In this document: one piece after another, positions 1 through 64,000 of the stretch
Layout: every line of letters starts with the position of its first letter
Numbering within the stretch: the first letter of the stretch is position 1
Assembly: GCA_963798915.1 (NCBI GenBank)
Contig: CAWCVB010000002.1
Coordinates: 352,001 to 416,000, forward strand
Source of the DNA: an uncultured Gemmatimonadales bacterium
Lineage (GTDB): Bacteria > Gemmatimonadota > Gemmatimonadetes > Gemmatimonadales > GWC2-71-9
DNA length: 64,000 nucleotides
Reading direction: 5' to 3'
The notes under the pieces: model-generated
The model's database searches: none
What the model was told of the DNA's origin: nothing
Seen by the model: only the letters and a program-made list of their open reading frames with translations
Program-made: the position numbers and the translations under genes

Positions 1-2
1 GT

Positions 3-1241
3 TATGCCCGGCAGACCGGACTGGCCTGCAGTGCCTGCCACTACCAGTTCCTGGCCCTGACACCCTTCGGCCGCCGGTTCAAGCTGAACGGCTACACGCT
101 CACCACTCGCCAGCTCATCACTGAAAGGGACAGCACCAACGGCGGGAGACTCGGCCTGAGTCCTGCCTCCCTGCTTTCCGCCATGGCCACGGCGGGAGTG
201 ACGCACGTCAAGGACACCCCGACCGACACGCAGAATGATGCTGCCGCGATGCCGCAGGAGCTGAGCGTCTTCCTGGGTGGCCAGATCACCTCGAAGATCG
301 GGCTCTTCTCCCAGTTCACGTACGCTGGCGCCGACGGATCATTCGGCATGGACAACATCGATTTGCGCTATGCCAACCACACCAGCGGCAGGATCGATGC
401 CGTGTACGGTCTCACGCTGAACAACAATCCGACGGTGCAGGACCTCTGGAATACGACGCCCGCGTGGGGCTACCCCTTCATAGGGTCGGATGCCGCACCA
501 GGCGCGACGGCGAGTCCCGTGATTGACGGCGCCTTTGCCCAGAACGTGCTCGGCCTGGGTGCCTACACCATGATCGGCGGACTGGTGTACGCCGAGGTGT
601 CCGCCTACCGCTCCGCCATCCAGGGGCAGGCCGTTCCCGATGTGTCGAGCGGGGCGATCGACGGGGTTGCGCCCTACTGGCGCCTGGCCTTGCAGAAAGC
701 CTTGGGCCAGCAATACCTGATGGTCGGCACCTATGGGATGCACGCCAGCGTTTTTCCTGACGTGCTTACCGGTCCCACCAACAGCTTCACCGACGTCGGT
801 ATCGATGCTCAGTTCGAGACCGGCGTGGGCCATGGCAATGTGGTGGCCAGGGGCACCTGGATTCACGAGAACCAGACCCTCAACGCGGCCTTCCTGGCAG
901 GGGACGCGGACAACGCGGACAACCACCTCTCCACATTCCGGTTCAACACCAGTTATTACCCGTCCCAGTGGCTTGGAGTGACCGGCGGCTACTTCTCCAC
1001 GACGGGTTCGACCGATGCCGGTCTCTACCCGGCCGATCCGGTGGAGGGCAGCGCCAGCGGCAACCCGAAGACCACAGGGTTCACCGGCGAGCTGGACGTC
1101 AATCCTTGGGAGAACACGCGAATCGGCCTGCTGTATACCGGCTATGGCAACTTCAACGGCGGCAAGACCGACTACGACGGCTTTGGCCGGAACGCATCGG
1201 GCAATAACACATTCTTCCTCTTTGCCTGGCTGGCGTTCTAG
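3..1241 (+). CDS. cyc2: Cyc2-like fused monoheme cytochrome c / outer-membrane porin (5' partial)
   Basis: Frame is open from nt 3 and reads YARQTGLACSACHYQFLALTPFGRRFKLNGY (ARQT-x4-CxxCH...FG..FK..GY motif), then a beta-strand-rich region ending in WLAF; start lies outside the window. Confidence 0.85.
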   Translation, partial: YARQTGLACSACHYQFLALTPFGRRFKLNGYTLTTRQLITERDSTNGGRLGLSPASLLSAMATAGVTHVKDTPTDTQNDAAAMPQELSVFLGGQITSKIGLFSQFTYAGADGSFGMDNIDLRYANHTSGRIDAVYGLTLNNNPTVQDLWNTTPAWGYPFIGSDAAPGATASPVIDGAFAQNVLGLGAYTMIGGLVYAEVSAYRSAIQGQAVPDVSSGAIDGVAPYWRLALQKALGQQYLMVGTYGMHASVFPDVLTGPTNSFTDVGIDAQFETGVGHGNVVARGTWIHENQTLNAAFLAGDADNADNHLSTFRFNTSYYPSQWLGVTGGYFSTTGSTDAGLYPADPVEGSASGNPKTTGFTGELDVNPWENTRIGLLYTGYGNFNGGKTDYDGFGRNASGNNTFFLFAWLAF

Positions 1242-1464
1242 CCGAGCAATTCGGGCGGTGGCGGGCGGTGGTGGGCCGTGGCGAGGGCGCGCACATCCTT
1301 CGCCACGGCCTTTTCTCCGGGGACCCTCACGGCACCAACGGCAGGGGCGTCCGGCTGACGCTCCTGATCGTAGTGGGGGTGCTGAGCCTGCTCGTCCCGA
1401 CGCGCCCTGACCGGCAGGGCGCTCGGCCGTGTCGCGGCTCCCGGGCGCCTCGGGCACGGCCCGC

Positions 1465-1893
1465 TCACCCGTCTATGAGCGCGATCCTGCGCGCGTGGCG
1501 CCCGCCGTCAAACGCGGTGGCCAGCCACGTTTCAACGATCGGCATCAGGTCCGCCTCTGCGATGAGCCGCTCACCCAACGCGAGGACATTGGCATCGTTG
1601 TGCGCGCGGCCGAGCCGGGCCGATTCGACGTTCCAGCAGAGCGAGCACCGTACACCACGCACCCGGTTGGCCACGATGGCCTCACCGTTGCCGGACCCGC
1701 CCAATACGATGCCGCGGTCGAAACGCCCCGCCGCCACTGCCTCGGCCACGGGCCGGATGTAGAGCGGATAGTCCACCGGGTCGGACGAGTGGGTGCCGAA
1801 GTCAGCTACCTGGTGCCCAGCGTCGGTCAGGTGCGCCCTGATCAGTTCCTTGTATCGGAACCCCGCGTGGTCCGAGCCGATGGCGATGTTCAT
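1465..1893 (-). CDS. rpiB: Ribose-5-phosphate isomerase B
   Basis: IAIGSDHAG, DYP, GSGNG, RAHNDANVL, FDGGRH..R motifs. Confidence 0.95.
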   Translation of the reverse strand: MNIAIGSDHAGFRYKELIRAHLTDAGHQVADFGTHSSDPVDYPLYIRPVAEAVAAGRFDRGIVLGGSGNGEAIVANRVRGVRCSLCWNVESARLGRAHNDANVLALGERLIAEADLMPIVETWLATAFDGGRHARRIALIDG

Positions 1894-1900
1894 CTGCTAC

Positions 1901-2203
1901 TCAGCTCCGGAGCTTGGCCAGAAAAGCGCGTATGCGCGCGGCGTTGGTGCCCACGTCACTCTTGCCCACCCGCGACACCGATCGCACATCAACCCGGCTC
2001 CCCTCACCGGCGGGCGTGACCAGGATCACGATGTCATCCTTGAAGCCAAACCATGGTGTGGTGGCCGTGGCCTCGATGCGGCCTGCCGCGGAATCCGCGG
2101 CGGCGATGGCCCATCCCATGGCCTTTGCCGCATCGAGTGCATGCCCAAAGGCGTCCTGGGGCGCCACGCTCAGCACGGTGGGAATTTTCCTGCGCCTCCG
2201 CAC
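1901..2203 (-). pseudogene. DUF1499 family protein, C-terminal part only
   Basis: IEATATTPWFGFKDDIVI...VDVRSVSRVGKSDVGTNAARIR motif; N-terminal membrane part is absent. Confidence 0.6.
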
Positions 2204-2275
2204 CGCGAGTCTGCTGGAGATTCAGCTCCGGCTCTCGGCGCTGGAGGACATGCTGGCCTCACGCGCTGATGCGCA

Positions 2276-2842
2276 CTAGCGAGTGGTGCGTTCGGCCGGA
2301 TTGCCCTGACCGGACACCAGGTAGTCTGCTGCGGTGAGGCGATATGACGGGTGTTGTAAGCCGGTCGGGGGATAGAAGACATCCTGATCGTAGCTGAAGC
2401 CAAGGCGCCGAAGCAGATGGTGCGAGGCCTGATTCTCGGGATGGTGTCCGGCCATGAGTACCGCAACGTGTAGCAGGTCGAACGCGTAGCGCATGGCCGC
2501 CTCGGAGGCTTCCCTCGCCAGGCCCTTGTTCCAGTGCTCCGGTCTCAGGTGCACGCCCAGTTGCAGCGCGCCCTCGACCCTGGAGTAGGGCCAGGACGTG
2601 AGGCCGCAGCACCCCACGTGAGCGCCAGTGTCCAGCAGGAAGATGGGCCAGTACTGCATGCCGTGTTCCCGCTGCGTCGTCATCTCGACGGCCAGGCGTT
2701 CCACTATCCATTCTTCACCAAAGGGCCCGCCGATGAAGCGGGTGACCTGCGGGTCGCCCCACAACGCGCGAGCGAGTGGAAGGTCGTCGGGCGTCCACGC
2801 GCGAAAGCCGAGGCGGCTGGATTGGGGGAAGCACGAGAGCAT
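2276..2842 (-). CDS. GNAT (RimJ/RimL-type) N-acetyltransferase
   Basis: RLGFRAW, HVGCCGL, HWNKGLAREA, HPENQASHHLLRRLGF. Confidence 0.85.
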   Translation of the reverse strand: MLSCFPQSSRLGFRAWTPDDLPLARALWGDPQVTRFIGGPFGEEWIVERLAVEMTTQREHGMQYWPIFLLDTGAHVGCCGLTSWPYSRVEGALQLGVHLRPEHWNKGLAREASEAAMRYAFDLLHVAVLMAGHHPENQASHHLLRRLGFSYDQDVFYPPTGLQHPSYRLTAADYLVSGQGNPAERTTR

Positions 2843-2862
2843 GCGGGTGGTTCGCGGGCTGG

Positions 2863-3168
2863 TTACTCCAGTTCGCGCCACAGGCCGGGACGCCGGACCA
2901 CCGTGCGCGCGGGTGCCGCCGCTGTCTCGGTCGGCGGCGGAACGTTTTCCGCCACCCACTTGGCGAGCGCAAGGTCCAGGTCTTCCTTGGACAGATCCGG
3001 GTCACAGGGGAAGACCAGGCAGCGCCGGCCTTCAAGCATCAGGTGCCAGGTCGGCGGCACGGCGGGTTCGCCACTGCGCTCATTGGCGGCGCGAGCTTCG
3101 TAGGAGACAAAATGAAAATGGCGGCCACGGATAGTGAGGTGACGCTGGTCCGGCTTGAATGAGGACAC
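2863..3168 (-). CDS. Hypothetical protein
   Basis: GTG start after AGGAG; globular-looking ~100 aa ORF between genes on the same strand. Confidence 0.55.
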   Translation of the reverse strand: MSSFKPDQRHLTIRGRHFHFVSYEARAANERSGEPAVPPTWHLMLEGRRCLVFPCDPDLSKEDLDLALAKWVAENVPPPTETAAAPARTVVRRPGLWRELE

Positions 3169-3271
3169 TGACACTCCTGGGACGAGGAACGCGGTGCGGA
3201 GCGGGGATTCGCCTGCGGAAACAGCAACCGCCACGACAACCGTCTTCCCTGTAACCTAGCTGAAGGTACCG

Positions 3272-3958
3272 TTACGTGCTGGCCGGCGAGTGCTCCACGC
3301 GCGGTGGTGGGCCGGGCTGATTGCCCGAGGTCATCGCGGCACGTGAGCGGGTGACGAGATAGGCGAGCAGCACTATTCCCCCGGCCGGCAGCGCGAGGTC
3401 CGCCCTCACGCCCAGTGTCATGGCCGCCGATCCTCCGACCGCCGCCCACAGGAGGGGAATCGGTCCGAGAATGCGCGCCTCGCGCCGGGGCAGGAGCAGC
3501 AAGATGCCCATGGTGAGGATGGTAGTGGGACAGGGAACCCCGTAGACCGGCATGCGAGGATAGTGCAGCCCCGTGAGCAGCCCTGCCGCGGGATACACGA
3601 AAGAGTATCCCACGAGCACGAGACCGGCCAGGCGCCATCCGGCCTCGACGCGCACGGTCGGAACTTGATGACGAGCGGCTCGCCACCAGAGCAGCACCGC
3701 CTCCAGCAGGAATATGCCGCCGAACAGCACCGCGGCCGGATTGATGGTGCGGAAGTAGAGCAGGTGATAAGCAACGGCCGACCAGGCCCACTGCAGCACC
3801 AGCACCCAGAGTACGGCCCGCATTCCAGTGCCATCCTTGATGACACGCCAGGTCAGGAGGAGGGAACCAAGCCAGAGCAGGCCAAGCGCCGGCCAGAAGG
3901 TCGCGTTATACCTGCCAAAGAGATCGAGGAACTGGGTGTGACTGAATGGCAGTTGCAT
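3272..3958 (-). CDS. DUF6064-like membrane protein
   Basis: LPFSHTQFLDLFGRYN N-terminus, FRTINPAA, GVPCPTTILTMG; several TM helices. Confidence 0.75.
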   Translation of the reverse strand: MQLPFSHTQFLDLFGRYNATFWPALGLLWLGSLLLTWRVIKDGTGMRAVLWVLVLQWAWSAVAYHLLYFRTINPAAVLFGGIFLLEAVLLWWRAARHQVPTVRVEAGWRLAGLVLVGYSFVYPAAGLLTGLHYPRMPVYGVPCPTTILTMGILLLLPRREARILGPIPLLWAAVGGSAAMTLGVRADLALPAGGIVLLAYLVTRSRAAMTSGNQPGPPPRVEHSPAST

Positions 3959-4135
3959 GAGGCACGCTCCCGAAGCCCGGTGGCTGCCATCGGAAGCTGT
4001 CCGGTTCGCCGGCGCCGCGGAAGCGTCATGAACCGAGTTTCACCCGATCTTCATCGGGCGTATATCCCGCGCGAGCGTCCGGCGGCCAGTGACTTTACCT
4101 TTCCCCTGACCCCATACCCAGTGCTGGAGGCCGTC

Positions 4136-6046
4136 ATGCGCAGTGTTGTCGCTGGCCCGGTCGCGATCGTCCTGACGCTGAGCATCCTGAGCGCCGGCGG
4201 CCTCGCCGGCCAGGCGACCAGCCCCGACCGCCAATTGACGGCTGGCCATGTGGCGCCGTCCAGCGTGCGTACGGCGGCGGGCCGCCCCGGCGCGGGCTAT
4301 TGGCAGCAGCGTGCCGACTACCAGATCACGGCCACGCTGGATCCCGCCACCAGCCGCCTTACCGGCCGCGAGACGATCAGCTATCACAACAACTCCCCTG
4401 ACTCGCTCTTCTATATATGGCTGCATGTGGAGCAGAACATCTGCGCCCCCCAGAGCCTGACCAACCAGCTGCACCAGCCGCCGCTGGTCTTCCAGGACGC
4501 CACCTTCGACTTCTCCTGCCAGGGGTTTTCCGGTGGCGGCACCATGGAGTCGCTCACGGTCAATGGCGACAGCGCGACCCGTACCGCCTACGGCACCATC
4601 ATGCGGGTGGACCTGGCCCGGCCGCTCGCACCCGGAGCGGTGGCGGAGCTGGCGATTGCCTGGCACTTCAGCGTCCCGCCCTACGGCGCGGGCCGCATGG
4701 GCCACGACGGAACGTTGTACGAACTGGGCCAGTGGTATCCACGCGTCGCCGTTTATGACGATGTGAAGGGCTGGAACCACGAGCCCTACATCGGCGCCGG
4801 CGAGTTCTACCTGGAATACGGCAAGTTCGACGTCAAGATCACGCTCCCTTCCAGCTACGTGGTTGCAGCGACCGGCCGCCTCCTCAACCCGGAAGAGACG
4901 CTCACGGCCACCGAGCGCGCGCGGCTGGCGCGAGCGGCCACCAGCGATACCACCGTCGCCATCATTACGGCCGCGGAAGCGGGGAAACCCTCGGCTCGCC
5001 CCACTTCGACCGGCACGCTGACCTGGCGCTTCACCGCCGATTCGGTCCGCGACTTCGCCTTTGCCGCCGCGCCCAACTTCCGCTGGGACGCGAGCGGTTA
5101 CGATGGCATCCTGATCCATACCTATTACCGTCCCTCGGCGACGCTCTGGACCGAGGCCAACCGGATCGCGCGCCATGCGGTGAAGTACTTCAGCGAACAG
5201 TGGCTCAAGTATCCCTATCCTCACGCGTCATCCATCGAGGGACCCATCGAGGGGATGGAGTATCCCATGATGACGTTCGACCCGACCGGACCGGACCGGC
5301 TCAACTTCGCCTGGACCGTGGCGCACGAGCTGGGGCACCAGTGGACCCCCATGATCGTGGGCAGCAACGAGCGGCTCTACCCCTGGATGGATGAGGGGTT
5401 CAACACCTTCATTGATCTCGGCAATGCGGCCGCCTACTTCAAGGGCACGCCCTATGGCGACTCGATCGAAGTGCATCCGCTGCACCTGTATGAGCAGCAC
5501 GCCGTCGCCGGGCAGGAGCAGCCGCTCATCACCAATCCGATCGAGAGCCATGATCTCTTCTGGACCGGATACCAGAAGCCGGCCCTCATGATGCAGACGC
5601 TGCGCTACCATGTGCTGGGGAAGGAACGCTTCGACGACGCCTTCCGCGCGTACCTGAAGGCGTGGGCGTTCAAGCACCCCACGCCCGACGATTTCTTCCG
5701 GCTCATGCGGGACCGGAGCGGGCGCGACCTCGACTGGTACTGGCAGGACTGGATCTACACGACCAGCCGGCCGGACCAGGCGGTGACCGCCATCAGCAAC
5801 GCCGACTCGGGCGCCACCGTGACGCTCGAGAACAAGGGCACCATGCAGCTGCCCGTCTTCCTCAAACTGACCTACGCCGACGGGTCCAGTGCATCGGTGA
5901 CCCTGCCGGTGGAGATGTGGAACCTGGGACCGACGTATGTCTATCGAGTGAGTGGGAAGAAGCGGGTCGTGAAGGCGGAGATCGATCCGGAGGGCGTGCT
6001 GCCGGACGTGGAGAGGGGCAACAACGAACAGGGACCGGAGCGCTGA
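4136..6046 (+). CDS. Secreted M1 family metallopeptidase
   Basis: Signal peptide, GMEYP, HELGH-x18-E (WMDEG) zinc motif. Confidence 0.9.
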   Translation: MRSVVAGPVAIVLTLSILSAGGLAGQATSPDRQLTAGHVAPSSVRTAAGRPGAGYWQQRADYQITATLDPATSRLTGRETISYHNNSPDSLFYIWLHVEQNICAPQSLTNQLHQPPLVFQDATFDFSCQGFSGGGTMESLTVNGDSATRTAYGTIMRVDLARPLAPGAVAELAIAWHFSVPPYGAGRMGHDGTLYELGQWYPRVAVYDDVKGWNHEPYIGAGEFYLEYGKFDVKITLPSSYVVAATGRLLNPEETLTATERARLARAATSDTTVAIITAAEAGKPSARPTSTGTLTWRFTADSVRDFAFAAAPNFRWDASGYDGILIHTYYRPSATLWTEANRIARHAVKYFSEQWLKYPYPHASSIEGPIEGMEYPMMTFDPTGPDRLNFAWTVAHELGHQWTPMIVGSNERLYPWMDEGFNTFIDLGNAAAYFKGTPYGDSIEVHPLHLYEQHAVAGQEQPLITNPIESHDLFWTGYQKPALMMQTLRYHVLGKERFDDAFRAYLKAWAFKHPTPDDFFRLMRDRSGRDLDWYWQDWIYTTSRPDQAVTAISNADSGATVTLENKGTMQLPVFLKLTYADGSSASVTLPVEMWNLGPTYVYRVSGKKRVVKAEIDPEGVLPDVERGNNEQGPER

Positions 6047-6053
6047 GTCTCGC

Positions 6054-6231
6054 GTAAGGGCGGCCTGCGGCCGCCCCCTGACATCCCGATCGCTGCCGGC
6101 TCCTGCGGCCTGCGGCCGCCCCCTGACATCCCGATCGCTGCCGGCTCCTGCGGCCTGCGGCCGCCCCCTGACATCCCGATCGCGTCCGGCGCTGCCTGCG
6201 GCCTGCGGCCGCCCCCTGACATCCCGATCGC
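6054..6231. repeat. Tandem REP-like array, 4 copies of a 34-bp core (45-48 bp period)
   Basis: GCGGCCTGCGGCCGCCCCCTGACATCCCGATCGC at 6060, 6105, 6150, 6198; preceded by GTAAGG. Confidence 0.85.
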
Positions 6232-6284
6232 TCCGGCGCTGCGACCAGGCCGACCGCCGCCCACAGTCCGTCTCTCCTGGTGTG

Positions 6285-6396
6285 ACAGCTCACAGCTGCA
6301 CAGCGCACAGCTCACAGCTCACAGCGCACAGCTCACAGCGCACAGCTCACAGCTCACAGCTCACAGCTCACAGCGCACAGCTCACAGCGCACAGCG
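6285..6396. repeat. Heptamer microsatellite (CACAGCT/CACAGCG)n, about 15 units
   Basis: Visible directly. Confidence 0.9.
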
Positions 6397-6397
6397 T

Positions 6398-6670
6398 TCA
6401 CCTTCCGTACAGCTCCCGCAGCTCGTCCTTGGCTTTTTCGAGCCGGCCCAACTGGGCCTTGGACAGCCCCTTGCCGGCACGATTGATATAGAAAGTGAGC
6501 ATGGACATCGCTGAGCGATAGGGATCCGACTTGCGGCGTGTGCTGCGTTCCGCCGAGCGCTTGAGTGACCGTGCAATACGGCGTGGGTCAGTCTGTGTGA
6601 AGACGCCGGGATCGAGATCCAGTGCGTCGCCATGTTCAGTGACCCGTTGTGACCAGCCCTTGCGTCCCAT
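6398..6670 (-). CDS. DUF3175 family protein
   Basis: WSQRVT...DALDL..GVF...SAMSMLTFYINRAG. Confidence 0.85.
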   Translation of the reverse strand: MGRKGWSQRVTEHGDALDLDPGVFTQTDPRRIARSLKRSAERSTRRKSDPYRSAMSMLTFYINRAGKGLSKAQLGRLEKAKDELRELYGR

Positions 6671-6699
6671 TGTCCGGCGTCCATCAGGTGTGCGGTCTG

Positions 6700-6951
6700 T
6701 CAGTGATCGAGGTGCTCCAGCGAACCATCGCGTACTATCCGTGCGAGGAGCCAGAGGCCGGCGCCCATCGCAAAGACAGTCCACCGTCCGGTCAGGAGCC
6801 CGGCACCGGCCAGGGCCGGGCCTCCAAAGGACGCCCACGCGCGCCAGGGCCAGACCCGGTCGGGCCGCCGCACACGCCAGATGAACAGATGAAAGAAAGC
6901 CCCACCGAGCACGGAGCAGAGGATCAGGGCAATGCCGAGCAGCGTGATCAT
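6700..6951 (-). CDS. Small membrane protein
   Basis: Hydrophobic 83-aa ORF co-oriented with neighbours. Confidence 0.5.
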   Translation of the reverse strand: MITLLGIALILCSVLGGAFFHLFIWRVRRPDRVWPWRAWASFGGPALAGAGLLTGRWTVFAMGAGLWLLARIVRDGSLEHLDH

Positions 6952-7026
6952 GTCTCGCAGGCCTCTATCTGGCCGATACTGAATGAATCCTCCGCCCCCA
7001 CGAGCAGCGGCTGGTGCAATGGATCA

Positions 7027-7983
7027 TCAGGGGGGGCTGCCATGGTGATCAAGCCAACGCAGCAGTTCGCCTGTGCTGGCGGTGGCGAGTGCGATGCTGG
7101 TGTCCGCCGCACCGTAATAGATATTCAGTGTATCCCCATCGGTGTCGAGCGTGGTACCGCACGGGAAGGCGACGTGGCCCACGTCGCCCACGCATTCATA
7201 TCCGGTTTCGGGGCCAAAAATCCATTCATCGCCGCGGAGCAGGCACTGATCCGGGTGGGTCGCATCAAACAGCGCCAGGCCTAGCCGGTACAGCGCTCCC
7301 GAGGCTGTATGGCGGACGCCATGGTAGAGCATCAGCCATCCGCGCGAGGTCTCGATCAGCGGGGGCGAGAGCCCGATCTTGTTGGCGTCCCACCACGCGC
7401 CCTTCCGGGCCTGCAACACCGGCTTGTGATTGCCCCAGTTGCGGAGATCGGGCGAGAATGACATCCAGATGTGCGCCCCGGTGACGGCCATCGGGCGGTG
7501 CAGCAGCGCGAAACTTCCGTCTACCCGTCGGGGCAGCAGCGCCGCATCCTTGTCCTCCGGCTGCATGATGAGTCCCAGCCGCTCGAAGCTCACGAAGTCG
7601 TTCGTGAGCGCCAGGGCCACGCCGGGGCCGCTCTTGCTGAACGCCGTGTAGACGACCGCGAACTTTCCCAGCTCTTCCATATACGTGATGCGCGGGTCTT
7701 CGATGCCCCAGAGCTCTTCCGGGTGCTGGTCCGGCTCCGGAGGCAGGGTGGGCGCAGCGTCGATCTGCCATCCATCGATGCCATTCGCCGAGCGCGCGGC
7801 ACATAGATGCGAATGACCACGCCGATCTTCCACTCGGCAGAGCAGCAGCGTGGTGCCGTCCTCCAGCCGCGTGGCCGCGGGATTGAACACGGTGTGCGCG
7901 GGATAGGGCCAGTCCGCGGCCGTCAGGATAGGGTTGCTGTCGTGACGGTGAAGGAGCGTGGGATAACGGGATGAAGCGGTCAT
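7027..7983 (-). CDS. GH130-like glycosidase/phosphorylase
   Basis: NPIL, VFNPAA, GIEDPRI, DKDAALLP, GWLMLYHGV, VAFPCG, IYYGAAD. Confidence 0.9.
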   Translation of the reverse strand: MTASSRYPTLLHRHDSNPILTAADWPYPAHTVFNPAATRLEDGTTLLLCRVEDRRGHSHLCAARSANGIDGWQIDAAPTLPPEPDQHPEELWGIEDPRITYMEELGKFAVVYTAFSKSGPGVALALTNDFVSFERLGLIMQPEDKDAALLPRRVDGSFALLHRPMAVTGAHIWMSFSPDLRNWGNHKPVLQARKGAWWDANKIGLSPPLIETSRGWLMLYHGVRHTASGALYRLGLALFDATHPDQCLLRGDEWIFGPETGYECVGDVGHVAFPCGTTLDTDGDTLNIYYGAADTSIALATASTGELLRWLDHHGSPP

Positions 7984-10259
7984 GCGGGCGTGCCTTGTGG
8001 CAGGTGGGTGGCGACCGCGGCCAACTGGGCTGCGCGCATGTCGAGGAGTGCCTGCAGAAAGGAGATCGTGGACTCGGCGCCCTGGTTCTCGTTGGCCCGG
8101 TCGGCATGCAATCCATCCCGGCACCCACCGGAAGACGGATCGTACAGCGACAGCTGCAGGTCGTTCCGTCCGACGAACCAGTCGAAAGCCCAGCGCGCAC
8201 GGTCCAGCCAGACTGTGCCTCCAGCGGCACGATGGGCGGCCAGGCATGCCGATACCATGCCGGCAGCTTCCACCGGTTGCTGGTCAAATTGGGCGGTGGC
8301 GGCGCCGCGCTGGAGAAAGCCGTTGGACCCGATGGGCGTAAAATGGCCTTCCGGTGAGCGCTGCACGGACAGGAGCCAGGTCAGCGACGCGAGCCCGGCC
8401 TGGAGCATCGGCTGGTGCTGCATTTGCGTTCCCGAAGCGATCAGAGCCTCACACAGCCGGGCATTGCAGTAGGTCACGCGATCCTCGAACCAGCACCAGT
8501 CGGGGCCGCTGGTGGCCTGATGCAGGGCCAGCAGGCGCTCGGCCAGCACGGAGCGGATCGCTTCCACGGCCCGGTCTCCCTTGAACGCATCGAGGTAGTG
8601 ATCCACGCCGATGAGCGCATAGGCCCACGCCCTCGGACTGCCAAAATCGAGGACGGCCGGAAGTGCCAGATGAAAGAGATCGCCTGCCAGGCTTCGCGTG
8701 CCGGGCGTGTCCGAGCGTCCGACCACCGCGCCGAGCGCCCAGAGGGCGCGGCCGTGGCTGTCCTCCGACCCCGAAGCTTCGGTCCACTCGCGCGCGAACG
8801 ACATGAAATTGCGAAAGCGCCCGGTGTCCCGCTTGAACGCATGGCTGACGAACGCCAGGTATCGCCCGGTGAGCGCGCTGATCGCGGCCCGCTCATCGGT
8901 TCCCGATTCCTCGATCGACGCCGTCAGCAGCAGCGCGCGGGCATTGTCGTCCAGGCAATACCCGTCTTCATAGCGCGGTACGCTGTACCGCGCGTGCTGC
9001 AGCACGCCGGTATCGTCGGTCAGGCGCCGGAGATGCGACAGGTTCAGCTCGGGCAGTCCGGCGGGCCTGGCCGCCAGCGTATGGGCGATGAGCCGGGTGC
9101 GCTTCTGGTGCGCATGGCCCTCGCGTGCGTGCTCAAAACTCGTGAGGTATGCCCGGGCCACCGACGGCCAGTGCATGCCATGTCCGAAGGCGGCCGCGCG
9201 CCGGCCCAGGGCCCGGCGCGCCGGTTCGTCTTCGAGAAGCCGGCTCACCGCATCGGCCAGCGCCGGTGCATCGCGCCAGGGAACCAGCACGCCGCGTCCG
9301 TCAGCAAGCAGCTCACTGGCGTAGCGATAGGGCGTGGAAATGACCGCCTTGCCAGCGCCCACGGCATAGGCCAGCGCACCGGAGGTGATCTGCTCCGGCT
9401 GCAGATAGGGCGTGATGCAGATATCGGCTGCGGCCAGAAAATCGGCCAGCTCTTCCGCACTGGCGAACCGATTGTGGAAAATGACGTTGGCCTCCACGCC
9501 AAGTTCGCGGGAGCGGGCCTCCAGCGACAGCCGGTAGGCCTCGCCATGGCGTTCCTTCACGTGCGGGTGTGTGGCACCGAGCACAATGTAGACCGCGTCG
9601 GGAAAGCGAGAGAGAATGGCCGGCAGGGCATCGAGCACGTACTCGATGCCCTTGTCGGGCGAGAGCAGCCCGAAGGTGAACAGCACCGGTCGCGCGTCCA
9701 CGCCGAGCCGTTCCTTGGCCTCAGTCGCGGGAGGCACTTGCGGGCTGCCGTGGGGGATCAGGTCGATCCTGGACTCCGGCACGCCGTATCGGTCGCGCAG
9801 CAGGGTGGCGCCATGTTCGCTCATCACCACCAGGCGGTCCGACAGGGCGGCGAGTTCGCCCATGACCGCCCGCTGGTTGTCGTTGGGCTCGCCCAGCACC
9901 GTGTGCAGGGTGCTGACGATGGGCGTCTGCAGCGCACGGAGCATGCTGAGGAGGTGGCTGCCCGCCTTGCCGCCGAAGATGCCGAATTCGTGCTGCACCG
10001 ACAGCACATCCACGGCATTGATGTTCAGAAAGTCCGCTGCGCGGAGATACGCGTCGCTGTCCGTTTCAGACAGCTCGAAACGGACCTCTGCCGGGTAGGC
10101 ATGCCGCCGCCCCGGGTCGTTCATCGCCAGCACGATACGATCAATTCCGGGGAACTCGGCCCCGATGGCCGCGCTCAGGTCGGTCGTGAAGGTGGCGATC
10201 CCGCACTGGCGCGGGAGATGGGTCCCCAGGAAGGCGATGCGGGCGATAGGCCGCGTCAA
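7980..10259 (-). CDS. GT4 glycosyltransferase fused to a C-terminal six-hairpin glycosidase-like domain
   Basis: PRQCGIATFT, QHEFGIFGG, FGLLSPDKGIE, QITSGALAYA; C-terminal GYCLDDNARAL, FDQQPVE, NQGAES; TTG start overlaps the upstream stop. Confidence 0.88.
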   Translation of the reverse strand: MTRPIARIAFLGTHLPRQCGIATFTTDLSAAIGAEFPGIDRIVLAMNDPGRRHAYPAEVRFELSETDSDAYLRAADFLNINAVDVLSVQHEFGIFGGKAGSHLLSMLRALQTPIVSTLHTVLGEPNDNQRAVMGELAALSDRLVVMSEHGATLLRDRYGVPESRIDLIPHGSPQVPPATEAKERLGVDARPVLFTFGLLSPDKGIEYVLDALPAILSRFPDAVYIVLGATHPHVKERHGEAYRLSLEARSRELGVEANVIFHNRFASAEELADFLAAADICITPYLQPEQITSGALAYAVGAGKAVISTPYRYASELLADGRGVLVPWRDAPALADAVSRLLEDEPARRALGRRAAAFGHGMHWPSVARAYLTSFEHAREGHAHQKRTRLIAHTLAARPAGLPELNLSHLRRLTDDTGVLQHARYSVPRYEDGYCLDDNARALLLTASIEESGTDERAAISALTGRYLAFVSHAFKRDTGRFRNFMSFAREWTEASGSEDSHGRALWALGAVVGRSDTPGTRSLAGDLFHLALPAVLDFGSPRAWAYALIGVDHYLDAFKGDRAVEAIRSVLAERLLALHQATSGPDWCWFEDRVTYCNARLCEALIASGTQMQHQPMLQAGLASLTWLLSVQRSPEGHFTPIGSNGFLQRGAATAQFDQQPVEAAGMVSACLAAHRAAGGTVWLDRARWAFDWFVGRNDLQLSLYDPSSGGCRDGLHADRANENQGAESTISFLQALLDMRAAQLAAVATHLPQGTPA

Positions 10260-10483
10260 CCGCGCCGGCGTTTCTTGTCCGGCACCCACTGCAGCAGGTC
10301 GCCGGGTTGCACCTCGAGCGCCGCACACAGCCGGTCGAGCGTATCGGCGGTGAACCGGCCGAACTGCAGGTCCGGATCGGCCAGGCGATACGCTGTTGGC
10401 GGGGTCAGGCCGGTGGCCTGCGACAGGCGGTAGGGCGTCCATCCCTTGCGTTTCAGGGCCTCGGCCAGCCGGAAGCGGATCAT
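10256..10483 (-). CDS. Cro/C1-type (HTH_26) transcriptional regulator
   Basis: TPYRLSQATGL...TLDRLCAALEVQPGDLL. Confidence 0.85.
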   Translation of the reverse strand: MIRFRLAEALKRKGWTPYRLSQATGLTPPTAYRLADPDLQFGRFTADTLDRLCAALEVQPGDLLQWVPDKKRRRG

Positions 10484-10555
10484 GGAGGCGATCGGAAGCG
10501 GGGAAGCCAAAGTAAGACCAGGAGTAATCACGTGTGACAATATTAATACCACGTC

Positions 10556-11182
10556 TTATGTATGCACAGTGGTGTCGAAGAAATCCACTTCGCCCGTCTC
10601 CAGCGAATACTCCGCCCCCACCACCAGCAGCCCGTCGGCCTGGATCAGCTCCTCCAGGATTTCCGACCCATGGCGCAGATGATTGACCGAGGCCAGGATA
10701 TTGGCGCGGACGGCCTCGGCTGAGAGCGCTACTGGGTCCCGGGCCAACTCGGTATGCAGCAACGGTTCCACCGACGGGCGGATCCGGTCCACGATCGCTC
10801 GGACATTGCGGGAGTGGCTGCCGGACGGATTCCGGAGGTCCTCCAGGGTCGCGGCGATGGCGCCGCACTCCGAGTGGCCCAGGACGACCACCAGGCGAGT
10901 GCCAAAGGTGTCAGCGGCAAATTCGACGCTGCCGACCAGGGACGGCGCCACGATGTTGCCCGCGACCCGGATGACGAACAGGTCACCCAACCCCTGGTCA
11001 AAGACCAGTTCCGCCGGCACCCGCGCATCGGAGCAGCCCAGGATGATGGCGATCGGCTCCTGGACCTGGGGAAGCGACAGGTGCGTGCCGGCGACTGACC
11101 GGCCGTGCGTGCCGCGCACGCTGGCCACGAAGCGGCGGTTGCCATCCTGCAGGCGGGCGAGTGCGTCGCGGGCTGAGAGCAT
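10556..11182 (-). CDS. Beta-class carbonic anhydrase
   Basis: GCSDARVP, DLFVIRVAGN, GHSECGA zinc ligands. Confidence 0.93.
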   Translation of the reverse strand: MLSARDALARLQDGNRRFVASVRGTHGRSVAGTHLSLPQVQEPIAIILGCSDARVPAELVFDQGLGDLFVIRVAGNIVAPSLVGSVEFAADTFGTRLVVVLGHSECGAIAATLEDLRNPSGSHSRNVRAIVDRIRPSVEPLLHTELARDPVALSAEAVRANILASVNHLRHGSEILEELIQADGLLVVGAEYSLETGEVDFFDTTVHT

Positions 11183-11222
11183 CAGTCTGAGGTCCTGTGG
11201 GTGAAGGAAGGGCCTCCCGTCG

Positions 11223-11687
11223 TCAATCCAGCGCCTTGCGATAGACATGCTGGCTCTTGATGCGGGCGTAACCGTACTTGGCATAGAAGGGGTGTGACTC
11301 CGCCCGTGGTACCGCGCTGCGTACCGAGATGGCGGTCAGCCCTCGCTGGCGGGCCCACGCCTCGACCGCCTGCAGCAGCTGAGCGCCCACGCCCAGCCGG
11401 CGGCAGGACGCGTCAACGACCAGCCCGAGAATTTCGCAGCGCCGCCCAATTTCAAAAAGATCCTGCTCGGCGGCGTGGACCCAGCCCGCAGCCGCTCCCA
11501 TCCGTTCCGCCACCAGCAGCGCGTCGCGCTCGCTGGCGCCCAGCCGCTCAATCCGCTCCCGGGCGAGCTCGGGAGTGAGCGGGTAGCCCAGTTGCCCACA
11601 GAGCGACGCCATCCGCTCGGCGTCGGCAACGCGTGCCGGGCGGATCCGGGTCGCAGGATCGGGGCAGTTTGAGCTCGGTTGCTGCAT
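11223..11687 (-). CDS. GNAT N-acetyltransferase (PhnO-like)
   Basis: IRPA, QLGY, LVVDASCRRLGVG, HPFYAKYGY. Confidence 0.8.
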   Translation of the reverse strand: MQQPSSNCPDPATRIRPARVADAERMASLCGQLGYPLTPELARERIERLGASERDALLVAERMGAAAGWVHAAEQDLFEIGRRCEILGLVVDASCRRLGVGAQLLQAVEAWARQRGLTAISVRSAVPRAESHPFYAKYGYARIKSQHVYRKALD

Positions 11688-11834
11688 TGCTGGTCCTCGC
11701 GAAGCGTCGAATACCGCCTCCAACATGCGCGCGTTCCGCATGCACGGCAATTGTCTCCTGCGTGCCGCCAGCATCCGGCTCACAACGACATCTGCGTCAT
11801 CGGGATGGTTTGTGGATACGTTCCGGTCTCCTTA

Positions 11835-11898
11835 CTTTCGTGCTTTCGTGCTTTCGTGCTTTCGTGCTTTCGTGCTTTCGTGCTTTCGTGCTTTCGTG
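11835..11898. repeat. Octamer microsatellite (CTTTCGTG)8
   Basis: Visible directly. Confidence 0.95.
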
Positions 11899-11948
11899 TG
11901 CGCTGTTGCGGGGCCGCTCGATGCCAGGGCGGGCTGGGTCGGAGCTCT

Positions 11949-12233
11949 GCCCGGGCGTCCCGGCATGGATGAGGGAGGGGCGGGTCAGAGACCCGCCCGG
12001 GCATCCCGGCATGGATGAGGGAGGGGCGGGTCAGAGACCCGCCCGGGCATCCCGGCATGGATGAGGGAGGGGCGGGTCAGCGATCCGCCCGGGCATCCCG
12101 GCATGGATGAGGGAGGGGCGGGTCAGAGACCCGCCCGGGCATCCCGGCATGGATGAAGGGAGGGGCGGGTCAGAGACCCGCCCGGGCATCCCGGCATGGA
12201 TGAGGGAGGGGCGGGTCAGAGACCCGCCCTTAC
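11949..12233. repeat. Tandem REP-like array, 6 x 46 bp
   Basis: Unit GCCCGGGCATCCCGGCATGGATGAGGGAGGGGCGGGTCAGAGACCC; hairpin GGGCGGGTC-AGA-GACCCGCCC; array ends in CTTAC. Confidence 0.9.
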
Positions 12234-12255
12234 GGTTCAGGTGTTCGGGGGCGTC

Positions 12256-15018
12256 ATGTCCGTCACGCTGGTCGTTTTTGCGGCTGCGCTCGCAGCCACC
12301 CCGCAGCTCCCGCCTGTCGCGGCGCCGCTCGGCGTCACTGATCTTCGCACCGAGTATCTCAGCGAGCCGCTTGGCATGGACGTGCTCCGCCCCCGGCTGA
12401 GCTGGCGTCTGGTGAGCACCAGCCGTAATACGCTGCAGACGGCGTATCAGATCGCCGTCTCGACCGACTCGGCCAAGCTCCGCACTGGCGGGTCGCTGGT
12501 CTGGAGCTCCGGCCGGGTCGCGTCGAATGCGTCAGTCTTCGTCGAGTACGGTGGCCCTGCGCTGCAATCGGCTACGCGCTACTACTGGAGGGTGCGGGTC
12601 TGGGATGCCGCAGGCCATGCCTCCGAATGGAGCGCTCCGTCCTGGTGGGAGACCGGGCTGCTGGATCGAAGCGACTGGACCGCGCGCTGGATCCGTCCGC
12701 CCGACGCCAACCACGATTCGGCCGGCGGCCCCGCACCGATGCTCCGCCGCGTCTTCACCCTTGCCGGGCCAGTGCGCTCGGCCCGGCTCTACGTGACCAG
12801 TCTCGGACTGTACCAGTTGCAGCTCAACGGGCACCGGGTCGGTGCCGATGTCTTCACTCCCGGCTGGACCAGCTACGGCAAGCGGCTCCAGTACCAGACC
12901 TACGACGTTACCGAGCTGCTTACCGCGGGAGGCAATGCGCTCGGCGCCACGCTCGGCGACGGATGGTACCGTGGCCACCTCGGCTTCGAGGACCGGCAGA
13001 ACCGGTACGGCAGGCAGGTCGCGCTGCTGCTTCAGCTCGACGTGCGCTATGCCGACGGACACAGTGTGCGGATCGTATCCGACGCCGACTGGAAAGCGGC
13101 CACCGGCCCGATCCTGATGTCTGACATCTACGGCGGCGAGACATATGACGCGCGGCGGGAGCGCCGCGGCTGGACCACCGCGACATATGACGATGGTGAC
13201 TGGCGTCCGGTCGCCATGGCGACTACACCGGCCGTCACGCTGGTCGCACCGGTCTCCGAGCCGGTTCGCCGCATCGAGGAGATCAGGCCGGTCGCCATCC
13301 TGCGCACACCGGCCGGCCAGACGGTGTTCGATCTGGGGCAGAACATCACGGGGTGGGTCCGGCTTCGGGTGACCGGGGCGGCGGGCACCACGGTCGTCCT
13401 GCGCCATGCGGAAGTGCTCGACAAGAACGGCAACGCTTACTTCGACAATCTCAGGAATGCCGCGCAGACCGATCGATACACGCTGAAGGGTGGCGCCGAG
13501 GAGGTGTACGAGCCGCACTTCACCTATCACGGGTTCCGCTACGTCACCGTCGAAGGGCTGCCGGCGCCGCCGACGCTCGAGACGATCACCGGAATCGTGG
13601 TCCATTCGGATCTCCGGGAGACCGGTCGCTTCGCGACCTCCGATACGATGCTGAATCGGCTGCAGCACAATATCGTCTGGGGGCAGCGCGGCAATTTCCT
13701 CGATGTACCGACCGACTGTCCTCAGCGCGACGAGCGGCTCGGCTGGACCGGCGACGCCCAGGTTTTTGCCCGCACGGCAGCGTTCAACATGTTCGTGCCT
13801 GGCTTCTTCGCGAAGTGGCTGGCCGATCTCACGGCGGACCAGCATCCGGGCGGCAGTGTCCCCTGGGTGATTCCCAACCCGATGGGCGGCGACTCGACGA
13901 CCTATGCCGGCGCGGCTGGATGGGCTGACGCCGCCGTGGTGGTGCCTTGGACGATGTACCTCGTGTATGGCGACCGCCGCCTGCTGGAGCGCCAGTATCC
14001 CAGCATGCGAGCCTGGGTCGAATATGCCCATCGCCAGACAGGGCCCGACCTGATCTGGCGTTCCGGTCGCCACTTCGGCGACTGGCTCGCCTGGCACAGC
14101 GATGATGCATCATACCCCGGCGCCACGACCGGCAAGGATTTCATCGCAACCGCGTACCTCGCGCACTCGACCGATCTGGTCGCACGGGCCGCCGCGGTGC
14201 TCGGGCGCACCGCTGATGCGCGGAAGTACACCGCGAGGTTCGCCGCGCTCCGCGCCGCGTTCCGACGGGAGTTCGTGTCGCCAGGCGGGCGGGTGGCCGA
14301 GAATACCCAGACCGCCTACGCGATGTCACTCAATTTCGGGCTGGTGGCGCCGAGCGACGTCGCGGGGGATGCCCAACGGCTGGCGGACAACATTCGCGCG
14401 CACGGCGGCCACCTGTCCACCGGATTTCTGGGCACGCCCGAGCTGACTCAGGCGCTCTCTCGTAACGGACATCTCGACGACGCATATCGGCTGCTGCTGC
14501 AGCGCGGGTATCCATCCTGGCTGTATCCGATCACCCGGGGCGCCACGACGATGTGGGAGCGCTGGGACGGCATCCGTCCCGACAGCTCGTTCGAGGAGCC
14601 GAGCATGAATTCGTTCAACCACTACGCCTTCGGCGCGGTGGGGGACTGGATGTACCGGGTGATCGGCGGCATCAACCTCGATCCGGCGGCGCCAGGGTAC
14701 AAGCACGCACGCATCGCGCCACGGCCGGGTGGCGGGCTCACCAGCGCCAGCGCCGCGATCGAAACGCTGTACGGTACTCTGGCGACCGCATGGCGCCAGG
14801 ACAGCGCCGGGTTCTCGCTGGATATAGACGTTCCCGCCAACACATCGGCGACGGTGACGTTGTGGGATGCAGCGGCTGCCCAGGTGCTTGAAGGGGACGG
14901 TCCGCTCCAAGGGGCCGAGGGAATTCGATCAGTACGGCAGCAAGGAAAGGATCTCGTGCTGGAGGTCGGATCGGGACACTACGCGCTCCGGGTCATCCCG
15001 CCTCACCACGCAGGCTGA
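12256..15018 (+). CDS. Secreted alpha-L-rhamnosidase (GH78)
   Basis: PRLSW, DLGQNITGW, PTDCPQRDERLGWTGDA, GATTMWERW, MNSFNHYAFGAV. Confidence 0.93.
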   Translation: MSVTLVVFAAALAATPQLPPVAAPLGVTDLRTEYLSEPLGMDVLRPRLSWRLVSTSRNTLQTAYQIAVSTDSAKLRTGGSLVWSSGRVASNASVFVEYGGPALQSATRYYWRVRVWDAAGHASEWSAPSWWETGLLDRSDWTARWIRPPDANHDSAGGPAPMLRRVFTLAGPVRSARLYVTSLGLYQLQLNGHRVGADVFTPGWTSYGKRLQYQTYDVTELLTAGGNALGATLGDGWYRGHLGFEDRQNRYGRQVALLLQLDVRYADGHSVRIVSDADWKAATGPILMSDIYGGETYDARRERRGWTTATYDDGDWRPVAMATTPAVTLVAPVSEPVRRIEEIRPVAILRTPAGQTVFDLGQNITGWVRLRVTGAAGTTVVLRHAEVLDKNGNAYFDNLRNAAQTDRYTLKGGAEEVYEPHFTYHGFRYVTVEGLPAPPTLETITGIVVHSDLRETGRFATSDTMLNRLQHNIVWGQRGNFLDVPTDCPQRDERLGWTGDAQVFARTAAFNMFVPGFFAKWLADLTADQHPGGSVPWVIPNPMGGDSTTYAGAAGWADAAVVVPWTMYLVYGDRRLLERQYPSMRAWVEYAHRQTGPDLIWRSGRHFGDWLAWHSDDASYPGATTGKDFIATAYLAHSTDLVARAAAVLGRTADARKYTARFAALRAAFRREFVSPGGRVAENTQTAYAMSLNFGLVAPSDVAGDAQRLADNIRAHGGHLSTGFLGTPELTQALSRNGHLDDAYRLLLQRGYPSWLYPITRGATTMWERWDGIRPDSSFEEPSMNSFNHYAFGAVGDWMYRVIGGINLDPAAPGYKHARIAPRPGGGLTSASAAIETLYGTLATAWRQDSAGFSLDIDVPANTSATVTLWDAAAAQVLEGDGPLQGAEGIRSVRQQGKDLVLEVGSGHYALRVIPPHHAG

Positions 15019-15058
15019 CGCATTGTGGCGGGCAGCTTGTCAGAAAGAAGCGCCCGCG

Positions 15059-15157
15059 GCGGACGTGCTGGTCACCGGTGACCGTGACCTCCTCGACCTT
15101 GGTGACCGCGCACCGCTGCCCGTCCTGACCCCGCGGGGTTCATGGGAGCGGTTGCGA
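15059..15157 (+). pseudogene. PIN-domain toxin C-terminal remnant
   Basis: ADVLVTGDRDLLDL...PVLTPRGSWERLR with no start or N-terminal half. Confidence 0.6.
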
Positions 15158-15172
15158 TTTCACCCGCAATCA

Positions 15173-15535
15173 CTATGTCCACTGATTGTCGATGCAACGA
15201 AGCAGATTGCCGTCGGGGTCGACAAGCGCGAACATGCGAAGCCCATGCTGCACATCGGGCGGAGTGAGGCGGGGAATCGACCGGCAATCGCTCGGCAAGC
15301 CGGCCTCTTGAAAGGAGGCATACAAACTGTCCAGATCATCCACACGAATGCAGGCGCTGGAGAAGCTTCGTCGTGGATTGCCATTGAGTGGGAAGAATTC
15401 AATCTCCAAGGGGCCGCGGGACAGAATCATCCAGCCCTCATCCTTGAAGCCGACGTGGAAGCCGAGTGCTTCGTAAAACGCAGCCGTTTTGTCAAAATTC
15501 CCGCTCGGCAGATTTGCCGTCACGCGATCGCTCAT
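15173..15535 (-). CDS. ble: Bleomycin-binding protein (Ble/BRP, VOC fold)
   Basis: ANLPS..FDKTAAFYEALGF...GWMIL.RG.LEIEFFP...CIRVDDLD...VDPDGNLLR, as in Tn5 Ble and Ble-MBL. Confidence 0.8.
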   Translation of the reverse strand: MSDRVTANLPSGNFDKTAAFYEALGFHVGFKDEGWMILSRGPLEIEFFPLNGNPRRSFSSACIRVDDLDSLYASFQEAGLPSDCRSIPRLTPPDVQHGLRMFALVDPDGNLLRCIDNQWT

Positions 15536-15624
15536 GGAGCTCGTCTTCCTTTCAGGCTTGCGTTCCTGGAACCCAGGCCGCCCTCTGTATGGCAGCTTCC
15601 GTCCAACCGATTACTCTGAAGGTG

Positions 15625-16059
15625 TCATGACGTCCTGATGGCGATCCCGAACCTGACGCCGCGAACCTCGAAGAGGCGACGGGTGGTACCGGGGATGTAG
15701 TGCGCTTCCTCGGTCGGGTCCAACTGGTTCTTGGTCTGATAGCCCAGCAGTTCTCCGTGTGCATCGACCACTGCCGCGACAATCTGCGACCCCGCCGCGG
15801 TGACCCATTCCATGCCGACAATCGTGGCGATCCGATGCTTGCGGGCCGAGGCGCTGATGACGCTGAGCGCCAGCGCCTGCTGTGTTGCATCAAAGGCCGG
15901 CACGTCAAAGTCCAGTCCGCGCAGCCCTGGCAGGTAGGCTTCCGGGAAGCAGACCAGGTCGGCGCCAGCGTCGGCGGCACGGCCCATCAAGCCATCGACC
16001 CGTGCGAGGCCGTCATCCAGCGACGATGCAATGCGGGGTGATGCCAGCGCAATCTTCAT
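15625..16059 (-). pseudogene. Truncated carbon-nitrogen hydrolase (nitrilase superfamily)
   Basis: LVCFPE and catalytic K present; ORF stops at FGIAI-RTS*, just where the nucleophilic Cys is expected. Confidence 0.8.
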
Positions 16060-16072
16060 TGCTGGTCCCATA

Positions 16073-16420
16073 TCATGCGGAGCGGGGCGGAACCCGGCGC
16101 AGCCGGTTGGCCAGCCGCCAACCTCGCACGGTGCCGCCCATCGCGCCCGTAATCAGCGCGACACTGTAGATCAGGACCGTGGCGTCGGGCCCGATCGCGG
16201 CAACCGCCGGGACGACCAGCACGAGCACGAGGAGCAACGCGCCGGTAGCGATCAGGTCCCGACCGGCCACCTCGTTCACCTCGTACCAGACGTGTTCGTC
16301 CTCGAGCGTGGCCTTGACCCGGAAACCGTACCAGAGGTTGGGGGCCACTCGCCGCCGGGCGAGCGGCAGGCCGAGCCCGATGAGCATTAGCGCGAGCAAG
16401 CCAAACAGCAGGCTCACCAT
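16073..16420 (-). CDS. SdpI/YfhL family membrane protein
   Basis: PNLWYGFR..ATL.DE.VW...N...GR motif. Confidence 0.8.
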   Translation of the reverse strand: MVSLLFGLLALMLIGLGLPLARRRVAPNLWYGFRVKATLEDEHVWYEVNEVAGRDLIATGALLLVLVLVVPAVAAIGPDATVLIYSVALITGAMGGTVRGWRLANRLRRVPPRSA

Positions 16421-18471
16421 ATCCGTACCCGGTCGGCGGGTGGCAGGTATTCGCGCTCGTCCGGCGTGACGTTGAATGCCTGGTACCAGGGATCGAGGTT
16501 GCGCACCGTGAGCGCGCGATACTCTCCTGGCGCGTGCCCATCCGTCAGCAGTCGCTGGCGCAGCAGCGGCTCGCGGGACTTGCTGCGCCAGACCTGGCCG
16601 AAGCTGAGGAAGAACTGCTGCTCGCCGGTGAGCCCACCCACGATCGGTGCCTCCTTGCCGCCAAGCGAGGCATGCCACGCATCATAGGCCGCGGTAAGCC
16701 CGGCCAGGTCGGCAATGTTCTCCGTGAGGGTGAGCTTGCCATTGACGGCCAGGTCGCGGAACGGGTGGTACCCGTTGTACTGCTGGACCAGCTGCTCGGT
16801 GGCGGCGTTGAAGTGTGCCAGGTCCTCTGGCGTCCACCAGTTCCGCAGCCGTCCGTCCGCGTCAAAGTTGGCGCCGAGGTTGTCAAAGCTGTGGCTGATC
16901 TCGTGCCCGATCACGGCGCCGATGCCGGCATAATTCATCGCATCAGTGCGAGCCGGATCAAAGAAGGGCGGCTGCAGAATGGCGGCGGGGAAGTTCATGG
17001 CGTTCATGGCCGGCATGTTGACCGCGTTTACCTCCTGCGGTGTCAGGGACCATTCCGTCCGGTCTACCGGCCGGTGCAGCTTGGCGAGATTCTGCCGGTA
17101 CTGATATCGCTCCAGTCGCTCGGCGTTGCCATAGGCGTCGCCGGCGCGAATCTCCAGGCCGTCGTACGTGGGCCAGCGATCCGGGTAGCCGACGCTCACC
17201 CGCAGCGTCTTCAGCTTCCGCCGGGCTTCCGCCCGCGTGGCTGGCGCCATCCAGTCGAGTCGCCCGATGCGCACATCGAATGCGTGAATGATCCCAGCCA
17301 CCATCGCCTCGGCCCGCGCCTTGGCGCTCGCCGGGAAGAACCGCTCAACATACTGGCGCCCTACCGCAAACCCCAGCGCGCTGCTGGTGGCCTGGATGGC
17401 GCGCTGGTCTCGCGCGGCCTGCTCCGGTGCACCGCTCAGCACCTGGCCAAAGAAGGCAAAGTGCTCATGATCAAACGCCGATGGCAGCACGTCGGCCCGA
17501 TGCTCGATGGCATGGTAGGCCAGCAGTGCCTTCCACGATTCGAGCGGCTCGCTGGCCGCCAGCGCCGACAGGCCGGTGATGGCGCTTGGTTGCCAGGCCA
17601 CCAACGTGGCCTGGTCACCCAGGCCGGCGGCCGTAAAGAAGCTCTCCCATTCCAACCCCGGCGCCTTCGATGAGAAATCCGCTCGGGCCCAGTGATTGTC
17701 CCCTTTCACCACATCCCAGGTATCCTCGGGCTTCCAGTGCGTGGCTGCGATCCGGGTCTCCAGCGCCACGACCGCGTCCGCCATCCTGGCCGTGTCGGCA
17801 AACCCGGCGAGGCCGAGCATCCTGGCTACGTGGGTCCGGTATGCCGTCCTGGTGGAATCCATCGCGGGCGAGTCGTCGAGATAGTAACTCCGATCCGGCA
17901 TGGCGAGGCCGCCCTGCAGCAGCGCCGCCGAATTGCGGGAGGGATCGTCGAAATCCTGATCCACCCACAGGCCGAACAGGTTCTCAGTATGGAGCGCGCC
18001 ATCATTGATCACGTCTACGTCGGCCCGCATGGTGGCGCCGATGAAGCGCGCCAGTCCGGTGCGGTCATGGATCGCAGCGATCCGGGCCAGCTCGGGCTTG
18101 AGCGATGCCAGCCGTCGAGCCTCGATGGCAGCGGTGTCGAGATAGGCAGTGTAGAAGTCGCCGATGCGCCGGCGGTCGGAGCCTTGAGCCGCCTTGCTCG
18201 CCGCCGCATCCCGCACCACCTGCTCCAGTTGCTTTCCCGCCGTTCGTGCTGCGACCGAGAACGCGCCGACCGAACTTCGGTCGGCGGGAATCTCGGTCTG
18301 GCGCACCCAGGTGCCGTTGGCATACGTGAAGAAGTCGTCGCCCGGCCGCACGGAGCGATCCATGCCTGCGGTGTCCAGGCCCAGCACCAGTTGCTGCGCC
18401 GTGAGCGGAGTAGCGAGCAGGACGAAGAGTGCACCGACGAGGCGGATGATACGGGCGGAAGCGCGCTTCAT
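16414..18471 (-). CDS. M13 family (neprilysin/PepO-like) metallopeptidase
   Basis: PGDDFFTYANGTW, VNA, GHEISHSFD, ENIADLAG. Confidence 0.93.
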   Translation of the reverse strand: MKRASARIIRLVGALFVLLATPLTAQQLVLGLDTAGMDRSVRPGDDFFTYANGTWVRQTEIPADRSSVGAFSVAARTAGKQLEQVVRDAAASKAAQGSDRRRIGDFYTAYLDTAAIEARRLASLKPELARIAAIHDRTGLARFIGATMRADVDVINDGALHTENLFGLWVDQDFDDPSRNSAALLQGGLAMPDRSYYLDDSPAMDSTRTAYRTHVARMLGLAGFADTARMADAVVALETRIAATHWKPEDTWDVVKGDNHWARADFSSKAPGLEWESFFTAAGLGDQATLVAWQPSAITGLSALAASEPLESWKALLAYHAIEHRADVLPSAFDHEHFAFFGQVLSGAPEQAARDQRAIQATSSALGFAVGRQYVERFFPASAKARAEAMVAGIIHAFDVRIGRLDWMAPATRAEARRKLKTLRVSVGYPDRWPTYDGLEIRAGDAYGNAERLERYQYRQNLAKLHRPVDRTEWSLTPQEVNAVNMPAMNAMNFPAAILQPPFFDPARTDAMNYAGIGAVIGHEISHSFDNLGANFDADGRLRNWWTPEDLAHFNAATEQLVQQYNGYHPFRDLAVNGKLTLTENIADLAGLTAAYDAWHASLGGKEAPIVGGLTGEQQFFLSFGQVWRSKSREPLLRQRLLTDGHAPGEYRALTVRNLDPWYQAFNVTPDEREYLPPADRVRIW

Positions 18472-18812
18472 GATTGCTCCGGTGACCCTGGTGCCCTCAG
18501 CAACCCTACGCCCAGCGCCACGACGCCAATGGCGAGCAGCAGGGCGCCGAGATAGGCCAGGTAGATGAAGCCGTTGGGCTCACGTGCATCGGCGTGGAGC
18601 ACGGAGAGAAAGACGGCGGCGGGCAACAGGATGGCGGCGGACGGGATGAAGCTGCGCACCAGTTGGCCGGCACGCCACAGATTCTGGCGGAGCGGGTTGT
18701 CCATGTAAGCCGGGTCCCCGATCAGGAGGCGGAGCAGGTTTACCCCGCCATAGATAACCGTTGGCCATACGATCAGGATGATACCCGCCACCCGTCGTGA
18801 GGCATGGCTCAT
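18468..18812 (-). CDS. Membrane protein, probably with an internal deletion
   Basis: NPLRQNLWRAG joined directly to LVRSFIP; recalled homologues carry an HAHAG segment here. Confidence 0.55.
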   Translation of the reverse strand: MSHASRRVAGIILIVWPTVIYGGVNLLRLLIGDPAYMDNPLRQNLWRAGQLVRSFIPSAAILLPAAVFLSVLHADAREPNGFIYLAYLGALLLAIGVVALGVGLLRAPGSPEQS

Positions 18813-18985
18813 GGTGTGCCCTCCTTGAGCGGTCGGCCGGACATCAGGCATTGGCCGGTGCCATCAAGCTGCCGGAGCCGGGTGCGGCCGGCAACCCTGC
18901 CCGGCGGCACCGCCTTCACTTTCCTTTCATCGTGCGTTCACCTGAAGCGTCCCAGATTGAGCCTGACTCGGTCCGGGAGCAGGCG

Positions 18986-19165
18986 ATGCCCTATGCTGGC
19001 GTGACGGTTTTCATCCTCTTCTTCGGCCTGGCGCTGCTGGATGCATTGCGGGACGGGCAGTGGTTTCGGGCGTTGCTCTGGATTGCGGCAGGGGCCGCGT
19101 TCTGGCTGCTGGAGCGACGCGGCCGTCTGGCCCGGGCTCGCCGACGCGGGGCAGGGAGCCCATAG
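18986..19165 (+). CDS. Small membrane protein
   Basis: ATG after GGAG; two hydrophobic segments. Confidence 0.55.
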   Translation: MPYAGVTVFILFFGLALLDALRDGQWFRALLWIAAGAAFWLLERRGRLARARRRGAGSP

Positions 19166-19197
19166 GACCCGGGCGAATCGCCAGGCAAATGCGGAAG

Positions 19198-19689
19198 CTA
19201 CCGGTCGGGCGCCGTGACCGGCCGGCTCGCGCTTGCCTCGATAATCATGCGATAGGGGTCTGACGGGCTCTCGACATCCCACTGCAACCGCAGCGACGTC
19301 TCGCCCCATTCGATACAGGCATGGTAGCGGTCCTGGCCGCACTGATGCGGACCGGTCGCGATCCAGCGCCCTGCCGTATCCGGATACAGCTGGACCAGCT
19401 GGGTTGGGCTGCCAGCGCCTCGGCGCAGGTGGCTCAACTCCAGCCCCACGCCGTCCGGCATGGTCCGCCAGCATGTGGTGTTGTGGAATCGAAGTCCCGT
19501 GAGCGGTCCGGTGGCCCACTCTCCCTCTTCATGCCAGGTCACGGCCGATGGATCGGCCGCATTCTCTTTGACACGAATGCTGCCGGTCGCGGTGTGCACC
19601 TCGTCCCGGCCGCTCGCGCCACGCGCCTCGACCCGCACGGCCAGGTGCCGAACCAGCGCCAGGAGATGCCACGGCGATTGATTGCTCAC
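19198..19689 (-). CDS. DUF6314-like protein
   Basis: WHEEG.W, HLRRG, H.CG.DRY, W.V..P motifs; GTGA overlap with the upstream stop. Confidence 0.65.
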   Translation of the reverse strand: MSNQSPWHLLALVRHLAVRVEARGASGRDEVHTATGSIRVKENAADPSAVTWHEEGEWATGPLTGLRFHNTTCWRTMPDGVGLELSHLRRGAGSPTQLVQLYPDTAGRWIATGPHQCGQDRYHACIEWGETSLRLQWDVESPSDPYRMIIEASASRPVTAPDR

Positions 19690-20363
19690 CTGAATTGATC
19701 TGCCGCCGGATTCCAGAATTCTCCCGTCAGGCCCAGATGGTCAAAGATCGCCTTCATTTCTTCGGGGCCCGGGCGGCGCGCGTTCGCTTCCAATCGGGTC
19801 GAATACCAGGCGCGGGCCAGCCCCCAGAGCTGGGGAATTGTGACCAGCGGCCGCATCGGCGTGCCCTGCTGCGCGCACCATTCGCGCACCATTTCTTCCG
19901 ACCGGAAGAATAGCATGCGGCTTCAGGTGAATCCGATATCGTCCCACCATTGTGATGCGGGGAGGAGGCAATGAAAGAGCCAGCTTGACGGCTCCGGTCC
20001 GTCTGGTCCCACCTGCAGGCGCAGCGGTTCGCCTGACTGTTCGCACCGGGAACGCACCTCGGCCGGCTGCCGCAGGGCGGCCGGGACACCCAGGGCATCC
20101 CAGGCGCAGTTGGCGAAGTATTGCGTGCCGTTGCAGACAACCGCGTGGTGGGTTGGCACACCCGAGAAAGGCGGTGCCATCCGGATGGAGCTTCCGTCGG
20201 GCTCGAGTACGAGCACCCGCCGCGCCGCGAGTCGCGCATAGGCGGCGAGCACTGCAGGCACGTCGGCCCTTACCCGCGCTGCCACGTCCTCGACCGAAGG
20301 GCGGTTGCCTGTCTCGGCGAAGTGGCGGTACACCGCCAGTCTGGTTTCGCTGTCGAAATCCAT
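19686..20363 (-). CDS. merB: MerB-like organomercurial lyase, putative selenoprotein (UGA at 19923-19925 = Sec)
   Basis: N-terminal HTH, PFS..PT.H, NCAWDA (Cys96/Asp99 equivalent), SRC (Cys117 equivalent), DIGFT-U-SRMLFFRSEE (Cys159 equivalent); the two ORF-track pieces are in frame. Confidence 0.85.
19884..19919 (-). promoter_or_regulatory. Bacterial SECIS-like hairpin
   Basis: mRNA UGA-AGCCGCAUGCUA-UUCUUCC-GGUC-GGAAGAA; perfect 7-bp stem 12 nt after UGA, extendable with CGCAU/GUGCG. Confidence 0.75.
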
Positions 20364-20365
20364 GG

Positions 20366-21311
20366 TCAACCAAGTCCTTCCACGAACCCGCGACGCCAGC
20401 TGGCGTAGGCGGGCTGCCAGCCCAGTTGCCTTCCTGGCCTTGGCGTTGGAACCACCGCGGCTCAGCGTCATCATGGACACGCCTCCTTCACCGATCAGCA
20501 GCCGTGCAAGCCAGGCCGGCACGTGGCGTGGCGGCTTGGCGCCCAGGACCTCGGCCAGGAACGGCAGCCAACTCGAGACCGGCGCCGGTTCGTCGTCTAC
20601 CACATTGTAAATGCCCGGATCGCCCCGGGACATCGCCGCCGCCGTGGCCGTGGCAACGTCTGCTATATGAATGAAGGACCAGATGCCTGCTCCATTGCCC
20701 ACGACGGGAAACTTGCGCTGAAGAATCAGCTCTGGCAGCAGGGCTCCGCGGGCAATGCCGGTGCCCGGCCCGTAAAGCGAGCCGTAGCGAAGCGCCAGGG
20801 CCTCGAGATCGGTCGCAGTGCGAACGCGATCTTCAAGGTAGCGGATGGCCGCGAGGGTTCGCCTGAAGCTCGCGGGCGGGTGGGGATCCAGGGGCGCGTC
20901 TTCGTCCTTGACCGGTCCCCCCTCCCGCGCGAAGGGCCAGCCGCAGTAGCTCTGCGCAATGAATCGCCGGGCACCAGCCTGGCGGGCCGCGGCGAACAGG
21001 GTATCGGTGACCTCGGTGCGGAAGCGATTGGTGAGGGCAAACTCCTGGTCGAACTTCCTGAAGTTTCCGCTCAGATGTGCGAGTGCCGTGAGTTCGTGCA
21101 TCACGACCTCGGGCCCGCTTTCTACGACGGCCGCGGTCAGCGCCTCACGATCGAGTGCGTCGGCGATGGCCGGCCGGGCGCCCTGTGCTTCCACCTCCTG
21201 CGCCTTCTCCCTGCTCCGCACCAGCGCGGTCACCTCGTGGCCCTGCTGGACCAGCAGCGGTACGAGGCTCTTGCCTACCGCCCCCGTGCTTCCCGCGATG
21301 AATACTTTCAT
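20366..21311 (-). CDS. NAD-dependent epimerase/dehydratase; +1 frameshift near 20429
   Basis: VFIAGSTGAVG, LRYG..YGPG, SFIHIADVA; the natural C-terminus QLGWQPAYASWRRGFVEGLG* lies in another frame. Confidence 0.85.
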
Positions 21312-21387
21312 GACTTCTCCGTGCTCAGTGCAGCCACACTCCTGGCCGTGCGGGCCGCCTGAATCGAGACGAATCTCTCACCTGGTG

Positions 21388-23964
21388 TCAGGGCGCCAGC
21401 TGCACCACGCGCCGCTCGACGTCGGTTCCCAGCGACACACCTACGGTCATGAACATCCCGGTGTGACCTTGCAGCCGTCCCCCTTCCACCACCCGAAGGT
21501 CCAGAGGCGTCCGGATTCTGAATTGCTGCTCGCCTCGTCCCTCTACCGTCGCAATGTAGCGACCATGCTCCTGGCGCCAGTCGAGCAGCCGGAGCCCGCG
21601 CGACGGGTCTCCCGGTTCCGGGCGGGTCTGTTGCGGCACCAGTTCGGCGCCGCCCGAAAACTGAATGTCGACAGCCGCGGAGTCGGCGAGCGACGTCTCG
21701 AAGGCCGGAGAAATGTCGTGCGGGGTTGCGACCGCGCGATATTCCACGGCCTTTCCATTGACGCTGACATGTGTGATGGTGGCACCGAGGGGAAGCGAGG
21801 GCTGCAGTTGGATATTGAGCGGCCTGGTGCCCTGCAGGCGGTGCAGCGCAAGCTGCAGCCGTCCCGGCTCACGCCGGATCGTGACGTCCAGCTTGCCGCA
21901 GCCGCTGTCGAGCCGCCGCAGCGTGAGTCGGTCCCAGTCAGCCGGCAGCTGGGGTGAGAGCATCACGCGGCAGTGCGGCGCATCTGCCCGGAAGCCCGCC
22001 AACCCGCGCAGCAGTGGCGTGATGAGCATGGAGGTCGAGAAGAACTGGTCCGGCATCGCGGTGTCCAGCGGGTCATAGAATGCTGCGGACATCAGCTCCG
22101 GCTGAACGCCGAGTGCAAAGTCATCGCCTGTGCGGGCAATGTCGCGGATGAGGTCATAGCCTGCCCAACCCCTGCGGGTCTGATAATCGGCCCACGCGGC
22201 AAAGCCGGTGACGAAGGGCCAGACGGCGCCGTTGTTGTAGTGCAGCGGCTCATAGAGCGGATGCATCCGGTCGAGCGTCCGGACGCCCCAGTCAGTGGTG
22301 ACCCGGTCGCTGGCCACCTGGGTCATCATCTGCCGCGCGTGGCCGGCGTCGAGCTGGCCAAAGGCGATGGCCGTCGCGGGCCACACCGTGAGCGCATCGT
22401 TCAGGCTGGTCTTCCCGTGGTCGTCCTCCAGCAGCGCGAAAGCATAGCGGCCGCTCCGCGCCATCCAGAAGCGCTGTTCAAGACTCGCGGCCGCCTTGTC
22501 GTGCAACGCGTCCAGCTCGGTCGCCAGCGCCGAGTCGCCGCGGGCGCGCGCCATGTCACGCAGTCCCTCGAGCGCCGCGACCCAGACACCGGCCAGGTAG
22601 ATGTCAGTGTGCAGCCGGTCACCGAGGTTGCCCACTTCAATGGCGCCGACTCCGGAGCCAGGGTTCTCCATCAGTCCATCGCCGTCAGTATCGCTCTTCC
22701 GGGACCAGCGATAGGCGAGCAGCAGCTTGTCCCACGTCGCGTCGATCCATGCCTGGTCACCTGAGGCGCGCCAGTACTCAGCGCACGCCAGGATCCAGTA
22801 TGGAGTCGTATCACCATGGTACCAGGTATAGGGATAGTCAGTCCACCACGGCAGACGCGCGGCGGAGTGGGAAATCTCGTGGGGAATCTTGCCGTCGGCG
22901 CGCTGGTACTTGCCAAGGAAGGAGAGCCCCTGGCGCACCAGGCCGAATTGCCCGAGCGCGTCCATGGCGAAGGAGTTGATGGCGGCGTCGCCACCGAAAT
23001 ACCAGCCGAATCCGGGACGGAAATTTCCCGGGCCGGCCTTGCCGTAGCCGGCCACCAGCCCGCAGCCCAGGTCGGGATTGCACACCAGTTGGCGATCGAG
23101 GCTCAGCTTGGCCCATTCGAAAGCGCGATTGAAGCCGGCATCCGGCGATTCGATCGAGACCAGCGAGTCGGCGACCTCGCGGAAATGTGCCACCTTGCGA
23201 TCCACCTGCTCACGAGCCGTTGCCAGCAGCCGGTTGGCCACGGCCCAGACCGAATCCTGCGACATCACGCCACCGGCAATCACGATCGGCAGGAAATGCG
23301 TCCGCGCCATCGCGGTGTCGATGGCCATCCGGAACTGTGAACCGAACGCGGGGGCGTCATGCGCGGCATGCAGCGTCCCCGACGTGGCCGCCGGTGACGC
23401 GACCACGCCGTTGATGGCCCACACCCCGCCCTGGGTCAACAGGAAGCCGCGATGCGCAGCATCCCACCCGATATGCTGGCCGCCAAAGCCGCCGGGCCAG
23501 GCCAGATTGAAGTCGGCGTGGAGGTGCACGATCACCTCCAGTGGGTGCACCGACTCCACATCGAGCAGGATCAGCGCACCTGGCTCGTCCAGAGCGGCTA
23601 GCACATGGGCCTTGACGGTGAAGGACGGATGCGAATAGACGATGGTCTTGTAGCCCGGATGAACGATGACCCGTCGGGCGACCGTGCTTGCCTCGATCGG
23701 GTCATCGTAATCGGGGATCTTGAATGCAAACGACAGATCGCGGACCAGTTTGATGGGCCAGGTCCAGGCTTCGAAGCCGCCGGTCTCATCGCCAAAGAGC
23801 GCGGCTCGGCGCCCTTCGTCTCCGAGGTAGACGCCAGGCCGTGCCGGCCCCTCCATATCGAGCGGCGACTCGGGCAGCGGAAATCTGGGGATGCCGGTGG
23901 GCGCCTGGGCCGCCGCCGACGCCGCGCCCAGCCCCAGCATCGCAGCGACCAGGATCGGGCGCAT
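21388..23964 (-). CDS. Secreted amylo-alpha-1,6-glucosidase-like (six-hairpin) glycoside hydrolase
   Basis: Signal peptide, GFGWYFGGDA, DGKIPHEIS, DTDGDGL, YNNGAVWPF. Confidence 0.8.
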   Translation of the reverse strand: MRPILVAAMLGLGAASAAAQAPTGIPRFPLPESPLDMEGPARPGVYLGDEGRRAALFGDETGGFEAWTWPIKLVRDLSFAFKIPDYDDPIEASTVARRVIVHPGYKTIVYSHPSFTVKAHVLAALDEPGALILLDVESVHPLEVIVHLHADFNLAWPGGFGGQHIGWDAAHRGFLLTQGGVWAINGVVASPAATSGTLHAAHDAPAFGSQFRMAIDTAMARTHFLPIVIAGGVMSQDSVWAVANRLLATAREQVDRKVAHFREVADSLVSIESPDAGFNRAFEWAKLSLDRQLVCNPDLGCGLVAGYGKAGPGNFRPGFGWYFGGDAAINSFAMDALGQFGLVRQGLSFLGKYQRADGKIPHEISHSAARLPWWTDYPYTWYHGDTTPYWILACAEYWRASGDQAWIDATWDKLLLAYRWSRKSDTDGDGLMENPGSGVGAIEVGNLGDRLHTDIYLAGVWVAALEGLRDMARARGDSALATELDALHDKAAASLEQRFWMARSGRYAFALLEDDHGKTSLNDALTVWPATAIAFGQLDAGHARQMMTQVASDRVTTDWGVRTLDRMHPLYEPLHYNNGAVWPFVTGFAAWADYQTRRGWAGYDLIRDIARTGDDFALGVQPELMSAAFYDPLDTAMPDQFFSTSMLITPLLRGLAGFRADAPHCRVMLSPQLPADWDRLTLRRLDSGCGKLDVTIRREPGRLQLALHRLQGTRPLNIQLQPSLPLGATITHVSVNGKAVEYRAVATPHDISPAFETSLADSAAVDIQFSGGAELVPQQTRPEPGDPSRGLRLLDWRQEHGRYIATVEGRGEQQFRIRTPLDLRVVEGGRLQGHTGMFMTVGVSLGTDVERRVVQLAP

Positions 23965-23965
23965 G

Positions 23966-25132
23966 CTACCTCACTGGCTCGACGCTGAAGGTCCACACCG
24001 TTTCCGAGCGGTAGTGCTGGTCCGGCTCCAGGATGGTGGAGGGAAAGCCAGGATGGTTGGGAGAATCAGGAAAGTGCTGCGTCTCGAGCGCGAGTCCGGT
24101 GCGATGCCGATACACCGTGCCGCCTTTTCCGGTAATCGACCCGTCCAGGAAGTTGCCGGAGTAGAACTGCACCCCGGGTTCGGTGGTGCGAATCTCCAGC
24201 ACCCTGCCGCTGGTCGGGTCGGTGACCCGGGCCGCCAGCCAAATGCCATCGTGGGCGTGGGTGAGCACGAAGTTGTGGTCGTAGCCACCGCCGAAGCGCA
24301 GCTGCTGGTTGTCGGCATTGATCCGCTCCCCGATGGGGTGCGGGCTTCGGAAATCGAATGGCGTGCCCGCCACCGGCACGATGTCGCCGGTGGGAATCAG
24401 CGTGCTGTCCACTGGCGTGAAGGAGTCCGCGGCGATCATCAGCTCGTGGCCCAGGATATCGCCCGAGCCGGCAAGGTTGAAATAGGAATGCTGGGTCAGG
24501 TTGACGGGCGTTGCCTTGTCGGTCTTGGCCTCGTAGTCGATGATGAACTGATTGCCGTCAGTCAGGGTGTAGGTGACCGTGGCCTGCAGCGTTCCGGGGT
24601 AGCCCTCGTCGCCGTCCGCACTGGTATGCCGCAACACGACGCCCCGCCGGCGCGCGTCCTCGAAGGGTTGCGCCTGCCATACCACCTTGTCGAAGCCACG
24701 GACGCCGCCGTGCAGTGCATTGGGACCGTTGTTGGTCGCCAGATGGTAGGTGGTGCCATTGAGCGTGAAGCGACCCTTGGCGATCCTGTTGCCGTAGCGG
24801 CCGACGATGGCGCCGAAGTAGGGCGAATCCTTCAGGTATCCCGCCAGACTGTCATATCCCAGCACCACGTCGCCCAGTGTTCCGTTGAGGTCGGGTACCT
24901 TGAGGGAGACGATGATGCCGCCGTAGGTCATGATCCGCACTTCCATGCCATGCGAATTCGTGAGCGTGAACAGCTCGACCGCTTCGCCGCCAGGCGTGGT
25001 GCCGAACGGGGCGCGTGTCACTGGTTCCTCCTGGGCTCTGGGCGCGTCCGGTTTCCTGGTGGAGCAAGCGGCCAGGCCGGCGAGCAAGGCCAGGCAGGAG
25101 CGGCGAAGCGGCTGCTTCATGATTCTGGTCAT
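23966..25132 (-). CDS. galM: Aldose 1-epimerase (lipoprotein)
   Basis: LAAC lipobox, GRYGNRI, LHGG, NLTQHSYFNL, GYDHNF, LETQHFPDSPN. Confidence 0.93.
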   Translation of the reverse strand: MTRIMKQPLRRSCLALLAGLAACSTRKPDAPRAQEEPVTRAPFGTTPGGEAVELFTLTNSHGMEVRIMTYGGIIVSLKVPDLNGTLGDVVLGYDSLAGYLKDSPYFGAIVGRYGNRIAKGRFTLNGTTYHLATNNGPNALHGGVRGFDKVVWQAQPFEDARRRGVVLRHTSADGDEGYPGTLQATVTYTLTDGNQFIIDYEAKTDKATPVNLTQHSYFNLAGSGDILGHELMIAADSFTPVDSTLIPTGDIVPVAGTPFDFRSPHPIGERINADNQQLRFGGGYDHNFVLTHAHDGIWLAARVTDPTSGRVLEIRTTEPGVQFYSGNFLDGSITGKGGTVYRHRTGLALETQHFPDSPNHPGFPSTILEPDQHYRSETVWTFSVEPVR

Positions 25133-26067
25133 TCCGGCTCGACGGTGAAGGGCACCAGCATGTGCTTGGTCCGGGTATGGGGCACTTCGGCGATCCAGGC
25201 GTACTCGCCGGGCTCGAATGTCGCCGTGAGGTAGCCCACCGAGCCGGCTGGCATCTCGTTGACGCCGCCAAGAAAAGTAGCCGGTGCCGGGACCTGCAGG
25301 CCTGCCGGACTGCTCCAGTCCATCCACGCCGCGAGCGAATCCAGGTTGGCATTGGGCTGAAGCTTGAGCAGGTGGACGTCGTGTCCCACGAAATTTTCAT
25401 GAGCCCGCTGGTCGGCAAAGTGCACGGCGACGGTCTGGATGCCCGCTACCGGCTTCCCCTCAACCCGGATTCCGCTATCGGCAGAGATGGTGAGGCTTAC
25501 ATCCGCCCGGGGTTCGGCGGCGCCTGACGCGGGCGCAGTCACCGTGAACTGGTGGACCATGCCCCAGGCCGAGGTGTCGCGATTGAATGAATGGAACGTG
25601 CCGCCGGACTTGACGTAGCACTCGAGGAGATAGGTCCCCGGGCTGAGCCTGATGGTGGACTGCGATGTCTGCCCGGGACCGGTGAGCCCCGGCCCGCCCA
25701 TGAAGACGACCTGCTGGAACCAGGTGGGCAGCCTGCCGAATGCGGCCATGGCCGAGTCGGGCTGTCCGGCGATGAGCCGGTCCATGCCGGCTTGGAACAC
25801 CGGCGCCACTTCCTTCTGCTGCCGAGCTGCGTCCACGCCCTCGGGCAGGCGTTCCACCACCGCGAAGTGGGTGACGGGCGAGGTGTTGTGGAAGCGAATG
25901 GTGACCCAGCCCGCCGGCACGGTGTCGGGCGCCTCGAACGACAGCCCGGTGGCCACTACGTTCATCGTGCCGGGCTGGTCGGTCCGCTCGGCGGCACTTC
26001 TGTCAGCACAGCCGAGCAGCGGGAGGGCGAGGAGGGTGGCGGCGAGCGTGGTGCGGCGGCATGGCAT
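25129..26067 (-). CDS. Lipoprotein with two cupredoxin-like domains
   Basis: LLGC lipobox; PGTYLLECY...H...GM; second repeat PGEYAWI. Confidence 0.65.
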   Translation of the reverse strand: MPCRRTTLAATLLALPLLGCADRSAAERTDQPGTMNVVATGLSFEAPDTVPAGWVTIRFHNTSPVTHFAVVERLPEGVDAARQQKEVAPVFQAGMDRLIAGQPDSAMAAFGRLPTWFQQVVFMGGPGLTGPGQTSQSTIRLSPGTYLLECYVKSGGTFHSFNRDTSAWGMVHQFTVTAPASGAAEPRADVSLTISADSGIRVEGKPVAGIQTVAVHFADQRAHENFVGHDVHLLKLQPNANLDSLAAWMDWSSPAGLQVPAPATFLGGVNEMPAGSVGYLTATFEPGEYAWIAEVPHTRTKHMLVPFTVEPE

Positions 26068-26190
26068 GATGGCAGCTCCGGTGGCGGGGTGTCCTTCGGT
26101 TTTACGGGGTCACCCCGGGCCTGTCAACCGGCTGCGGCGGCTGGAGCGTCGGCTCGCCCGCCGGGCAGGTGATTCGCACCGCATTCGGAG

Positions 26191-26407
26191 TCCTTGGAAA
26201 TGGTCGTCGGTCGTCGGTCGGCGAGATCTGTCATCCTGAGCGAAGCGAAGGATCTGCTCACCGGCGTCGGGGCCCGGACCAGCAGATCCTTGGAAATGGT
26301 CGTCGGTCGGCGAGATCTGTCATCCTGAGCGAAGCGAAGGATCTGCTCACCGGCGTCGGGGCCCGGACCAGCAGATCCTTCGGCCGCTGCGCGGCCTCTG
26401 GATGACA
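26191..26407. repeat. TGTCATCC...GGATGACA palindromic element, tandemly part-duplicated
   Basis: TGTCATCCTGAGCGAAGCGAAGGATCTGCT at 26229 and 26318; closes with GGATGACA at 26407. Confidence 0.85.
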
Positions 26408-26449
26408 CCTGCTGTGACATCTGCCGAGCAGGGGCTTCCAGCCCCGTGA

Positions 26450-28534
26450 CTACCGAGCAGCGGCTTTCAGCGGCGTGACACGCGCCGAGCCGCCGAGCCG
26501 CCGAGCCCACGCCTCGATCTCGGTGAGCCCGCTCGAAGCGCCCGGCTGATGGGTCAGCACCAGCCGAAGTCTCGACGTCTCGATCGGGGCGAAGCTCACC
26601 CGATTGGCGCGATGGCCCTGGGGCTGTTCCGGTGAGCGCCGCTGGTCGGGTATCTCCTGCCATGCTCCATTGCGCCATGCCGCCAGCTTGTAACCTGCCG
26701 GCGCGCGAATGCTGTCGCCGTCATCCAGGAAATAGAGCATGACCCATTCGACCGGTCGGCTGACCCCGAAGTCGAGCTGTACCGTGTCTGCGGCGTTGCC
26801 CGAGCCGAGGGCGGTCCAGCGGTTGGGCGGCGAAGCGTGATACCAACGGTTGCCGTCAATCAGAACGTGGGGCGGTGATTTCGGCGCGCTGTACGAGGCA
26901 CGGATGGCAGGGAACGCCCCTGAGTCGTTGTTGACCGCAAAGTTTACCGGCCGGTCCACCGGCGCGAGCGCCGGTGGCGAGCCCATGTCCGCGACCAGCC
27001 GGGTGAGTTGCGCTGCCCGTCCCACGCGATGGCCATCCACATAGAGTGCCAGCCCCGCGCCGCGCCCATAGTGGGAGCCGTCCCGGTCCCAGAAGATCGA
27101 GACCTGGCGGCCCCGGTACGCTACACCGTCCAGCGCAAACCAGTCCCAGGTGTCGGGAATGAGCGGGTGGACTTCCAGCGAATCATCGCCCCGGGGCCGG
27201 AGGCCGGCGAGGCCGGTGATGATCAGGTCCACGTAGCTCGAATGGAAATAGTGCTCGCTGTGATTATAGGAATCGTGGCCGCGCCAGGACCCGGTAAGCG
27301 GATTGGCGGCTTCGGCGATGTAGGGCCGGCCGTCCTTGCGCTGGTCCAGCGTGAAGACCTTGAGCAGCCGGAAATAGTCTCCCGGTGTCACCACCGTCTG
27401 CCGGTAATCGTTCAGCAGGTTCGCCATGGCCGTCAGCGTCTGGCTGGTAGCGTAGGGCCACTCGTTGCCGCTCCAGACGCAGCAGGTGGGAGAGATCAGG
27501 AACTGTGGATCGTGCTGCTCGACCGTGGTGGGACCGTGCGGCGCCATGAAGTAGCTGCTGTCCATCAGGAACCGCCAGGCGCCCTCGTAGCCCGAGTCCG
27601 GCAGGCTGAACTGCCAGGGTACGTAACCGATCAGCTCACGCCCATGGGAGTTCCCCGCATACGGTCCGGTCTCGTAGGTGCGGCTGCCGGCGCGGATCCC
27701 TCCTTTTTCGTCGTGTGCAAACTGGTGAAAGAAGAATTGCCGGGTGGAATCCCAGAGTTCATCCTGCACCCGTGTCTTGAGGCGCGTCGCCCGGCTGGCG
27801 TAATCGCGCGACAGCGCGGAGTCGCCGAACAGCTGAGCAGCCGAGGCGATAGCCCGTGCATCGGCGAACAGATAGCTGTTGAGCGTGGGCCGGTATCCCT
27901 CGGCGCCGGCAAAGGAGTCCGCCGTCTGGCGGCTGTTGATATTGGTTTCCATGCCGTCGTGCATGCCGTCCCACCGGAACATCGCGTGGGCCGAGTCCCA
28001 GTGCTCGGTCAGCCAGCCCTGATATTGAGTGAGCATGTGCGGCAGCATCCGGTGAAGAAAGGCGGAGTCGCCGGTGACGAGATATGCGGCCCAGACCGCA
28101 TCGCCATACCAGTTGCTGTAGCTCCGGGGTTCCGCACCGGGTGTCTCGAACCAGTAGCGCGCGAAGTCCTCGACGTAGCGCCGGTCCTTGAGCCACCGGG
28201 TTTCATACATCTGGTGGCCCAAGGGACAGCTGATCGAGCCGTACGCGCCCGACCAGAAGGGCCGGTCAATGAATTCGGTGAAGGTGTAGCCGGTTTCCGG
28301 CGAGCCGTAGGTCAGGTGCTTGGTGACCAGCTCCCAGCGGTAATAGTAGGTGGCGTCGATAGCCGAATCGGGCGACTCGAAGAAGGGAATGTTGTGTTCA
28401 TACCAGTCCCAGTCCTGATTGTCCCACCAGGTTTGGCGCGCGAGAATGGCGCGATGATCCAGTGCCGGGGGCGCCGTGCGACAGGCGGTGATGATGGCGG
28501 ACGCCGTGATGGCGGCCAGCATGAGTCTTGTCAT
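26450..28534 (-). CDS. GH63-like (MGH1-type) glycoside hydrolase lipoprotein with C-terminal discoidin-like domain
   Basis: NIPFFE, YYYRW, DGME, RPTLNSY, WSGNEWPY, HYFHSSY.DLIITGL. Confidence 0.8.
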   Translation of the reverse strand: MTRLMLAAITASAIITACRTAPPALDHRAILARQTWWDNQDWDWYEHNIPFFESPDSAIDATYYYRWELVTKHLTYGSPETGYTFTEFIDRPFWSGAYGSISCPLGHQMYETRWLKDRRYVEDFARYWFETPGAEPRSYSNWYGDAVWAAYLVTGDSAFLHRMLPHMLTQYQGWLTEHWDSAHAMFRWDGMHDGMETNINSRQTADSFAGAEGYRPTLNSYLFADARAIASAAQLFGDSALSRDYASRATRLKTRVQDELWDSTRQFFFHQFAHDEKGGIRAGSRTYETGPYAGNSHGRELIGYVPWQFSLPDSGYEGAWRFLMDSSYFMAPHGPTTVEQHDPQFLISPTCCVWSGNEWPYATSQTLTAMANLLNDYRQTVVTPGDYFRLLKVFTLDQRKDGRPYIAEAANPLTGSWRGHDSYNHSEHYFHSSYVDLIITGLAGLRPRGDDSLEVHPLIPDTWDWFALDGVAYRGRQVSIFWDRDGSHYGRGAGLALYVDGHRVGRAAQLTRLVADMGSPPALAPVDRPVNFAVNNDSGAFPAIRASYSAPKSPPHVLIDGNRWYHASPPNRWTALGSGNAADTVQLDFGVSRPVEWVMLYFLDDGDSIRAPAGYKLAAWRNGAWQEIPDQRRSPEQPQGHRANRVSFAPIETSRLRLVLTHQPGASSGLTEIEAWARRLGGSARVTPLKAAAR

Positions 28535-28592
28535 AGGTCGTGGGTCGTCGGTGGGCAGATCACCGGTCGTCGGGCGCAAGCGTCGGCTCGCC

Positions 28593-28626
28593 CATCCCGC
28601 CCGTCCTGCCCATCCTGCCCATCCTG
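28593..28626. repeat. Nonamer repeat (CATCCTGCC/CGTCCTGCC), about 4 units
   Basis: Visible; same family as 44164-44226. Confidence 0.7.
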
Positions 28627-28627
28627 T

Positions 28628-29635
28628 TTACGGCTTCAAGACCGTCCATTCGATCTCATTCAGCAGGTTGCCCACCGCTTCGGCCGAGTCGCTGGTGTAG
28701 GCAAAGCAGCCGGCGCCGCCATCGGCGCTCACACCCTCGAGCCGGCCCACCGTCTCCCGCACCCAGTCATCGCGGGTGAACGAGCGGCGCAGGCAGAGCC
28801 GCACGTGATAAGGCTTGGCGATCCTGAGGGGCGACAGTTCACCGGCCTTGACCCGGCGGACGGCGCGTGCCGCCGCTTCACGGAGCATCCGGTGCACGGT
28901 CGGGAGGGGGAGCGTGGCAGCCGACGAACGGGAGAAGACGGTCTTCACGGTGACCGTCTCCAGGGGCCCCAGCATCTCCCTCGTCTCGGCCGTCAGCACG
29001 TCGTCACCGGCGGCAAGCGCCATGGGCACGCCCATCTCGCCGCCAATGAAGGCTGCGATGGCCGCTTCGTTGAGCTGCTTCCCGTTCACGGTGAACGAGT
29101 CGAAGGCGAAGCTGTGCGAGATGACGCCAGGACTCCCCGCGTTGGCATGCGCCCCCACGATCATCATGGCATCCACCATCGGGTTGAGGCCGGTGGACAT
29201 CACGATCGGCTTGGGATAGCCACGGATGAGGATTGCCTCGGGGTCGAGCTGGTCCACCAGGATGTTGCGGAACAGGGTGCCGCCGTGGCCCTCGTTCACG
29301 ATGAACTGGGTGGCGCCGCCCTCACGCGCGCCTGCGATGACCGCGTTCACCTCGTCGGTCAGCTCCTGGCGGAAGCGCTCGTGCTCGGGCGACCCGCCCC
29401 GGCTCACCGGCCGCATCTCGGTCGCGTTCCGCACCACGCCGCCCAAACCTTCCATGTCGGCGATGATGTAGACGCTGAATCCGTCCTTCTGCATGTCCTG
29501 CTCCAGCTTCTGGCGGGCAAGCTGGTACTCGGTCACGCCGAAATACGCCTCGGGGGGCGTGGTGTCGCGCGGTTGTTCCTGCGCCAAGAGCGGCAGCGGC
29601 AGCAGGACCAGGGCGGCAAGGATGCGGGCGCTCAA
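28628..29635 (-). CDS. M55 family D-aminopeptidase (DppA-like), secreted
   Basis: ADMEG, NEGH, GAHA, SHSF, NE, GDD; signal peptide. Confidence 0.85.
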   Translation of the reverse strand: MSARILAALVLLPLPLLAQEQPRDTTPPEAYFGVTEYQLARQKLEQDMQKDGFSVYIIADMEGLGGVVRNATEMRPVSRGGSPEHERFRQELTDEVNAVIAGAREGGATQFIVNEGHGGTLFRNILVDQLDPEAILIRGYPKPIVMSTGLNPMVDAMMIVGAHANAGSPGVISHSFAFDSFTVNGKQLNEAAIAAFIGGEMGVPMALAAGDDVLTAETREMLGPLETVTVKTVFSRSSAATLPLPTVHRMLREAAARAVRRVKAGELSPLRIAKPYHVRLCLRRSFTRDDWVRETVGRLEGVSADGGAGCFAYTSDSAEAVGNLLNEIEWTVLKP

Positions 29636-30612
29636 TGGAGCACCGCCGATTCGATGGCGTCGAGCAGATAGCCCATCTCGCGCGCGCTGCTGGTCACGAA
29701 GCGGAAACTGCGCTCGCCGGTCTTTTCCAGCTTGAAGTCGGGCAGGGCCGCCACGGCGGTCACTACGCTGTCGGGATAGCTGCGGCGCAGCTTGAAGGCG
29801 ACCGTGTAGGGGCGGCTCATGGTGAAGGGCTTGAACTCGCCGGCGCGTTCCCGGCGAACCGCCTCCTTGGCGCCGTCCTCCAGCATCTTCCGGACGTGCG
29901 CGGGACTGTAGGTGATGGCGGCGCTGCGGCCCACCGCGCGCTTGGTCACGATCGCGACAAATCCCTCGGGCAGCATCTTCTGCGTCTCGGCGATCAGCAC
30001 GTCGTCGCCGCTCACCAGTGAGACCGAGACACCAAGCTCGCCGGCGATCAGCGCGTTGATGCCCACCTCATTCAGCTTCTTGCCATTCACGGTGAACGAG
30101 TCAAAGGCAAAGTTGTGCGCCATCACGCCGGGACTTCCGGCATTGGCGTGGGCGCCGGTGAACATCACCGTGCCAAAGCTGCTGTCGATGCCGGTGATCA
30201 TCACCAGCGGCTTGGGGAAACCGCGGATCAGGATCGCTTCGCTGTCGAGATCCCAGGGCAGCACGTTGGCGAACAGGTTGCCGCCGTGGCCCTCGTTGAC
30301 CACGAAGCTGCGGGCCCCGGCCGCGCGGGCGCCCTTGATGGTGGCATTCACTTCCTGGGTGAGCAGCGATCGGAAGTGATCCCAGTAATCCGGACTGGTG
30401 AGATTCTTGTAGTGCTCGCCCTCGTTGCCGGCGATCACTTCATGGATGTCCACGGCGCTTCCCATGCCTTCCATGTCCGGGATGATGTACACCCGGAACC
30501 CGTCCTCGTGGGGAATCTGCTTGGCGCGGAATTCGGCCGTGGATGACCGTCGCGCCTGGGCGTGGAGTACCGAGGCGACACAGAGCAATGCGGGCAGGAC
30601 CAGGGATCGCAT
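29632..30612 (-). CDS. M55 family D-aminopeptidase (DppA-like), secreted paralogue
   Basis: PDMEG, NEGH, GAHA, AHNF, NE, SGDD; signal peptide. Confidence 0.85.
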   Translation of the reverse strand: MRSLVLPALLCVASVLHAQARRSSTAEFRAKQIPHEDGFRVYIIPDMEGMGSAVDIHEVIAGNEGEHYKNLTSPDYWDHFRSLLTQEVNATIKGARAAGARSFVVNEGHGGNLFANVLPWDLDSEAILIRGFPKPLVMITGIDSSFGTVMFTGAHANAGSPGVMAHNFAFDSFTVNGKKLNEVGINALIAGELGVSVSLVSGDDVLIAETQKMLPEGFVAIVTKRAVGRSAAITYSPAHVRKMLEDGAKEAVRRERAGEFKPFTMSRPYTVAFKLRRSYPDSVVTAVAALPDFKLEKTGERSFRFVTSSAREMGYLLDAIESAVLH

Positions 30613-30636
30613 CGTCGTTCTCCCGAAGTTCGGGTG

Positions 30637-32079
30637 TCAGGGGTTGCCGAGCATGAGCAGCCGCAGTTCCGTCATCTCCTCGATCGCGTAGCGCACACCT
30701 TCCCGGCCCAGGCCCGATGCCTTGGCACCGCCGTAGGGCAGGTGATCCACCCGGAAGCCGGGCACGTCATTGACTACCACGCCGCCCACGTCCAGCCGCT
30801 CGAATGCGTGCAGGATGCGCCGCATGTTGTTGGTGAACAGCCCGGCCTGGAGTCCATAAGGCGAATCGTTGACTGCGGCGATGGCATCGTCGAAGTCGGC
30901 GTAGCGCCGTACCGTGGTCACTGGCGCAAAGATCTCCTCACAGTTGACCCGCATGGTGCCGGTGGTGTCGAGCAGGACGGTGGGCGCGAGCACAGCGCCA
31001 TGCCGGTGGCCACCCGCCGCCACGTGCGCGCCCGCTGCCACCGCTTCTGCGATCCACTGCTCGGCGCGCTCGGCGCTGGCCTGGTCAATCATGGGGCCGA
31101 CATCGGTGGCCTCTGACATCGGGTCGCCGGTGCGGAGTTTCTGGACGGCGGCGGCGTAGCGCCTGGTGAAGTCGTCGTAGAGCGACTGGTGCACCAGGAT
31201 GCGCTGGGTCGAGATGCAGGATTGTCCCGCGTAGATGTAGCCCCCTGCCACGCAGCGGCTGATGGCGTGATCCAGGTCGGCATCGGGTTCGATGATGACG
31301 GCAGCATTGCCACCCAGCTCGAGCGCGACGCGCTTGGTGCCGGCGCGCTGCCGGATGGCCCAGCCCACCCGGCCCGACCCGGTGAAGGTGACCATCCGGA
31401 CGCGCGGATCCTCGATCAGCGGTGTCGCCACTTCGTTGCTGCAGGGGAGGACAGAGATGGCGCCGGCCGGATAGCCGCTCTGACTCAGCATCTCGCCCAG
31501 CAGCAGCGTCGAGAGCGGATCCTGTGGTGGCGGCTTGAGCACCATGGTGGCGCCGCAGGCGATGGCGGGCGCCAGCTTATGCGCCGCCAGGAGCACGGGA
31601 AAGTTGAAGGGGATAATGGCCGAGATGGGCGAGAGCGGGAAGCGGCGGGTGAGGCCCCAGCGATGCTCCCCATGCGGCAGGAGATCCATGGGGATCACTT
31701 CGCCGCCGATGCGCTTGGCCTCTTCGGCCCCCTGCTGGAAGACGAAAATGGCCCGGTCAATCTCTCCCCGGGCCAGGGCGACGGGTTTGCCGGCTTCGGC
31801 CGCGAGCAGCCGGGCCAGCTCGTCCCGCCGGCTGGCGACGGCGGTGCGGATCCGGTCCAGCGCCGCGGCGCGGGCGTGGGACGGGAGTGCGGCGGCCTCG
31901 GGGGCGGCGGCCACGGCGGCATCCAGCGCGGCAGCGACGTCGCTGGGGCTGGCCATGGCGGCGAGGCCCACCAGCTCCCCGGAAAAGGGGCTCCTGATTT
32001 CGGTGGATGCGTCGCCTTCGCGCAGCTCGCCATTCAGCAGGAAGGGCCAGGTGCGGGTGGAAGGCGCGGTGGCGGTCAT
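30637..32079 (-). CDS. Aldehyde dehydrogenase
   Basis: PFNFP, FTGS, LELGGNA, AGQSCIS, EEIFAPV, PYGGAKASGLGREG. Confidence 0.93.
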   Translation of the reverse strand: MTATAPSTRTWPFLLNGELREGDASTEIRSPFSGELVGLAAMASPSDVAAALDAAVAAAPEAAALPSHARAAALDRIRTAVASRRDELARLLAAEAGKPVALARGEIDRAIFVFQQGAEEAKRIGGEVIPMDLLPHGEHRWGLTRRFPLSPISAIIPFNFPVLLAAHKLAPAIACGATMVLKPPPQDPLSTLLLGEMLSQSGYPAGAISVLPCSNEVATPLIEDPRVRMVTFTGSGRVGWAIRQRAGTKRVALELGGNAAVIIEPDADLDHAISRCVAGGYIYAGQSCISTQRILVHQSLYDDFTRRYAAAVQKLRTGDPMSEATDVGPMIDQASAERAEQWIAEAVAAGAHVAAGGHRHGAVLAPTVLLDTTGTMRVNCEEIFAPVTTVRRYADFDDAIAAVNDSPYGLQAGLFTNNMRRILHAFERLDVGGVVVNDVPGFRVDHLPYGGAKASGLGREGVRYAIEEMTELRLLMLGNP

Positions 32080-32183
32080 GAGCTCGGGTCCGGAAAATTG
32101 GAATTGTCGGGTCGAGGGGGCGGCCCACAGGGAATGTTCAGCCAAGTGGGCCGAAGCGCCAGAGGTGGGTTGGATTAGGTCAG

Positions 32184-32980
32184 GATGCTCCTACGGCTGA
32201 CAGCCGTGGCTCGCGCATCAGAGGTGCTCCCACGGCTGAAAGCCGCGGCTCGGCTATTCGAGTCGCCCTGCGGGCGACTCTGCGGGGGGAGGCTCCGTAC
32301 CGCATTGAACAGGTAAGGGCACCGGGACGGAATCTCCCATATTGATGCATGCATCGACTCCATGTCCATCTAGTGTGGACGACCCGCAATCGGATGCCGC
32401 TGATCACCGGCGAGCGCGCCCGGTTTCTGGAGCGGTATCTCCAGGCCACGGCGCGGCATTACCGGGCGCGCGTGCTCGCCATCGGCATGGTCTCGACGCA
32501 TGTGCACGTGCTCATGCGCTTCGAGCCGGTGACCGTTCTCTGCGAAGTGGTGCAGGCGCTCAAGGGCGGCAGTGCCACGGTCGCCAACCGCGAGATTCGT
32601 GAGGGCCCGCCACTGCGCTGGGCGCGCGGCTACTCGATGCACACGCTCAGCGAGCGGAGCCTCGAGGCGGTACGGGCCTATCTGGGTCGGCAGGTGGAGC
32701 ATCACCCTCTGGAACGAATCGCGGGCTGGCAGAGCGGCGTGTTGGCCGGAGAGGAAGCAGAGTTGTCGATACAGAGTCGCCGCAGGCCACTGCAAATCGG
32801 AAGTGGCTGACCTCATTGCTCCGGACGGTGCGGGGCACTCCCTTGCATAGTCGCCGCAGGCGACTCGAACACGCCGAGGCGCGGCTTTCAGCCGCGCGAA
32901 AGGCCAAACTCACACCGAGGCGCTGCTTTCAGCCGCGCGAAAAGCCAAACCCACGCCGAGCCGCGTGGCTTGCAGTCGCG
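32184..32980 (+). mobile_element. IS200-like / REP-associated Y1 transposase locus with flanking inverted hairpin repeats
   Basis: 32230-32283 and 32845-32897 are imperfect inverted repeats, each made of two hairpins; extra hairpin copies lie outside on both sides. Confidence 0.75.
32349..32810 (+). CDS. tnpA: IS200/IS605-family HUH (Y1) transposase
   Basis: HLVWTTRNR.PLI, HVHVL (HUH), LKGGS, WARGY, Y...Q..HH. Confidence 0.9.
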   Translation: MHRLHVHLVWTTRNRMPLITGERARFLERYLQATARHYRARVLAIGMVSTHVHVLMRFEPVTVLCEVVQALKGGSATVANREIREGPPLRWARGYSMHTLSERSLEAVRAYLGRQVEHHPLERIAGWQSGVLAGEEAELSIQSRRRPLQIGSG

Positions 32981-32992
32981 CAAAACATCATC

Positions 32993-33294
32993 TCACCCCG
33001 ACGACCCCGCGCGCCGGGGCGCCCGGGTCGGATCCACCCGCCGCCGCATCGCCGCACCGGCCCACGCCGGCAAGAGGCAGAAGGCGCCGTAGATGCCAAA
33101 AATGATCAGCCCCAGCGGCATGAGACTGCCGCTGGGGTTCAGGGCGAACGCCACCACCGCCTGCGCCGCGAACGGCGCGAAGGCCCAGCGCCAGTTCCGG
33201 TCAGGACTGAAGAACGCCAGCGCCGCCACAATGAGTGCGAGCGAGGGCAGGCACCAGCGATGGGGTAGGCCCACTTTTCTGACAGAGTGGTCAT
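32993..33294 (-). pseudogene. Membrane protein with deletion/frameshift
   Basis: MTTLSEKWAYPIAG start is out of frame with the hydrophobic C-terminal WRW...LMPLGLI part. Confidence 0.45.
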
Positions 33295-33539
33295 CACCAC
33301 GCTCCGGAAGCTGCCGCTCGCCTGATGAACAGGGACAGCAGCCGGCTGGCTGCCACGTGTGAATGTTTCATGTCGGGTGGTGGGGCGCAAGGAGTGGCCG
33401 CGGAATGCTCGGAATCAGGCGTCGCGGGTCGAGAGTCGTGTAGAGGGCGGCCCGCGGGCCGCCTGGGCCGAGTCACCATCTCCGAGTTCCTCATGGACCC
33501 CGGTTTGCACCGGGGTGACACCGCGGGCGAGCTTCGGCC

Positions 33540-33584
33540 TCGCCAACTCGCCAACTCGCCAACTCGCCAACTCGCCAACTCGCC
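33540..33584. repeat. Octamer microsatellite (TCGCCAAC)5
   Basis: Visible directly. Confidence 0.9.
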
Positions 33585-33585
33585 C

Positions 33586-34326
33586 CTACCTCATCGCCGT
33601 CGCAATCGCCCGCTCCGCCAGTGGCGCCATGATGCGGTATCCCGCCTCGTTCGGGTGCACACCGTCCGAAGAGAGTTCCTGCCGCATGCCCTGCTTCTCG
33701 TTTGCCATCGCCGAGTGGTAGTCGAGATACACTGCATCATGCTTGGCGGCGTACTGCCTTATCCAGGCGTTGAGCGCCACGATCTTCCCGGCCGGTTCCA
33801 GTCCCCGTTTCCAGGGATAATCGAACACCGGCAGCACCGAGGCGAGGATGACCTTGATGCCATTGGCCTGGGCCAGCTCGGTCATCGAGGCCAGGTTGTC
33901 CTCGATCATGCCCAGGGTGGAAGGTCCCGTGTTGCCCGCGATGTCGTTGGTGCCGGCCAGGATCACCACCGCGGCTGGATGGAGATCGATCACATCCTGC
34001 CGAAACCGCACCAGCATCTGCGGGGTGGTCTGCCCGCTGATCCCTCGGCCCACATACGGCTTCCCGGGGAACTCGGCGTCGAAGTACCTGGCCCACGCGT
34101 CGGTGATCGAGTTCCCCATGAACACCACCCGCTGCTCACCCGGCTTCGGCGCACCGAGTGCAGCGTTGGCCTCGCGATAGCGCTTGAGATTGGCCCAGTC
34201 GGTGCGGAGCTGGTCGGTGTCCTGGGCCGCGAGTGGCGCGCCACTGATGAGCACCGCCAGAATGATGAGGCCATACCGGCTCAGCGCGAGCCCTGGCAGC
34301 CGGGAGCCCTGTGGATATCGTGACAC
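33586..34326 (-). CDS. SGNH/GDSL hydrolase, secreted
   Basis: FMGNSIT, RGISGQTT, AGTND, DGVHP. Confidence 0.92.
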   Translation of the reverse strand: MSRYPQGSRLPGLALSRYGLIILAVLISGAPLAAQDTDQLRTDWANLKRYREANAALGAPKPGEQRVVFMGNSITDAWARYFDAEFPGKPYVGRGISGQTTPQMLVRFRQDVIDLHPAAVVILAGTNDIAGNTGPSTLGMIEDNLASMTELAQANGIKVILASVLPVFDYPWKRGLEPAGKIVALNAWIRQYAAKHDAVYLDYHSAMANEKQGMRQELSSDGVHPNEAGYRIMAPLAERAIATAMR

Positions 34327-34402
34327 ATGCCCTCCCATTTTCATGCAGCTGAAAACCGCTATGCGACCGGTGGTCGCTCGCGGGCGGCCCGCGGGCCGCG
34401 CT

Positions 34403-34615
34403 CTACACATGCCTCGCCGCCGCCGGCCTGGAGGGAAAGATCACGATCATCGCCACCATGAATCCCAGCAGGACCAGGGAGGCCGAGTAGCGGCTCAGTG
34501 CCAGGCCACCCTCGCTGAGTGGCTTGTCGAGGAAATCGCCCACCACCGCGCCCAGGGGCCGGGTGATGACGAAGGCTGCCCAGAAGAGCAGGGTGACTTC
34601 CGGAACTTTGCTCAC
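34403..34615 (-). pseudogene. COG4705/DUF347 membrane protein reduced to its N- and C-termini
   Basis: SKVPEVTL joined to FWAAFVITRPLGAVVGDFLDKP..GGL. Confidence 0.75.
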
Positions 34616-34672
34616 GATCTCGTCAGCGCTGGTATTCCCGCGATGCCCGTCACAAAGCGGGCAAGCTGCGTC

Positions 34673-35212
34673 TTACCAGCCTTCACGCTCCCGCAGGCCC
34701 CTGATCTGCGCCGCATGATGCCGACCGTGCCAGGCATACAGCTGCAGGGCATGGTCAATCGAGACGCTGCCCCGGCTCGGATGAATGTAGCAGCGCAGGA
34801 AGGCCGCGGGCTCCAGCGATCGGAGCAGCCAGGTCCACCGGGCATGCAGCCCGGCCAGCAGCAGGAGCGAAAGCGCGGGCGGGGCCTTGCGTGCGTCACC
34901 CGTCTCGGCCCAACGGGGCTCGATGTACTTCCGGATGGCCGGATCGTCCTCGGTGAGCGCCATTTTGACGTAGGAAAAGGCGTTGAGGTGCTCGTCCGCC
35001 ACATGATGCGTGATCTGCCTCGGCGACCAGCCGCCCTCCCGGTACGGATGGTCGAGGTGCCGATCGTCGAGGCCGGCCACGGCAGATCCCAGCTCTTCGG
35101 GCAGCCCGGCGAGCTGCACGATCCACCGCTCCCGCATCGGGGGCGACACCTCGGCCTCGACGTGCAGCGCTCCGATCGGGTAGCGAATGGCGTCGAGATC
35201 GGCGGCGGTCAT
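34673..35212 (-). CDS. YfiT/DinB family (bacillithiol-transferase-like) metal-dependent protein
   Basis: RYPIG, YREGGWS.RQ..HHVAD.H, YAWHGRHHAAQI. Confidence 0.9.
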   Translation of the reverse strand: MTAADLDAIRYPIGALHVEAEVSPPMRERWIVQLAGLPEELGSAVAGLDDRHLDHPYREGGWSPRQITHHVADEHLNAFSYVKMALTEDDPAIRKYIEPRWAETGDARKAPPALSLLLLAGLHARWTWLLRSLEPAAFLRCYIHPSRGSVSIDHALQLYAWHGRHHAAQIRGLREREGW

Positions 35213-35784
35213 CGCTGGGCCTCGCGCGCGTGGTGCAGGCAGACCACACCGGACGGCAGGGTCGTTCCTTCGACGGTGGTGAGTCCGATCCGATCGCGGA
35301 TGCCGTGGTACAGCGGGAGGCCGGCTCCGAGCAGCACCGGATTGACAAGACTCCAGTAATGATCGATCAGGTTCTCCGCCATGAGCGCATGCGCCACCGA
35401 GACGCTGCCGAACATCAGGATGTCGCCGCCAGTGCCGCGCTTGAGTTCGCGGACCTGCTCGGGCAGGTTGGTGCCGATGACCGTCGTGCCGGGCGCCGGG
35501 TGCTCGGGCAGCGTGCGCGAGACCACCACCTTGGTCACGCTGTTGTACCACTGCGAATGCTGGATGTCGTGCGCCGTGGCGTTGGGCTGCTCCGCTGCCG
35601 TCGGCCAGTAAGACTGCATCATCTCCCAGGTCACCCTGCCGTACAGCGCGGTATCGGCCGAGTCGGTGCGCGCTCCGGCATAGGCAAAAACATCGTCCGT
35701 GACGGTGATCCAGTCCATCTCGCCCTTGGGGCCGGCCACGAAACCATCGAGGGACACGTGCATGAAGAGCACCAGACTGCGCAT
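35209..35784 (-). CDS. Dihydrofolate reductase family (RibD C-terminal) protein
   Basis: SLDGF, GRVTW, K.VVSRTL, GS, P.LLGAG. Confidence 0.88.
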   Translation of the reverse strand: MRSLVLFMHVSLDGFVAGPKGEMDWITVTDDVFAYAGARTDSADTALYGRVTWEMMQSYWPTAAEQPNATAHDIQHSQWYNSVTKVVVSRTLPEHPAPGTTVIGTNLPEQVRELKRGTGGDILMFGSVSVAHALMAENLIDHYWSLVNPVLLGAGLPLYHGIRDRIGLTTVEGTTLPSGVVCLHHAREAQR

Positions 35785-35848
35785 GGAATGTTCGCTCCAC
35801 CAGTGAGATAGTCGGACTGCGTATCGGAAGATTACAGGACAGTGCAGC

Positions 35849-36229
35849 TCAGGATGTCGCCTCGCTCAGCACCTGATTGCGCACCTCGTCCCGCAACCGC
35901 TCCAGCACCACCGCCGGCGCGACTGCCAGTCGTTCGCTCGCTTCTTTCACGAAGTTGAGCAGCGCCAGCCGGTGTTCGAGTGCCATCCCGTCCGTGCCGA
36001 GGGAGATGGTATTGCCGCAGGGGCAGTTGGCCAACGCCATCGAACCGAGCGGCTCGTCGGGCGCCCAGTCGCCCAGCTCGGCGTCGTAGGACCTAACGCC
36101 TCCGACGGTCTCCGTCGTGAGGATGTAATCGCGGAGCGTGGCGAATGTCCTGCCGCAGCCGGAGCAGCTCCTGGGAAAGAGCCCCTCGAAATGTCGCCGG
36201 ATCAGCAGCAACGCCTCCGCCTCGGTCAC
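35849..36229 (-). CDS. Hypothetical protein with CxxC...CxC
   Basis: FPRSCSGCG and NCPCGNT motifs. Confidence 0.6.
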   Translation of the reverse strand: MTEAEALLLIRRHFEGLFPRSCSGCGRTFATLRDYILTTETVGGVRSYDAELGDWAPDEPLGSMALANCPCGNTISLGTDGMALEHRLALLNFVKEASERLAVAPAVVLERLRDEVRNQVLSEATS

Positions 36230-36478
36230 CGGAACTGCTGTTGCACAAACATGTAGGCCTCGTCGGGCGACCGGCCCGCGTCGATCAGGAGCGAGGTGGG
36301 GACGCCGTCCGCCGCGCCGCTGGTGTCGCTGATGGGTTGCAGCGGCGGCAATCACGCTCGGCCATGAGCTGGCGCCGAGCCCCCGGCGCTTCTTTGGCAC
36401 CACACAGAGCGGCGGTTTAATGTTTCGCCTCGGCGAGCGAGAGGCAAGTTCACGGCGACGCCGGGAAAAGCGCCCGTC

Positions 36479-37177
36479 TCAGGCCCCTGCCGCATCGGTT
36501 CCGGCTGCCTGCAGCAGCACGTCACAATACTGGAACCGGCCATCCCGCAGCAGCCGTTCGCCGGTCGTCAGCGGGATAGGCGTCCCGAACACCGGGCCGC
36601 GATAGACGCAGGTGTGGAACTCGCCCCGTTCGCCACAGGGATCGACGGTCGCCGGTAACTGATCCAGGAGCGTGGCGTCGAACTCCCGCCCGGCAAACCC
36701 AGCGTCCAGCTGGGTGGTGTCCACACACGTGAGCACAGCGCCGTACCCGCCGCGCACAAAGTGCCGAGCCAGCGCCGTGGTATCGCGACCCCAGAGTGGA
36801 AACACACCGCGCCAGCCGAGGCGGGAAAGCAGCGCCTCCCGGTAGGTTCGCACGTCGTCAAGAAAGAGGTCGCCAAAGGCGATCTCCCTCACGTCCGGCC
36901 ACTGTTCTCCTGCTGCCTCGAGCGCAGCGGCAAACGCCGCCTCGTACTCGTCGTTGGTACAGCCCGGCGCAATCGCCGCCTCGATGAGTGGGAGTCCCAG
37001 CGATGCCACCTGCGCCTCCAGCACGGAATGCCGCACGCCGTGGATGCTGATCCGGTCGTAGCCGGTAGTCATGGTGGTGAGCAGCCCGCACACCCGGTCG
37101 CGTCCCTCCGCGCGAAGCGCCTCGAGCGCCAGGGTGCTGTCCTTCCCACCGCTCCATGCCAGCAGCAGGTCGCTCAT
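36479..37177 (-). CDS. Diphthine-ammonia ligase-like PP-loop ATPase
   Basis: WSGGKDS, FGDLFL, DPCGERGEFHT. Confidence 0.9.
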   Translation of the reverse strand: MSDLLLAWSGGKDSTLALEALRAEGRDRVCGLLTTMTTGYDRISIHGVRHSVLEAQVASLGLPLIEAAIAPGCTNDEYEAAFAAALEAAGEQWPDVREIAFGDLFLDDVRTYREALLSRLGWRGVFPLWGRDTTALARHFVRGGYGAVLTCVDTTQLDAGFAGREFDATLLDQLPATVDPCGERGEFHTCVYRGPVFGTPIPLTTGERLLRDGRFQYCDVLLQAAGTDAAGA

Positions 37178-37181
37178 GCAG

Positions 37182-37602
37182 TCATCCCCGGCTCTCCAGG
37201 AATTCTCGCAGCACCCGGGCAAGCGCATCCGGCTGCTCATCCGGCGTGAAGTGGCCCGACGAAGCAATGACGTGACCCTGCACGTTGCTGAGTCCCGCTG
37301 CCCTGAGTCCGCCGAGATAGTCCTCGATCGGAAGGCCGTGCTCCGCCCCTCCTCGGATGTACAACACCGGCGCCACGACGGTGTCACCGTGTCCGGCATT
37401 GTCCTGCGCATCCTCGGGAAAGGCGCGGTACCAGTCAAAGGACGCCCTGAGTGCCTCGGGCCGCGCCGGCACGGCGTGAAAGCCGCCGCCGACATCACGT
37501 CCCACCAGGACAAGCCGGCGGAGTCCGAGTTGCTTCCGTGACATGCAACTGCAGAGTGTCGACGATGAAGTCGCGGTCACGCAGCGCTGTGGATGGAGTC
37601 AT
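37182..37602 (-). pseudogene. Alpha/beta hydrolase (epoxide hydrolase-like) with multiple internal deletions
   Basis: N-terminal LQLHVTE, nucleophile elbow LVLVGRDVGG, FHAVP, and C-terminal WYRAF...SGHFTPDEQP are joined directly. Confidence 0.7.
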
Positions 37603-37637
37603 GCTGAATATCCTTCATGTCCCAGACTGCACGATCT

Positions 37638-38150
37638 TCAGGTATCGATCGGAACCGAGGCCACCTTGGTGATGCTGAGCAGCCGACGGAAGAGCAGCAC
37701 ACCGAGCAGGCCCACCAGCGGCGACGTGACGAGACCGGGAAAGTAACCGCCGACAGTCAACGACAGCAGCGGGTGGGCAAGGCCGTTGGCCATGCTGCCG
37801 ATGGCCAGGAACCAGAGCGCGAAAAGGGCAAGGTGGTGCCGCCTGATCAGCCCGCGAATGCTGATTCCCCAGATGGCAATCCAGAGGAGATTGAACGCGA
37901 CAAAGAAGCCGAGTGACCAGGGCGCCAGGCCCAGCAGCTGGGGGAAGCGCTGGTAGAAGCCGGTAGCGGCCTCCTCCGCGAAGTGCGCCAGCTGAGCCGT
38001 GAGTGCGAGCGTGGCGAGCCGAGCCGTGGCTGAGAGCTCAACGCTGCCTGCGACGGCCGCTCCGCGGGCCACGGTGAGCGACACCGCAACCACGGCGGCG
38101 ATGTCGAGGCCGATCGTGCCGGCGACGATGCTGGTGAACTCTCCTGGCAT
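37638..38150 (-). CDS. HXXEE domain membrane protein
   Basis: HFAEE, N..AH, YFPGL.T. Confidence 0.8.
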   Translation of the reverse strand: MPGEFTSIVAGTIGLDIAAVVAVSLTVARGAAVAGSVELSATARLATLALTAQLAHFAEEAATGFYQRFPQLLGLAPWSLGFFVAFNLLWIAIWGISIRGLIRRHHLALFALWFLAIGSMANGLAHPLLSLTVGGYFPGLVTSPLVGLLGVLLFRRLLSITKVASVPIDT

Positions 38151-38294
38151 GACTCGGCTCCGATGCGTGTGCGCCCGTCATGTCAGGTAAGGTGCCCCGA
38201 TGTGGCCGATCAGGGGAGGGGAAGCAGAAGGCCAGCGGCTGGTAGCCGCCGGCCGGTGGATAAGTGCGCGGGGGATCGCTTCAGTGCCTGCCGC

Positions 38295-38564
38295 TCAGTC
38301 GAGTTCGCTCCAGGGCACCTTCTTGAGCGCGCCTTCCAGCGTGTGCGCCGGGGTGCCGGTGCAGTGGACTCCATCCTCCGCTTCCACCTCGGCGTGGAAC
38401 CGGGGATGCTCTTCCTCGACGCCCAGGTCATAGATGCGGATCGTAAATTCCTGGTGGGCTCCGTCCTTGCGGATGCGGTGACCGCGATATTCGGTTACCT
38501 GCTCCACGGCAAAGCAGCCTGAGACGGTCCGGATGTGGTCCAGCACTCCAGTGGTTGCCAGCAT
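38295..38564 (-). CDS. Hypothetical protein
   Basis: ATG after GGGAGG; compact acidic ORF. Confidence 0.55.
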   Translation of the reverse strand: MLATTGVLDHIRTVSGCFAVEQVTEYRGHRIRKDGAHQEFTIRIYDLGVEEEHPRFHAEVEAEDGVHCTGTPAHTLEGALKKVPWSELD

Positions 38565-38656
38565 GCGGCCTCCCGCGGTTGAGATCACTGCCTTCTATGT
38601 ACCAGCCGCACCGTGACCCCGACCTGAATCGTGCATGAAGCCGTCTTCATGATGTC

Positions 38657-39292
38657 CTAAGGTTCTCGTCCGCTGGCCCACGCTCGCACCGGATCCAGCC
38701 ACGCCTTCCTTGGCTGAAAGAAGGTTCCGTGGCCGAGGCCAAGACTGAGCGGGATTTCCTGCACCTGCGTTCCCGGGCTGCGGTGCACGAACATCGGCGC
38801 GCAGGAGACGCCCAGGGTGTCGCTGGTTTCGTAGAGGGACAGCAGCCGGCCGGCCACATGCAGGTCGGGTTCGAACGCCCAGGGACCACACGCGGCCATG
38901 AAGACAAACGAAATAGCCGGTTTCTGGAGCTTGGCCGAGGTGAGGATCGCCATCCAGCCGCCCTTGGAAAATCCGGCGACGGTGATGTTGGCGGGCGGGA
39001 CGCCCAAGGCCAGAAGGCTGTCCACCTGCTGGGCAACATGAGAGGCAAACGAGTCAGAATTGGCGTTGGGACCCCGCTGGTCGCTCAGGACAACAAAGCC
39101 GGCGCTCCGGAGGCTGTCCAGGATCGCGTCGTACTCGTACACGTCGAACACGGGGTCAGTCGGGTGACGCCCCGCGTCTTCCACGATCCGGGCGTGCAGG
39201 TAGATCACGTAGCGCCGGGACGCCGACCGGCCGCACCCGGTATTGGCAACGAGGCTGAGCAGGAGGAACAACAGTGGCCGTGCTCGTGACAT
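38657..39292 (-). CDS. Exported alpha/beta hydrolase
   Basis: YLHARIVE, GFSKG nucleophile motif, GHG. Confidence 0.75.
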   Translation of the reverse strand: MSRARPLLFLLLSLVANTGCGRSASRRYVIYLHARIVEDAGRHPTDPVFDVYEYDAILDSLRSAGFVVLSDQRGPNANSDSFASHVAQQVDSLLALGVPPANITVAGFSKGGWMAILTSAKLQKPAISFVFMAACGPWAFEPDLHVAGRLLSLYETSDTLGVSCAPMFVHRSPGTQVQEIPLSLGLGHGTFFQPRKAWLDPVRAWASGREP

Positions 39293-39307
39293 GAAACGCC
39301 GCCTGGT

Positions 39308-39938
39308 TCAATGCGTGAACGACTGAGCAAGCCGGGGCGCAGCTGGTCCCGGCTTCTCGCTGAAGTAATAATGATTTTCTCCCTCGTCGTCCGTCTCATC
39401 AACCAGCAGGAGGCCACTTGTTTCGAGCATTCGCCGATATACGTCCGAGCCCAGCGAGCATGACGGCCGCCCGGTCAGGCTGTCCTGCCATTGGCAGACC
39501 TGTCGCGGGGCGGTGAACAGGAAGCGGCCGCCCGGCACCAGTGCCGCCGCCACCTTGCGAATCACAGTCTGCCTGTACGTCCGGTGGAAGCAGAAAGAGG
39601 AGGCCCCACGCCAGTATGCCATCGAATGTGCGATCGAAGAACTTCGAGGATTCCACCGCATGGCACTCCGTCGCCACATCGGGGAATCGGTCGTGGAATG
39701 CGGCCAGCAGGCGTGGCGAGGCGTCGATTCCGTAGAGGGTGACGCCCATCTCGATGAGCACCTCGGAGATCGGCACGCCGTGGCCACACCCCAGTTCCAG
39801 GACGGTGGCGCCCGTCGGCAGCGCCATGGCCCAGTCGCGCACCGTTGCTGCGCCTGTTGTTGCCGAGCGAATCGCCATGAACCCGTCAGCCGCGTGGTCG
39901 TATCCATGCGAGGGGTCATTCGAGGCAGACCGCTCCAC
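39308..39938 (-). CDS. Class I SAM methyltransferase, frameshifted near 39572
   Basis: VLELGCGHG, GIDAS; LVPGGRFLFT continues in the adjacent frame. Confidence 0.8.
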
Positions 39939-40218
39939 TGCTTCAGCCGCCTGGCGGCGTCGGATGTGGCTCGGTGCCTGTCCGGAGCAGCGCCGACCCG
40001 AACGCTGCGCGTCCCTCGGCTGTCTGACGACGGTCGGTCATTTGGAGACTTCCCCGGCGCGGTCCGACATGCTGAATGCTGAAGGCGTGGGATTTCTGCC
40101 TCATGGCTCCTCATCGTTGGCGTCGTGACGGATCTATTGAGTCTATTCCAACGCGGACAGGTAGATCCTTCTGCCGTCGCGCGGCCATAGGATGAGGAAG
40201 CTTCACGACGCTCGATCG

Positions 40219-41808
40219 TCACCCCGGCGCCACAAACCTCCTCGACTGCCGCTCGTAGGCGTGCGCCAGCGCCAACACCCGAGCATCCTCGCCCGGAAGA
40301 CCTACCACCGAAAGATTGAGCGCCGGCATTCCGTCCGCGCCGATCCCCGCCGGCACCGATACCTCGGGCAAGCCGAGCCAATTGCCGTACCCCAGAGCGG
40401 TCCGGACATCGGGCCACCCCTCGGCCAGGCTGAAGGCATTGAACGGCATGGTGGGATAGACCATGGCCGAGACACCAGCAGCGCGCATGGACTTCGCCAG
40501 CGCACCTACCATCTCGGCCCGCGACTTCGCGAACGACTGGCCCGCCGGATCCTTCTCCATGGGCTGTTCAAAGAGCGGTTCGCATTCCTCGAAGGTCTTG
40601 GGCAGGACATCGTAGAACTGCTGATAGGCAGGATAGCCGCGCCGCATCGCCTCGCGCGGGTCATCGGTGCGTCCGGCAAAGTAGAGATAGTACGCGTTGG
40701 CCGTCGCGGCAGGGGAGCGTGAGTCAGGTGGCACGTCGGCTCGCCGGCTCGACGCCTCGGCGAACGCCTGCCGGTAATTCTGCAGCGTCACCGGCGCATC
40801 GAACGGCTCGACCGTGGCGCCGGCGGCCCTGAGGTCGCGCACCGCGCGATCCCACGTCGCCACCGCTTCGGGCGTCATCTGGTCCCTCGGCACATGCGCC
40901 TCGACCAGGCCCAGTCGCACGCCATGCAGCGCGTCATCGCGAAGCCGGGCGAGTGGAGACCCATCCCAATTGCCGCTGAGCGCCAGAGGATCGGACGCAT
41001 CGGCTCCCGCGATGATTGAGAGCAGCAGGGCCGCATCGGCCACATGACGCGCAAGCGGGCCATGCGTATCGAGGTATGGCCATGTCGGGATGACGCCGTT
41101 CCTCGGCACCAGTCCGAAGGTCGGCTTCATGCCGACGACGCCGGTGCATACGGCCGGAATGCGATTCGACCCACCATCGTCGGTGCCCAGCGCAGCGAAC
41201 GCCATTCCGCACGCCACCGCCACCGCCGATCCCGCGCTCGAGCCGCCAGGCGTGCGCGTGCCGGTGGTGTCGTGGGGATTGAGCACCTGTCCGGTATGAC
41301 TGCTGGTCCCCTGGCCGCGATAGGCAAAGTCATCGGCTGCCGTCTTGCCCAGGACAATGGCGCCAGCCGCACGAAGCCGCGCGACCTCGATCGAATCTCG
41401 TCTGAGAGGATCCGGGAAGAGCCGAGCCCACTCGGCGCTGGAGCCGGTGGTCGGCAGCCCGTTCATGTCGTAGATCGCCTTGGCAAAGACCGGCACACCG
41501 TCGAGCGGGCCGCGCAGCCTGCCCAACTTGCGGCGCGCATCCGCCGCGTTCGCATCGTCGAGCGCTGTCGCCGAGAGGGCATCGATGGCGTGCAGCGCCA
41601 TGCCCCGGCTTTGGCAGCGTTCCTGCGCGTGAGCAGTGACCTCGGCGGCGCTCCACTTCCCGCGATGGAAGCCGGCGAGGTAGTCGGCGATGGTGCCATC
41701 CAGCGGATCGGAATCGCTGCCGGCAAGTGCCCAGGCAGGACGAGGGACTGCGCTCATGGCGGTGAGGACGGCGAGGCGGGCAATCGCGTCACGTCGGGAG
41801 AGGGTCAT
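40219..41808 (-). CDS. Amidase-signature family enzyme with Tat signal
   Basis: SRRDAI, GPLDGVP, PGGSSAGS, GTDDGGSNRIPA. Confidence 0.9.
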   Translation of the reverse strand: MTLSRRDAIARLAVLTAMSAVPRPAWALAGSDSDPLDGTIADYLAGFHRGKWSAAEVTAHAQERCQSRGMALHAIDALSATALDDANAADARRKLGRLRGPLDGVPVFAKAIYDMNGLPTTGSSAEWARLFPDPLRRDSIEVARLRAAGAIVLGKTAADDFAYRGQGTSSHTGQVLNPHDTTGTRTPGGSSAGSAVAVACGMAFAALGTDDGGSNRIPAVCTGVVGMKPTFGLVPRNGVIPTWPYLDTHGPLARHVADAALLLSIIAGADASDPLALSGNWDGSPLARLRDDALHGVRLGLVEAHVPRDQMTPEAVATWDRAVRDLRAAGATVEPFDAPVTLQNYRQAFAEASSRRADVPPDSRSPAATANAYYLYFAGRTDDPREAMRRGYPAYQQFYDVLPKTFEECEPLFEQPMEKDPAGQSFAKSRAEMVGALAKSMRAAGVSAMVYPTMPFNAFSLAEGWPDVRTALGYGNWLGLPEVSVPAGIGADGMPALNLSVVGLPGEDARVLALAHAYERQSRRFVAPG

Positions 41809-41858
41809 GGGAGTCACGGGTCGCGGGTCGCGGGTCGACGGTCAACGGTCTGATGTGG

Positions 41859-41941
41859 TGTCATTCCGAGCGCCGCGAGGAATCTGCCCGGCCACGTTTC
41901 GGAACCGGGTGAGCTGATCCTTCGCTTCGCTCAGGATGACA
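41859..41941. repeat. TGTCAT...GATGACA palindromic element flanked by heptamer repeats
   Basis: TGTCATTCCGAGCG...GATCCTTCGCTTCGCTCAGGATGACA. Confidence 0.8.
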
Positions 41942-42026
41942 ACATGGGCTGGTCGTTTCCCTATGGACTGACGACCGTCGACCGTCGACCAAATGTGCCC
42001 TCTCACGGGCCATCGTCAATAGCCAC

Positions 42027-43898
42027 CTACTTCCCCTTCCACGAATTGTCCCCTGGCCCCGCATCCACCCAGATCCCGCCATCGATGCTCACGGCCCGAA
42101 CCGCGCTGGATGTGCGCACCGGGATGGTTGCCGTGCCACTTTCCTGCTGCCACACCGCCGCGGTTTGGTGCAGCCGCTGAACCGATCCGTCTGCCAGCGT
42201 CACGACCAGGTCGAATGGCGCATCCATCCCGCCCACGTTCTCCACGGTAACGGCATACCCGTCACGCGTCTTCGTTACGCCCTTGACGGCGAGGTCAATG
42301 TAGCCGTTGCCAAAGTACCAGTTGGTCCAGAACCAGTCGAGCGGGCGGCCTGCGACGTTGTCGAAGGTGTAGAAGAAGTCCCAGGGTGTTGGATGCTTGC
42401 CGTGCCAGCGCTCCATGTAGGCATGCAGGCACTTCCCGAAGAGGTCGTCGCCCAGCATGTCCTTCATCGCGAGATAGCCGAGGGACGGCTTGCCGTAGGC
42501 ATTGATACCGTAGGCGGAACCGGTGAGCGCGTCGGCCGGTGTGATGATGGGCAGATCCTGTTCGGGTGCCGTGCTCCGGGCCCATCCGTTGATGCGGAAT
42601 CGCTGGTAGAGCGAGGTCGCGGCGCTGTCGCCCATGTCCTGCTGGTTGATCAGGTACTCGAAGGTGGTGGCCCAGCCTTCATCCATGAACGCGTAGCGGG
42701 TCTCGTTGATGCCCATATAGAACGGCATGTAGGTGTGGGCAATCTCGTGCGCGACCACGAACTGCGCGAACGCCGTATCGGCGTACGACTCGTCATTCGC
42801 CATCATGGGGTATTCCATCCCCGCGCCGCCCTGGAACGCCGTCATCTTCTCATACGGATAGGGCACACCCGGCCATCTGTGCGAGAGAAAATCGAGCGAG
42901 TGGCGGACGTACTTCACCATGTGGTGAAAGTCGCTCGCGCTGTCGTTGTAGGCGGCCTGGGTGCTGGCTCGGCGACCACGTTCCACCACGACGCTGGCGG
43001 CGTCCCAGTCGTAGTGGTTGCTCAGCCCAAAGGCCATGTCGGGGATGTCGCTGGCGGTGAAGTGCCAGCTGTTCCGCATGCCCTGCGTGGTGATCTTGCC
43101 GGCGCCGATGTCGGCACCGGTGGCGACGTGGATGGCGGTGTCGCTGGTGAACGACGCCTTGAACCGCGCCAGCGGCGCTGGCTGCAGCAGGCTATCGACG
43201 TTGACCAGCGTGCCGGTGCCCCAGACGACGAAGTCGGCCGGGGCGTTCACGGTCACGTCGTAGTCGTTGAAGTCGCTGTAGAACTCGTGGCCGGTATGCT
43301 CCATCCGGTCCCAGCCGTTATAGTCGTCGTACACCGCCACGCGGGGATAGAAGTAGGCCAGGTAATAGGTGGTGGAGTCAATCACCCCCTCGCGTCCCGC
43401 GCGCTCGGAAACGTCGTAATACCAGTCGAATGCCAGCTCGACCGACGCGTGCGGCGCGAGCGCGGATGGCAGGCGCACGGGCTGCCAGGTGAAGTACCGT
43501 GGCGAATCGAGCCACTTCTGTGGGTGGCCATTCACTGCAAACGACCGGATGTGCACGCCGGAGGTGAGGAAGTCGTCCGAGGCTCCCCCGGTGCGGGGCG
43601 CGCCTGGCTTGTGGGCATTACCGAACAGCCGGATCGTGAGCGTGGTGAGGGTATCGGGGCTGTTGTTGGTGTAGGTGATGCGCTCACTGCCCGAGATGAG
43701 GCGGTCCGGGGGCATCGCCGAGATGGTGATGACGTAGCTCCCGTGGTTCTGCCAATAGTGAGTGCCCGGCTTCCCGTCGAGGGAGCGGGTGCCCTCGGCA
43801 TAGGTTCGCTTGATCGCCCTGGGCATGTAGAGCGACTGGGCGGAGGCGGCGGGAGCGGCGACGAGGACCAGCATCGAGGCGAGCACAGTGCGGCGCAT
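42027..43898 (-). CDS. Secreted M1 family metallopeptidase
   Basis: GMEYPM, HEIAH-x18-E (FMDEG). Confidence 0.9.
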   Translation of the reverse strand: MRRTVLASMLVLVAAPAASAQSLYMPRAIKRTYAEGTRSLDGKPGTHYWQNHGSYVITISAMPPDRLISGSERITYTNNSPDTLTTLTIRLFGNAHKPGAPRTGGASDDFLTSGVHIRSFAVNGHPQKWLDSPRYFTWQPVRLPSALAPHASVELAFDWYYDVSERAGREGVIDSTTYYLAYFYPRVAVYDDYNGWDRMEHTGHEFYSDFNDYDVTVNAPADFVVWGTGTLVNVDSLLQPAPLARFKASFTSDTAIHVATGADIGAGKITTQGMRNSWHFTASDIPDMAFGLSNHYDWDAASVVVERGRRASTQAAYNDSASDFHHMVKYVRHSLDFLSHRWPGVPYPYEKMTAFQGGAGMEYPMMANDESYADTAFAQFVVAHEIAHTYMPFYMGINETRYAFMDEGWATTFEYLINQQDMGDSAATSLYQRFRINGWARSTAPEQDLPIITPADALTGSAYGINAYGKPSLGYLAMKDMLGDDLFGKCLHAYMERWHGKHPTPWDFFYTFDNVAGRPLDWFWTNWYFGNGYIDLAVKGVTKTRDGYAVTVENVGGMDAPFDLVVTLADGSVQRLHQTAAVWQQESGTATIPVRTSSAVRAVSIDGGIWVDAGPGDNSWKGK

Positions 43899-43999
43899 GG
43901 CAGCGGGTTCCTTGATGTACGGGGGCTGAGGTTCCAACATAACCCGTACGGAGAGCCTTGCGGAAAGTGCCAGCGGCGACTGCATGCGAGAGCACGCAA

Positions 44000-44151
44000 G
44001 GGTCGTCGGTCTTCGGTCTTCGGTCGTCGGTCGTCGGTCTTAGGTCGAGAGTCGAGAAGGTGTGTCATCCCGAGCGAGCAGGGCGAGTGAGGGATCTACT
44101 CGTCCTGTCCCGACGCTGGCCAGTAGATCCCTCGCTTTGCTCGGGATGACA
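44000..44151. repeat. Heptamer array plus TGTCATCC...GGATGACA palindromic element (44063-44151)
   Basis: Visible directly. Confidence 0.8.
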
Positions 44152-44163
44152 TATCACTACGTT

Positions 44164-44226
44164 CGTCCTGCCCGTCCTGCCCGTCCTGCCCGTCCTGCCC
44201 GTCCTGCCCGTCCTGCCCGTCCTGCC
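44164..44226. repeat. Nonamer microsatellite (CGTCCTGCC)7
   Basis: Visible directly. Confidence 0.95.
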
Positions 44227-44229
44227 GCT

Positions 44230-44400
44230 GGTTGCCGCAAAGGAGAGGGTTTCTCCCGCCAGGAGCAGCGCCAGCACGCCACCGGCCAACCCAAGTGGGA
44301 TCACCGAGGCCACGATCAGCGTCGAACGAAAAGTGCGGAACTCGAGCACCAGTATGGCCAGTATCGCAAAGGTGGCCACGATGATGGCGCCGCCCATGTC
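44230..44400 (-). pseudogene. RND (AcrB-like) permease internal fragment
   Basis: AILAILVLEFRTFRSTLIVASVIPLGLAGGVLALLLAGETLSF, typical of RND TM8-TM9. Confidence 0.7.
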
Positions 44401-44562
44401 CCGTCGCAGGTCGAATCCTGGCATTGATCAATGGCCAGGCGGCGAATAACGTGCGATTGCTGTATGCCCCGCAGTCAGGGGCCTTCCTGCAGACTTGAAT
44501 TGGCGGGGCCGGCCAGCGCCGGTCGGTGCAGCGGGCGCACCGGTCCCTTCGGGGGCAGTGAC

Positions 44563-45054
44563 ATGACTATGAACAGGGCGGGCGCACTCCCGCTACGACT
44601 GATGCTGGGGATCGGGTTCATCATCCATGGCCTTCCCAAGTTCGGCGCGGGGCACCAGATGTTCCTGGCTTCGCTGCAGGGCATGGGGCTCCCGCAACCC
44701 GAACTCACCGCATGGCTGATCGCCGTGCTCGAGGTCGGTGGCGGCTTGCTGCTGCTGGTTGGCTATCAGGTGCGCATCGTGGCGATACTGTTCAGCATCG
44801 AGATGCTCGTCGCCATCATCAAGGTGCACGCACCCAGCGGCTTCAACGCCGTCAACATTACCAGTACGGGACCCAACGGCGTGACCTTCGGCATGCCCGG
44901 CTTCGAGTTTCCCCTGCTGTACCTGGCGATGCTCGTCTCGCTGACATTGAGCGGGGCCGGGTCGCTCTCACTGGATGAGCGGACGACGCAGCTGGCGCCG
45001 CCAAGGCGGGAGCGCGCTTCCGGCGAGCCCATGACGGCGGGCGCTGGAAGATAG
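44563..45054 (+). CDS. DoxX family membrane protein
   Basis: LRLMLG.GFI.HG..K, EVGGGLLLLVG, GFEFPL, GAG.LSLD. Confidence 0.88.
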   Translation: MTMNRAGALPLRLMLGIGFIIHGLPKFGAGHQMFLASLQGMGLPQPELTAWLIAVLEVGGGLLLLVGYQVRIVAILFSIEMLVAIIKVHAPSGFNAVNITSTGPNGVTFGMPGFEFPLLYLAMLVSLTLSGAGSLSLDERTTQLAPPRRERASGEPMTAGAGR

Positions 45055-45149
45055 GAGGCCGAACCGGTGGCGCTGAACCGCATCGGGCCTCCGCACCGCG
45101 AAGCTTGCTTTGCTCGCTTGACACCGGCCTGCGGTGAGGCGACACACGC

Positions 45150-45500
45150 TCAAGGTCTGCCTCGCCAACCACGCACCATGCCGACCCCCAGAAGCATGCC
45201 GACGCCCGCAAGCGAACAGATCAGCACCGGCGTTACGGCCGTGTGCAGGTTGATGACGGCGATCGGAGCGGCCACTGCGAATCCGATGATGCCGCCAGCC
45301 AACGCCCCGCGGCGATCTTCGGACGCGAGCCATCGCAGCCTGGTGACGACGACCACGGCGGCGCCAACTCCGATGGCGCCTCCGACGATTGCTCCGGCGA
45401 AGAGCCCGGGCTTGCCTGCTGCGTTCCCAAGAATGGAACCGATGACGGCACCCAGGCCGGCGAACCCCCAGGCAGCGATGAACACGAGGATGGGTCTCAA
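45150..45500 (-). CDS. Small membrane protein
   Basis: Four Gly-rich hydrophobic segments. Confidence 0.6.
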   Translation of the reverse strand: MRPILVFIAAWGFAGLGAVIGSILGNAAGKPGLFAGAIVGGAIGVGAAVVVVTRLRWLASEDRRGALAGGIIGFAVAAPIAVINLHTAVTPVLICSLAGVGMLLGVGMVRGWRGRP

Positions 45501-45602
45501 GCGTCTTGCCTCGCTCCGGAAGTGGCGTGTTCGCCTAGCGCGCCAGTCGACTAGGAAAGCTCATTATCCCTGCACGCGCCTGAAACGTCGAATCCACCAA
45601 CA

Positions 45603-45959
45603 TCACACCGCGCTGCTGGTTCGGACCTTCAGTATAGACGATGTATGATGGACCAAGAAAAAGGCCTGCAAACCGGAAACTGCCCAGCCGGGGTCACGAG
45701 GCACATTGCCGGCGATGCGTGCGCAGAGGCTCGAGTCTGCCACTGGCGTGATCGAAGTGGGGATCGAATCGAGGCCAGAGTCTTGGAGGAGTTGCCCGAA
45801 TGCAGAATCCCCGACCGCTGCGGTGACATACGCGCGCCATGCTGAGGGTGCAATGTCAGGCGCCGGGCAGATCGTCCGTGTTGGCGCGACAGGTGCCGGC
45901 GCGACGCAGGCAGCGTTGATCATGAGAACGGCGAGAAGGCAACGGTCGGGCGTGGGCAT
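45603..45959 (-). CDS. Hypothetical lipoprotein, second cassette-like ORF
   Basis: Starts 22 nt after the attC core site; NAAC lipobox-like. Confidence 0.45.
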   Translation of the reverse strand: MPTPDRCLLAVLMINAACVAPAPVAPTRTICPAPDIAPSAWRAYVTAAVGDSAFGQLLQDSGLDSIPTSITPVADSSLCARIAGNVPRDPGWAVSGLQAFFLVHHTSSILKVRTSSAV

Positions 45960-45981
45960 ATGCTATACCTGCCTAGCTGCG

Positions 45982-46077
45982 GTCTAACGCCACGGTTCAG
46001 CTGCAGACGCATCAAATATGAGCGCGCGCAGCGCGCAATCAATAGCGCGGATGTCAGACTGCAACCGTTTGTTAGGT
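45982..46077 (-). mobile_element. Integron attC site
   Basis: Minus strand ACCTAAC-AAACGG-TTGCAG...GCTGAA-CCGTGGC-GTTAGAC: RYYYAAC/GTTRRRY ends, L boxes with an extra G, 96 bp. Confidence 0.85.
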
Positions 46078-46099
46078 GGCGCTTTGGCGAGACGTGTGT

Positions 46100-46922
46100 T
46101 CAACCGGTTTTGGATCTTCGTTTGGCGAGCAAGTCCTCGCGAGCTTTGGTAACGTAGGGGGAACAGTCGTTACTCTGGCGAGCGCCTCAGACGTTTCAAG
46201 ATAGAAGTCTAGCTCTGCGGGTCACTGTCTCTCCTGTTGAGCAGCCAGGAAAGATTGAAGAGTGCTTCCGCCATGCGTTTGTAGAAGGCCTCGCGAAAGG
46301 TCTGCGCTGAGTCGGAGCCAGCGAAGAACTCGACATCGCCACCGGGGATGTCGAATACGTACTCCTTGTTCAGCCGTGACGCGATTCCCTTTAGCGCGGC
46401 AGTGCGTCTTCCTGAATGAGGTGCGCAGCAATCGCTGTTGATGCTTTATCATCGTGCGCTCGCAGCGAGACAACCTTGTGGCAGAGCAAGCGGTATCCTT
46501 CTGCGTCGTTGCCAGGACGATAGTGTCGATCAAATTGCTCGACCAGGACGAGCTTCAACTTTCTGTAGCGCCCGCGATTCGATAGGAGTGCCGGAAGAAA
46601 GCGCGCAGAATAGAGATCCAGGCTGAGCGTCGCCTGGTCTACGACGCCTACGTAGTAAGGAATCTCAAGGCGGGCGAGAGATGCCAGTTGCGGGACAATG
46701 TCTATTGGACTTCCGCGAACTCTTGACTTGAACGGCGAATCGAGCGCGGGAACCAATACCGGAACTCCATTGTGCGATTGATGCGCGTAGAGCGTGCAGA
46801 ACAGATCGGTGCCAATGTCATCTGCTACCGTTATCGGGCTTCTCGACAAAGGCGACTTTGGAGAGCAAGAACGTTGCGAGGTGCTCATTCTCCCAGCCCG
46901 GGTGCGTATTGGCGAGTGCCAT
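46100..46922 (-). pseudogene. Cassette-borne PD-(D/E)XK (DUF4365-like) nuclease, multiply frameshifted
   Basis: GWENEHLA.FLLS / DDIGTD.FC / FAVQVKS motifs spread over different frames. Confidence 0.55.
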
Positions 46923-47244
46923 GGTGCCTTCACATGGAGCATGCGACGATCTTCGGCCGCCTAACAAGTATTCGACTGCGAACCCGCAGCCTGAGCCAGC
47001 TCCCGTACTATACGGGCCGCTGTCTCGTCCCGAAAGATTGCAAGGTCCTTGATCTTGTGGACGGCTGCCAGGCCGCCGACCGCGATCCGGGCGACGCGGC
47101 TCCAGCAAGCCTCCGTTGAATCGGCACTCATGTTGCACCAGATCTTCAGCGCTGATACCGTGAAGACCCGGGGCCGTCTGTCACCCAATGTCCGACTGGC
47201 GCGCCCCGGCAGCCGCCCAGCACTCTTGCCATAGGACGTGGAGC

Positions 47245-48192
47245 ATGGAACGTCGGCGTCTGTCCCGCCGCCGGTTGCTTCTGCCGCTCGTGCTCGTGGC
47301 GCTCACTGCGCCGGCACCGGCCATGGCCCAGGGCCATCCGGTCGCGAGCAGCCTGGCGCTCCCGCTGGGCGACGGCCGGGTGACCGACCATCCTGAAATC
47401 GGGAACGTTTACGCCTGCCGGTCCACCTTTCGGGCCGGTGGTGCGCGTCACGACGGTCCCTGGTTCGACGGGAAGAGCTGGGATCCCACCCGAAAGCCGC
47501 ACGTGAGCGGCCAGGTCATGTGGCCCGACGCGAGGTTCAGCCTCACGCCAGATGGTGAGGCGCTCACGTTCAAGGGCAACGGGCTCCCGGTGCACGAGCC
47601 CACCGGGGTATTTCCCATCGCACCCACTGATCCGGTCTATCGCTACGACACCAATCCGAACCACATCGGGGCCCAGCGCCTCGACTTCCGCATCCCAGCC
47701 GAACCCGTCGTCAGCTCCCACGCCACCTGCCTGCCCATGGGGATGATCGGCTTCAGCGTCACCGGCGTGGCCTTCTACAACGCCCTCGACGACGCCGGAC
47801 GCGACGCCGCGGCGCACGAGATCCAGGACACCTGCGACGGCCACCCGCAAGCCAATGCGCAGTACCACTATCACAACGCCTCGCCATGCATTCCGGGTGT
47901 CGATGGCGCCGGCCTGGTGGGATGGGCGCTCGATGGGTTCCCGATCCTGGGCATGAAGGACCATGATGGCGCCACGCTCACCGATGCCGACCTCGACGAC
48001 TGCCATGGTCGTCCCGAGCAGGTCATCCTCGACGGGCGCTCCTACGACTACGCCTATCACGTCACGCGCGAATATCCATACACGCTCGGCTGCTTCTCCG
48101 GCGCGCTGCTCGACTCCACGCTCCGGTCCGTGCGCTCGGGCCTGCAACCCTCGCGACGCGGGAGCCGGGGCAGGCAAGGCTTGAACAGATAG
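47245..48192 (+). CDS. Secreted YHYH domain protein
   Basis: GNGLP.H..G.FP, D.CDGHP...YHYH, GWALDGFPI, LDDCHG, YAYHVT..YPY. Confidence 0.88.
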   Translation: MERRRLSRRRLLLPLVLVALTAPAPAMAQGHPVASSLALPLGDGRVTDHPEIGNVYACRSTFRAGGARHDGPWFDGKSWDPTRKPHVSGQVMWPDARFSLTPDGEALTFKGNGLPVHEPTGVFPIAPTDPVYRYDTNPNHIGAQRLDFRIPAEPVVSSHATCLPMGMIGFSVTGVAFYNALDDAGRDAAAHEIQDTCDGHPQANAQYHYHNASPCIPGVDGAGLVGWALDGFPILGMKDHDGATLTDADLDDCHGRPEQVILDGRSYDYAYHVTREYPYTLGCFSGALLDSTLRSVRSGLQPSRRGSRGRQGLNR

Positions 48193-48318
48193 GCACCGGC
48201 CGGGAACTCGGGCACGGCTCGGGCGGCGTCGCTGGGCCGTTCGATCCCTGGCGCAGTCAACGACCGGAGCATGAGCACCGCGATGGCTGCGGTCACCAAC
48301 GCGCCCGCCAGGCTGGGA

Positions 48319-48711
48319 TCAGTGGTGATGCGCGCCGAGCGCGTCGGCCATCAGGTGAGCGGCAGGGGCATCGCTGTCGAACACCATGAAGGTCGACGCA
48401 ATCTGACCCTCGCGCACCGTATGCCACTCGCTGATGGCCATGGTCGCGGCATCCTCCGCGGTCCCGATCTCGATGTCATAGAGCGTCGACACCTGATTCC
48501 CGTCCGCCCATTGCCGGAGGATCCTGAACTCGCGAATGAAGCGGGCCTTCTCCTCCGCGCCGCCAAAGTATTCTGCCTTGCCGCCCGTGCCCTGCTGCAG
48601 CGGCGCCCGAAAGGAAAAATCGTCACGCACCAGGGAGGAAGCCCTCTCCATGTCTCCCGACATGAACGCCTCCAGGAAATTGCTGACGATATGTGCTGGA
48701 CTGCTTGACAT
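48319..48711 (-). CDS. SnoaL/NTF2-like protein
   Basis: Size and pattern: F..AF..GD, EWH.V.EG.I. Confidence 0.75.
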   Translation of the reverse strand: MSSSPAHIVSNFLEAFMSGDMERASSLVRDDFSFRAPLQQGTGGKAEYFGGAEEKARFIREFRILRQWADGNQVSTLYDIEIGTAEDAATMAISEWHTVREGQIASTFMVFDSDAPAAHLMADALGAHHH

Positions 48712-48741
48712 GTACACCTCGCGAACTTTTCGCTGAAGATT

Positions 48742-49340
48742 CTACCCCTGCAGGACTCGGCTGAATTCGCTCCCATCGCGCGAGCCGACCACGAACCGGC
48801 CAATGACGCCAATGGCGCTCAGGATGCCGACGAGGGTCAGGACACCGACCGCAGCCAGTGCGCTGATGATGAACCGGCGCCGGGCCGTCGCAGAGCCGAG
48901 CCCACGCCAGCCGATTGCGCCCCACAGCATCCCCTGCACGAAGAACCACGGTTCATTCAGGAAGACGTCCTGGAGACCTGACCGGCGCCGGTCAATTGTC
49001 GTAAAGAAGGGAAACTCCATGGGCAGCCGCCCGGCAAGGCTGAGTATGCGGGTTGTTTCATCCACCAGCGCGTGCATCACGCAGCCCACGGCGATGATCC
49101 ACGCGACGCCGACCAGCGCCATGCGCGCGCGCGGCCAGCGCCACAGCAGTGGCAGCGCCGCCGCGAGCGCTGCCACCAGCACCAGCAGGACCGCGGCGAC
49201 CCCGTTGACGAAGCGCCATTGCTCCCAGGATACCGGCGTGCCGAAGATCCCGAACCTGCCGCCCAGCGCGTAGTAACCGCGATAGGCCGCATAGAGCAGT
49301 GCCCAGCCGCAGGCGAGCCATGCGAGCCAGGATGACTCAT
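48742..49340 (-). CDS. DUF3995-like membrane protein (start out of frame by 1 nt)
   Basis: W.LLYA..R.YYALGG, EPWF..G.LW; ATG at 49340 needs +1 nt to join the main frame. Confidence 0.55.
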
Positions 49341-49342
49341 GA

Positions 49343-49792
49343 CTACCCACCATGCTGGGCGGAGCGGGGTCGCGCCAGGATGAGTCCAACCAGCGACAGC
49401 AGCAGGAGCAGCAGGAACAATGGCCGCATCGGCCCGGGGGCGCCGACACCGCTCAGCACGACGGCCAGGATGAGCATCGGAGTCGTCCACCAGACCTGCC
49501 AGACCCAGCGGTCTCCGGTGCGGTAGCCTCGCACGCCGCTCACGGCGAGCCAGATGCCCCACGCCAGCAAGGCAATAGCCTCGTGCCGGGACAGCAGTGA
49601 GACCAGCCGGCCGACGCCGGGCTGTGCGCTACGGAGCTGGTCCCAATTCAGGCCGGTCAGGCGTGGTACCACGGCGAGATTTCCCGGAGCGGCGCTGATG
49701 AGGCCCTTGATCCCGAAGGCCAGCGGCACCAGCGCCACCAGTCCGAGCATCATCCAGCCATACGATTCGCGTCGGCTTCCCGGCATGGTCAT
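49343..49792 (-). CDS. Membrane protein
   Basis: ATG after AGGAG; four hydrophobic segments. Confidence 0.6.
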   Translation of the reverse strand: MTMPGSRRESYGWMMLGLVALVPLAFGIKGLISAAPGNLAVVPRLTGLNWDQLRSAQPGVGRLVSLLSRHEAIALLAWGIWLAVSGVRGYRTGDRWVWQVWWTTPMLILAVVLSGVGAPGPMRPLFLLLLLLSLVGLILARPRSAQHGG

Positions 49793-49844
49793 CTCCTGAC
49801 CGGCGTCCCTTGCGTGTCCGCCCTTCGTCAGCCCCCACGCGGCA

Positions 49845-50212
49845 TCAGTCGGCCGAGCCAGCTGATGATGACTCCACGGTGGCCTGGCAGGCGCGTCTCG
49901 GATCGCATCTCTCCACGCATTCCGGGAGTGCGATGCACTGGCACGACATCAAGGCATCGAGCACGGCCAGCATCCCACTGGCCCGCTCCATCCGACGTTC
50001 AACTTCTTCCCGTTTCTTCCCGGCCAGGAGCTGCCACCGTTCCTGGGCCGGCGTGGCCCCGTCGAATCCTGCCAGCAGGTGGCGGATTTCGGCGATGGTG
50101 AATCCGGCATCCTGCGCCAGGCGAATGAGGTCGAGCAGGGCGATGACGGTCCGGTCATAGCGCCGCTGCCCGCCCACGCGCTCGGGCGGCGGCACCAGTC
50201 CGACGCTCTCAT
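49845..50212 (-). pseudogene. SoxR-like MerR family regulator lacking its N-terminal HTH
   Basis: ESVGL.P.PERVGGQRRY, AQ.AGFTIAEI, CQC....C; ATG abuts the ESVGL segment out of frame. Confidence 0.75.
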
Positions 50213-50219
50213 GCGCCCC

Positions 50220-50250
50220 TTGCCTTCAAGTGCACTTGAACGTTTAACGT
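50220..50250 (+). promoter_or_regulatory. MerR/SoxR-type promoter with 19-bp spacer and dyad operator
   Basis: TTGCCT-N19-TAACGT containing the perfect palindrome TTCAAGTGCACTTGAA (50225-50240). Confidence 0.8.
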
Positions 50251-50678
50251 CGCTGCAGATGGGCCGCAACCACGATGGATGCGTCTCCACATGCCAGCCT
50301 CCAGCAGGAGAGAAAAGGGTGACTGACGGACGAATCGGGACGCCAGAGCGGCAGCCCGCGCCGAAGCCGTCACCATGAGCAGCGAGCGAAGGCGTCCGCT
50401 CAATATCGTCCGGGATCCAGAGCTTGCGGTCGGCGCGTTCTGCGACCTGCCACCTGCCGGCCTGAGAACCGCCAGGCGTACCTGCGAGAGGTCGCAGCGC
50501 TGGCCTCGAGCGTGCGCGCATTCGCCCATGGCGTCGTCCTGCCGGCGCGTCGGAAGAAATCGTGAAGCGGAATCCATCGGGGTCCCGAAGGCGGATCATG
50601 CGTGCGCCCGAGAGAACAACAGTCGCGACCGCGCCATGCAAGGTCCTTCGTGCAAGCAGGGCCCAGCGGAGTCGTGCG

Positions 50679-51035
50679 CTAGGAGCCGGTTCCGAGTGGC
50701 GGAGCGGCCGGCGCGACCCCCGGGCATTCACCGGGCGCTCTCGGCCGCATCTCGATGACATCGCGAACGTCCAGGAAATGCCGGCCGCCATAGATGCTGC
50801 CGGAATCCCGCTGCACCGCGCGGAGCCGGACGAAAACCGGCTGCCGGGCCGAGTCGGCCATCGCCTCGAATCTGGCCGAGAGCGCCGAGTCCCGGACCCG
50901 CATGATCATTGTGGCGTCATCGCAGGGAAAGAATACGCCGGCGCTGTCCTGGCTCAGGTAGAGCCCACGAACCTCTGTTGGACGGTGACATGCCGCCAGC
51001 AGGCCGACCAGCAGGATTGTCGAACATGAACGCAT
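50679..51035 (-). CDS. Lipoprotein (NlpE C-terminal OB-fold-like)
   Basis: LAAC lipobox; GLY...F.PC...PVFV.L. Confidence 0.6.
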   Translation of the reverse strand: MRSCSTILLVGLLAACHRPTEVRGLYLSQDSAGVFFPCDDATMIMRVRDSALSARFEAMADSARQPVFVRLRAVQRDSGSIYGGRHFLDVRDVIEMRPRAPGECPGVAPAAPPLGTGS

Positions 51036-51176
51036 GGGAACCTCCCTGGCGGCAGCAGATCAGCAGGGGCGGGTGAATGTCCACACGTCAATGTTCATTG
51101 CCAGCCCGGCCGGCGCCAGTGCCGCGGGCCGCAGTGCGCGCGTGCCGTCAGCGGATGACGTAATCCTCAAGCCAAC

Positions 51177-52661
51177 CTATTGAACGGCAAAGCTCGCCTG
51201 CAGGGCCCGCTGCGCCCGGCTGCTGGCCAGGTTCCACTCGAACCAGCGGCGTCGGAGTCCGCCGCTCGACTTGGCATAGCGCTTCTGCACCGCCAGGCGG
51301 ATCTCGGACTGGATCGGTTCGGGAAGGGCAGGGAGCCGTTCCGCGAGAGCCGGGATGGCATCGGGCGAAAGCGCCTGTGTCAGGTAGGCGACATCGAGCT
51401 TCCCGGTGCTCGCGTACCGGTCCAGGTTGCGCCTGGCAATCCAGGCTTCGTGGTTCCAGTAGATGAGTGCGATGAAGAGGAGCGTGGCCGCCGCCGCGGC
51501 TCGGCGGAACAGGCGGCCCGCATCGAAGTCACTGGCGACCTCGAGCCAGAGCAACGCCAGCCCGGCGGCGACGGCGCACAGATACACCTGGACATACAGT
51601 CGCGCGGTGGTGAATCCGTACGCCGCCTCGTATAGCCATACCCGGCGGAAGGCAGAGATGAGCAGCAGCAGCACCGCCGCGATGACCGCAAAGGTCAGCA
51701 GGCGGAGAGTGCGCGCTCGACCGTCATCGTTACCGTAGCGTTCGGAGATGACAATGAGCAGTGCGCTCGCCGACGCGACCACCGACAGCTCGCCAAAACC
51801 ACGGTGGACGTACTCGGCGAACGTCATTCCCGAGGCGGGAATCCGCGGAAGGTTGCCAAAGAAATAGCCCAGCTGAACAGTCAGGAAGAGCCAGAAGAGC
51901 GCGGCGACACCGGCCAGCAGGATAGTGCGCTCGGTCGATCCGAACCATCGGTCGGGTTGCCTGCTTTCCACTGCCGGAGCAGTTGCCCGGTGTACCGACG
52001 CATATCCATACGCGCCGAGCACGACCACGAGCAGGGCGACGAAGAAGATGACGCGCGGGACGAAGTCCCAGCTGGCAAACAGGTTTCCGATGGCGTCGCG
52101 GCCTGCCGCGAAGAGTGGGTCGGCCCCGGCCAGCAGAAGCGCAAAGGCGATGAGGACAGGCAGGGTAATGATGAGGCCGCGGACCCACGCGCGGGCGCGG
52201 CTTGACCGGATGAGGTCGGTGGCTTCCACCGCTCGGCGCATCGCCTGAGGCACCGCATGCCTGAACGCCATGACTGGTGCGGTGGCGGCAAAGCGGGCTG
52301 TAACCGCCCGGAGGGACAGGCCGGCGCTCAACAGCATCTGCATCGCCAGGAGGAAGATGATGGCGAGGCAGATCAGCACCGACAGCTGCGGGCTGGCAGT
52401 CACCGCCGCCGCCCCGGCAATCGCGACTCCGGCGGCGCCCAGGAGCTGGACTGACGGTGCAGGGAGGCCATGCCGCCGCAGAACCAGCAGCAGACCGGCC
52501 GTGGCCGCGGCGGTCCACAGGACCCAGTTGATGCCGGGCATGGCATCGTACAGCATCCAGCTCCCCAACCCTGCCACTGCTGCGGCGGTGACCCAGAGCG
52601 TTCCGGGTCCACCGGTTACCGGGCCTGCAACCGGGCTCTGATCGTCGGATATATGGCTCAT
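51177..52661 (-). CDS. DUF4153/DUF4173 family membrane protein
   Basis: LL..ADP.F, Q..YFFG, AEYVHRGFGEL, YE.AYGFT..R, D..YL..LS.DA.P. Confidence 0.88.
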   Translation of the reverse strand: MSHISDDQSPVAGPVTGGPGTLWVTAAAVAGLGSWMLYDAMPGINWVLWTAAATAGLLLVLRRHGLPAPSVQLLGAAGVAIAGAAAVTASPQLSVLICLAIIFLLAMQMLLSAGLSLRAVTARFAATAPVMAFRHAVPQAMRRAVEATDLIRSSRARAWVRGLIITLPVLIAFALLLAGADPLFAAGRDAIGNLFASWDFVPRVIFFVALLVVVLGAYGYASVHRATAPAVESRQPDRWFGSTERTILLAGVAALFWLFLTVQLGYFFGNLPRIPASGMTFAEYVHRGFGELSVVASASALLIVISERYGNDDGRARTLRLLTFAVIAAVLLLLISAFRRVWLYEAAYGFTTARLYVQVYLCAVAAGLALLWLEVASDFDAGRLFRRAAAAATLLFIALIYWNHEAWIARRNLDRYASTGKLDVAYLTQALSPDAIPALAERLPALPEPIQSEIRLAVQKRYAKSSGGLRRRWFEWNLASSRAQRALQASFAVQ

Positions 52662-52669
52662 GGGTGCCG

Positions 52670-52717
52670 AATATCCGCAAAGTGGCCATTATTGTCAAGT
52701 ACTTTGTAGTCTAAAGT
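52670..52717 (-). promoter_or_regulatory. Sigma70-like promoter with adjacent inverted-repeat operator
   Basis: TTGACA-N17-GATATT; ACTTTGTAGTCTAAAGT dyad at 52701-52717. Confidence 0.65.
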
Positions 52718-52751
52718 TACTCAGGGTCGCTTGGGCCCTTCGACCCGTGCC

Positions 52752-53261
52752 TCAGTGCCCGGCGGGTGGCGCTGTCGGCGCTGAAACTCCGCTGAACATG
52801 TCCACGACGTAGCGCCAGCGGCCGTCGGCACCCCTGCGCAGGACCTCGGTGTATTTCACCGTATCCGAAACGCCGCCCATTGCAAAGGTCGCGGTGCCGA
52901 CCTGGTAGGCCAGGTCGCCCGCCCCGTATGTGATTGTCGGCGTGAGCACAAAATCGCGTGCGCCGGCGGTGATCAGGCCCGCGATGACCGGGTGACCTGC
53001 ATTGCCCTCCAGGATCGGGGAGTCGGGTGGCAGGATCCTGGCGTCGGCGGCGTAGACTGCCAGCACGGCGGCCGTGTCACCGGCGTTCACGCCGGCGGCG
53101 AACGCGGCGTCAACTGCCTTGACCGAATCGAGCGCCGCTGCCGAGAGTGCCGACGATGCGCCGGTTGATGTGGCGCCGGCCGGTGCGTCCGGCGTCGGCG
53201 CGCAGGCAACGGCGAGGAGGCCAAAGGCGGTCAGGGAAGAAAAGAGGGCGGACAGGCGCAT
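52752..53261 (-). CDS. DUF4440/SnoaL-like lipoprotein
   Basis: AVAC lipobox, YAADA.ILPP, GDLAY..G, R.ADG.WR...D. Confidence 0.8.
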   Translation of the reverse strand: MRLSALFSSLTAFGLLAVACAPTPDAPAGATSTGASSALSAAALDSVKAVDAAFAAGVNAGDTAAVLAVYAADARILPPDSPILEGNAGHPVIAGLITAGARDFVLTPTITYGAGDLAYQVGTATFAMGGVSDTVKYTEVLRRGADGRWRYVVDMFSGVSAPTAPPAGH

Positions 53262-53499
53262 TGGTCGAGCTCCGGGGGCAAGGGGACACTTGGTGTGGGC
53301 GCGTCGACTCCAGATATCCGTCCAATCTGGTCATCTGGCAAGGTCGCTGGACGATCGACGGCGCCCCGGCGCCGTCGCTTGCCACCGGATCGCCGGCGTC
53401 TGGCCGACATCAATCCGGTGCGCTTCACGTTGCTCAGTGCGGTCGTCGGGGCGTCGGTGTGCGCTGAGGCGCCCGGCATCGAGCCCCGGACCCATCCGC

Positions 53500-53670
53500 T
53501 CAACCGACCGCCTGCTTCAGGAGCGCCACGATGCGTGCCTCGGTGCCCGCCGTCTCGCGGGCGCGTTCCTTCATTGCGGCGCACTCATCATCCGTGAATC
53601 CGGTGGACTGATTGTTCCTTGTGGTGGCGCGCTTGCAGGATTGCTGCGTCTGGTTCCTGGGCGGCCTCCT
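53500..53670 (-). pseudogene. DUF1801/YdhG-like protein reduced to its N- and C-termini
   Basis: GFTDDECAAMKERARE joined to TAGTEARIVALLKQAVG*; strong SD but no start codon. Confidence 0.65.
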
Positions 53671-53672
53671 TC

Positions 53673-54176
53673 CTAGAGCCAGCGACGGACAGCGCGCTGG
53701 TACGAGAGGTACTCTGACGGAAACCGAGTCTCGAGGTAGCGCTCTTCCCGCGGAATGACCACCATCGCCATGAGGGCGAGCGCCGGGATTACTGCAAGCA
53801 GCAAGGCAAGACTGTCCAGCCATGCAGCGAGTCCCACCTGAAAAAGCGTGAAAGCGAGATAGATGGGATTTCGGGTGAACCCATATGGCCCCGCCCGAAC
53901 AATCCGGGCGGTGGGGCGGTTGCCCGGGACGGGCGTGCCCGCCTTTCGGAAGGTGCGCACTGCGGAAATGAAGAGGACAGCGGCGGCGAGCACGACCAAG
54001 ACACCAATCGGAACGGCGACCGAACCGGGCAGCCATCGTGCCGGCCAGAACAGGTGAACGATCAGGCCGAGAGCAATGGAAGCCAGGTAGACAAAGGGCG
54101 GGCGGACAAGTCCGAGGTTGGCAGCCTCCACCCCGGGCTGTCCGGCGTGGATCTCGTGTTCAGCATCATGCGTCAT
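53673..54176 (-). CDS. Isoprenylcysteine carboxylmethyltransferase / PEMT family
   Basis: GPYGFTRNPIYL, EERYL..RF..EY..Y...VRRW. Confidence 0.9.
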   Translation of the reverse strand: MTHDAEHEIHAGQPGVEAANLGLVRPPFVYLASIALGLIVHLFWPARWLPGSVAVPIGVLVVLAAAVLFISAVRTFRKAGTPVPGNRPTARIVRAGPYGFTRNPIYLAFTLFQVGLAAWLDSLALLLAVIPALALMAMVVIPREERYLETRFPSEYLSYQRAVRRWL

Positions 54177-54841
54177 ACGGAGCCACAGCCATCAGCGCAG
54201 GCCGACCGGCCACGCAATCCTTCCACGCCTTCCCACGCGATCAAGGGCACCATGGCGAGCGCTGCGGCAGCATCGGCCCACCACCATGCAACCAGGGCAT
54301 TGAGGAGCAGGCCAGCCAGCAGGATGGCGGACAGGTAGGTGCAGATCATGGTCTGCTTCGCCTCAGCGGCCAGTGCGCCGCTCCCGAGGCTGAGGGCGAT
54401 GCGGCGCTTGGCGTGCGCCAGATAGGGCATGACGACAAGGGAGGCGGTGGCGAGGGCGATGCCGATCCAGCTCTCGCTCGGCGCCTGACGCGAGATCAGT
54501 GCGCTGCCGGCCTCTGCGCCGACGTAGATCGCCAGGCCAATGAAGCAGGCGCCGATGATGCGGTGAGCTCTCCGCTCCGCGGCCGCACGGCGACCTGCAT
54601 CGGCGTCGGCATTGAGGCGCCAGATCGCGGCCAGGCTGGCTGTCAGTTCGATCACGCTGTCGACGCCGAACCCTACCAGCGCAATACTCCCCGCGAGCGC
54701 GCCAGCACCAATCGCCACGAACCCTTCCAGGCTATTGTAGGCGAGCGTAGCATAGTTCAGGCGACGGCTGCGCTGCACGAGCGCTGTCCGACCAGCTGGA
54801 GGCGGGCGGGACGTATTTGGCCTATCCCTGTGCGGGCGCAT
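54173..54841 (-). CDS. CDF-type cation transporter (TM domain only)
   Basis: YN.LEG, SIALVGFG.DS.IE, WWWAD. Confidence 0.85.
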   Translation of the reverse strand: MRPHRDRPNTSRPPPAGRTALVQRSRRLNYATLAYNSLEGFVAIGAGALAGSIALVGFGVDSVIELTASLAAIWRLNADADAGRRAAAERRAHRIIGACFIGLAIYVGAEAGSALISRQAPSESWIGIALATASLVVMPYLAHAKRRIALSLGSGALAAEAKQTMICTYLSAILLAGLLLNALVAWWWADAAAALAMVPLIAWEGVEGLRGRSACADGCGSV

Positions 54842-55403
54842 AGGTGGCAAGTACCACGCCCTTGGCCGTGGTACTGCTGTCAATCAGTCTCAGCGCGGCG
54901 TACGTGCCGCCGGCAAAGAACCGTCTCCCGGTGCCCAGCACCAGGGGATGGATCATCAGCAGGTACTCGTCGATCAGATCAGCGACCATCAGCGAGCCGA
55001 TCAGCACGCCGCTGCCCATGATCACGAGGTTCGCGTCCGAACTTCGCTTCAGGTCCGCCACGGCGCCAGGAACGTCACCGTGCAGGAGCGTCGAGTTCGG
55101 CCACGGAATTTCTGCCGCTGGGTTGCGCGAAGCGACATACTTCGGGGTGTTGTTGAGCGCGTCCTTGAACGGCCCGCCCCGGGCATTCCAGGTGGCCAGC
55201 AGGTCTTCGTACGTGCGCCGCCCGAACAGGAACGCGTGCTCCGCGCCCATCCGTTCGCCCATCTTGGCGCCGATCGCCTGGTCGCTGCCCGCGACCGCCC
55301 AGCCGCCCAGCGCAAAGCCATCGCGGGTATCCTCGTCCGGGCGGCCCGGCCCCTGCATCACGCCGTCAAGCGTGATGGAATTCATCACGATTACCTTGCC
55401 CAT
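54822..55403 (-). CDS. Dihydrofolate reductase family (RibD C-terminal) protein
   Basis: TLDGVMQGPG, FGRRTY, KYVAS, GSG.L, HP.VLG.G. Confidence 0.88.
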   Translation of the reverse strand: MGKVIVMNSITLDGVMQGPGRPDEDTRDGFALGGWAVAGSDQAIGAKMGERMGAEHAFLFGRRTYEDLLATWNARGGPFKDALNNTPKYVASRNPAAEIPWPNSTLLHGDVPGAVADLKRSSDANLVIMGSGVLIGSLMVADLIDEYLLMIHPLVLGTGRRFFAGGTYAALRLIDSSTTAKGVVLATYAPAQG

Positions 55404-55465
55404 GTCCTCTCCTTTTTATTTCCGCCAGGGTGGCACCGCTACGCGCGCTCACGACTTCTTCGCCA

Positions 55466-56044
55466 CTACTTGAGAGAGCTGCCAAGGCCGAGTTCGGCCA
55501 GGAGATCGTTGCTCTGCCGGATGGTAGCGAACTCGCCATGCAGGCTGGCCAGCCCGAGCCGATGCATCTGCTCGGCGGTGTACTGCGTACCGTCGTGCCC
55601 GACCCGATCGAAGGTGGCCGTCGCGTCCGCAACGACGACCGTGGCAAAGCCCAGGTTGGCGGCCATGCGCGCCGTGGTGGAAACACAGTGGTCAGTCGTG
55701 AGGCCGGCAAGTACCAGCGCCTCGATCTGGTGCTCGCGGAGATACTGCTCGAGCGCCGTACCGATGAAGGCGCTGTTGACCTGCTTCTGGAAGACGGGCT
55801 CCCCCGGTGCTGGCGTTGCCTCCGGCTTGAAGGCGTTGCCGGCCTGACCGGGCCGAAGCGGCGAGCCGGGCTCGCGCGACATGTGCTGGACGTGCATGAC
55901 GGGCCGACCGCTGGAGCGCCATCCGTCCAGCAGTTCCGCGATATGTCGCTCGGCGTCCGGATTGTTTCGCGCGCCCCAGCAGGGATCATCGAACCCCTGC
56001 TGGACATCGATCAGCAACAGCGCGGTGTTCTGGGAATCGATCAT
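55466..56044 (-). CDS. Isochorismatase-like cysteine hydrolase
   Basis: LLIDVQ, K..NSAF, TDHCVSTTAR. Confidence 0.9.
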   Translation of the reverse strand: MIDSQNTALLLIDVQQGFDDPCWGARNNPDAERHIAELLDGWRSSGRPVMHVQHMSREPGSPLRPGQAGNAFKPEATPAPGEPVFQKQVNSAFIGTALEQYLREHQIEALVLAGLTTDHCVSTTARMAANLGFATVVVADATATFDRVGHDGTQYTAEQMHRLGLASLHGEFATIRQSNDLLAELGLGSSLK

Positions 56045-56077
56045 GCCCACTCCGATGTCCGACGATGTGTAAGCCGT

Positions 56078-56554
56078 TCAGCCTGGCTTCTGATAGGTCC
56101 CCATCAGTTGCGTCCGCCCCACCTCGTGCCCCGCCATGGCTCGCTCGAACTCCTTCCGGCCTGCCGCCGCGCCAAGGTCGGGCAGCATGATATCCAGGGC
56201 ATAGAGATGAAAGAAGTACCGGTGCCTGCCGATCGGCGGACAGGGGCCATGCCAGCCGCCCTCACGCTTGTAGTTCGCTCCGTCCCGCGCCTCCCCCTCC
56301 GGCGCCGAATTGCCCGCCCCCTCGGCGAGTTGCTGCACACCTGCCGGGATATTGTAGCGTATCCAATGGACCACCACGCGCTTGGGCGCCGCCGGATCCG
56401 GCGCATCCGGGTCGTCCACCAACAGGGCAAAGCTCGTCGTCCCCGCAGGAGCGTCGCTCCACTCGAGCGGTGGTGAAATGTCGTCGCCTTCGCAGGTGTA
56501 GCGGGAGGGAATCGGCTGTCCCTCTGCAAATGCGGATGAATGTATTTCGAACAT
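56078..56554 (-). CDS. YbhB/YbcL (PEBP) family protein
   Basis: SPPL.W, DPDAP, HW, GPCPP.G.HRY.F.LYALD. Confidence 0.93.
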   Translation of the reverse strand: MFEIHSSAFAEGQPIPSRYTCEGDDISPPLEWSDAPAGTTSFALLVDDPDAPDPAAPKRVVVHWIRYNIPAGVQQLAEGAGNSAPEGEARDGANYKREGGWHGPCPPIGRHRYFFHLYALDIMLPDLGAAAGRKEFERAMAGHEVGRTQLMGTYQKPG

Positions 56555-56576
56555 GATGGGTCTCCTTCCATGGGAT

Positions 56577-57518
56577 CTACTCCTCGCTCGGCTTCAACGC
56601 CGCCGCTCCCTCCGCCGGTTGCCACGGATGCGTTGGCTCAAAGGTTTTCCACAACAGCGCCGATACCTTTCGGAGCAGCACGTATCCCTGGTTGTCTGGT
56701 GCCCAGCTCGAATCGGCCAGTTGCCGGGTGATCACGCAGAAGACGTAGTCGCCCGAGGGTGCGTTCACCAGCACCACCTCCGACCGGGAGTGATCCACCG
56801 CGCCCTGCTTGGACGCCGCCTGCACCCAAGGCGGAATCTGCGACAGCGCTTCACCATTCCAGTAGCTCCGCGTGAGCGCACGGTACATCTCCTCACTCGC
56901 CGCCCGGCTCACGGCCTTGCCCTGTCGGATCATGGTGAGCAGGCGTGCCATCTCCCTGGGCGTGGTCTGGCCCCAGCCATATTGTTCCCAGTCGGGCTGC
57001 CGGCCTGGCGTCCGCGAGTTCATCCTGGTGTGCTCGAAGCCATGCTGTTCCAGCCACTGGTTGATGGTGACACCGGTACCCGCCATGGATTGCAGCCAGA
57101 GCGACGCGGTGTTGTCGCTCATCGTGAGCATGAGCATGACGAGCTCGGTCGGCGCAATGGTGGTGCTGTCCCGGAACGATCCAAGGATGTCCGCGCCGGC
57201 ATAGCGGAGCGAATCCGTGTACATCACCGGCTGGTGGAGGTCCACCTGGCCCCGGGCAACTGCGTCAAACAGGGTGACCAGGATCGGCACCTTGATCATG
57301 CTGGCAGTGGGAAACACGCTGTCGGCATTGAACGCCGCCGAGATGCCGCGCGTGAGGTGATGCACATAGATACCGACCTTGCCATCCACCTCGGCGGCCA
57401 GCGCGGCCAGTTGCCGTTCGAGCTTCGCGTCCCGACGCGGCGGCCGCTGCTGCGCATGGAGTGGGACGAGCGGAGCGAAGGTCGCAAGCAGGAACAGGGC
57501 GAGGGACGAACGGCGCAC
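56577..57518 (-). CDS. Class A beta-lactamase-related serine hydrolase
   Basis: ASMIK, SDN, KQG motifs; signal peptide. Confidence 0.85.
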   Translation of the reverse strand: MRRSSLALFLLATFAPLVPLHAQQRPPRRDAKLERQLAALAAEVDGKVGIYVHHLTRGISAAFNADSVFPTASMIKVPILVTLFDAVARGQVDLHQPVMYTDSLRYAGADILGSFRDSTTIAPTELVMLMLTMSDNTASLWLQSMAGTGVTINQWLEQHGFEHTRMNSRTPGRQPDWEQYGWGQTTPREMARLLTMIRQGKAVSRAASEEMYRALTRSYWNGEALSQIPPWVQAASKQGAVDHSRSEVVLVNAPSGDYVFCVITRQLADSSWAPDNQGYVLLRKVSALLWKTFEPTHPWQPAEGAAALKPSEE

Positions 57519-57647
57519 AGGGATCTCCCGGTGAGGTTCATTTATTTATTCTAACGTTGATCTGTCGCGAAACCCGGCGTCGCCAAGCTCCGTAGCGACT
57601 AGATGGTCCCGCCCGCCGGCGGTCGCAACCTCTTTCCCGGAATATGC

Positions 57648-60008
57648 ATGCATCTGTCACTGTTGCTCCTGCTGCAGAGCGCCACCGCATCGGCGAGCGT
57701 CGGCAGCGCTACCGCGCCCGCGCTCCACGGCGGACGGGCCGGCCAGGTCAATGTCGTGCCGCCCCGGATCGAGGCCGCTGTCACCACCGATGGCCGCCTG
57801 GATGAGCCGGTCTGGGCCCAGGCCGCGGTCCTTACCGACTTCTCTCAGTTCCTCCCGACCGACGGCATCCCAGCCGCCGACTCGACCACGGTCCTGGTCT
57901 GGTATTCACCCACGGCGCTGCATGTCGGCATTCGTGCCCGCGAGGCGCATGGCCAGCCGCAGGCCACGCTGGCTGACCGTGACCGGATCGGTTCGGACGA
58001 CTGGATCGAGCTCTTGATCGGCACCTTCAACGACGGCCGCACCGCCACGATGTTCGGCGTGAACCCGCTCGGTGTGCAGGCCGATGGCGCCCTGGTCGAG
58101 ACCGGCCAGAACAGCAGCACCTTCGGCTCGGCAGGCGCGGCGCGTGACCGCGCCGACCTCAGTCCCGACTACACCTGGCATTCACGCGGCCGGCTGGTGC
58201 CGGGCGGCTTCGAGGTCGAGATCGAGATTCCCTTCAAGAGTCTTCGGTTTCAACCGGCGGCATCCCAGACCTGGTCCTTTCAGGTCGTGCGCCACGTACA
58301 GCACTCCGGCTACGAGGACGTCTGGGCGCCCGCCCGCCGGGCCAGCGCGTCGTTCATTGGGCAGTCAGGCCAGCTGGAGCACCTGGAAGGGCTCCGGCGC
58401 GGGCTCGTGGTCGATGTCAATCCGGAGGTCACCGCCGCCTACTCCGGCGCCCGGCTTCCTGGCGGCGCATACCAGTACGGTGACGTGGAGCCTGACATCG
58501 GCGGCAGTCTCCGGTGGGGCGTCACCAACAACCTGACGCTGAACGGCGCCGCCAACCCTGATTTCAGTCAGGTGGAAAGCGATGCCGGCCAGCTCAACTT
58601 CGATCCCCGCAAGGCGCTCTTCTTCTCGGAGAAGCGGCCGTTCTTCCTGGACGGGATCGAGCAGTTCAACACACCGAACAACCTCATCTACACCCGGCGC
58701 ATTGTGCAGCCGATCGCCGCGGCCAAACTCACCGGCAAGACGCTCGGCGCCGACCTGGCGCTGCTCTCCGCGGTGGACGGCCGGGACGCCTCGGCTGCCG
58801 GCAGCAACCCGGTATTCAACATTCTCCGGGTGCAGAAGGGACTCGGCGGCGCGTCACGTGTCGGCGTGGCGTACACCGATTACGTCGATGGCGCCAACTA
58901 TAACCGGGTGGCTGACCTCGACGGTCGCATCGTCTTCGGCGGCGTCTATGCCGTCATCGCGCAGCTGGCGGCGAGCCGCACCCGGTCGAATGACGTGACC
59001 ACCACCGATCCGCTCTGGGCCCTGCGCTTCGATCGCAACGGTCAGCACTTCGGGTGGCGCACCACATTTTCCGGTATCGGGGACGAATTCACCACCCGGA
59101 GCGGCTTCATCGACCGAAACGGGATCGTGCATGCGATCGTCGCGCCGAACTACTCCTTCTATCCGAAGGAAGGTTCGCTGGTGCAGCGCGTCACCGCCGC
59201 CGTGACGCTGGATGGGACCTGGCAGTATCAGCGGTTCATCCATTCTGGCGGCATTCAGGACCGCAAGCTCCATTTCGACCTGAACTCCGCGCTCAGGGGC
59301 GGCTGGACGGTCGGAGGCGGCTGGTTCGTCGAGACCTTCGGCTATGACGAGGCGCTCTTCTCCAACTATTACCTGGGTGTGCCCGACGGCAGCGGCGGCA
59401 TCCGTTACCAGCCCTACGTGGGTCAGCCCAGGATTCCCAATAGCGAGTTCTACGTCACCATGACGACGCCCACCTGGAAGCACTTCGATGCCAATGTGCT
59501 CACGCTCTACGGTCACGACGAGAACTTCCCCGAGTGGGCGACGGCCAACCTGCTGGTGATTCAGGGCGGCATCAACGCCCGGCCTACCGAGCAGCTTCGG
59601 CTTGCATTCACCTACAACCACCAGCAGGTCAACCGCCGTACCGACGGCAGCGTGGTGCTGCTCAACCGGATTCCCCGCCTCAAGCTCGAATACCAGCTCG
59701 CCCGGCCGCTCTTCGTGCGCCTGGTCGGCGAGTATGCCATGAGCCAGCAGGACAGCCTGCGCGACAATTCCCGGACTGAGGCACCCATCTACTTCGGCGA
59801 CGGCAACGGCGGCTTCACCCGCGCCTCGGCCTTGCGACGAAATAATCTGCGAGCCGACCTGCTCCTGGCCTTCACACCGACACCCGGCACCGTGGTCTTC
59901 GCGGGCTATGGCAGCACCATGACCGAGCCCCGCGCATTCCGGTTCAGCCAGCTCGAGCGCCAGCGTGACAGCTTCTTTGCGAAAGTCAGTTATCTGTTCC
60001 GACTCTGA
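57648..60008 (+). CDS. CBM9-like / DUF5916 outer-membrane protein
   Basis: DGRLDEPVW, F.VNPLGVQ.D, IPFKSLRF, NPDFSQVESD, EKRPFFL; ends YLFRL. Confidence 0.85.
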   Translation: MHLSLLLLLQSATASASVGSATAPALHGGRAGQVNVVPPRIEAAVTTDGRLDEPVWAQAAVLTDFSQFLPTDGIPAADSTTVLVWYSPTALHVGIRAREAHGQPQATLADRDRIGSDDWIELLIGTFNDGRTATMFGVNPLGVQADGALVETGQNSSTFGSAGAARDRADLSPDYTWHSRGRLVPGGFEVEIEIPFKSLRFQPAASQTWSFQVVRHVQHSGYEDVWAPARRASASFIGQSGQLEHLEGLRRGLVVDVNPEVTAAYSGARLPGGAYQYGDVEPDIGGSLRWGVTNNLTLNGAANPDFSQVESDAGQLNFDPRKALFFSEKRPFFLDGIEQFNTPNNLIYTRRIVQPIAAAKLTGKTLGADLALLSAVDGRDASAAGSNPVFNILRVQKGLGGASRVGVAYTDYVDGANYNRVADLDGRIVFGGVYAVIAQLAASRTRSNDVTTTDPLWALRFDRNGQHFGWRTTFSGIGDEFTTRSGFIDRNGIVHAIVAPNYSFYPKEGSLVQRVTAAVTLDGTWQYQRFIHSGGIQDRKLHFDLNSALRGGWTVGGGWFVETFGYDEALFSNYYLGVPDGSGGIRYQPYVGQPRIPNSEFYVTMTTPTWKHFDANVLTLYGHDENFPEWATANLLVIQGGINARPTEQLRLAFTYNHQQVNRRTDGSVVLLNRIPRLKLEYQLARPLFVRLVGEYAMSQQDSLRDNSRTEAPIYFGDGNGGFTRASALRRNNLRADLLLAFTPTPGTVVFAGYGSTMTEPRAFRFSQLERQRDSFFAKVSYLFRL

Positions 60009-60011
60009 GAA

Positions 60012-60117
60012 TCTCGACTTTCGACTCTCGACCCGCGACCGACGACCGACGACCGTCGACCGTTGACCGTTGACCGTTGACCGTTGACCGTTGACCGTTG
60101 ACCGTCGACCGTCGACC
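60012..60117. repeat. Heptamer microsatellite (GACCGTT/GACCGTC/GACCGAC)n
   Basis: Visible directly. Confidence 0.9.
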
Positions 60118-60150
60118 TTTCCCCCTCCGCCTCTCATCGGAGCCGATGCC

Positions 60151-61710
60151 GTGATCCGCAGTTGCCTGCTTGCCGTGGGCACGGGGGTGTTCCTTGCGGG
60201 GACGCCGCTCGCCGCCCAGATGCCCCGGGACTTCGATCGCTTCGTCACCACCACCCTTACCAGATTCGAGACGCCTGCCATGGCCGTCGCCGTGGTGAAG
60301 GACGGCAAGGTGCTGGTCGCCAAGGGCTATGGGATCAGGAAGATGGGAGATCCCGCCCCGGCCGACAGTCACACCCGCTTCGGCATCGCGTCCAACACCA
60401 AGGCCTTCACAGCCCTGGCGCTGGGCCTGCTGGTCGAGGAGGGCAAAGTCGAGTGGGATGCGCCGGTCATCCGCTATCTGCCCTGGTTCCAGATGTGGGA
60501 TCCCTGGGTAACGCGTGAACTGACGGTGCGCGATCTCCTGGTGCATCGCAGCGGGCTCGGGCTTGGTGCGGGGGACCTGCTCTGGTGGCCGGCGTCTACC
60601 TACACGCGCGATTCGATTGCCCGCCGGCTTCGCTTCATTCCGCCGGTCCGGAGCTTCCGGAATGGTTATGCGTACGACAACGTACTCTATCTCGTCGCCG
60701 GCCAGATCATCGAAGCCGTGAGTGGTCAGAGCTGGGAGGACTTCATCACCGAGCGGCTGCTCAAGCCGGTGGGCATGGCGAACGCTACCGTTCATCATTC
60801 CGATGCGGGCGATCCGGCCGCAAACCAGGCGGCGACGCATGCCGTGGTGGATGGAAAGATGCAGCCGATTCCCCCTTTCCTGAGCGACAATACCAACCCG
60901 GCAGGTGGGATCAACGCCAGCGCCGAGGACATGGCGCATTGGCTCATCGCCCAACTTGACTCAGGCAAGGTGAATGGAAAGGTGTTGTGGAAGCCGGCCA
61001 CTACCCGCGCCCAGTGGTCACTGGTGACCCCGCTCAATCCGGGCCCGGCGCCCGCACCGATCGCTCCACGCAGCACCAACTTCAGCGGCTACGGGCTGGG
61101 ATTCTTCATTCAGGACTATCGCGGGATGAAGATCGTGACCCATACCGGCGGCCTGCCAGGTTACCTCTCGCGGGTCATCATGGTCCCGGAGAAGAACATC
61201 GGCGTGGCGGTGCTGGCCAACGCCGAGAGCATGGCGTTCGAGGTCATCGCATGGCAGGCGCTGGATGATGCGCTGGGTGCGCCCAGGTTTGACTGGGCGG
61301 GCGGCTATGCGACGCTGGCAGCGCGCAACGACTCGGCCAATGCCGCCGCTGAACAGAAGGCCGCCACCTCACGGGATTCGACGGCGGGCCCCGCGCTGCC
61401 GCTCAATCGCTACGCCGGCACCTACCGCGACAAATGGTATGGCGACGTGAATGTCGCCGTGCAGAATGGCAAGCTGGTGATGCAGTTCGCCCACACCCCG
61501 TCACTTCTGGGCGACCTGGCGCACTGGCAGTATGAAACTTTCCTGGTGCGCTGGCGTGATCGCTCGCTCCGGGCCGATGCATTCGTCACCTTCAACCTGG
61601 ACGCGGAAGGGAAGGTGGAGAGCGCGCGCATGATCCCCGCATCTCCGGCCGTGGATTTCAGCTATGACTTTCAGGATCTGGACCTGCAGCGAGTGCAGGA
61701 GAAGCGCTGA
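60151..61710 (+). CDS. Serine hydrolase (AmpC-like) with DUF3471
   Basis: ASNTK, YDN, HTGG; C-terminal YAGTY...YG. Confidence 0.9.
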   Translation: MIRSCLLAVGTGVFLAGTPLAAQMPRDFDRFVTTTLTRFETPAMAVAVVKDGKVLVAKGYGIRKMGDPAPADSHTRFGIASNTKAFTALALGLLVEEGKVEWDAPVIRYLPWFQMWDPWVTRELTVRDLLVHRSGLGLGAGDLLWWPASTYTRDSIARRLRFIPPVRSFRNGYAYDNVLYLVAGQIIEAVSGQSWEDFITERLLKPVGMANATVHHSDAGDPAANQAATHAVVDGKMQPIPPFLSDNTNPAGGINASAEDMAHWLIAQLDSGKVNGKVLWKPATTRAQWSLVTPLNPGPAPAPIAPRSTNFSGYGLGFFIQDYRGMKIVTHTGGLPGYLSRVIMVPEKNIGVAVLANAESMAFEVIAWQALDDALGAPRFDWAGGYATLAARNDSANAAAEQKAATSRDSTAGPALPLNRYAGTYRDKWYGDVNVAVQNGKLVMQFAHTPSLLGDLAHWQYETFLVRWRDRSLRADAFVTFNLDAEGKVESARMIPASPAVDFSYDFQDLDLQRVQEKR

Positions 61711-62351
61711 TGTCGCTGGCGGACATGCGTCGCGACTACATGGGCGAACCGCTCGAAGAAGCTGGCGCGCCGCCGGAGCCGATGGCGCTCTTCGACCGCT
61801 GGTTCACGGAAGCCGTGCAGGCGTCCGTGCGGGATGCCAATGCGATGACGCTGGCCACCGCTGATGCCAAGGGCGCGCCCAGTGCCCGCATCGTCCTGCT
61901 CAAGGGCGTGGAGGAGCGGGGCTTCGTTTTTTTCACCGACTACCGCAGCCGAAAGGCCGCGGAGCTCGAGGCGAATCCGCAGGCGGCGCTGGTGTTCTAC
62001 TGGCCCGAACTGGAACGGCAGGTGAGAGTCACGGGTCGCGCGTCACGGGTCTCGCGAGCCGAGACCGAGCAGTACTTCGCCACGCGCCCGCGCGGCAGCC
62101 AGGTCGGCGCCTGGGCCTCGACCCAGAGCAGCGTCATCCCCCAGCGCGCGACGCTCGACGATGCCGTCGCCAAGGTCACCAAGAAGTTCGATAACGCTGA
62201 CATCCCCGCGCCGCCGCACTGGGGTGGTTATCGTATCACGCCGGAATCAATCGAATTCTGGCAAGGCCGCCCGAGCCGCCTGCACGATCGGCTGCAGTAT
62301 GTGAAAGAAGGGGAGGCGAACGAGTGGCAGGTGAGGCGGCTCGCCCCTTGA
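61710..62351 (+). CDS. pdxH: Pyridoxamine 5'-phosphate oxidase
   Basis: AMTLAT, RIVLLK, SRK, RQVRV.G, EFWQGRPSRLHDR, RLAP. Confidence 0.96.
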   Translation: MSLADMRRDYMGEPLEEAGAPPEPMALFDRWFTEAVQASVRDANAMTLATADAKGAPSARIVLLKGVEERGFVFFTDYRSRKAAELEANPQAALVFYWPELERQVRVTGRASRVSRAETEQYFATRPRGSQVGAWASTQSSVIPQRATLDDAVAKVTKKFDNADIPAPPHWGGYRITPESIEFWQGRPSRLHDRLQYVKEGEANEWQVRRLAP

Positions 62352-62530
62352 CGCGACGGCAGCTGTATTAGCGAGCTCTGCTAAAGGCTCGGGTCATCCT
62401 TCGGCCATGCCCAATTCAGGCCTTGCGCCTCGGGGGGAAAAATGCTACCTAGCATTGAAGCCGATCAATCCAACATCAATGATCCATGTGCTGCTGGCAA
62501 TGGCGGTCAGCATTTGCACGCTCGAACTCC

Positions 62531-63665
62531 ATGATGAGGTGCACTCATACTACAGTCAGTCTCGCGAGGGGGAGCTGTCGCGATAGCCGGCGTAATCTTG
62601 CTCTCGTCCGTGCGGCTTGAGGCTCAAACCGTTGTTCACCCGAGCAGACCGGTCTGCTCGAACTGCCGAATCACCGTCCATCGAATCGCTCGCTTAGGAA
62701 CTAAAGACGGCGACGGCGCATTTCCAAATTTCCCTACTTCAATCGCTCAGGATTCCAAGGGTGACTTCGTGGTGGCAATGCATCAGCCGCCTGGTGAAGC
62801 CTTATGGCTATTTGACCGAGCTGGACAATTTGTGCGGCGGATTGGAAGGTCCGGCTCGGGGCCTGGCGAATATCGCGGGGCGCGGGTGGTGGTTATCACC
62901 GGCGGAGACACCATTCATGTCTTCGACGGCATACTGGCTCGCCAGACAGTTCTCGGACCGGATCTTAGGGTACTCAGGACGACGACAATCCCCCGGCGAA
63001 CGGCTGCCGCAGTTGAACTGCGTGGGGGCAAGTTCATCCTGAACGCGAATGTCACGGACGCAGACCGAATTGGCCTCACCTATCATGAATTCCGCCATAA
63101 CGGCGATTTTGTCGGCTCGTTTGGGAAATCAGGCCAGCGCGTCTCGCCTTTTCAACCTGTGGCGACCATCCGATGGATGGCCTCTGCCTCGGATGGCGGC
63201 TTCTGGGCCGTGCCTTGGGCGTATCGATACTCCATCGAGCACTGGACCAAAGATGTTGAGCTTGATCGTGTTATCGAGCCCCGGTTTTCATGGTACGAGC
63301 CCTACGACAGTCTCCAAACTCCCACTCCTACGCGGCCTCCGCAGCCGACGCTCTTTGGTGTATGGGAGGATCCTTCAGAGCACCTACTCTGGGTGCTCGC
63401 CCAAGCTGCGGATCCACGTTGGAAGGATGCGCTTGGTGCCCCCCGCGTCTTGGAGGGCTCTCGAGTGTTTCCGATCGAAGATCGTCAGGGTGCCTATGAC
63501 AGCATTCTGAGCGTCTTCGACGGCCGTAGCGGTGCACTGCTTGCGAATACTCGCTTGCCATTGACACTCGAACTGGTTGTACGACCAGGCGTTGTTGCAG
63601 GAGTTCGTGAGGACGGGTCTGGGAGAATCTTCGCGGATGTTTGGGCTGTTGGTCTTCAACGCTAG
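62531..63665 (+). CDS. Secreted beta-propeller (NHL/6-bladed-like) protein; probable +1 frameshift in the G-run near 62570
   Basis: C..C N-terminus, FDRAG.FVRRIGR.GSGPGEY; removing one G gives the signal peptide MMRCTHTTVSLARGAVAIAGVILLSSVRLEA. Confidence 0.7.
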
Positions 63666-63674
63666 GAGGAAGCG

Positions 63675-64000
63675 ATGAAAAGAATCGTGAATGCCACGGC
63701 AATCCGGTTGCTGGGATTGATGACTGCTGTCGTCGCACTCGCCGCGTTTGTTCATCGGCCGAACGTCGCTGCACGGGATTACGTAAGAAGCATCCATGGC
63801 GCTAGCTTCATGGTGCCTTCGAGTTGTGTTACGTGCTCGACGTGTGGGTTGAGCACTATCAGGCACGTGGCTGATTACGATGTCGATGGAGCTAACAAGA
63901 ATGCACACTCTTGGTGCATGGATTTCCCTCCCTGCAGTGGACATCCACTTTGCGGCGCGGCGGAAGTAGCTACCGAGCGCGCCCTGAAGGATGTGCTTTC
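63675..64000 (+). CDS. Secreted Cys/His-rich protein (3' partial)
   Basis: AGGAGG SD; MKRIVNATAIRLLGLMTAVVALAAF...CVTCSTC...H...HSWC..FPPCSGHPLC; open to the window end, absent from the ORF track. Confidence 0.7.
   Translation, partial: MKRIVNATAIRLLGLMTAVVALAAFVHRPNVAARDYVRSIHGASFMVPSSCVTCSTCGLSTIRHVADYDVDGANKNAHSWCMDFPPCSGHPLCGAAEVATERALKDVL

Follow-up and report, generated by a model that had tools for sequence, protein, structure and literature searches.

The minus-strand frame 20363..19686 of the window (the whole stretch of DNA analysed, 64,000 nt) is very probably one intact MerB-family gene in which the UGA at codon 147 is decoded as selenocysteine (Sec). From comparative sequence analysis, we give this reading a probability of about 0.85. 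The gene, its predicted elements and its two neighbours are as follows.

19198..19689 (-), DUF6314 gene, downstream; Pfam DUF6314 35.2 bits (cut-off 23.1)
19686..20363 (-), predicted MerB-like selenoprotein gene, complete; 225 codons plus terminal TGA (19688..19686), translated with TGA = U
19893..19910 (-), SECIS-like hairpin; 7-bp stem UUCUUCC/GGAAGAA, apical loop GGUC, in codons F152-F153-R154-S155-E156-E157
19911..19922 (-), spacer between UGA and hairpin; 12 nt, codons S148 R149 M150 L151, placing the apical loop 19 nt past the UGA
19923..19925 (-), in-frame TGA, codon 147, read here as Sec; aligned with MerB Cys159 (3f2g)
20097..20099 (-), codon Asp89 (GAT); equivalent of MerB Asp99 by alignment to 3f2g and 5c17
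20106..20108 (-), codon Cys86 (TGC); equivalent of MerB Cys96 by alignment to 3f2g and 5c17
20369..21311 (-), NAD-dependent epimerase/NmrA-like gene, upstream; Pfam Epimerase 87.4 bits, NAD_binding_10 67 bits

The reading frame

The sequence-only reading had joined two open reading frames into a single 225-aa protein split by one TGA, and the coordinates bore this out. The ORF 19923..21311 (-) ends at the TGA 19925..19923, the ORF 19686..19916 (-) opens in the same frame at an ATG two codons past it, and the full frame read through the TGA gives 225 residues (...WWDDIGFT-U-SRMLFFRSEE..., with U at position 147). The frame 20363..19686 (-) contains only this one in-frame TGA. In relatives, single tblastn HSPs span residues 1–224. 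The GC3 of the gene is 0.75–0.76, and the median for long ORFs is 0.77.

MerB fold and active site

The protein scored 106.9 bits against Pfam MerB PF03243 (gathering threshold 27), with residues 66–187 covering profile positions 1–125 of 126. The active site proposed earlier was recovered when the protein was aligned by phmmer to MerB (3f2g) and MerB2 (5c17): C86 falls on Cys96, D89 on Asp99 and the TGA on Cys159, while C107 aligns with Cys117. An AlphaFold2 model was obtained with a pLDDT of 92.6, and the Foldseek matches at E <= 0.001 were the top 11, all MerB or MerB2, with TM values of 0.50–0.71. MerB (EC 4.99.1.2, plasmid R831b; PDB 1S6L, 3F0O, 3F0P, 3F2F-H) and MerB2 (PDB 5C17) thus have the same fold as the present protein (Foldseek E 2e-11 to 2e-7), and their catalytic positions and buried Cys117 equivalent are aligned with it, but the identity is only about 22% and Sec is predicted here where MerB has Cys159.

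Canonical MerB was considered as an identity and rejected, the curated models being below their cut-offs (NF033555, 51.7 vs 200; NF009710, 59.8 vs 193) and mer genes being absent from the neighbour ORFs scanned (76 upstream, 70 downstream). The available text of a merB survey describes a signature screen for Cys96, Asp99, Cys159 and Cys117 (PMC8261052). Measured against that signature as worded there, the present protein has Cys86, Asp89 and Cys107, and UGA/Sec at the Cys159 position, which is functionally analogous but not identical to the letter.

Conservation of the TGA and of the downstream frame

The UGA had been expected to stand where relatives carry Cys, and the comparisons agreed with this: by tblastn, all 80 of the orthologous loci have TGA, and of the 55 more distant representatives of clusters whose sequence spans the column, 45 have Cys. 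Each of the 80 loci was covered by a single HSP across the codon, which makes 81 of 81 sequences with the window included. These loci came from MAGs titled Chloroflexia, Verrucomicrobiae, Acidobacteriota, Gemmatimonadota, Eisenbacteria and others. The gene also has one TGA in G010 and in three related genomes that belong to the same family as this organism (G009, G019 and G024).

Many columns past position 147 are invariant among 39 aligned clade members. R190, R196, R197, F207 and F216 are kept beyond the TGA, with codon entropies of 0.8–1.9 bits that reflect synonymous variation. Protein-level selection on the frame downstream of the UGA is strongly supported by these comparisons. Cys86, Asp89 and Thr146 are each invariant (39/39), and two extra cysteines, C132 and C163, are nearly so in the same alignment.

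Cys-type relatives

The profile search returned 3,225 cluster representatives at E <= 0.001. Of these representatives, clustered at 50% identity, the best 150 include 61 that stop exactly at the Sec column and are presumed to be Sec forms, and 55 that continue past it, with C in 45, W in 4 and another residue in 6. In 43 full-length distant relatives (24–40% identity to the query), column 147 is Cys in 37, the Cys86 column is Cys in 40, and the Asp89 column is D in 23, C in 13 and another residue in 7; Cys132 is found in none of the 43. Cys-type members such as P0130, P0136 and P0140, which are metagenomic and genomic proteins, have the length and architecture of the present protein and share with it the motifs CAWD, WWDD, T-C/U, LFRSE and a C-terminal WY..RL...FW.

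In a quick tree of 140 rows and 145 columns, which was poorly resolved (12 of 137 branches starred), Sec and Cys forms were interleaved. The tree needs 15–16 Sec/Cys changes, but its well-supported branches force only at least 2. Sec and Cys may have been exchanged repeatedly within the MerB-like family.

The SECIS-like hairpin

The hairpin UUCUUCC-GGUC-GGAAGAA, which had been noticed 12 nt past the TGA, appeared in both the MFE and the centroid folds, with an energy of -7.4 to -7.5 kcal/mol (-7.5 by fold, -7.4 by evaluation of the 7 bp). Against 200 shuffles, of which 40 reached an equally good fold, the 76-nt stretch had z = -0.88. The energy alone is unremarkable, and the hairpin stands above chance because its GGUC loop and inner pairs are conserved. 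All 81 sequences have the loop GGUC, and the inner six pairs are kept in no fewer than 80 of them; the changes there are U-G wobbles bar one A-A (1/81). Within the hairpin, the codons CGG and TCG are each used in 81/81 sequences; other Arg and Ser columns use at least three codons. Codon entropy was <=0.1 in 4 of 6 hairpin columns vs 0 of 77 other conserved degenerate columns. The spacer has 33 variants among the 81 sequences at constant length, the ungapped register being held throughout. Two-sided compensatory covariation in the stem was absent from the 81 sequences because the stem hardly varies, so the support for the structure lies in synonymous-site invariance and wobble-only changes.

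The bSECIS model, as set out in the accessible part of PMC13188914, has an apical loop of 3–9 nt and an upper stem of 4–16 bp (Fig. 2 legend), with G in the first two loop positions, 16–37 nt from UGA to loop and an MFE <= -7.5 kcal/mol. The loop of 4 nt, the stem of 7 bp and the spacing of 19 nt found here lie within these ranges and the energy is borderline, in line with the SECIS assignment of the sequence-only reading. The Rfam search gave no match to a SECIS family and two chance-level matches (E 1.5 and 1.8).

The likeness to fdhF that had been proposed was also seen in the sequence of E. coli K-12, where the apical loop GGUC follows the UGA (codon 140) at 18 nt, against 19 nt here. In both genes the hairpin lies directly downstream of the UGA inside the coding sequence. 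The stem in fdhF has interruptions and is the longer of the two (MFE -14.9 kcal/mol for 48 nt); the present one is a plain 7 bp, and beyond the loop the two hairpins have no sequence similarity.

Selenocysteine machinery

The genome carries selA, selB, selC and selD, whose presence had been named as a check on the Sec reading, all four over the curated cut-offs. The scores were 411.4 bits for SelA, 57.3 bits for SelB-wing_3, 383.2 bits for SelD and 66.8 bits for tRNA-Sec (gathering threshold 47), and ARAGORN reported SeC with anticodon tca. All 5 carriers among the related genomes contained SelA. The formate dehydrogenase model gave no TGA-containing match in the genome. A crude genome scan for coding-like TGA flanks with a bSECIS-like hairpin, run at relaxed thresholds, yielded 139 candidates and was unspecific.

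Genomic neighbourhood

Upstream, an alternative-frame stop of the epimerase/NmrA-like gene lies 3 nt ahead of the MerB-like ATG; downstream, the GTG start of the DUF6314 gene overlaps the MerB-like stop (GTGA). Both neighbours are probably co-transcribed with the MerB-like gene here. Neither is a conserved partner: NAD_binding_10 was the upstream neighbour in only 2 of 76 relatives, and DUF6314 was found in 0 of 70 downstream neighbours and gave no tblastn match in the 80 loci.

For the neighbour Pfam scan, the longest ORF within 700 nt was picked mechanically (76 upstream and 70 downstream, some of them spurious). The families were heterogeneous, and 31 of 76 upstream and 27 of 70 downstream ORFs had none. 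All-against-all clustering of 1,367 neighbour ORFs gave no conserved neighbourhood, the largest cluster covering 6 of 80 loci. In the related genomes (L104-L108), the four neighbouring proteins of the window never lie beside the gene. As for mobile-element signs, flanking repeats were only short low-identity matches and GC was flat at 0.65–0.68; there is no sign of recent insertion at this locus. The gene stands alone, with a patchy distribution and differing neighbours even in related genomes.

Proposed mechanism and alternative readings

In E. coli, fdhF is decoded by SelB·GTP·Sec-tRNA(Sec) bound to its hairpin. The present gene shares the loop, with a spacing that is almost identical. We infer that, on arrival of the ribosome at the UGA, its GGUC hairpin would be bound by SelB·GTP·Sec-tRNA(Sec) and Sec would be inserted. 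Asp99 of MerB is the proton donor. By analogy, an organometallic substrate, perhaps methylmercury or another organometal, would have its soft metal or metalloid clamped by Cys86 and Sec147, and Asp89 would protonate the leaving carbon, a MerB-type protonolysis of the carbon-metal bond in which the more nucleophilic selenolate takes the place of the Cys159 thiolate. Selone mimics of organomercurial lyase are described, in the accessible part of a review, as cleaving Hg-C faster than their sulfur analogues (PMC11639659). A point against the lyase function is that the product might be released poorly, Hg-Se bonds being very strong.

On homology, organometallic lyase activity is slightly favoured. 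A selenoprotein without this activity, in which Cys86/Sec147 serves as a soft-metal (Hg, Cd, Cu, As) trap, a chaperone, a sensor or a selenenylsulfide redox centre, is somewhat unlikely. It would fit a gene that has no mer operon, with merA, merR, merT and merP absent among the 76 upstream and 70 downstream neighbour ORFs and the neighbours in the window, and a genome (84.8% complete) in which MerA over the cut-off was not found (best score 372.7 vs 454.45). The scores below cut-off with the curated MerB models point the same way, as do C132 and C163 of the clade, since C132, absent from the Cys-type relatives, could be a resolving thiol. Cys for Asp at position 89 in 13 of the 43 distant relatives makes a CxxC motif, and bacterial selenoproteins known so far are mostly redox proteins according to the available text of PMC9312934. 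Against these points, a proton donor is required for protonolysis alone, and Asp89 is kept in all 39 aligned clade members; the entire MerB fold is retained together with the Cys117 equivalent. The more specific proposal that the clade is a selenium-dependent organometal lyase (most plausibly for methylmercury) without a mer operon in abundant soil phyla (Verrucomicrobiota/Udaeobacter, Acidobacteriota, Chloroflexota, Gemmatimonadota), and so an uncounted route of methylmercury degradation, is unlikely at present.

A true stop at the TGA, which would give a 146-residue N-terminal MerB fragment and a 76-residue protein starting at the ATG of M150, with halves that may reassemble, is very improbable. 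Gene callers do annotate 146-aa entries and entries starting MLFFRSEE, and the ATG two codons past the TGA is kept in 79 of 81 sequences, so that re-initiation is conceivable from sequence alone; however, the unsplit Cys forms among the 43 distant relatives usually have Met or Leu there as well. All 81 sequences, which come from many phyla, have TGA at this codon; TAA and TAG do not occur there. It lies exactly on the catalytic Cys159 column, which is Cys in contiguous relatives, and a split there would therefore delete an essential ligand. A stop would also leave the nucleotide-invariant GGUC hairpin at SECIS spacing without a role, and SelA was present in 39 of the 40 carrier genomes tested (out of 80). 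The idea of a TGA introduced in sequencing or assembly, or of a pseudogene with a recent nonsense mutation, draws on an apparent one-base frameshift in the assembly near the 3' end of the adjoining upstream epimerase/NmrA-like gene, since errors or decay would then be possible in the region, but it is hardly credible given the same codon in the 80 independent loci and in G009, G019 and G024 and a downstream frame intact to its normal end with its conserved residues.

Comparison with SaoL

The nearest described case is SaoL, the 'selenocysteine-assisted organometallic lyase' NF040728 (Haft & Gwadz 2022, bioRxiv 10.1101/2022.07.06.499078). According to the accessible part of that preprint, SaoL belongs like the query to PF03243, is usually truncated in databases at the UGA, and has Sec at the position of Cys159, Cys at Cys96 and Asp at Asp99. 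It carries a CU (Cys-Sec) dipeptide about 50 residues from the C-terminus; the query lacks this dipeptide, with Thr146-Sec147 in the sequence F-T-U-S, 78 residues from the end. The same source places SaoL in a conserved nine-gene locus of strict anaerobes, whereas the neighbours of the query family are common to at most 6 of 80 loci and its carriers are MAGs of Verrucomicrobiota, Acidobacteriota, Chloroflexota, Gemmatimonadota and the like. The model NF040728 scored 43.1 bits on the query against a cut-off of 140 and matched residues 34–118 only. The identity with SaoL was rejected on the score below cut-off, the missing CU motif and the lack of an SAO neighbourhood in the ORF clustering and the Pfam families of the neighbours.

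The earlier statement that Sec-containing MerB-like proteins had already been reported held for SaoL, a different branch of the family, and not otherwise: a MerB-like selenoprotein other than SaoL was not found in NCBIfam or in the literature searched, including the accessible portion of the 2026 review PMC13188914.

Database annotation and significance

As predicted, automated annotation splits the gene. Among the best 120 database proteins, 117 cover just 63–65% of the query, and 111 of these truncated entries are exactly 146 aa. The three truncated entries whose sequences were read, P0005, P0089 and P0104, end in ...VFT, and separate entries begin with MLFFRSEE. A word-indexed search with residues 140–225 gave 2 matches from 7 candidates and missed P0002-P0004, which contain the region, so its outcome does not speak against the existence of full-length forms. 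A large MerB-like family, widespread among soil bacteria, stands in databases in truncated or split form. Surveys for merB in which Cys159 is a requirement, as the available text of PMC8261052 describes, would miss these genes because the 146-residue entries and the UGA fail the signature; if the proteins do cleave Hg-C bonds, the methylmercury-degradation potential of soil would be under-counted.

The family would also be a natural case in which Sec replaces Cys outside redox motifs, at a catalytic residue that ligates metal, and it has Cys-type sisters for comparison. The compact fdhF-like SECIS may permit expression in E. coli.

A single reading frame interrupted by TGA

The gene under study, MerB-like and located at 20363..19686 on the minus strand, was recognised from the following elements.

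19923..21311, minus strand: upstream ORF, terminating with TGA at 19925..19923
19686..19916, minus strand: downstream ORF, starting at an ATG two codons past that TGA, in the same frame as the upstream ORF
19910..19893, minus strand: hairpin UUCUUCC/GGUC/GGAAGAA, 7 bp, 12 nt past the internal TGA, present in both the MFE and centroid folds

Translation of 20363..19686 with TGA read as selenocysteine (U) gave 225 residues with U at 147 and a terminal TGA, starting with MDFDSETRL, containing WWDDIGFT-U-SRMLFFRSEE in the middle and ending with ADQFR. The two ORFs are thus one frame interrupted by a single TGA, as the sequence-only reading had proposed, and the 7-bp stem-loop that it placed 12 nt downstream was found at that spacing. 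Its statements on the sequence were all correct, but the local folding energy was unremarkable, so the significance had to come from comparison.

Among the closest 120 database proteins, 117 covered just 63-65% of the query, 111 were exactly 146 aa long and one was named 'organomercurial lyase'. Three of the truncated entries (P0005, P0089 and P0104) end with ...VFT, while further entries begin at MLFFRSEE. The 146-aa entries and the MLFFRSEE starts indicate that gene calling divides the gene in two or cuts it short, which had been anticipated for automated annotation.

Conservation of the TGA and its pairing with Cys

Relatives were sought in one genome per species, and 80 of the 216 encoding stretches were kept. 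These 80 loci showed 59-70% identity and came from MAGs titled Chloroflexia, Verrucomicrobiae/Udaeobacter, Blastocatellia, Terriglobia, Thermoanaerobaculia, Gemmatimonadota, Eisenbacteria and others. The codon at the Sec column was TGA in 80/80 kept loci, and a single tblastn HSP crossed the column in each. The 78 residues after the TGA included many invariant columns, with conserved residues using varied synonymous codons (e.g. R190, 1.92 bits; R197, 1.88 bits), which together indicate selection on the protein.

When 1.84 billion cluster representatives were searched with a profile, 3,225 matched at E <= 0.001. Among the best 150 of them, 61 had their own C-terminus exactly at the Sec column, 55 crossed it and 34 were other fragments; the crossing representatives carried Cys (45), Trp (4) or other residues (6), so that the Cys/TGA pairing proposed as a check was recovered. 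Across 43 aligned full-length relatives (24-40% identity), the residues at this column were C 37, W 3, A 1, H 1 and R 1. Trp was located exactly there in the full-length or partial database entries P0002, P0138, P0142, P0168 and P0273; the Trp entries may represent TGA translated as Trp by a gene caller with another genetic code.

The candidate SECIS hairpin

By energy alone the hairpin is unremarkable: the 76-nt stretch containing it gave z = -0.88, with 40/200 shuffles folding at least as well, and the hairpin itself gave -7.4 to -7.5 kcal/mol. Across 81 sequences (the 80 loci and the window), the apical loop was GGUC in 81/81, the inner six stem pairs were formed in at least 80/81 and the outermost pair in 76/81. 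Changes in the inner six pairs comprised U-A to U-G (7), C-G to U-G (1) and one A-A; two-sided covariation was absent from the stem among the 81 sequences because the stem barely varies. The hairpin spans codons F152-F153-R154-S155-E156-E157, for which the usage was TTC 80/80, TTC 80/81, CGG 81/81, TCG 81/81, GAA 74/81 and GAA 62/76, respectively. At seven other conserved Arg and two other conserved Ser columns the codon entropy was 1.55-2.39 bits, and it was <= 0.1 bits in 0/77 conserved degenerate columns outside the hairpin.

The bacterial SECIS model in the Fig. 2 legend of a 2026 review (PMC13188914) comprises a loop of 3-9 nt, a stem of 4-16 bp, G in the first two loop positions, a UGA-loop distance of 16-37 nt and MFE <= -7.5 kcal/mol. 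The hairpin agrees with the model as given in that legend, with a UGA-loop distance of 19 nt and an MFE at the limit. The UGA of E. coli K-12 fdhF is codon 140 and the same GGUC apical loop lies 18 nt later, which bears out the likeness claimed earlier. No Rfam family matched the hairpin region.

Selenocysteine machinery

The window's genome (3.3 Mb, 17 contigs C1-C17, 84.8% complete) encodes tRNA-Sec (66.8 bits, gathering 47; SeC with anticodon tca by ARAGORN), SelA (411.4 bits), the SelB C-terminal wing domain (57.3 bits) and SelD (383.2 bits), and the Sec machinery to be looked for was therefore present. SelA was found in 39/40 carrier genomes picked from the 80 loci. In the order-level sample of 41 genomes, whose carrier and SelA tallies include the unpublished genome G023, it was found in 5/5 carriers, 28/36 non-carriers and 33/41 overall. 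Since SelA is frequent in non-carriers too, its link with the gene within the order is necessary, not discriminating; selenocysteine use seems widespread in the lineage. A formate dehydrogenase model gave no TGA-containing match in the window's genome (best 80.4 bits, without stops), and a crude scan for other selenoprotein genes there returned 139 unspecific candidates.

On these sequence comparisons, the predicted decoding of the UGA by SelB at the fdhF-like hairpin is well supported. The finding of the sequence-only reading is real, and its interpretation as a selenocysteine-containing MerB-like protein is supported by the TGA conservation, Cys pairing, hairpin and Sec machinery.

Protein family and putative chemistry

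Residues 66-187 matched Pfam MerB (PF03243) with 106.9 bits (gathering score 27), and the gene is the sole MerB-family gene in its genome. Using phmmer against solved structures, MerB2 (5c17, E 6.4e-8) and MerB (3f2g, E 1.3e-7) were matched; in both alignments C86, D89 and the TGA column corresponded to Cys96, Asp99 and Cys159, as had been claimed, and C107 to Cys117. The AlphaFold2 model built from 39 aligned clade members had a mean pLDDT of 92.6 and a pTM of 0.89, and all 11 Foldseek matches with E <= 0.001, the top 11, were MerB or MerB2 (E 2e-11 to 2e-7, TM 0.50-0.71, ~22% identity). The putative active-site geometry is drawn from alignments of sequences.

From established MerB enzymology, the metal atom of an organometallic substrate would be bound by two chalcogen ligands, Cys86 and Sec147, and the leaving carbon would be protonated by Asp89. 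Among mimics of organomercurial lyase, according to the review PMC11639659, selones break the Hg-C bond faster than thiones do. Asp89 is invariant in the 39 aligned members, which favours catalysis over mere binding. A role in binding, sensing or redox chemistry instead of a lyase is the less likely reading but a serious rival, retained because three points count against a classical mercury-resistance role. Mer families occurred in 0/76 upstream and 0/70 downstream neighbour ORFs; the Hg-Se bond is expected to be strong and could hinder product release; and Cys132 (FHC), which like Cys163 (WC) is nearly invariant in the Sec clade (alignment A1), was found in 0/43 Cys-type relatives, where F, V, I or L stands instead, and could be a partner thiol forming a selenenylsulfide with the selenol.

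Comparison with SaoL

The protein scored below the cut-offs of the curated MerB models (59.8 vs 193; 51.7 vs 200) and of the SaoL model (43.1 vs 140, residues 34-118 only). SaoL (Haft & Gwadz 2022) was the sole MerB-like selenoprotein found in the literature searched, and the selenoprotein tables in PMC9312934 and PMC13188914 list it and no other MerB-like protein; the words 'MerB' and 'lyase' are absent from the GOS selenoproteome paper PMC2398784. SaoL carries a CU dipeptide and is the marker of a locus of nine genes found in strict anaerobes, whereas the MerB-like protein has a T-U-S motif and its gene lacks a conserved neighbourhood. The gene is a member of a large Sec-containing MerB-family branch that is separate from SaoL and apparently undescribed. 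No MerA exceeded the cut-off in the 84.8% complete genome (best 372.7 vs 454.45).

Neighbourhood and distribution

In the window, the gene is flanked by an NAD-dependent epimerase-like gene on one side and a DUF6314 gene on the other, and their stops and starts overlap or abut.

19198-19689, minus strand: DUF6314 gene (35.2 bits), GTG start overlapping the MerB-like stop (GTGA)
20369-20470, minus strand: apparent one-base frameshift near the 3' end of the upstream epimerase-like gene
16414-18471: M13 peptidase, near the MerB-like gene

The DUF6314 overlap suggests translational coupling in the window's genome only. The Pfam Epimerase frame continues stop-free into the MerB-like frame (563-aa open frame), and a plausible C-terminus, ...RQLGWQPAYASWRRGFVEGLG, is obtained in a second frame, whose stop lies 3 nt ahead of the ATG of the MerB-like gene; the frameshift may reflect an indel in the assembly, decay of the gene or a genuine fusion. 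The surroundings are rich in glycoside hydrolases (12196-15018, 21388-23964, 23966-25327 and 26450-28579), including alpha-L-rhamnosidase, GH116/MGH1-like, aldose 1-epimerase and MGH1-like GH with GH65 C-terminal domain types.

Among neighbour ORFs of relatives, NAD_binding_10 was found upstream in 2/76 and DUF6314 downstream in 0/70; the largest neighbour cluster was present in 6/80 loci, and the window's flanking genes had no tblastn match beside the gene in related genomes. Strong matches among 40 related genomes were obtained in G009, G019 and G024 (59-60% identity, one TGA each) and a partial match in G010, and the gene was present in just 1/9 other genomes of the genus. The window copy shared 70% identity with a Chloroflexia MAG copy vs 59% with the congener copy, which, together with the lack of synteny, points to horizontal spread; composition and repeats at the gene gave no trace of recent insertion. 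In a quick, poorly resolved tree the presumed Sec and Cys forms were interleaved (15-16 changes needed), with no more than 2 or more Sec/Cys changes forced by well-supported branches, and the window copy was placed among 42 rows that form a group of Sec forms alone (SH-aLRT 93).
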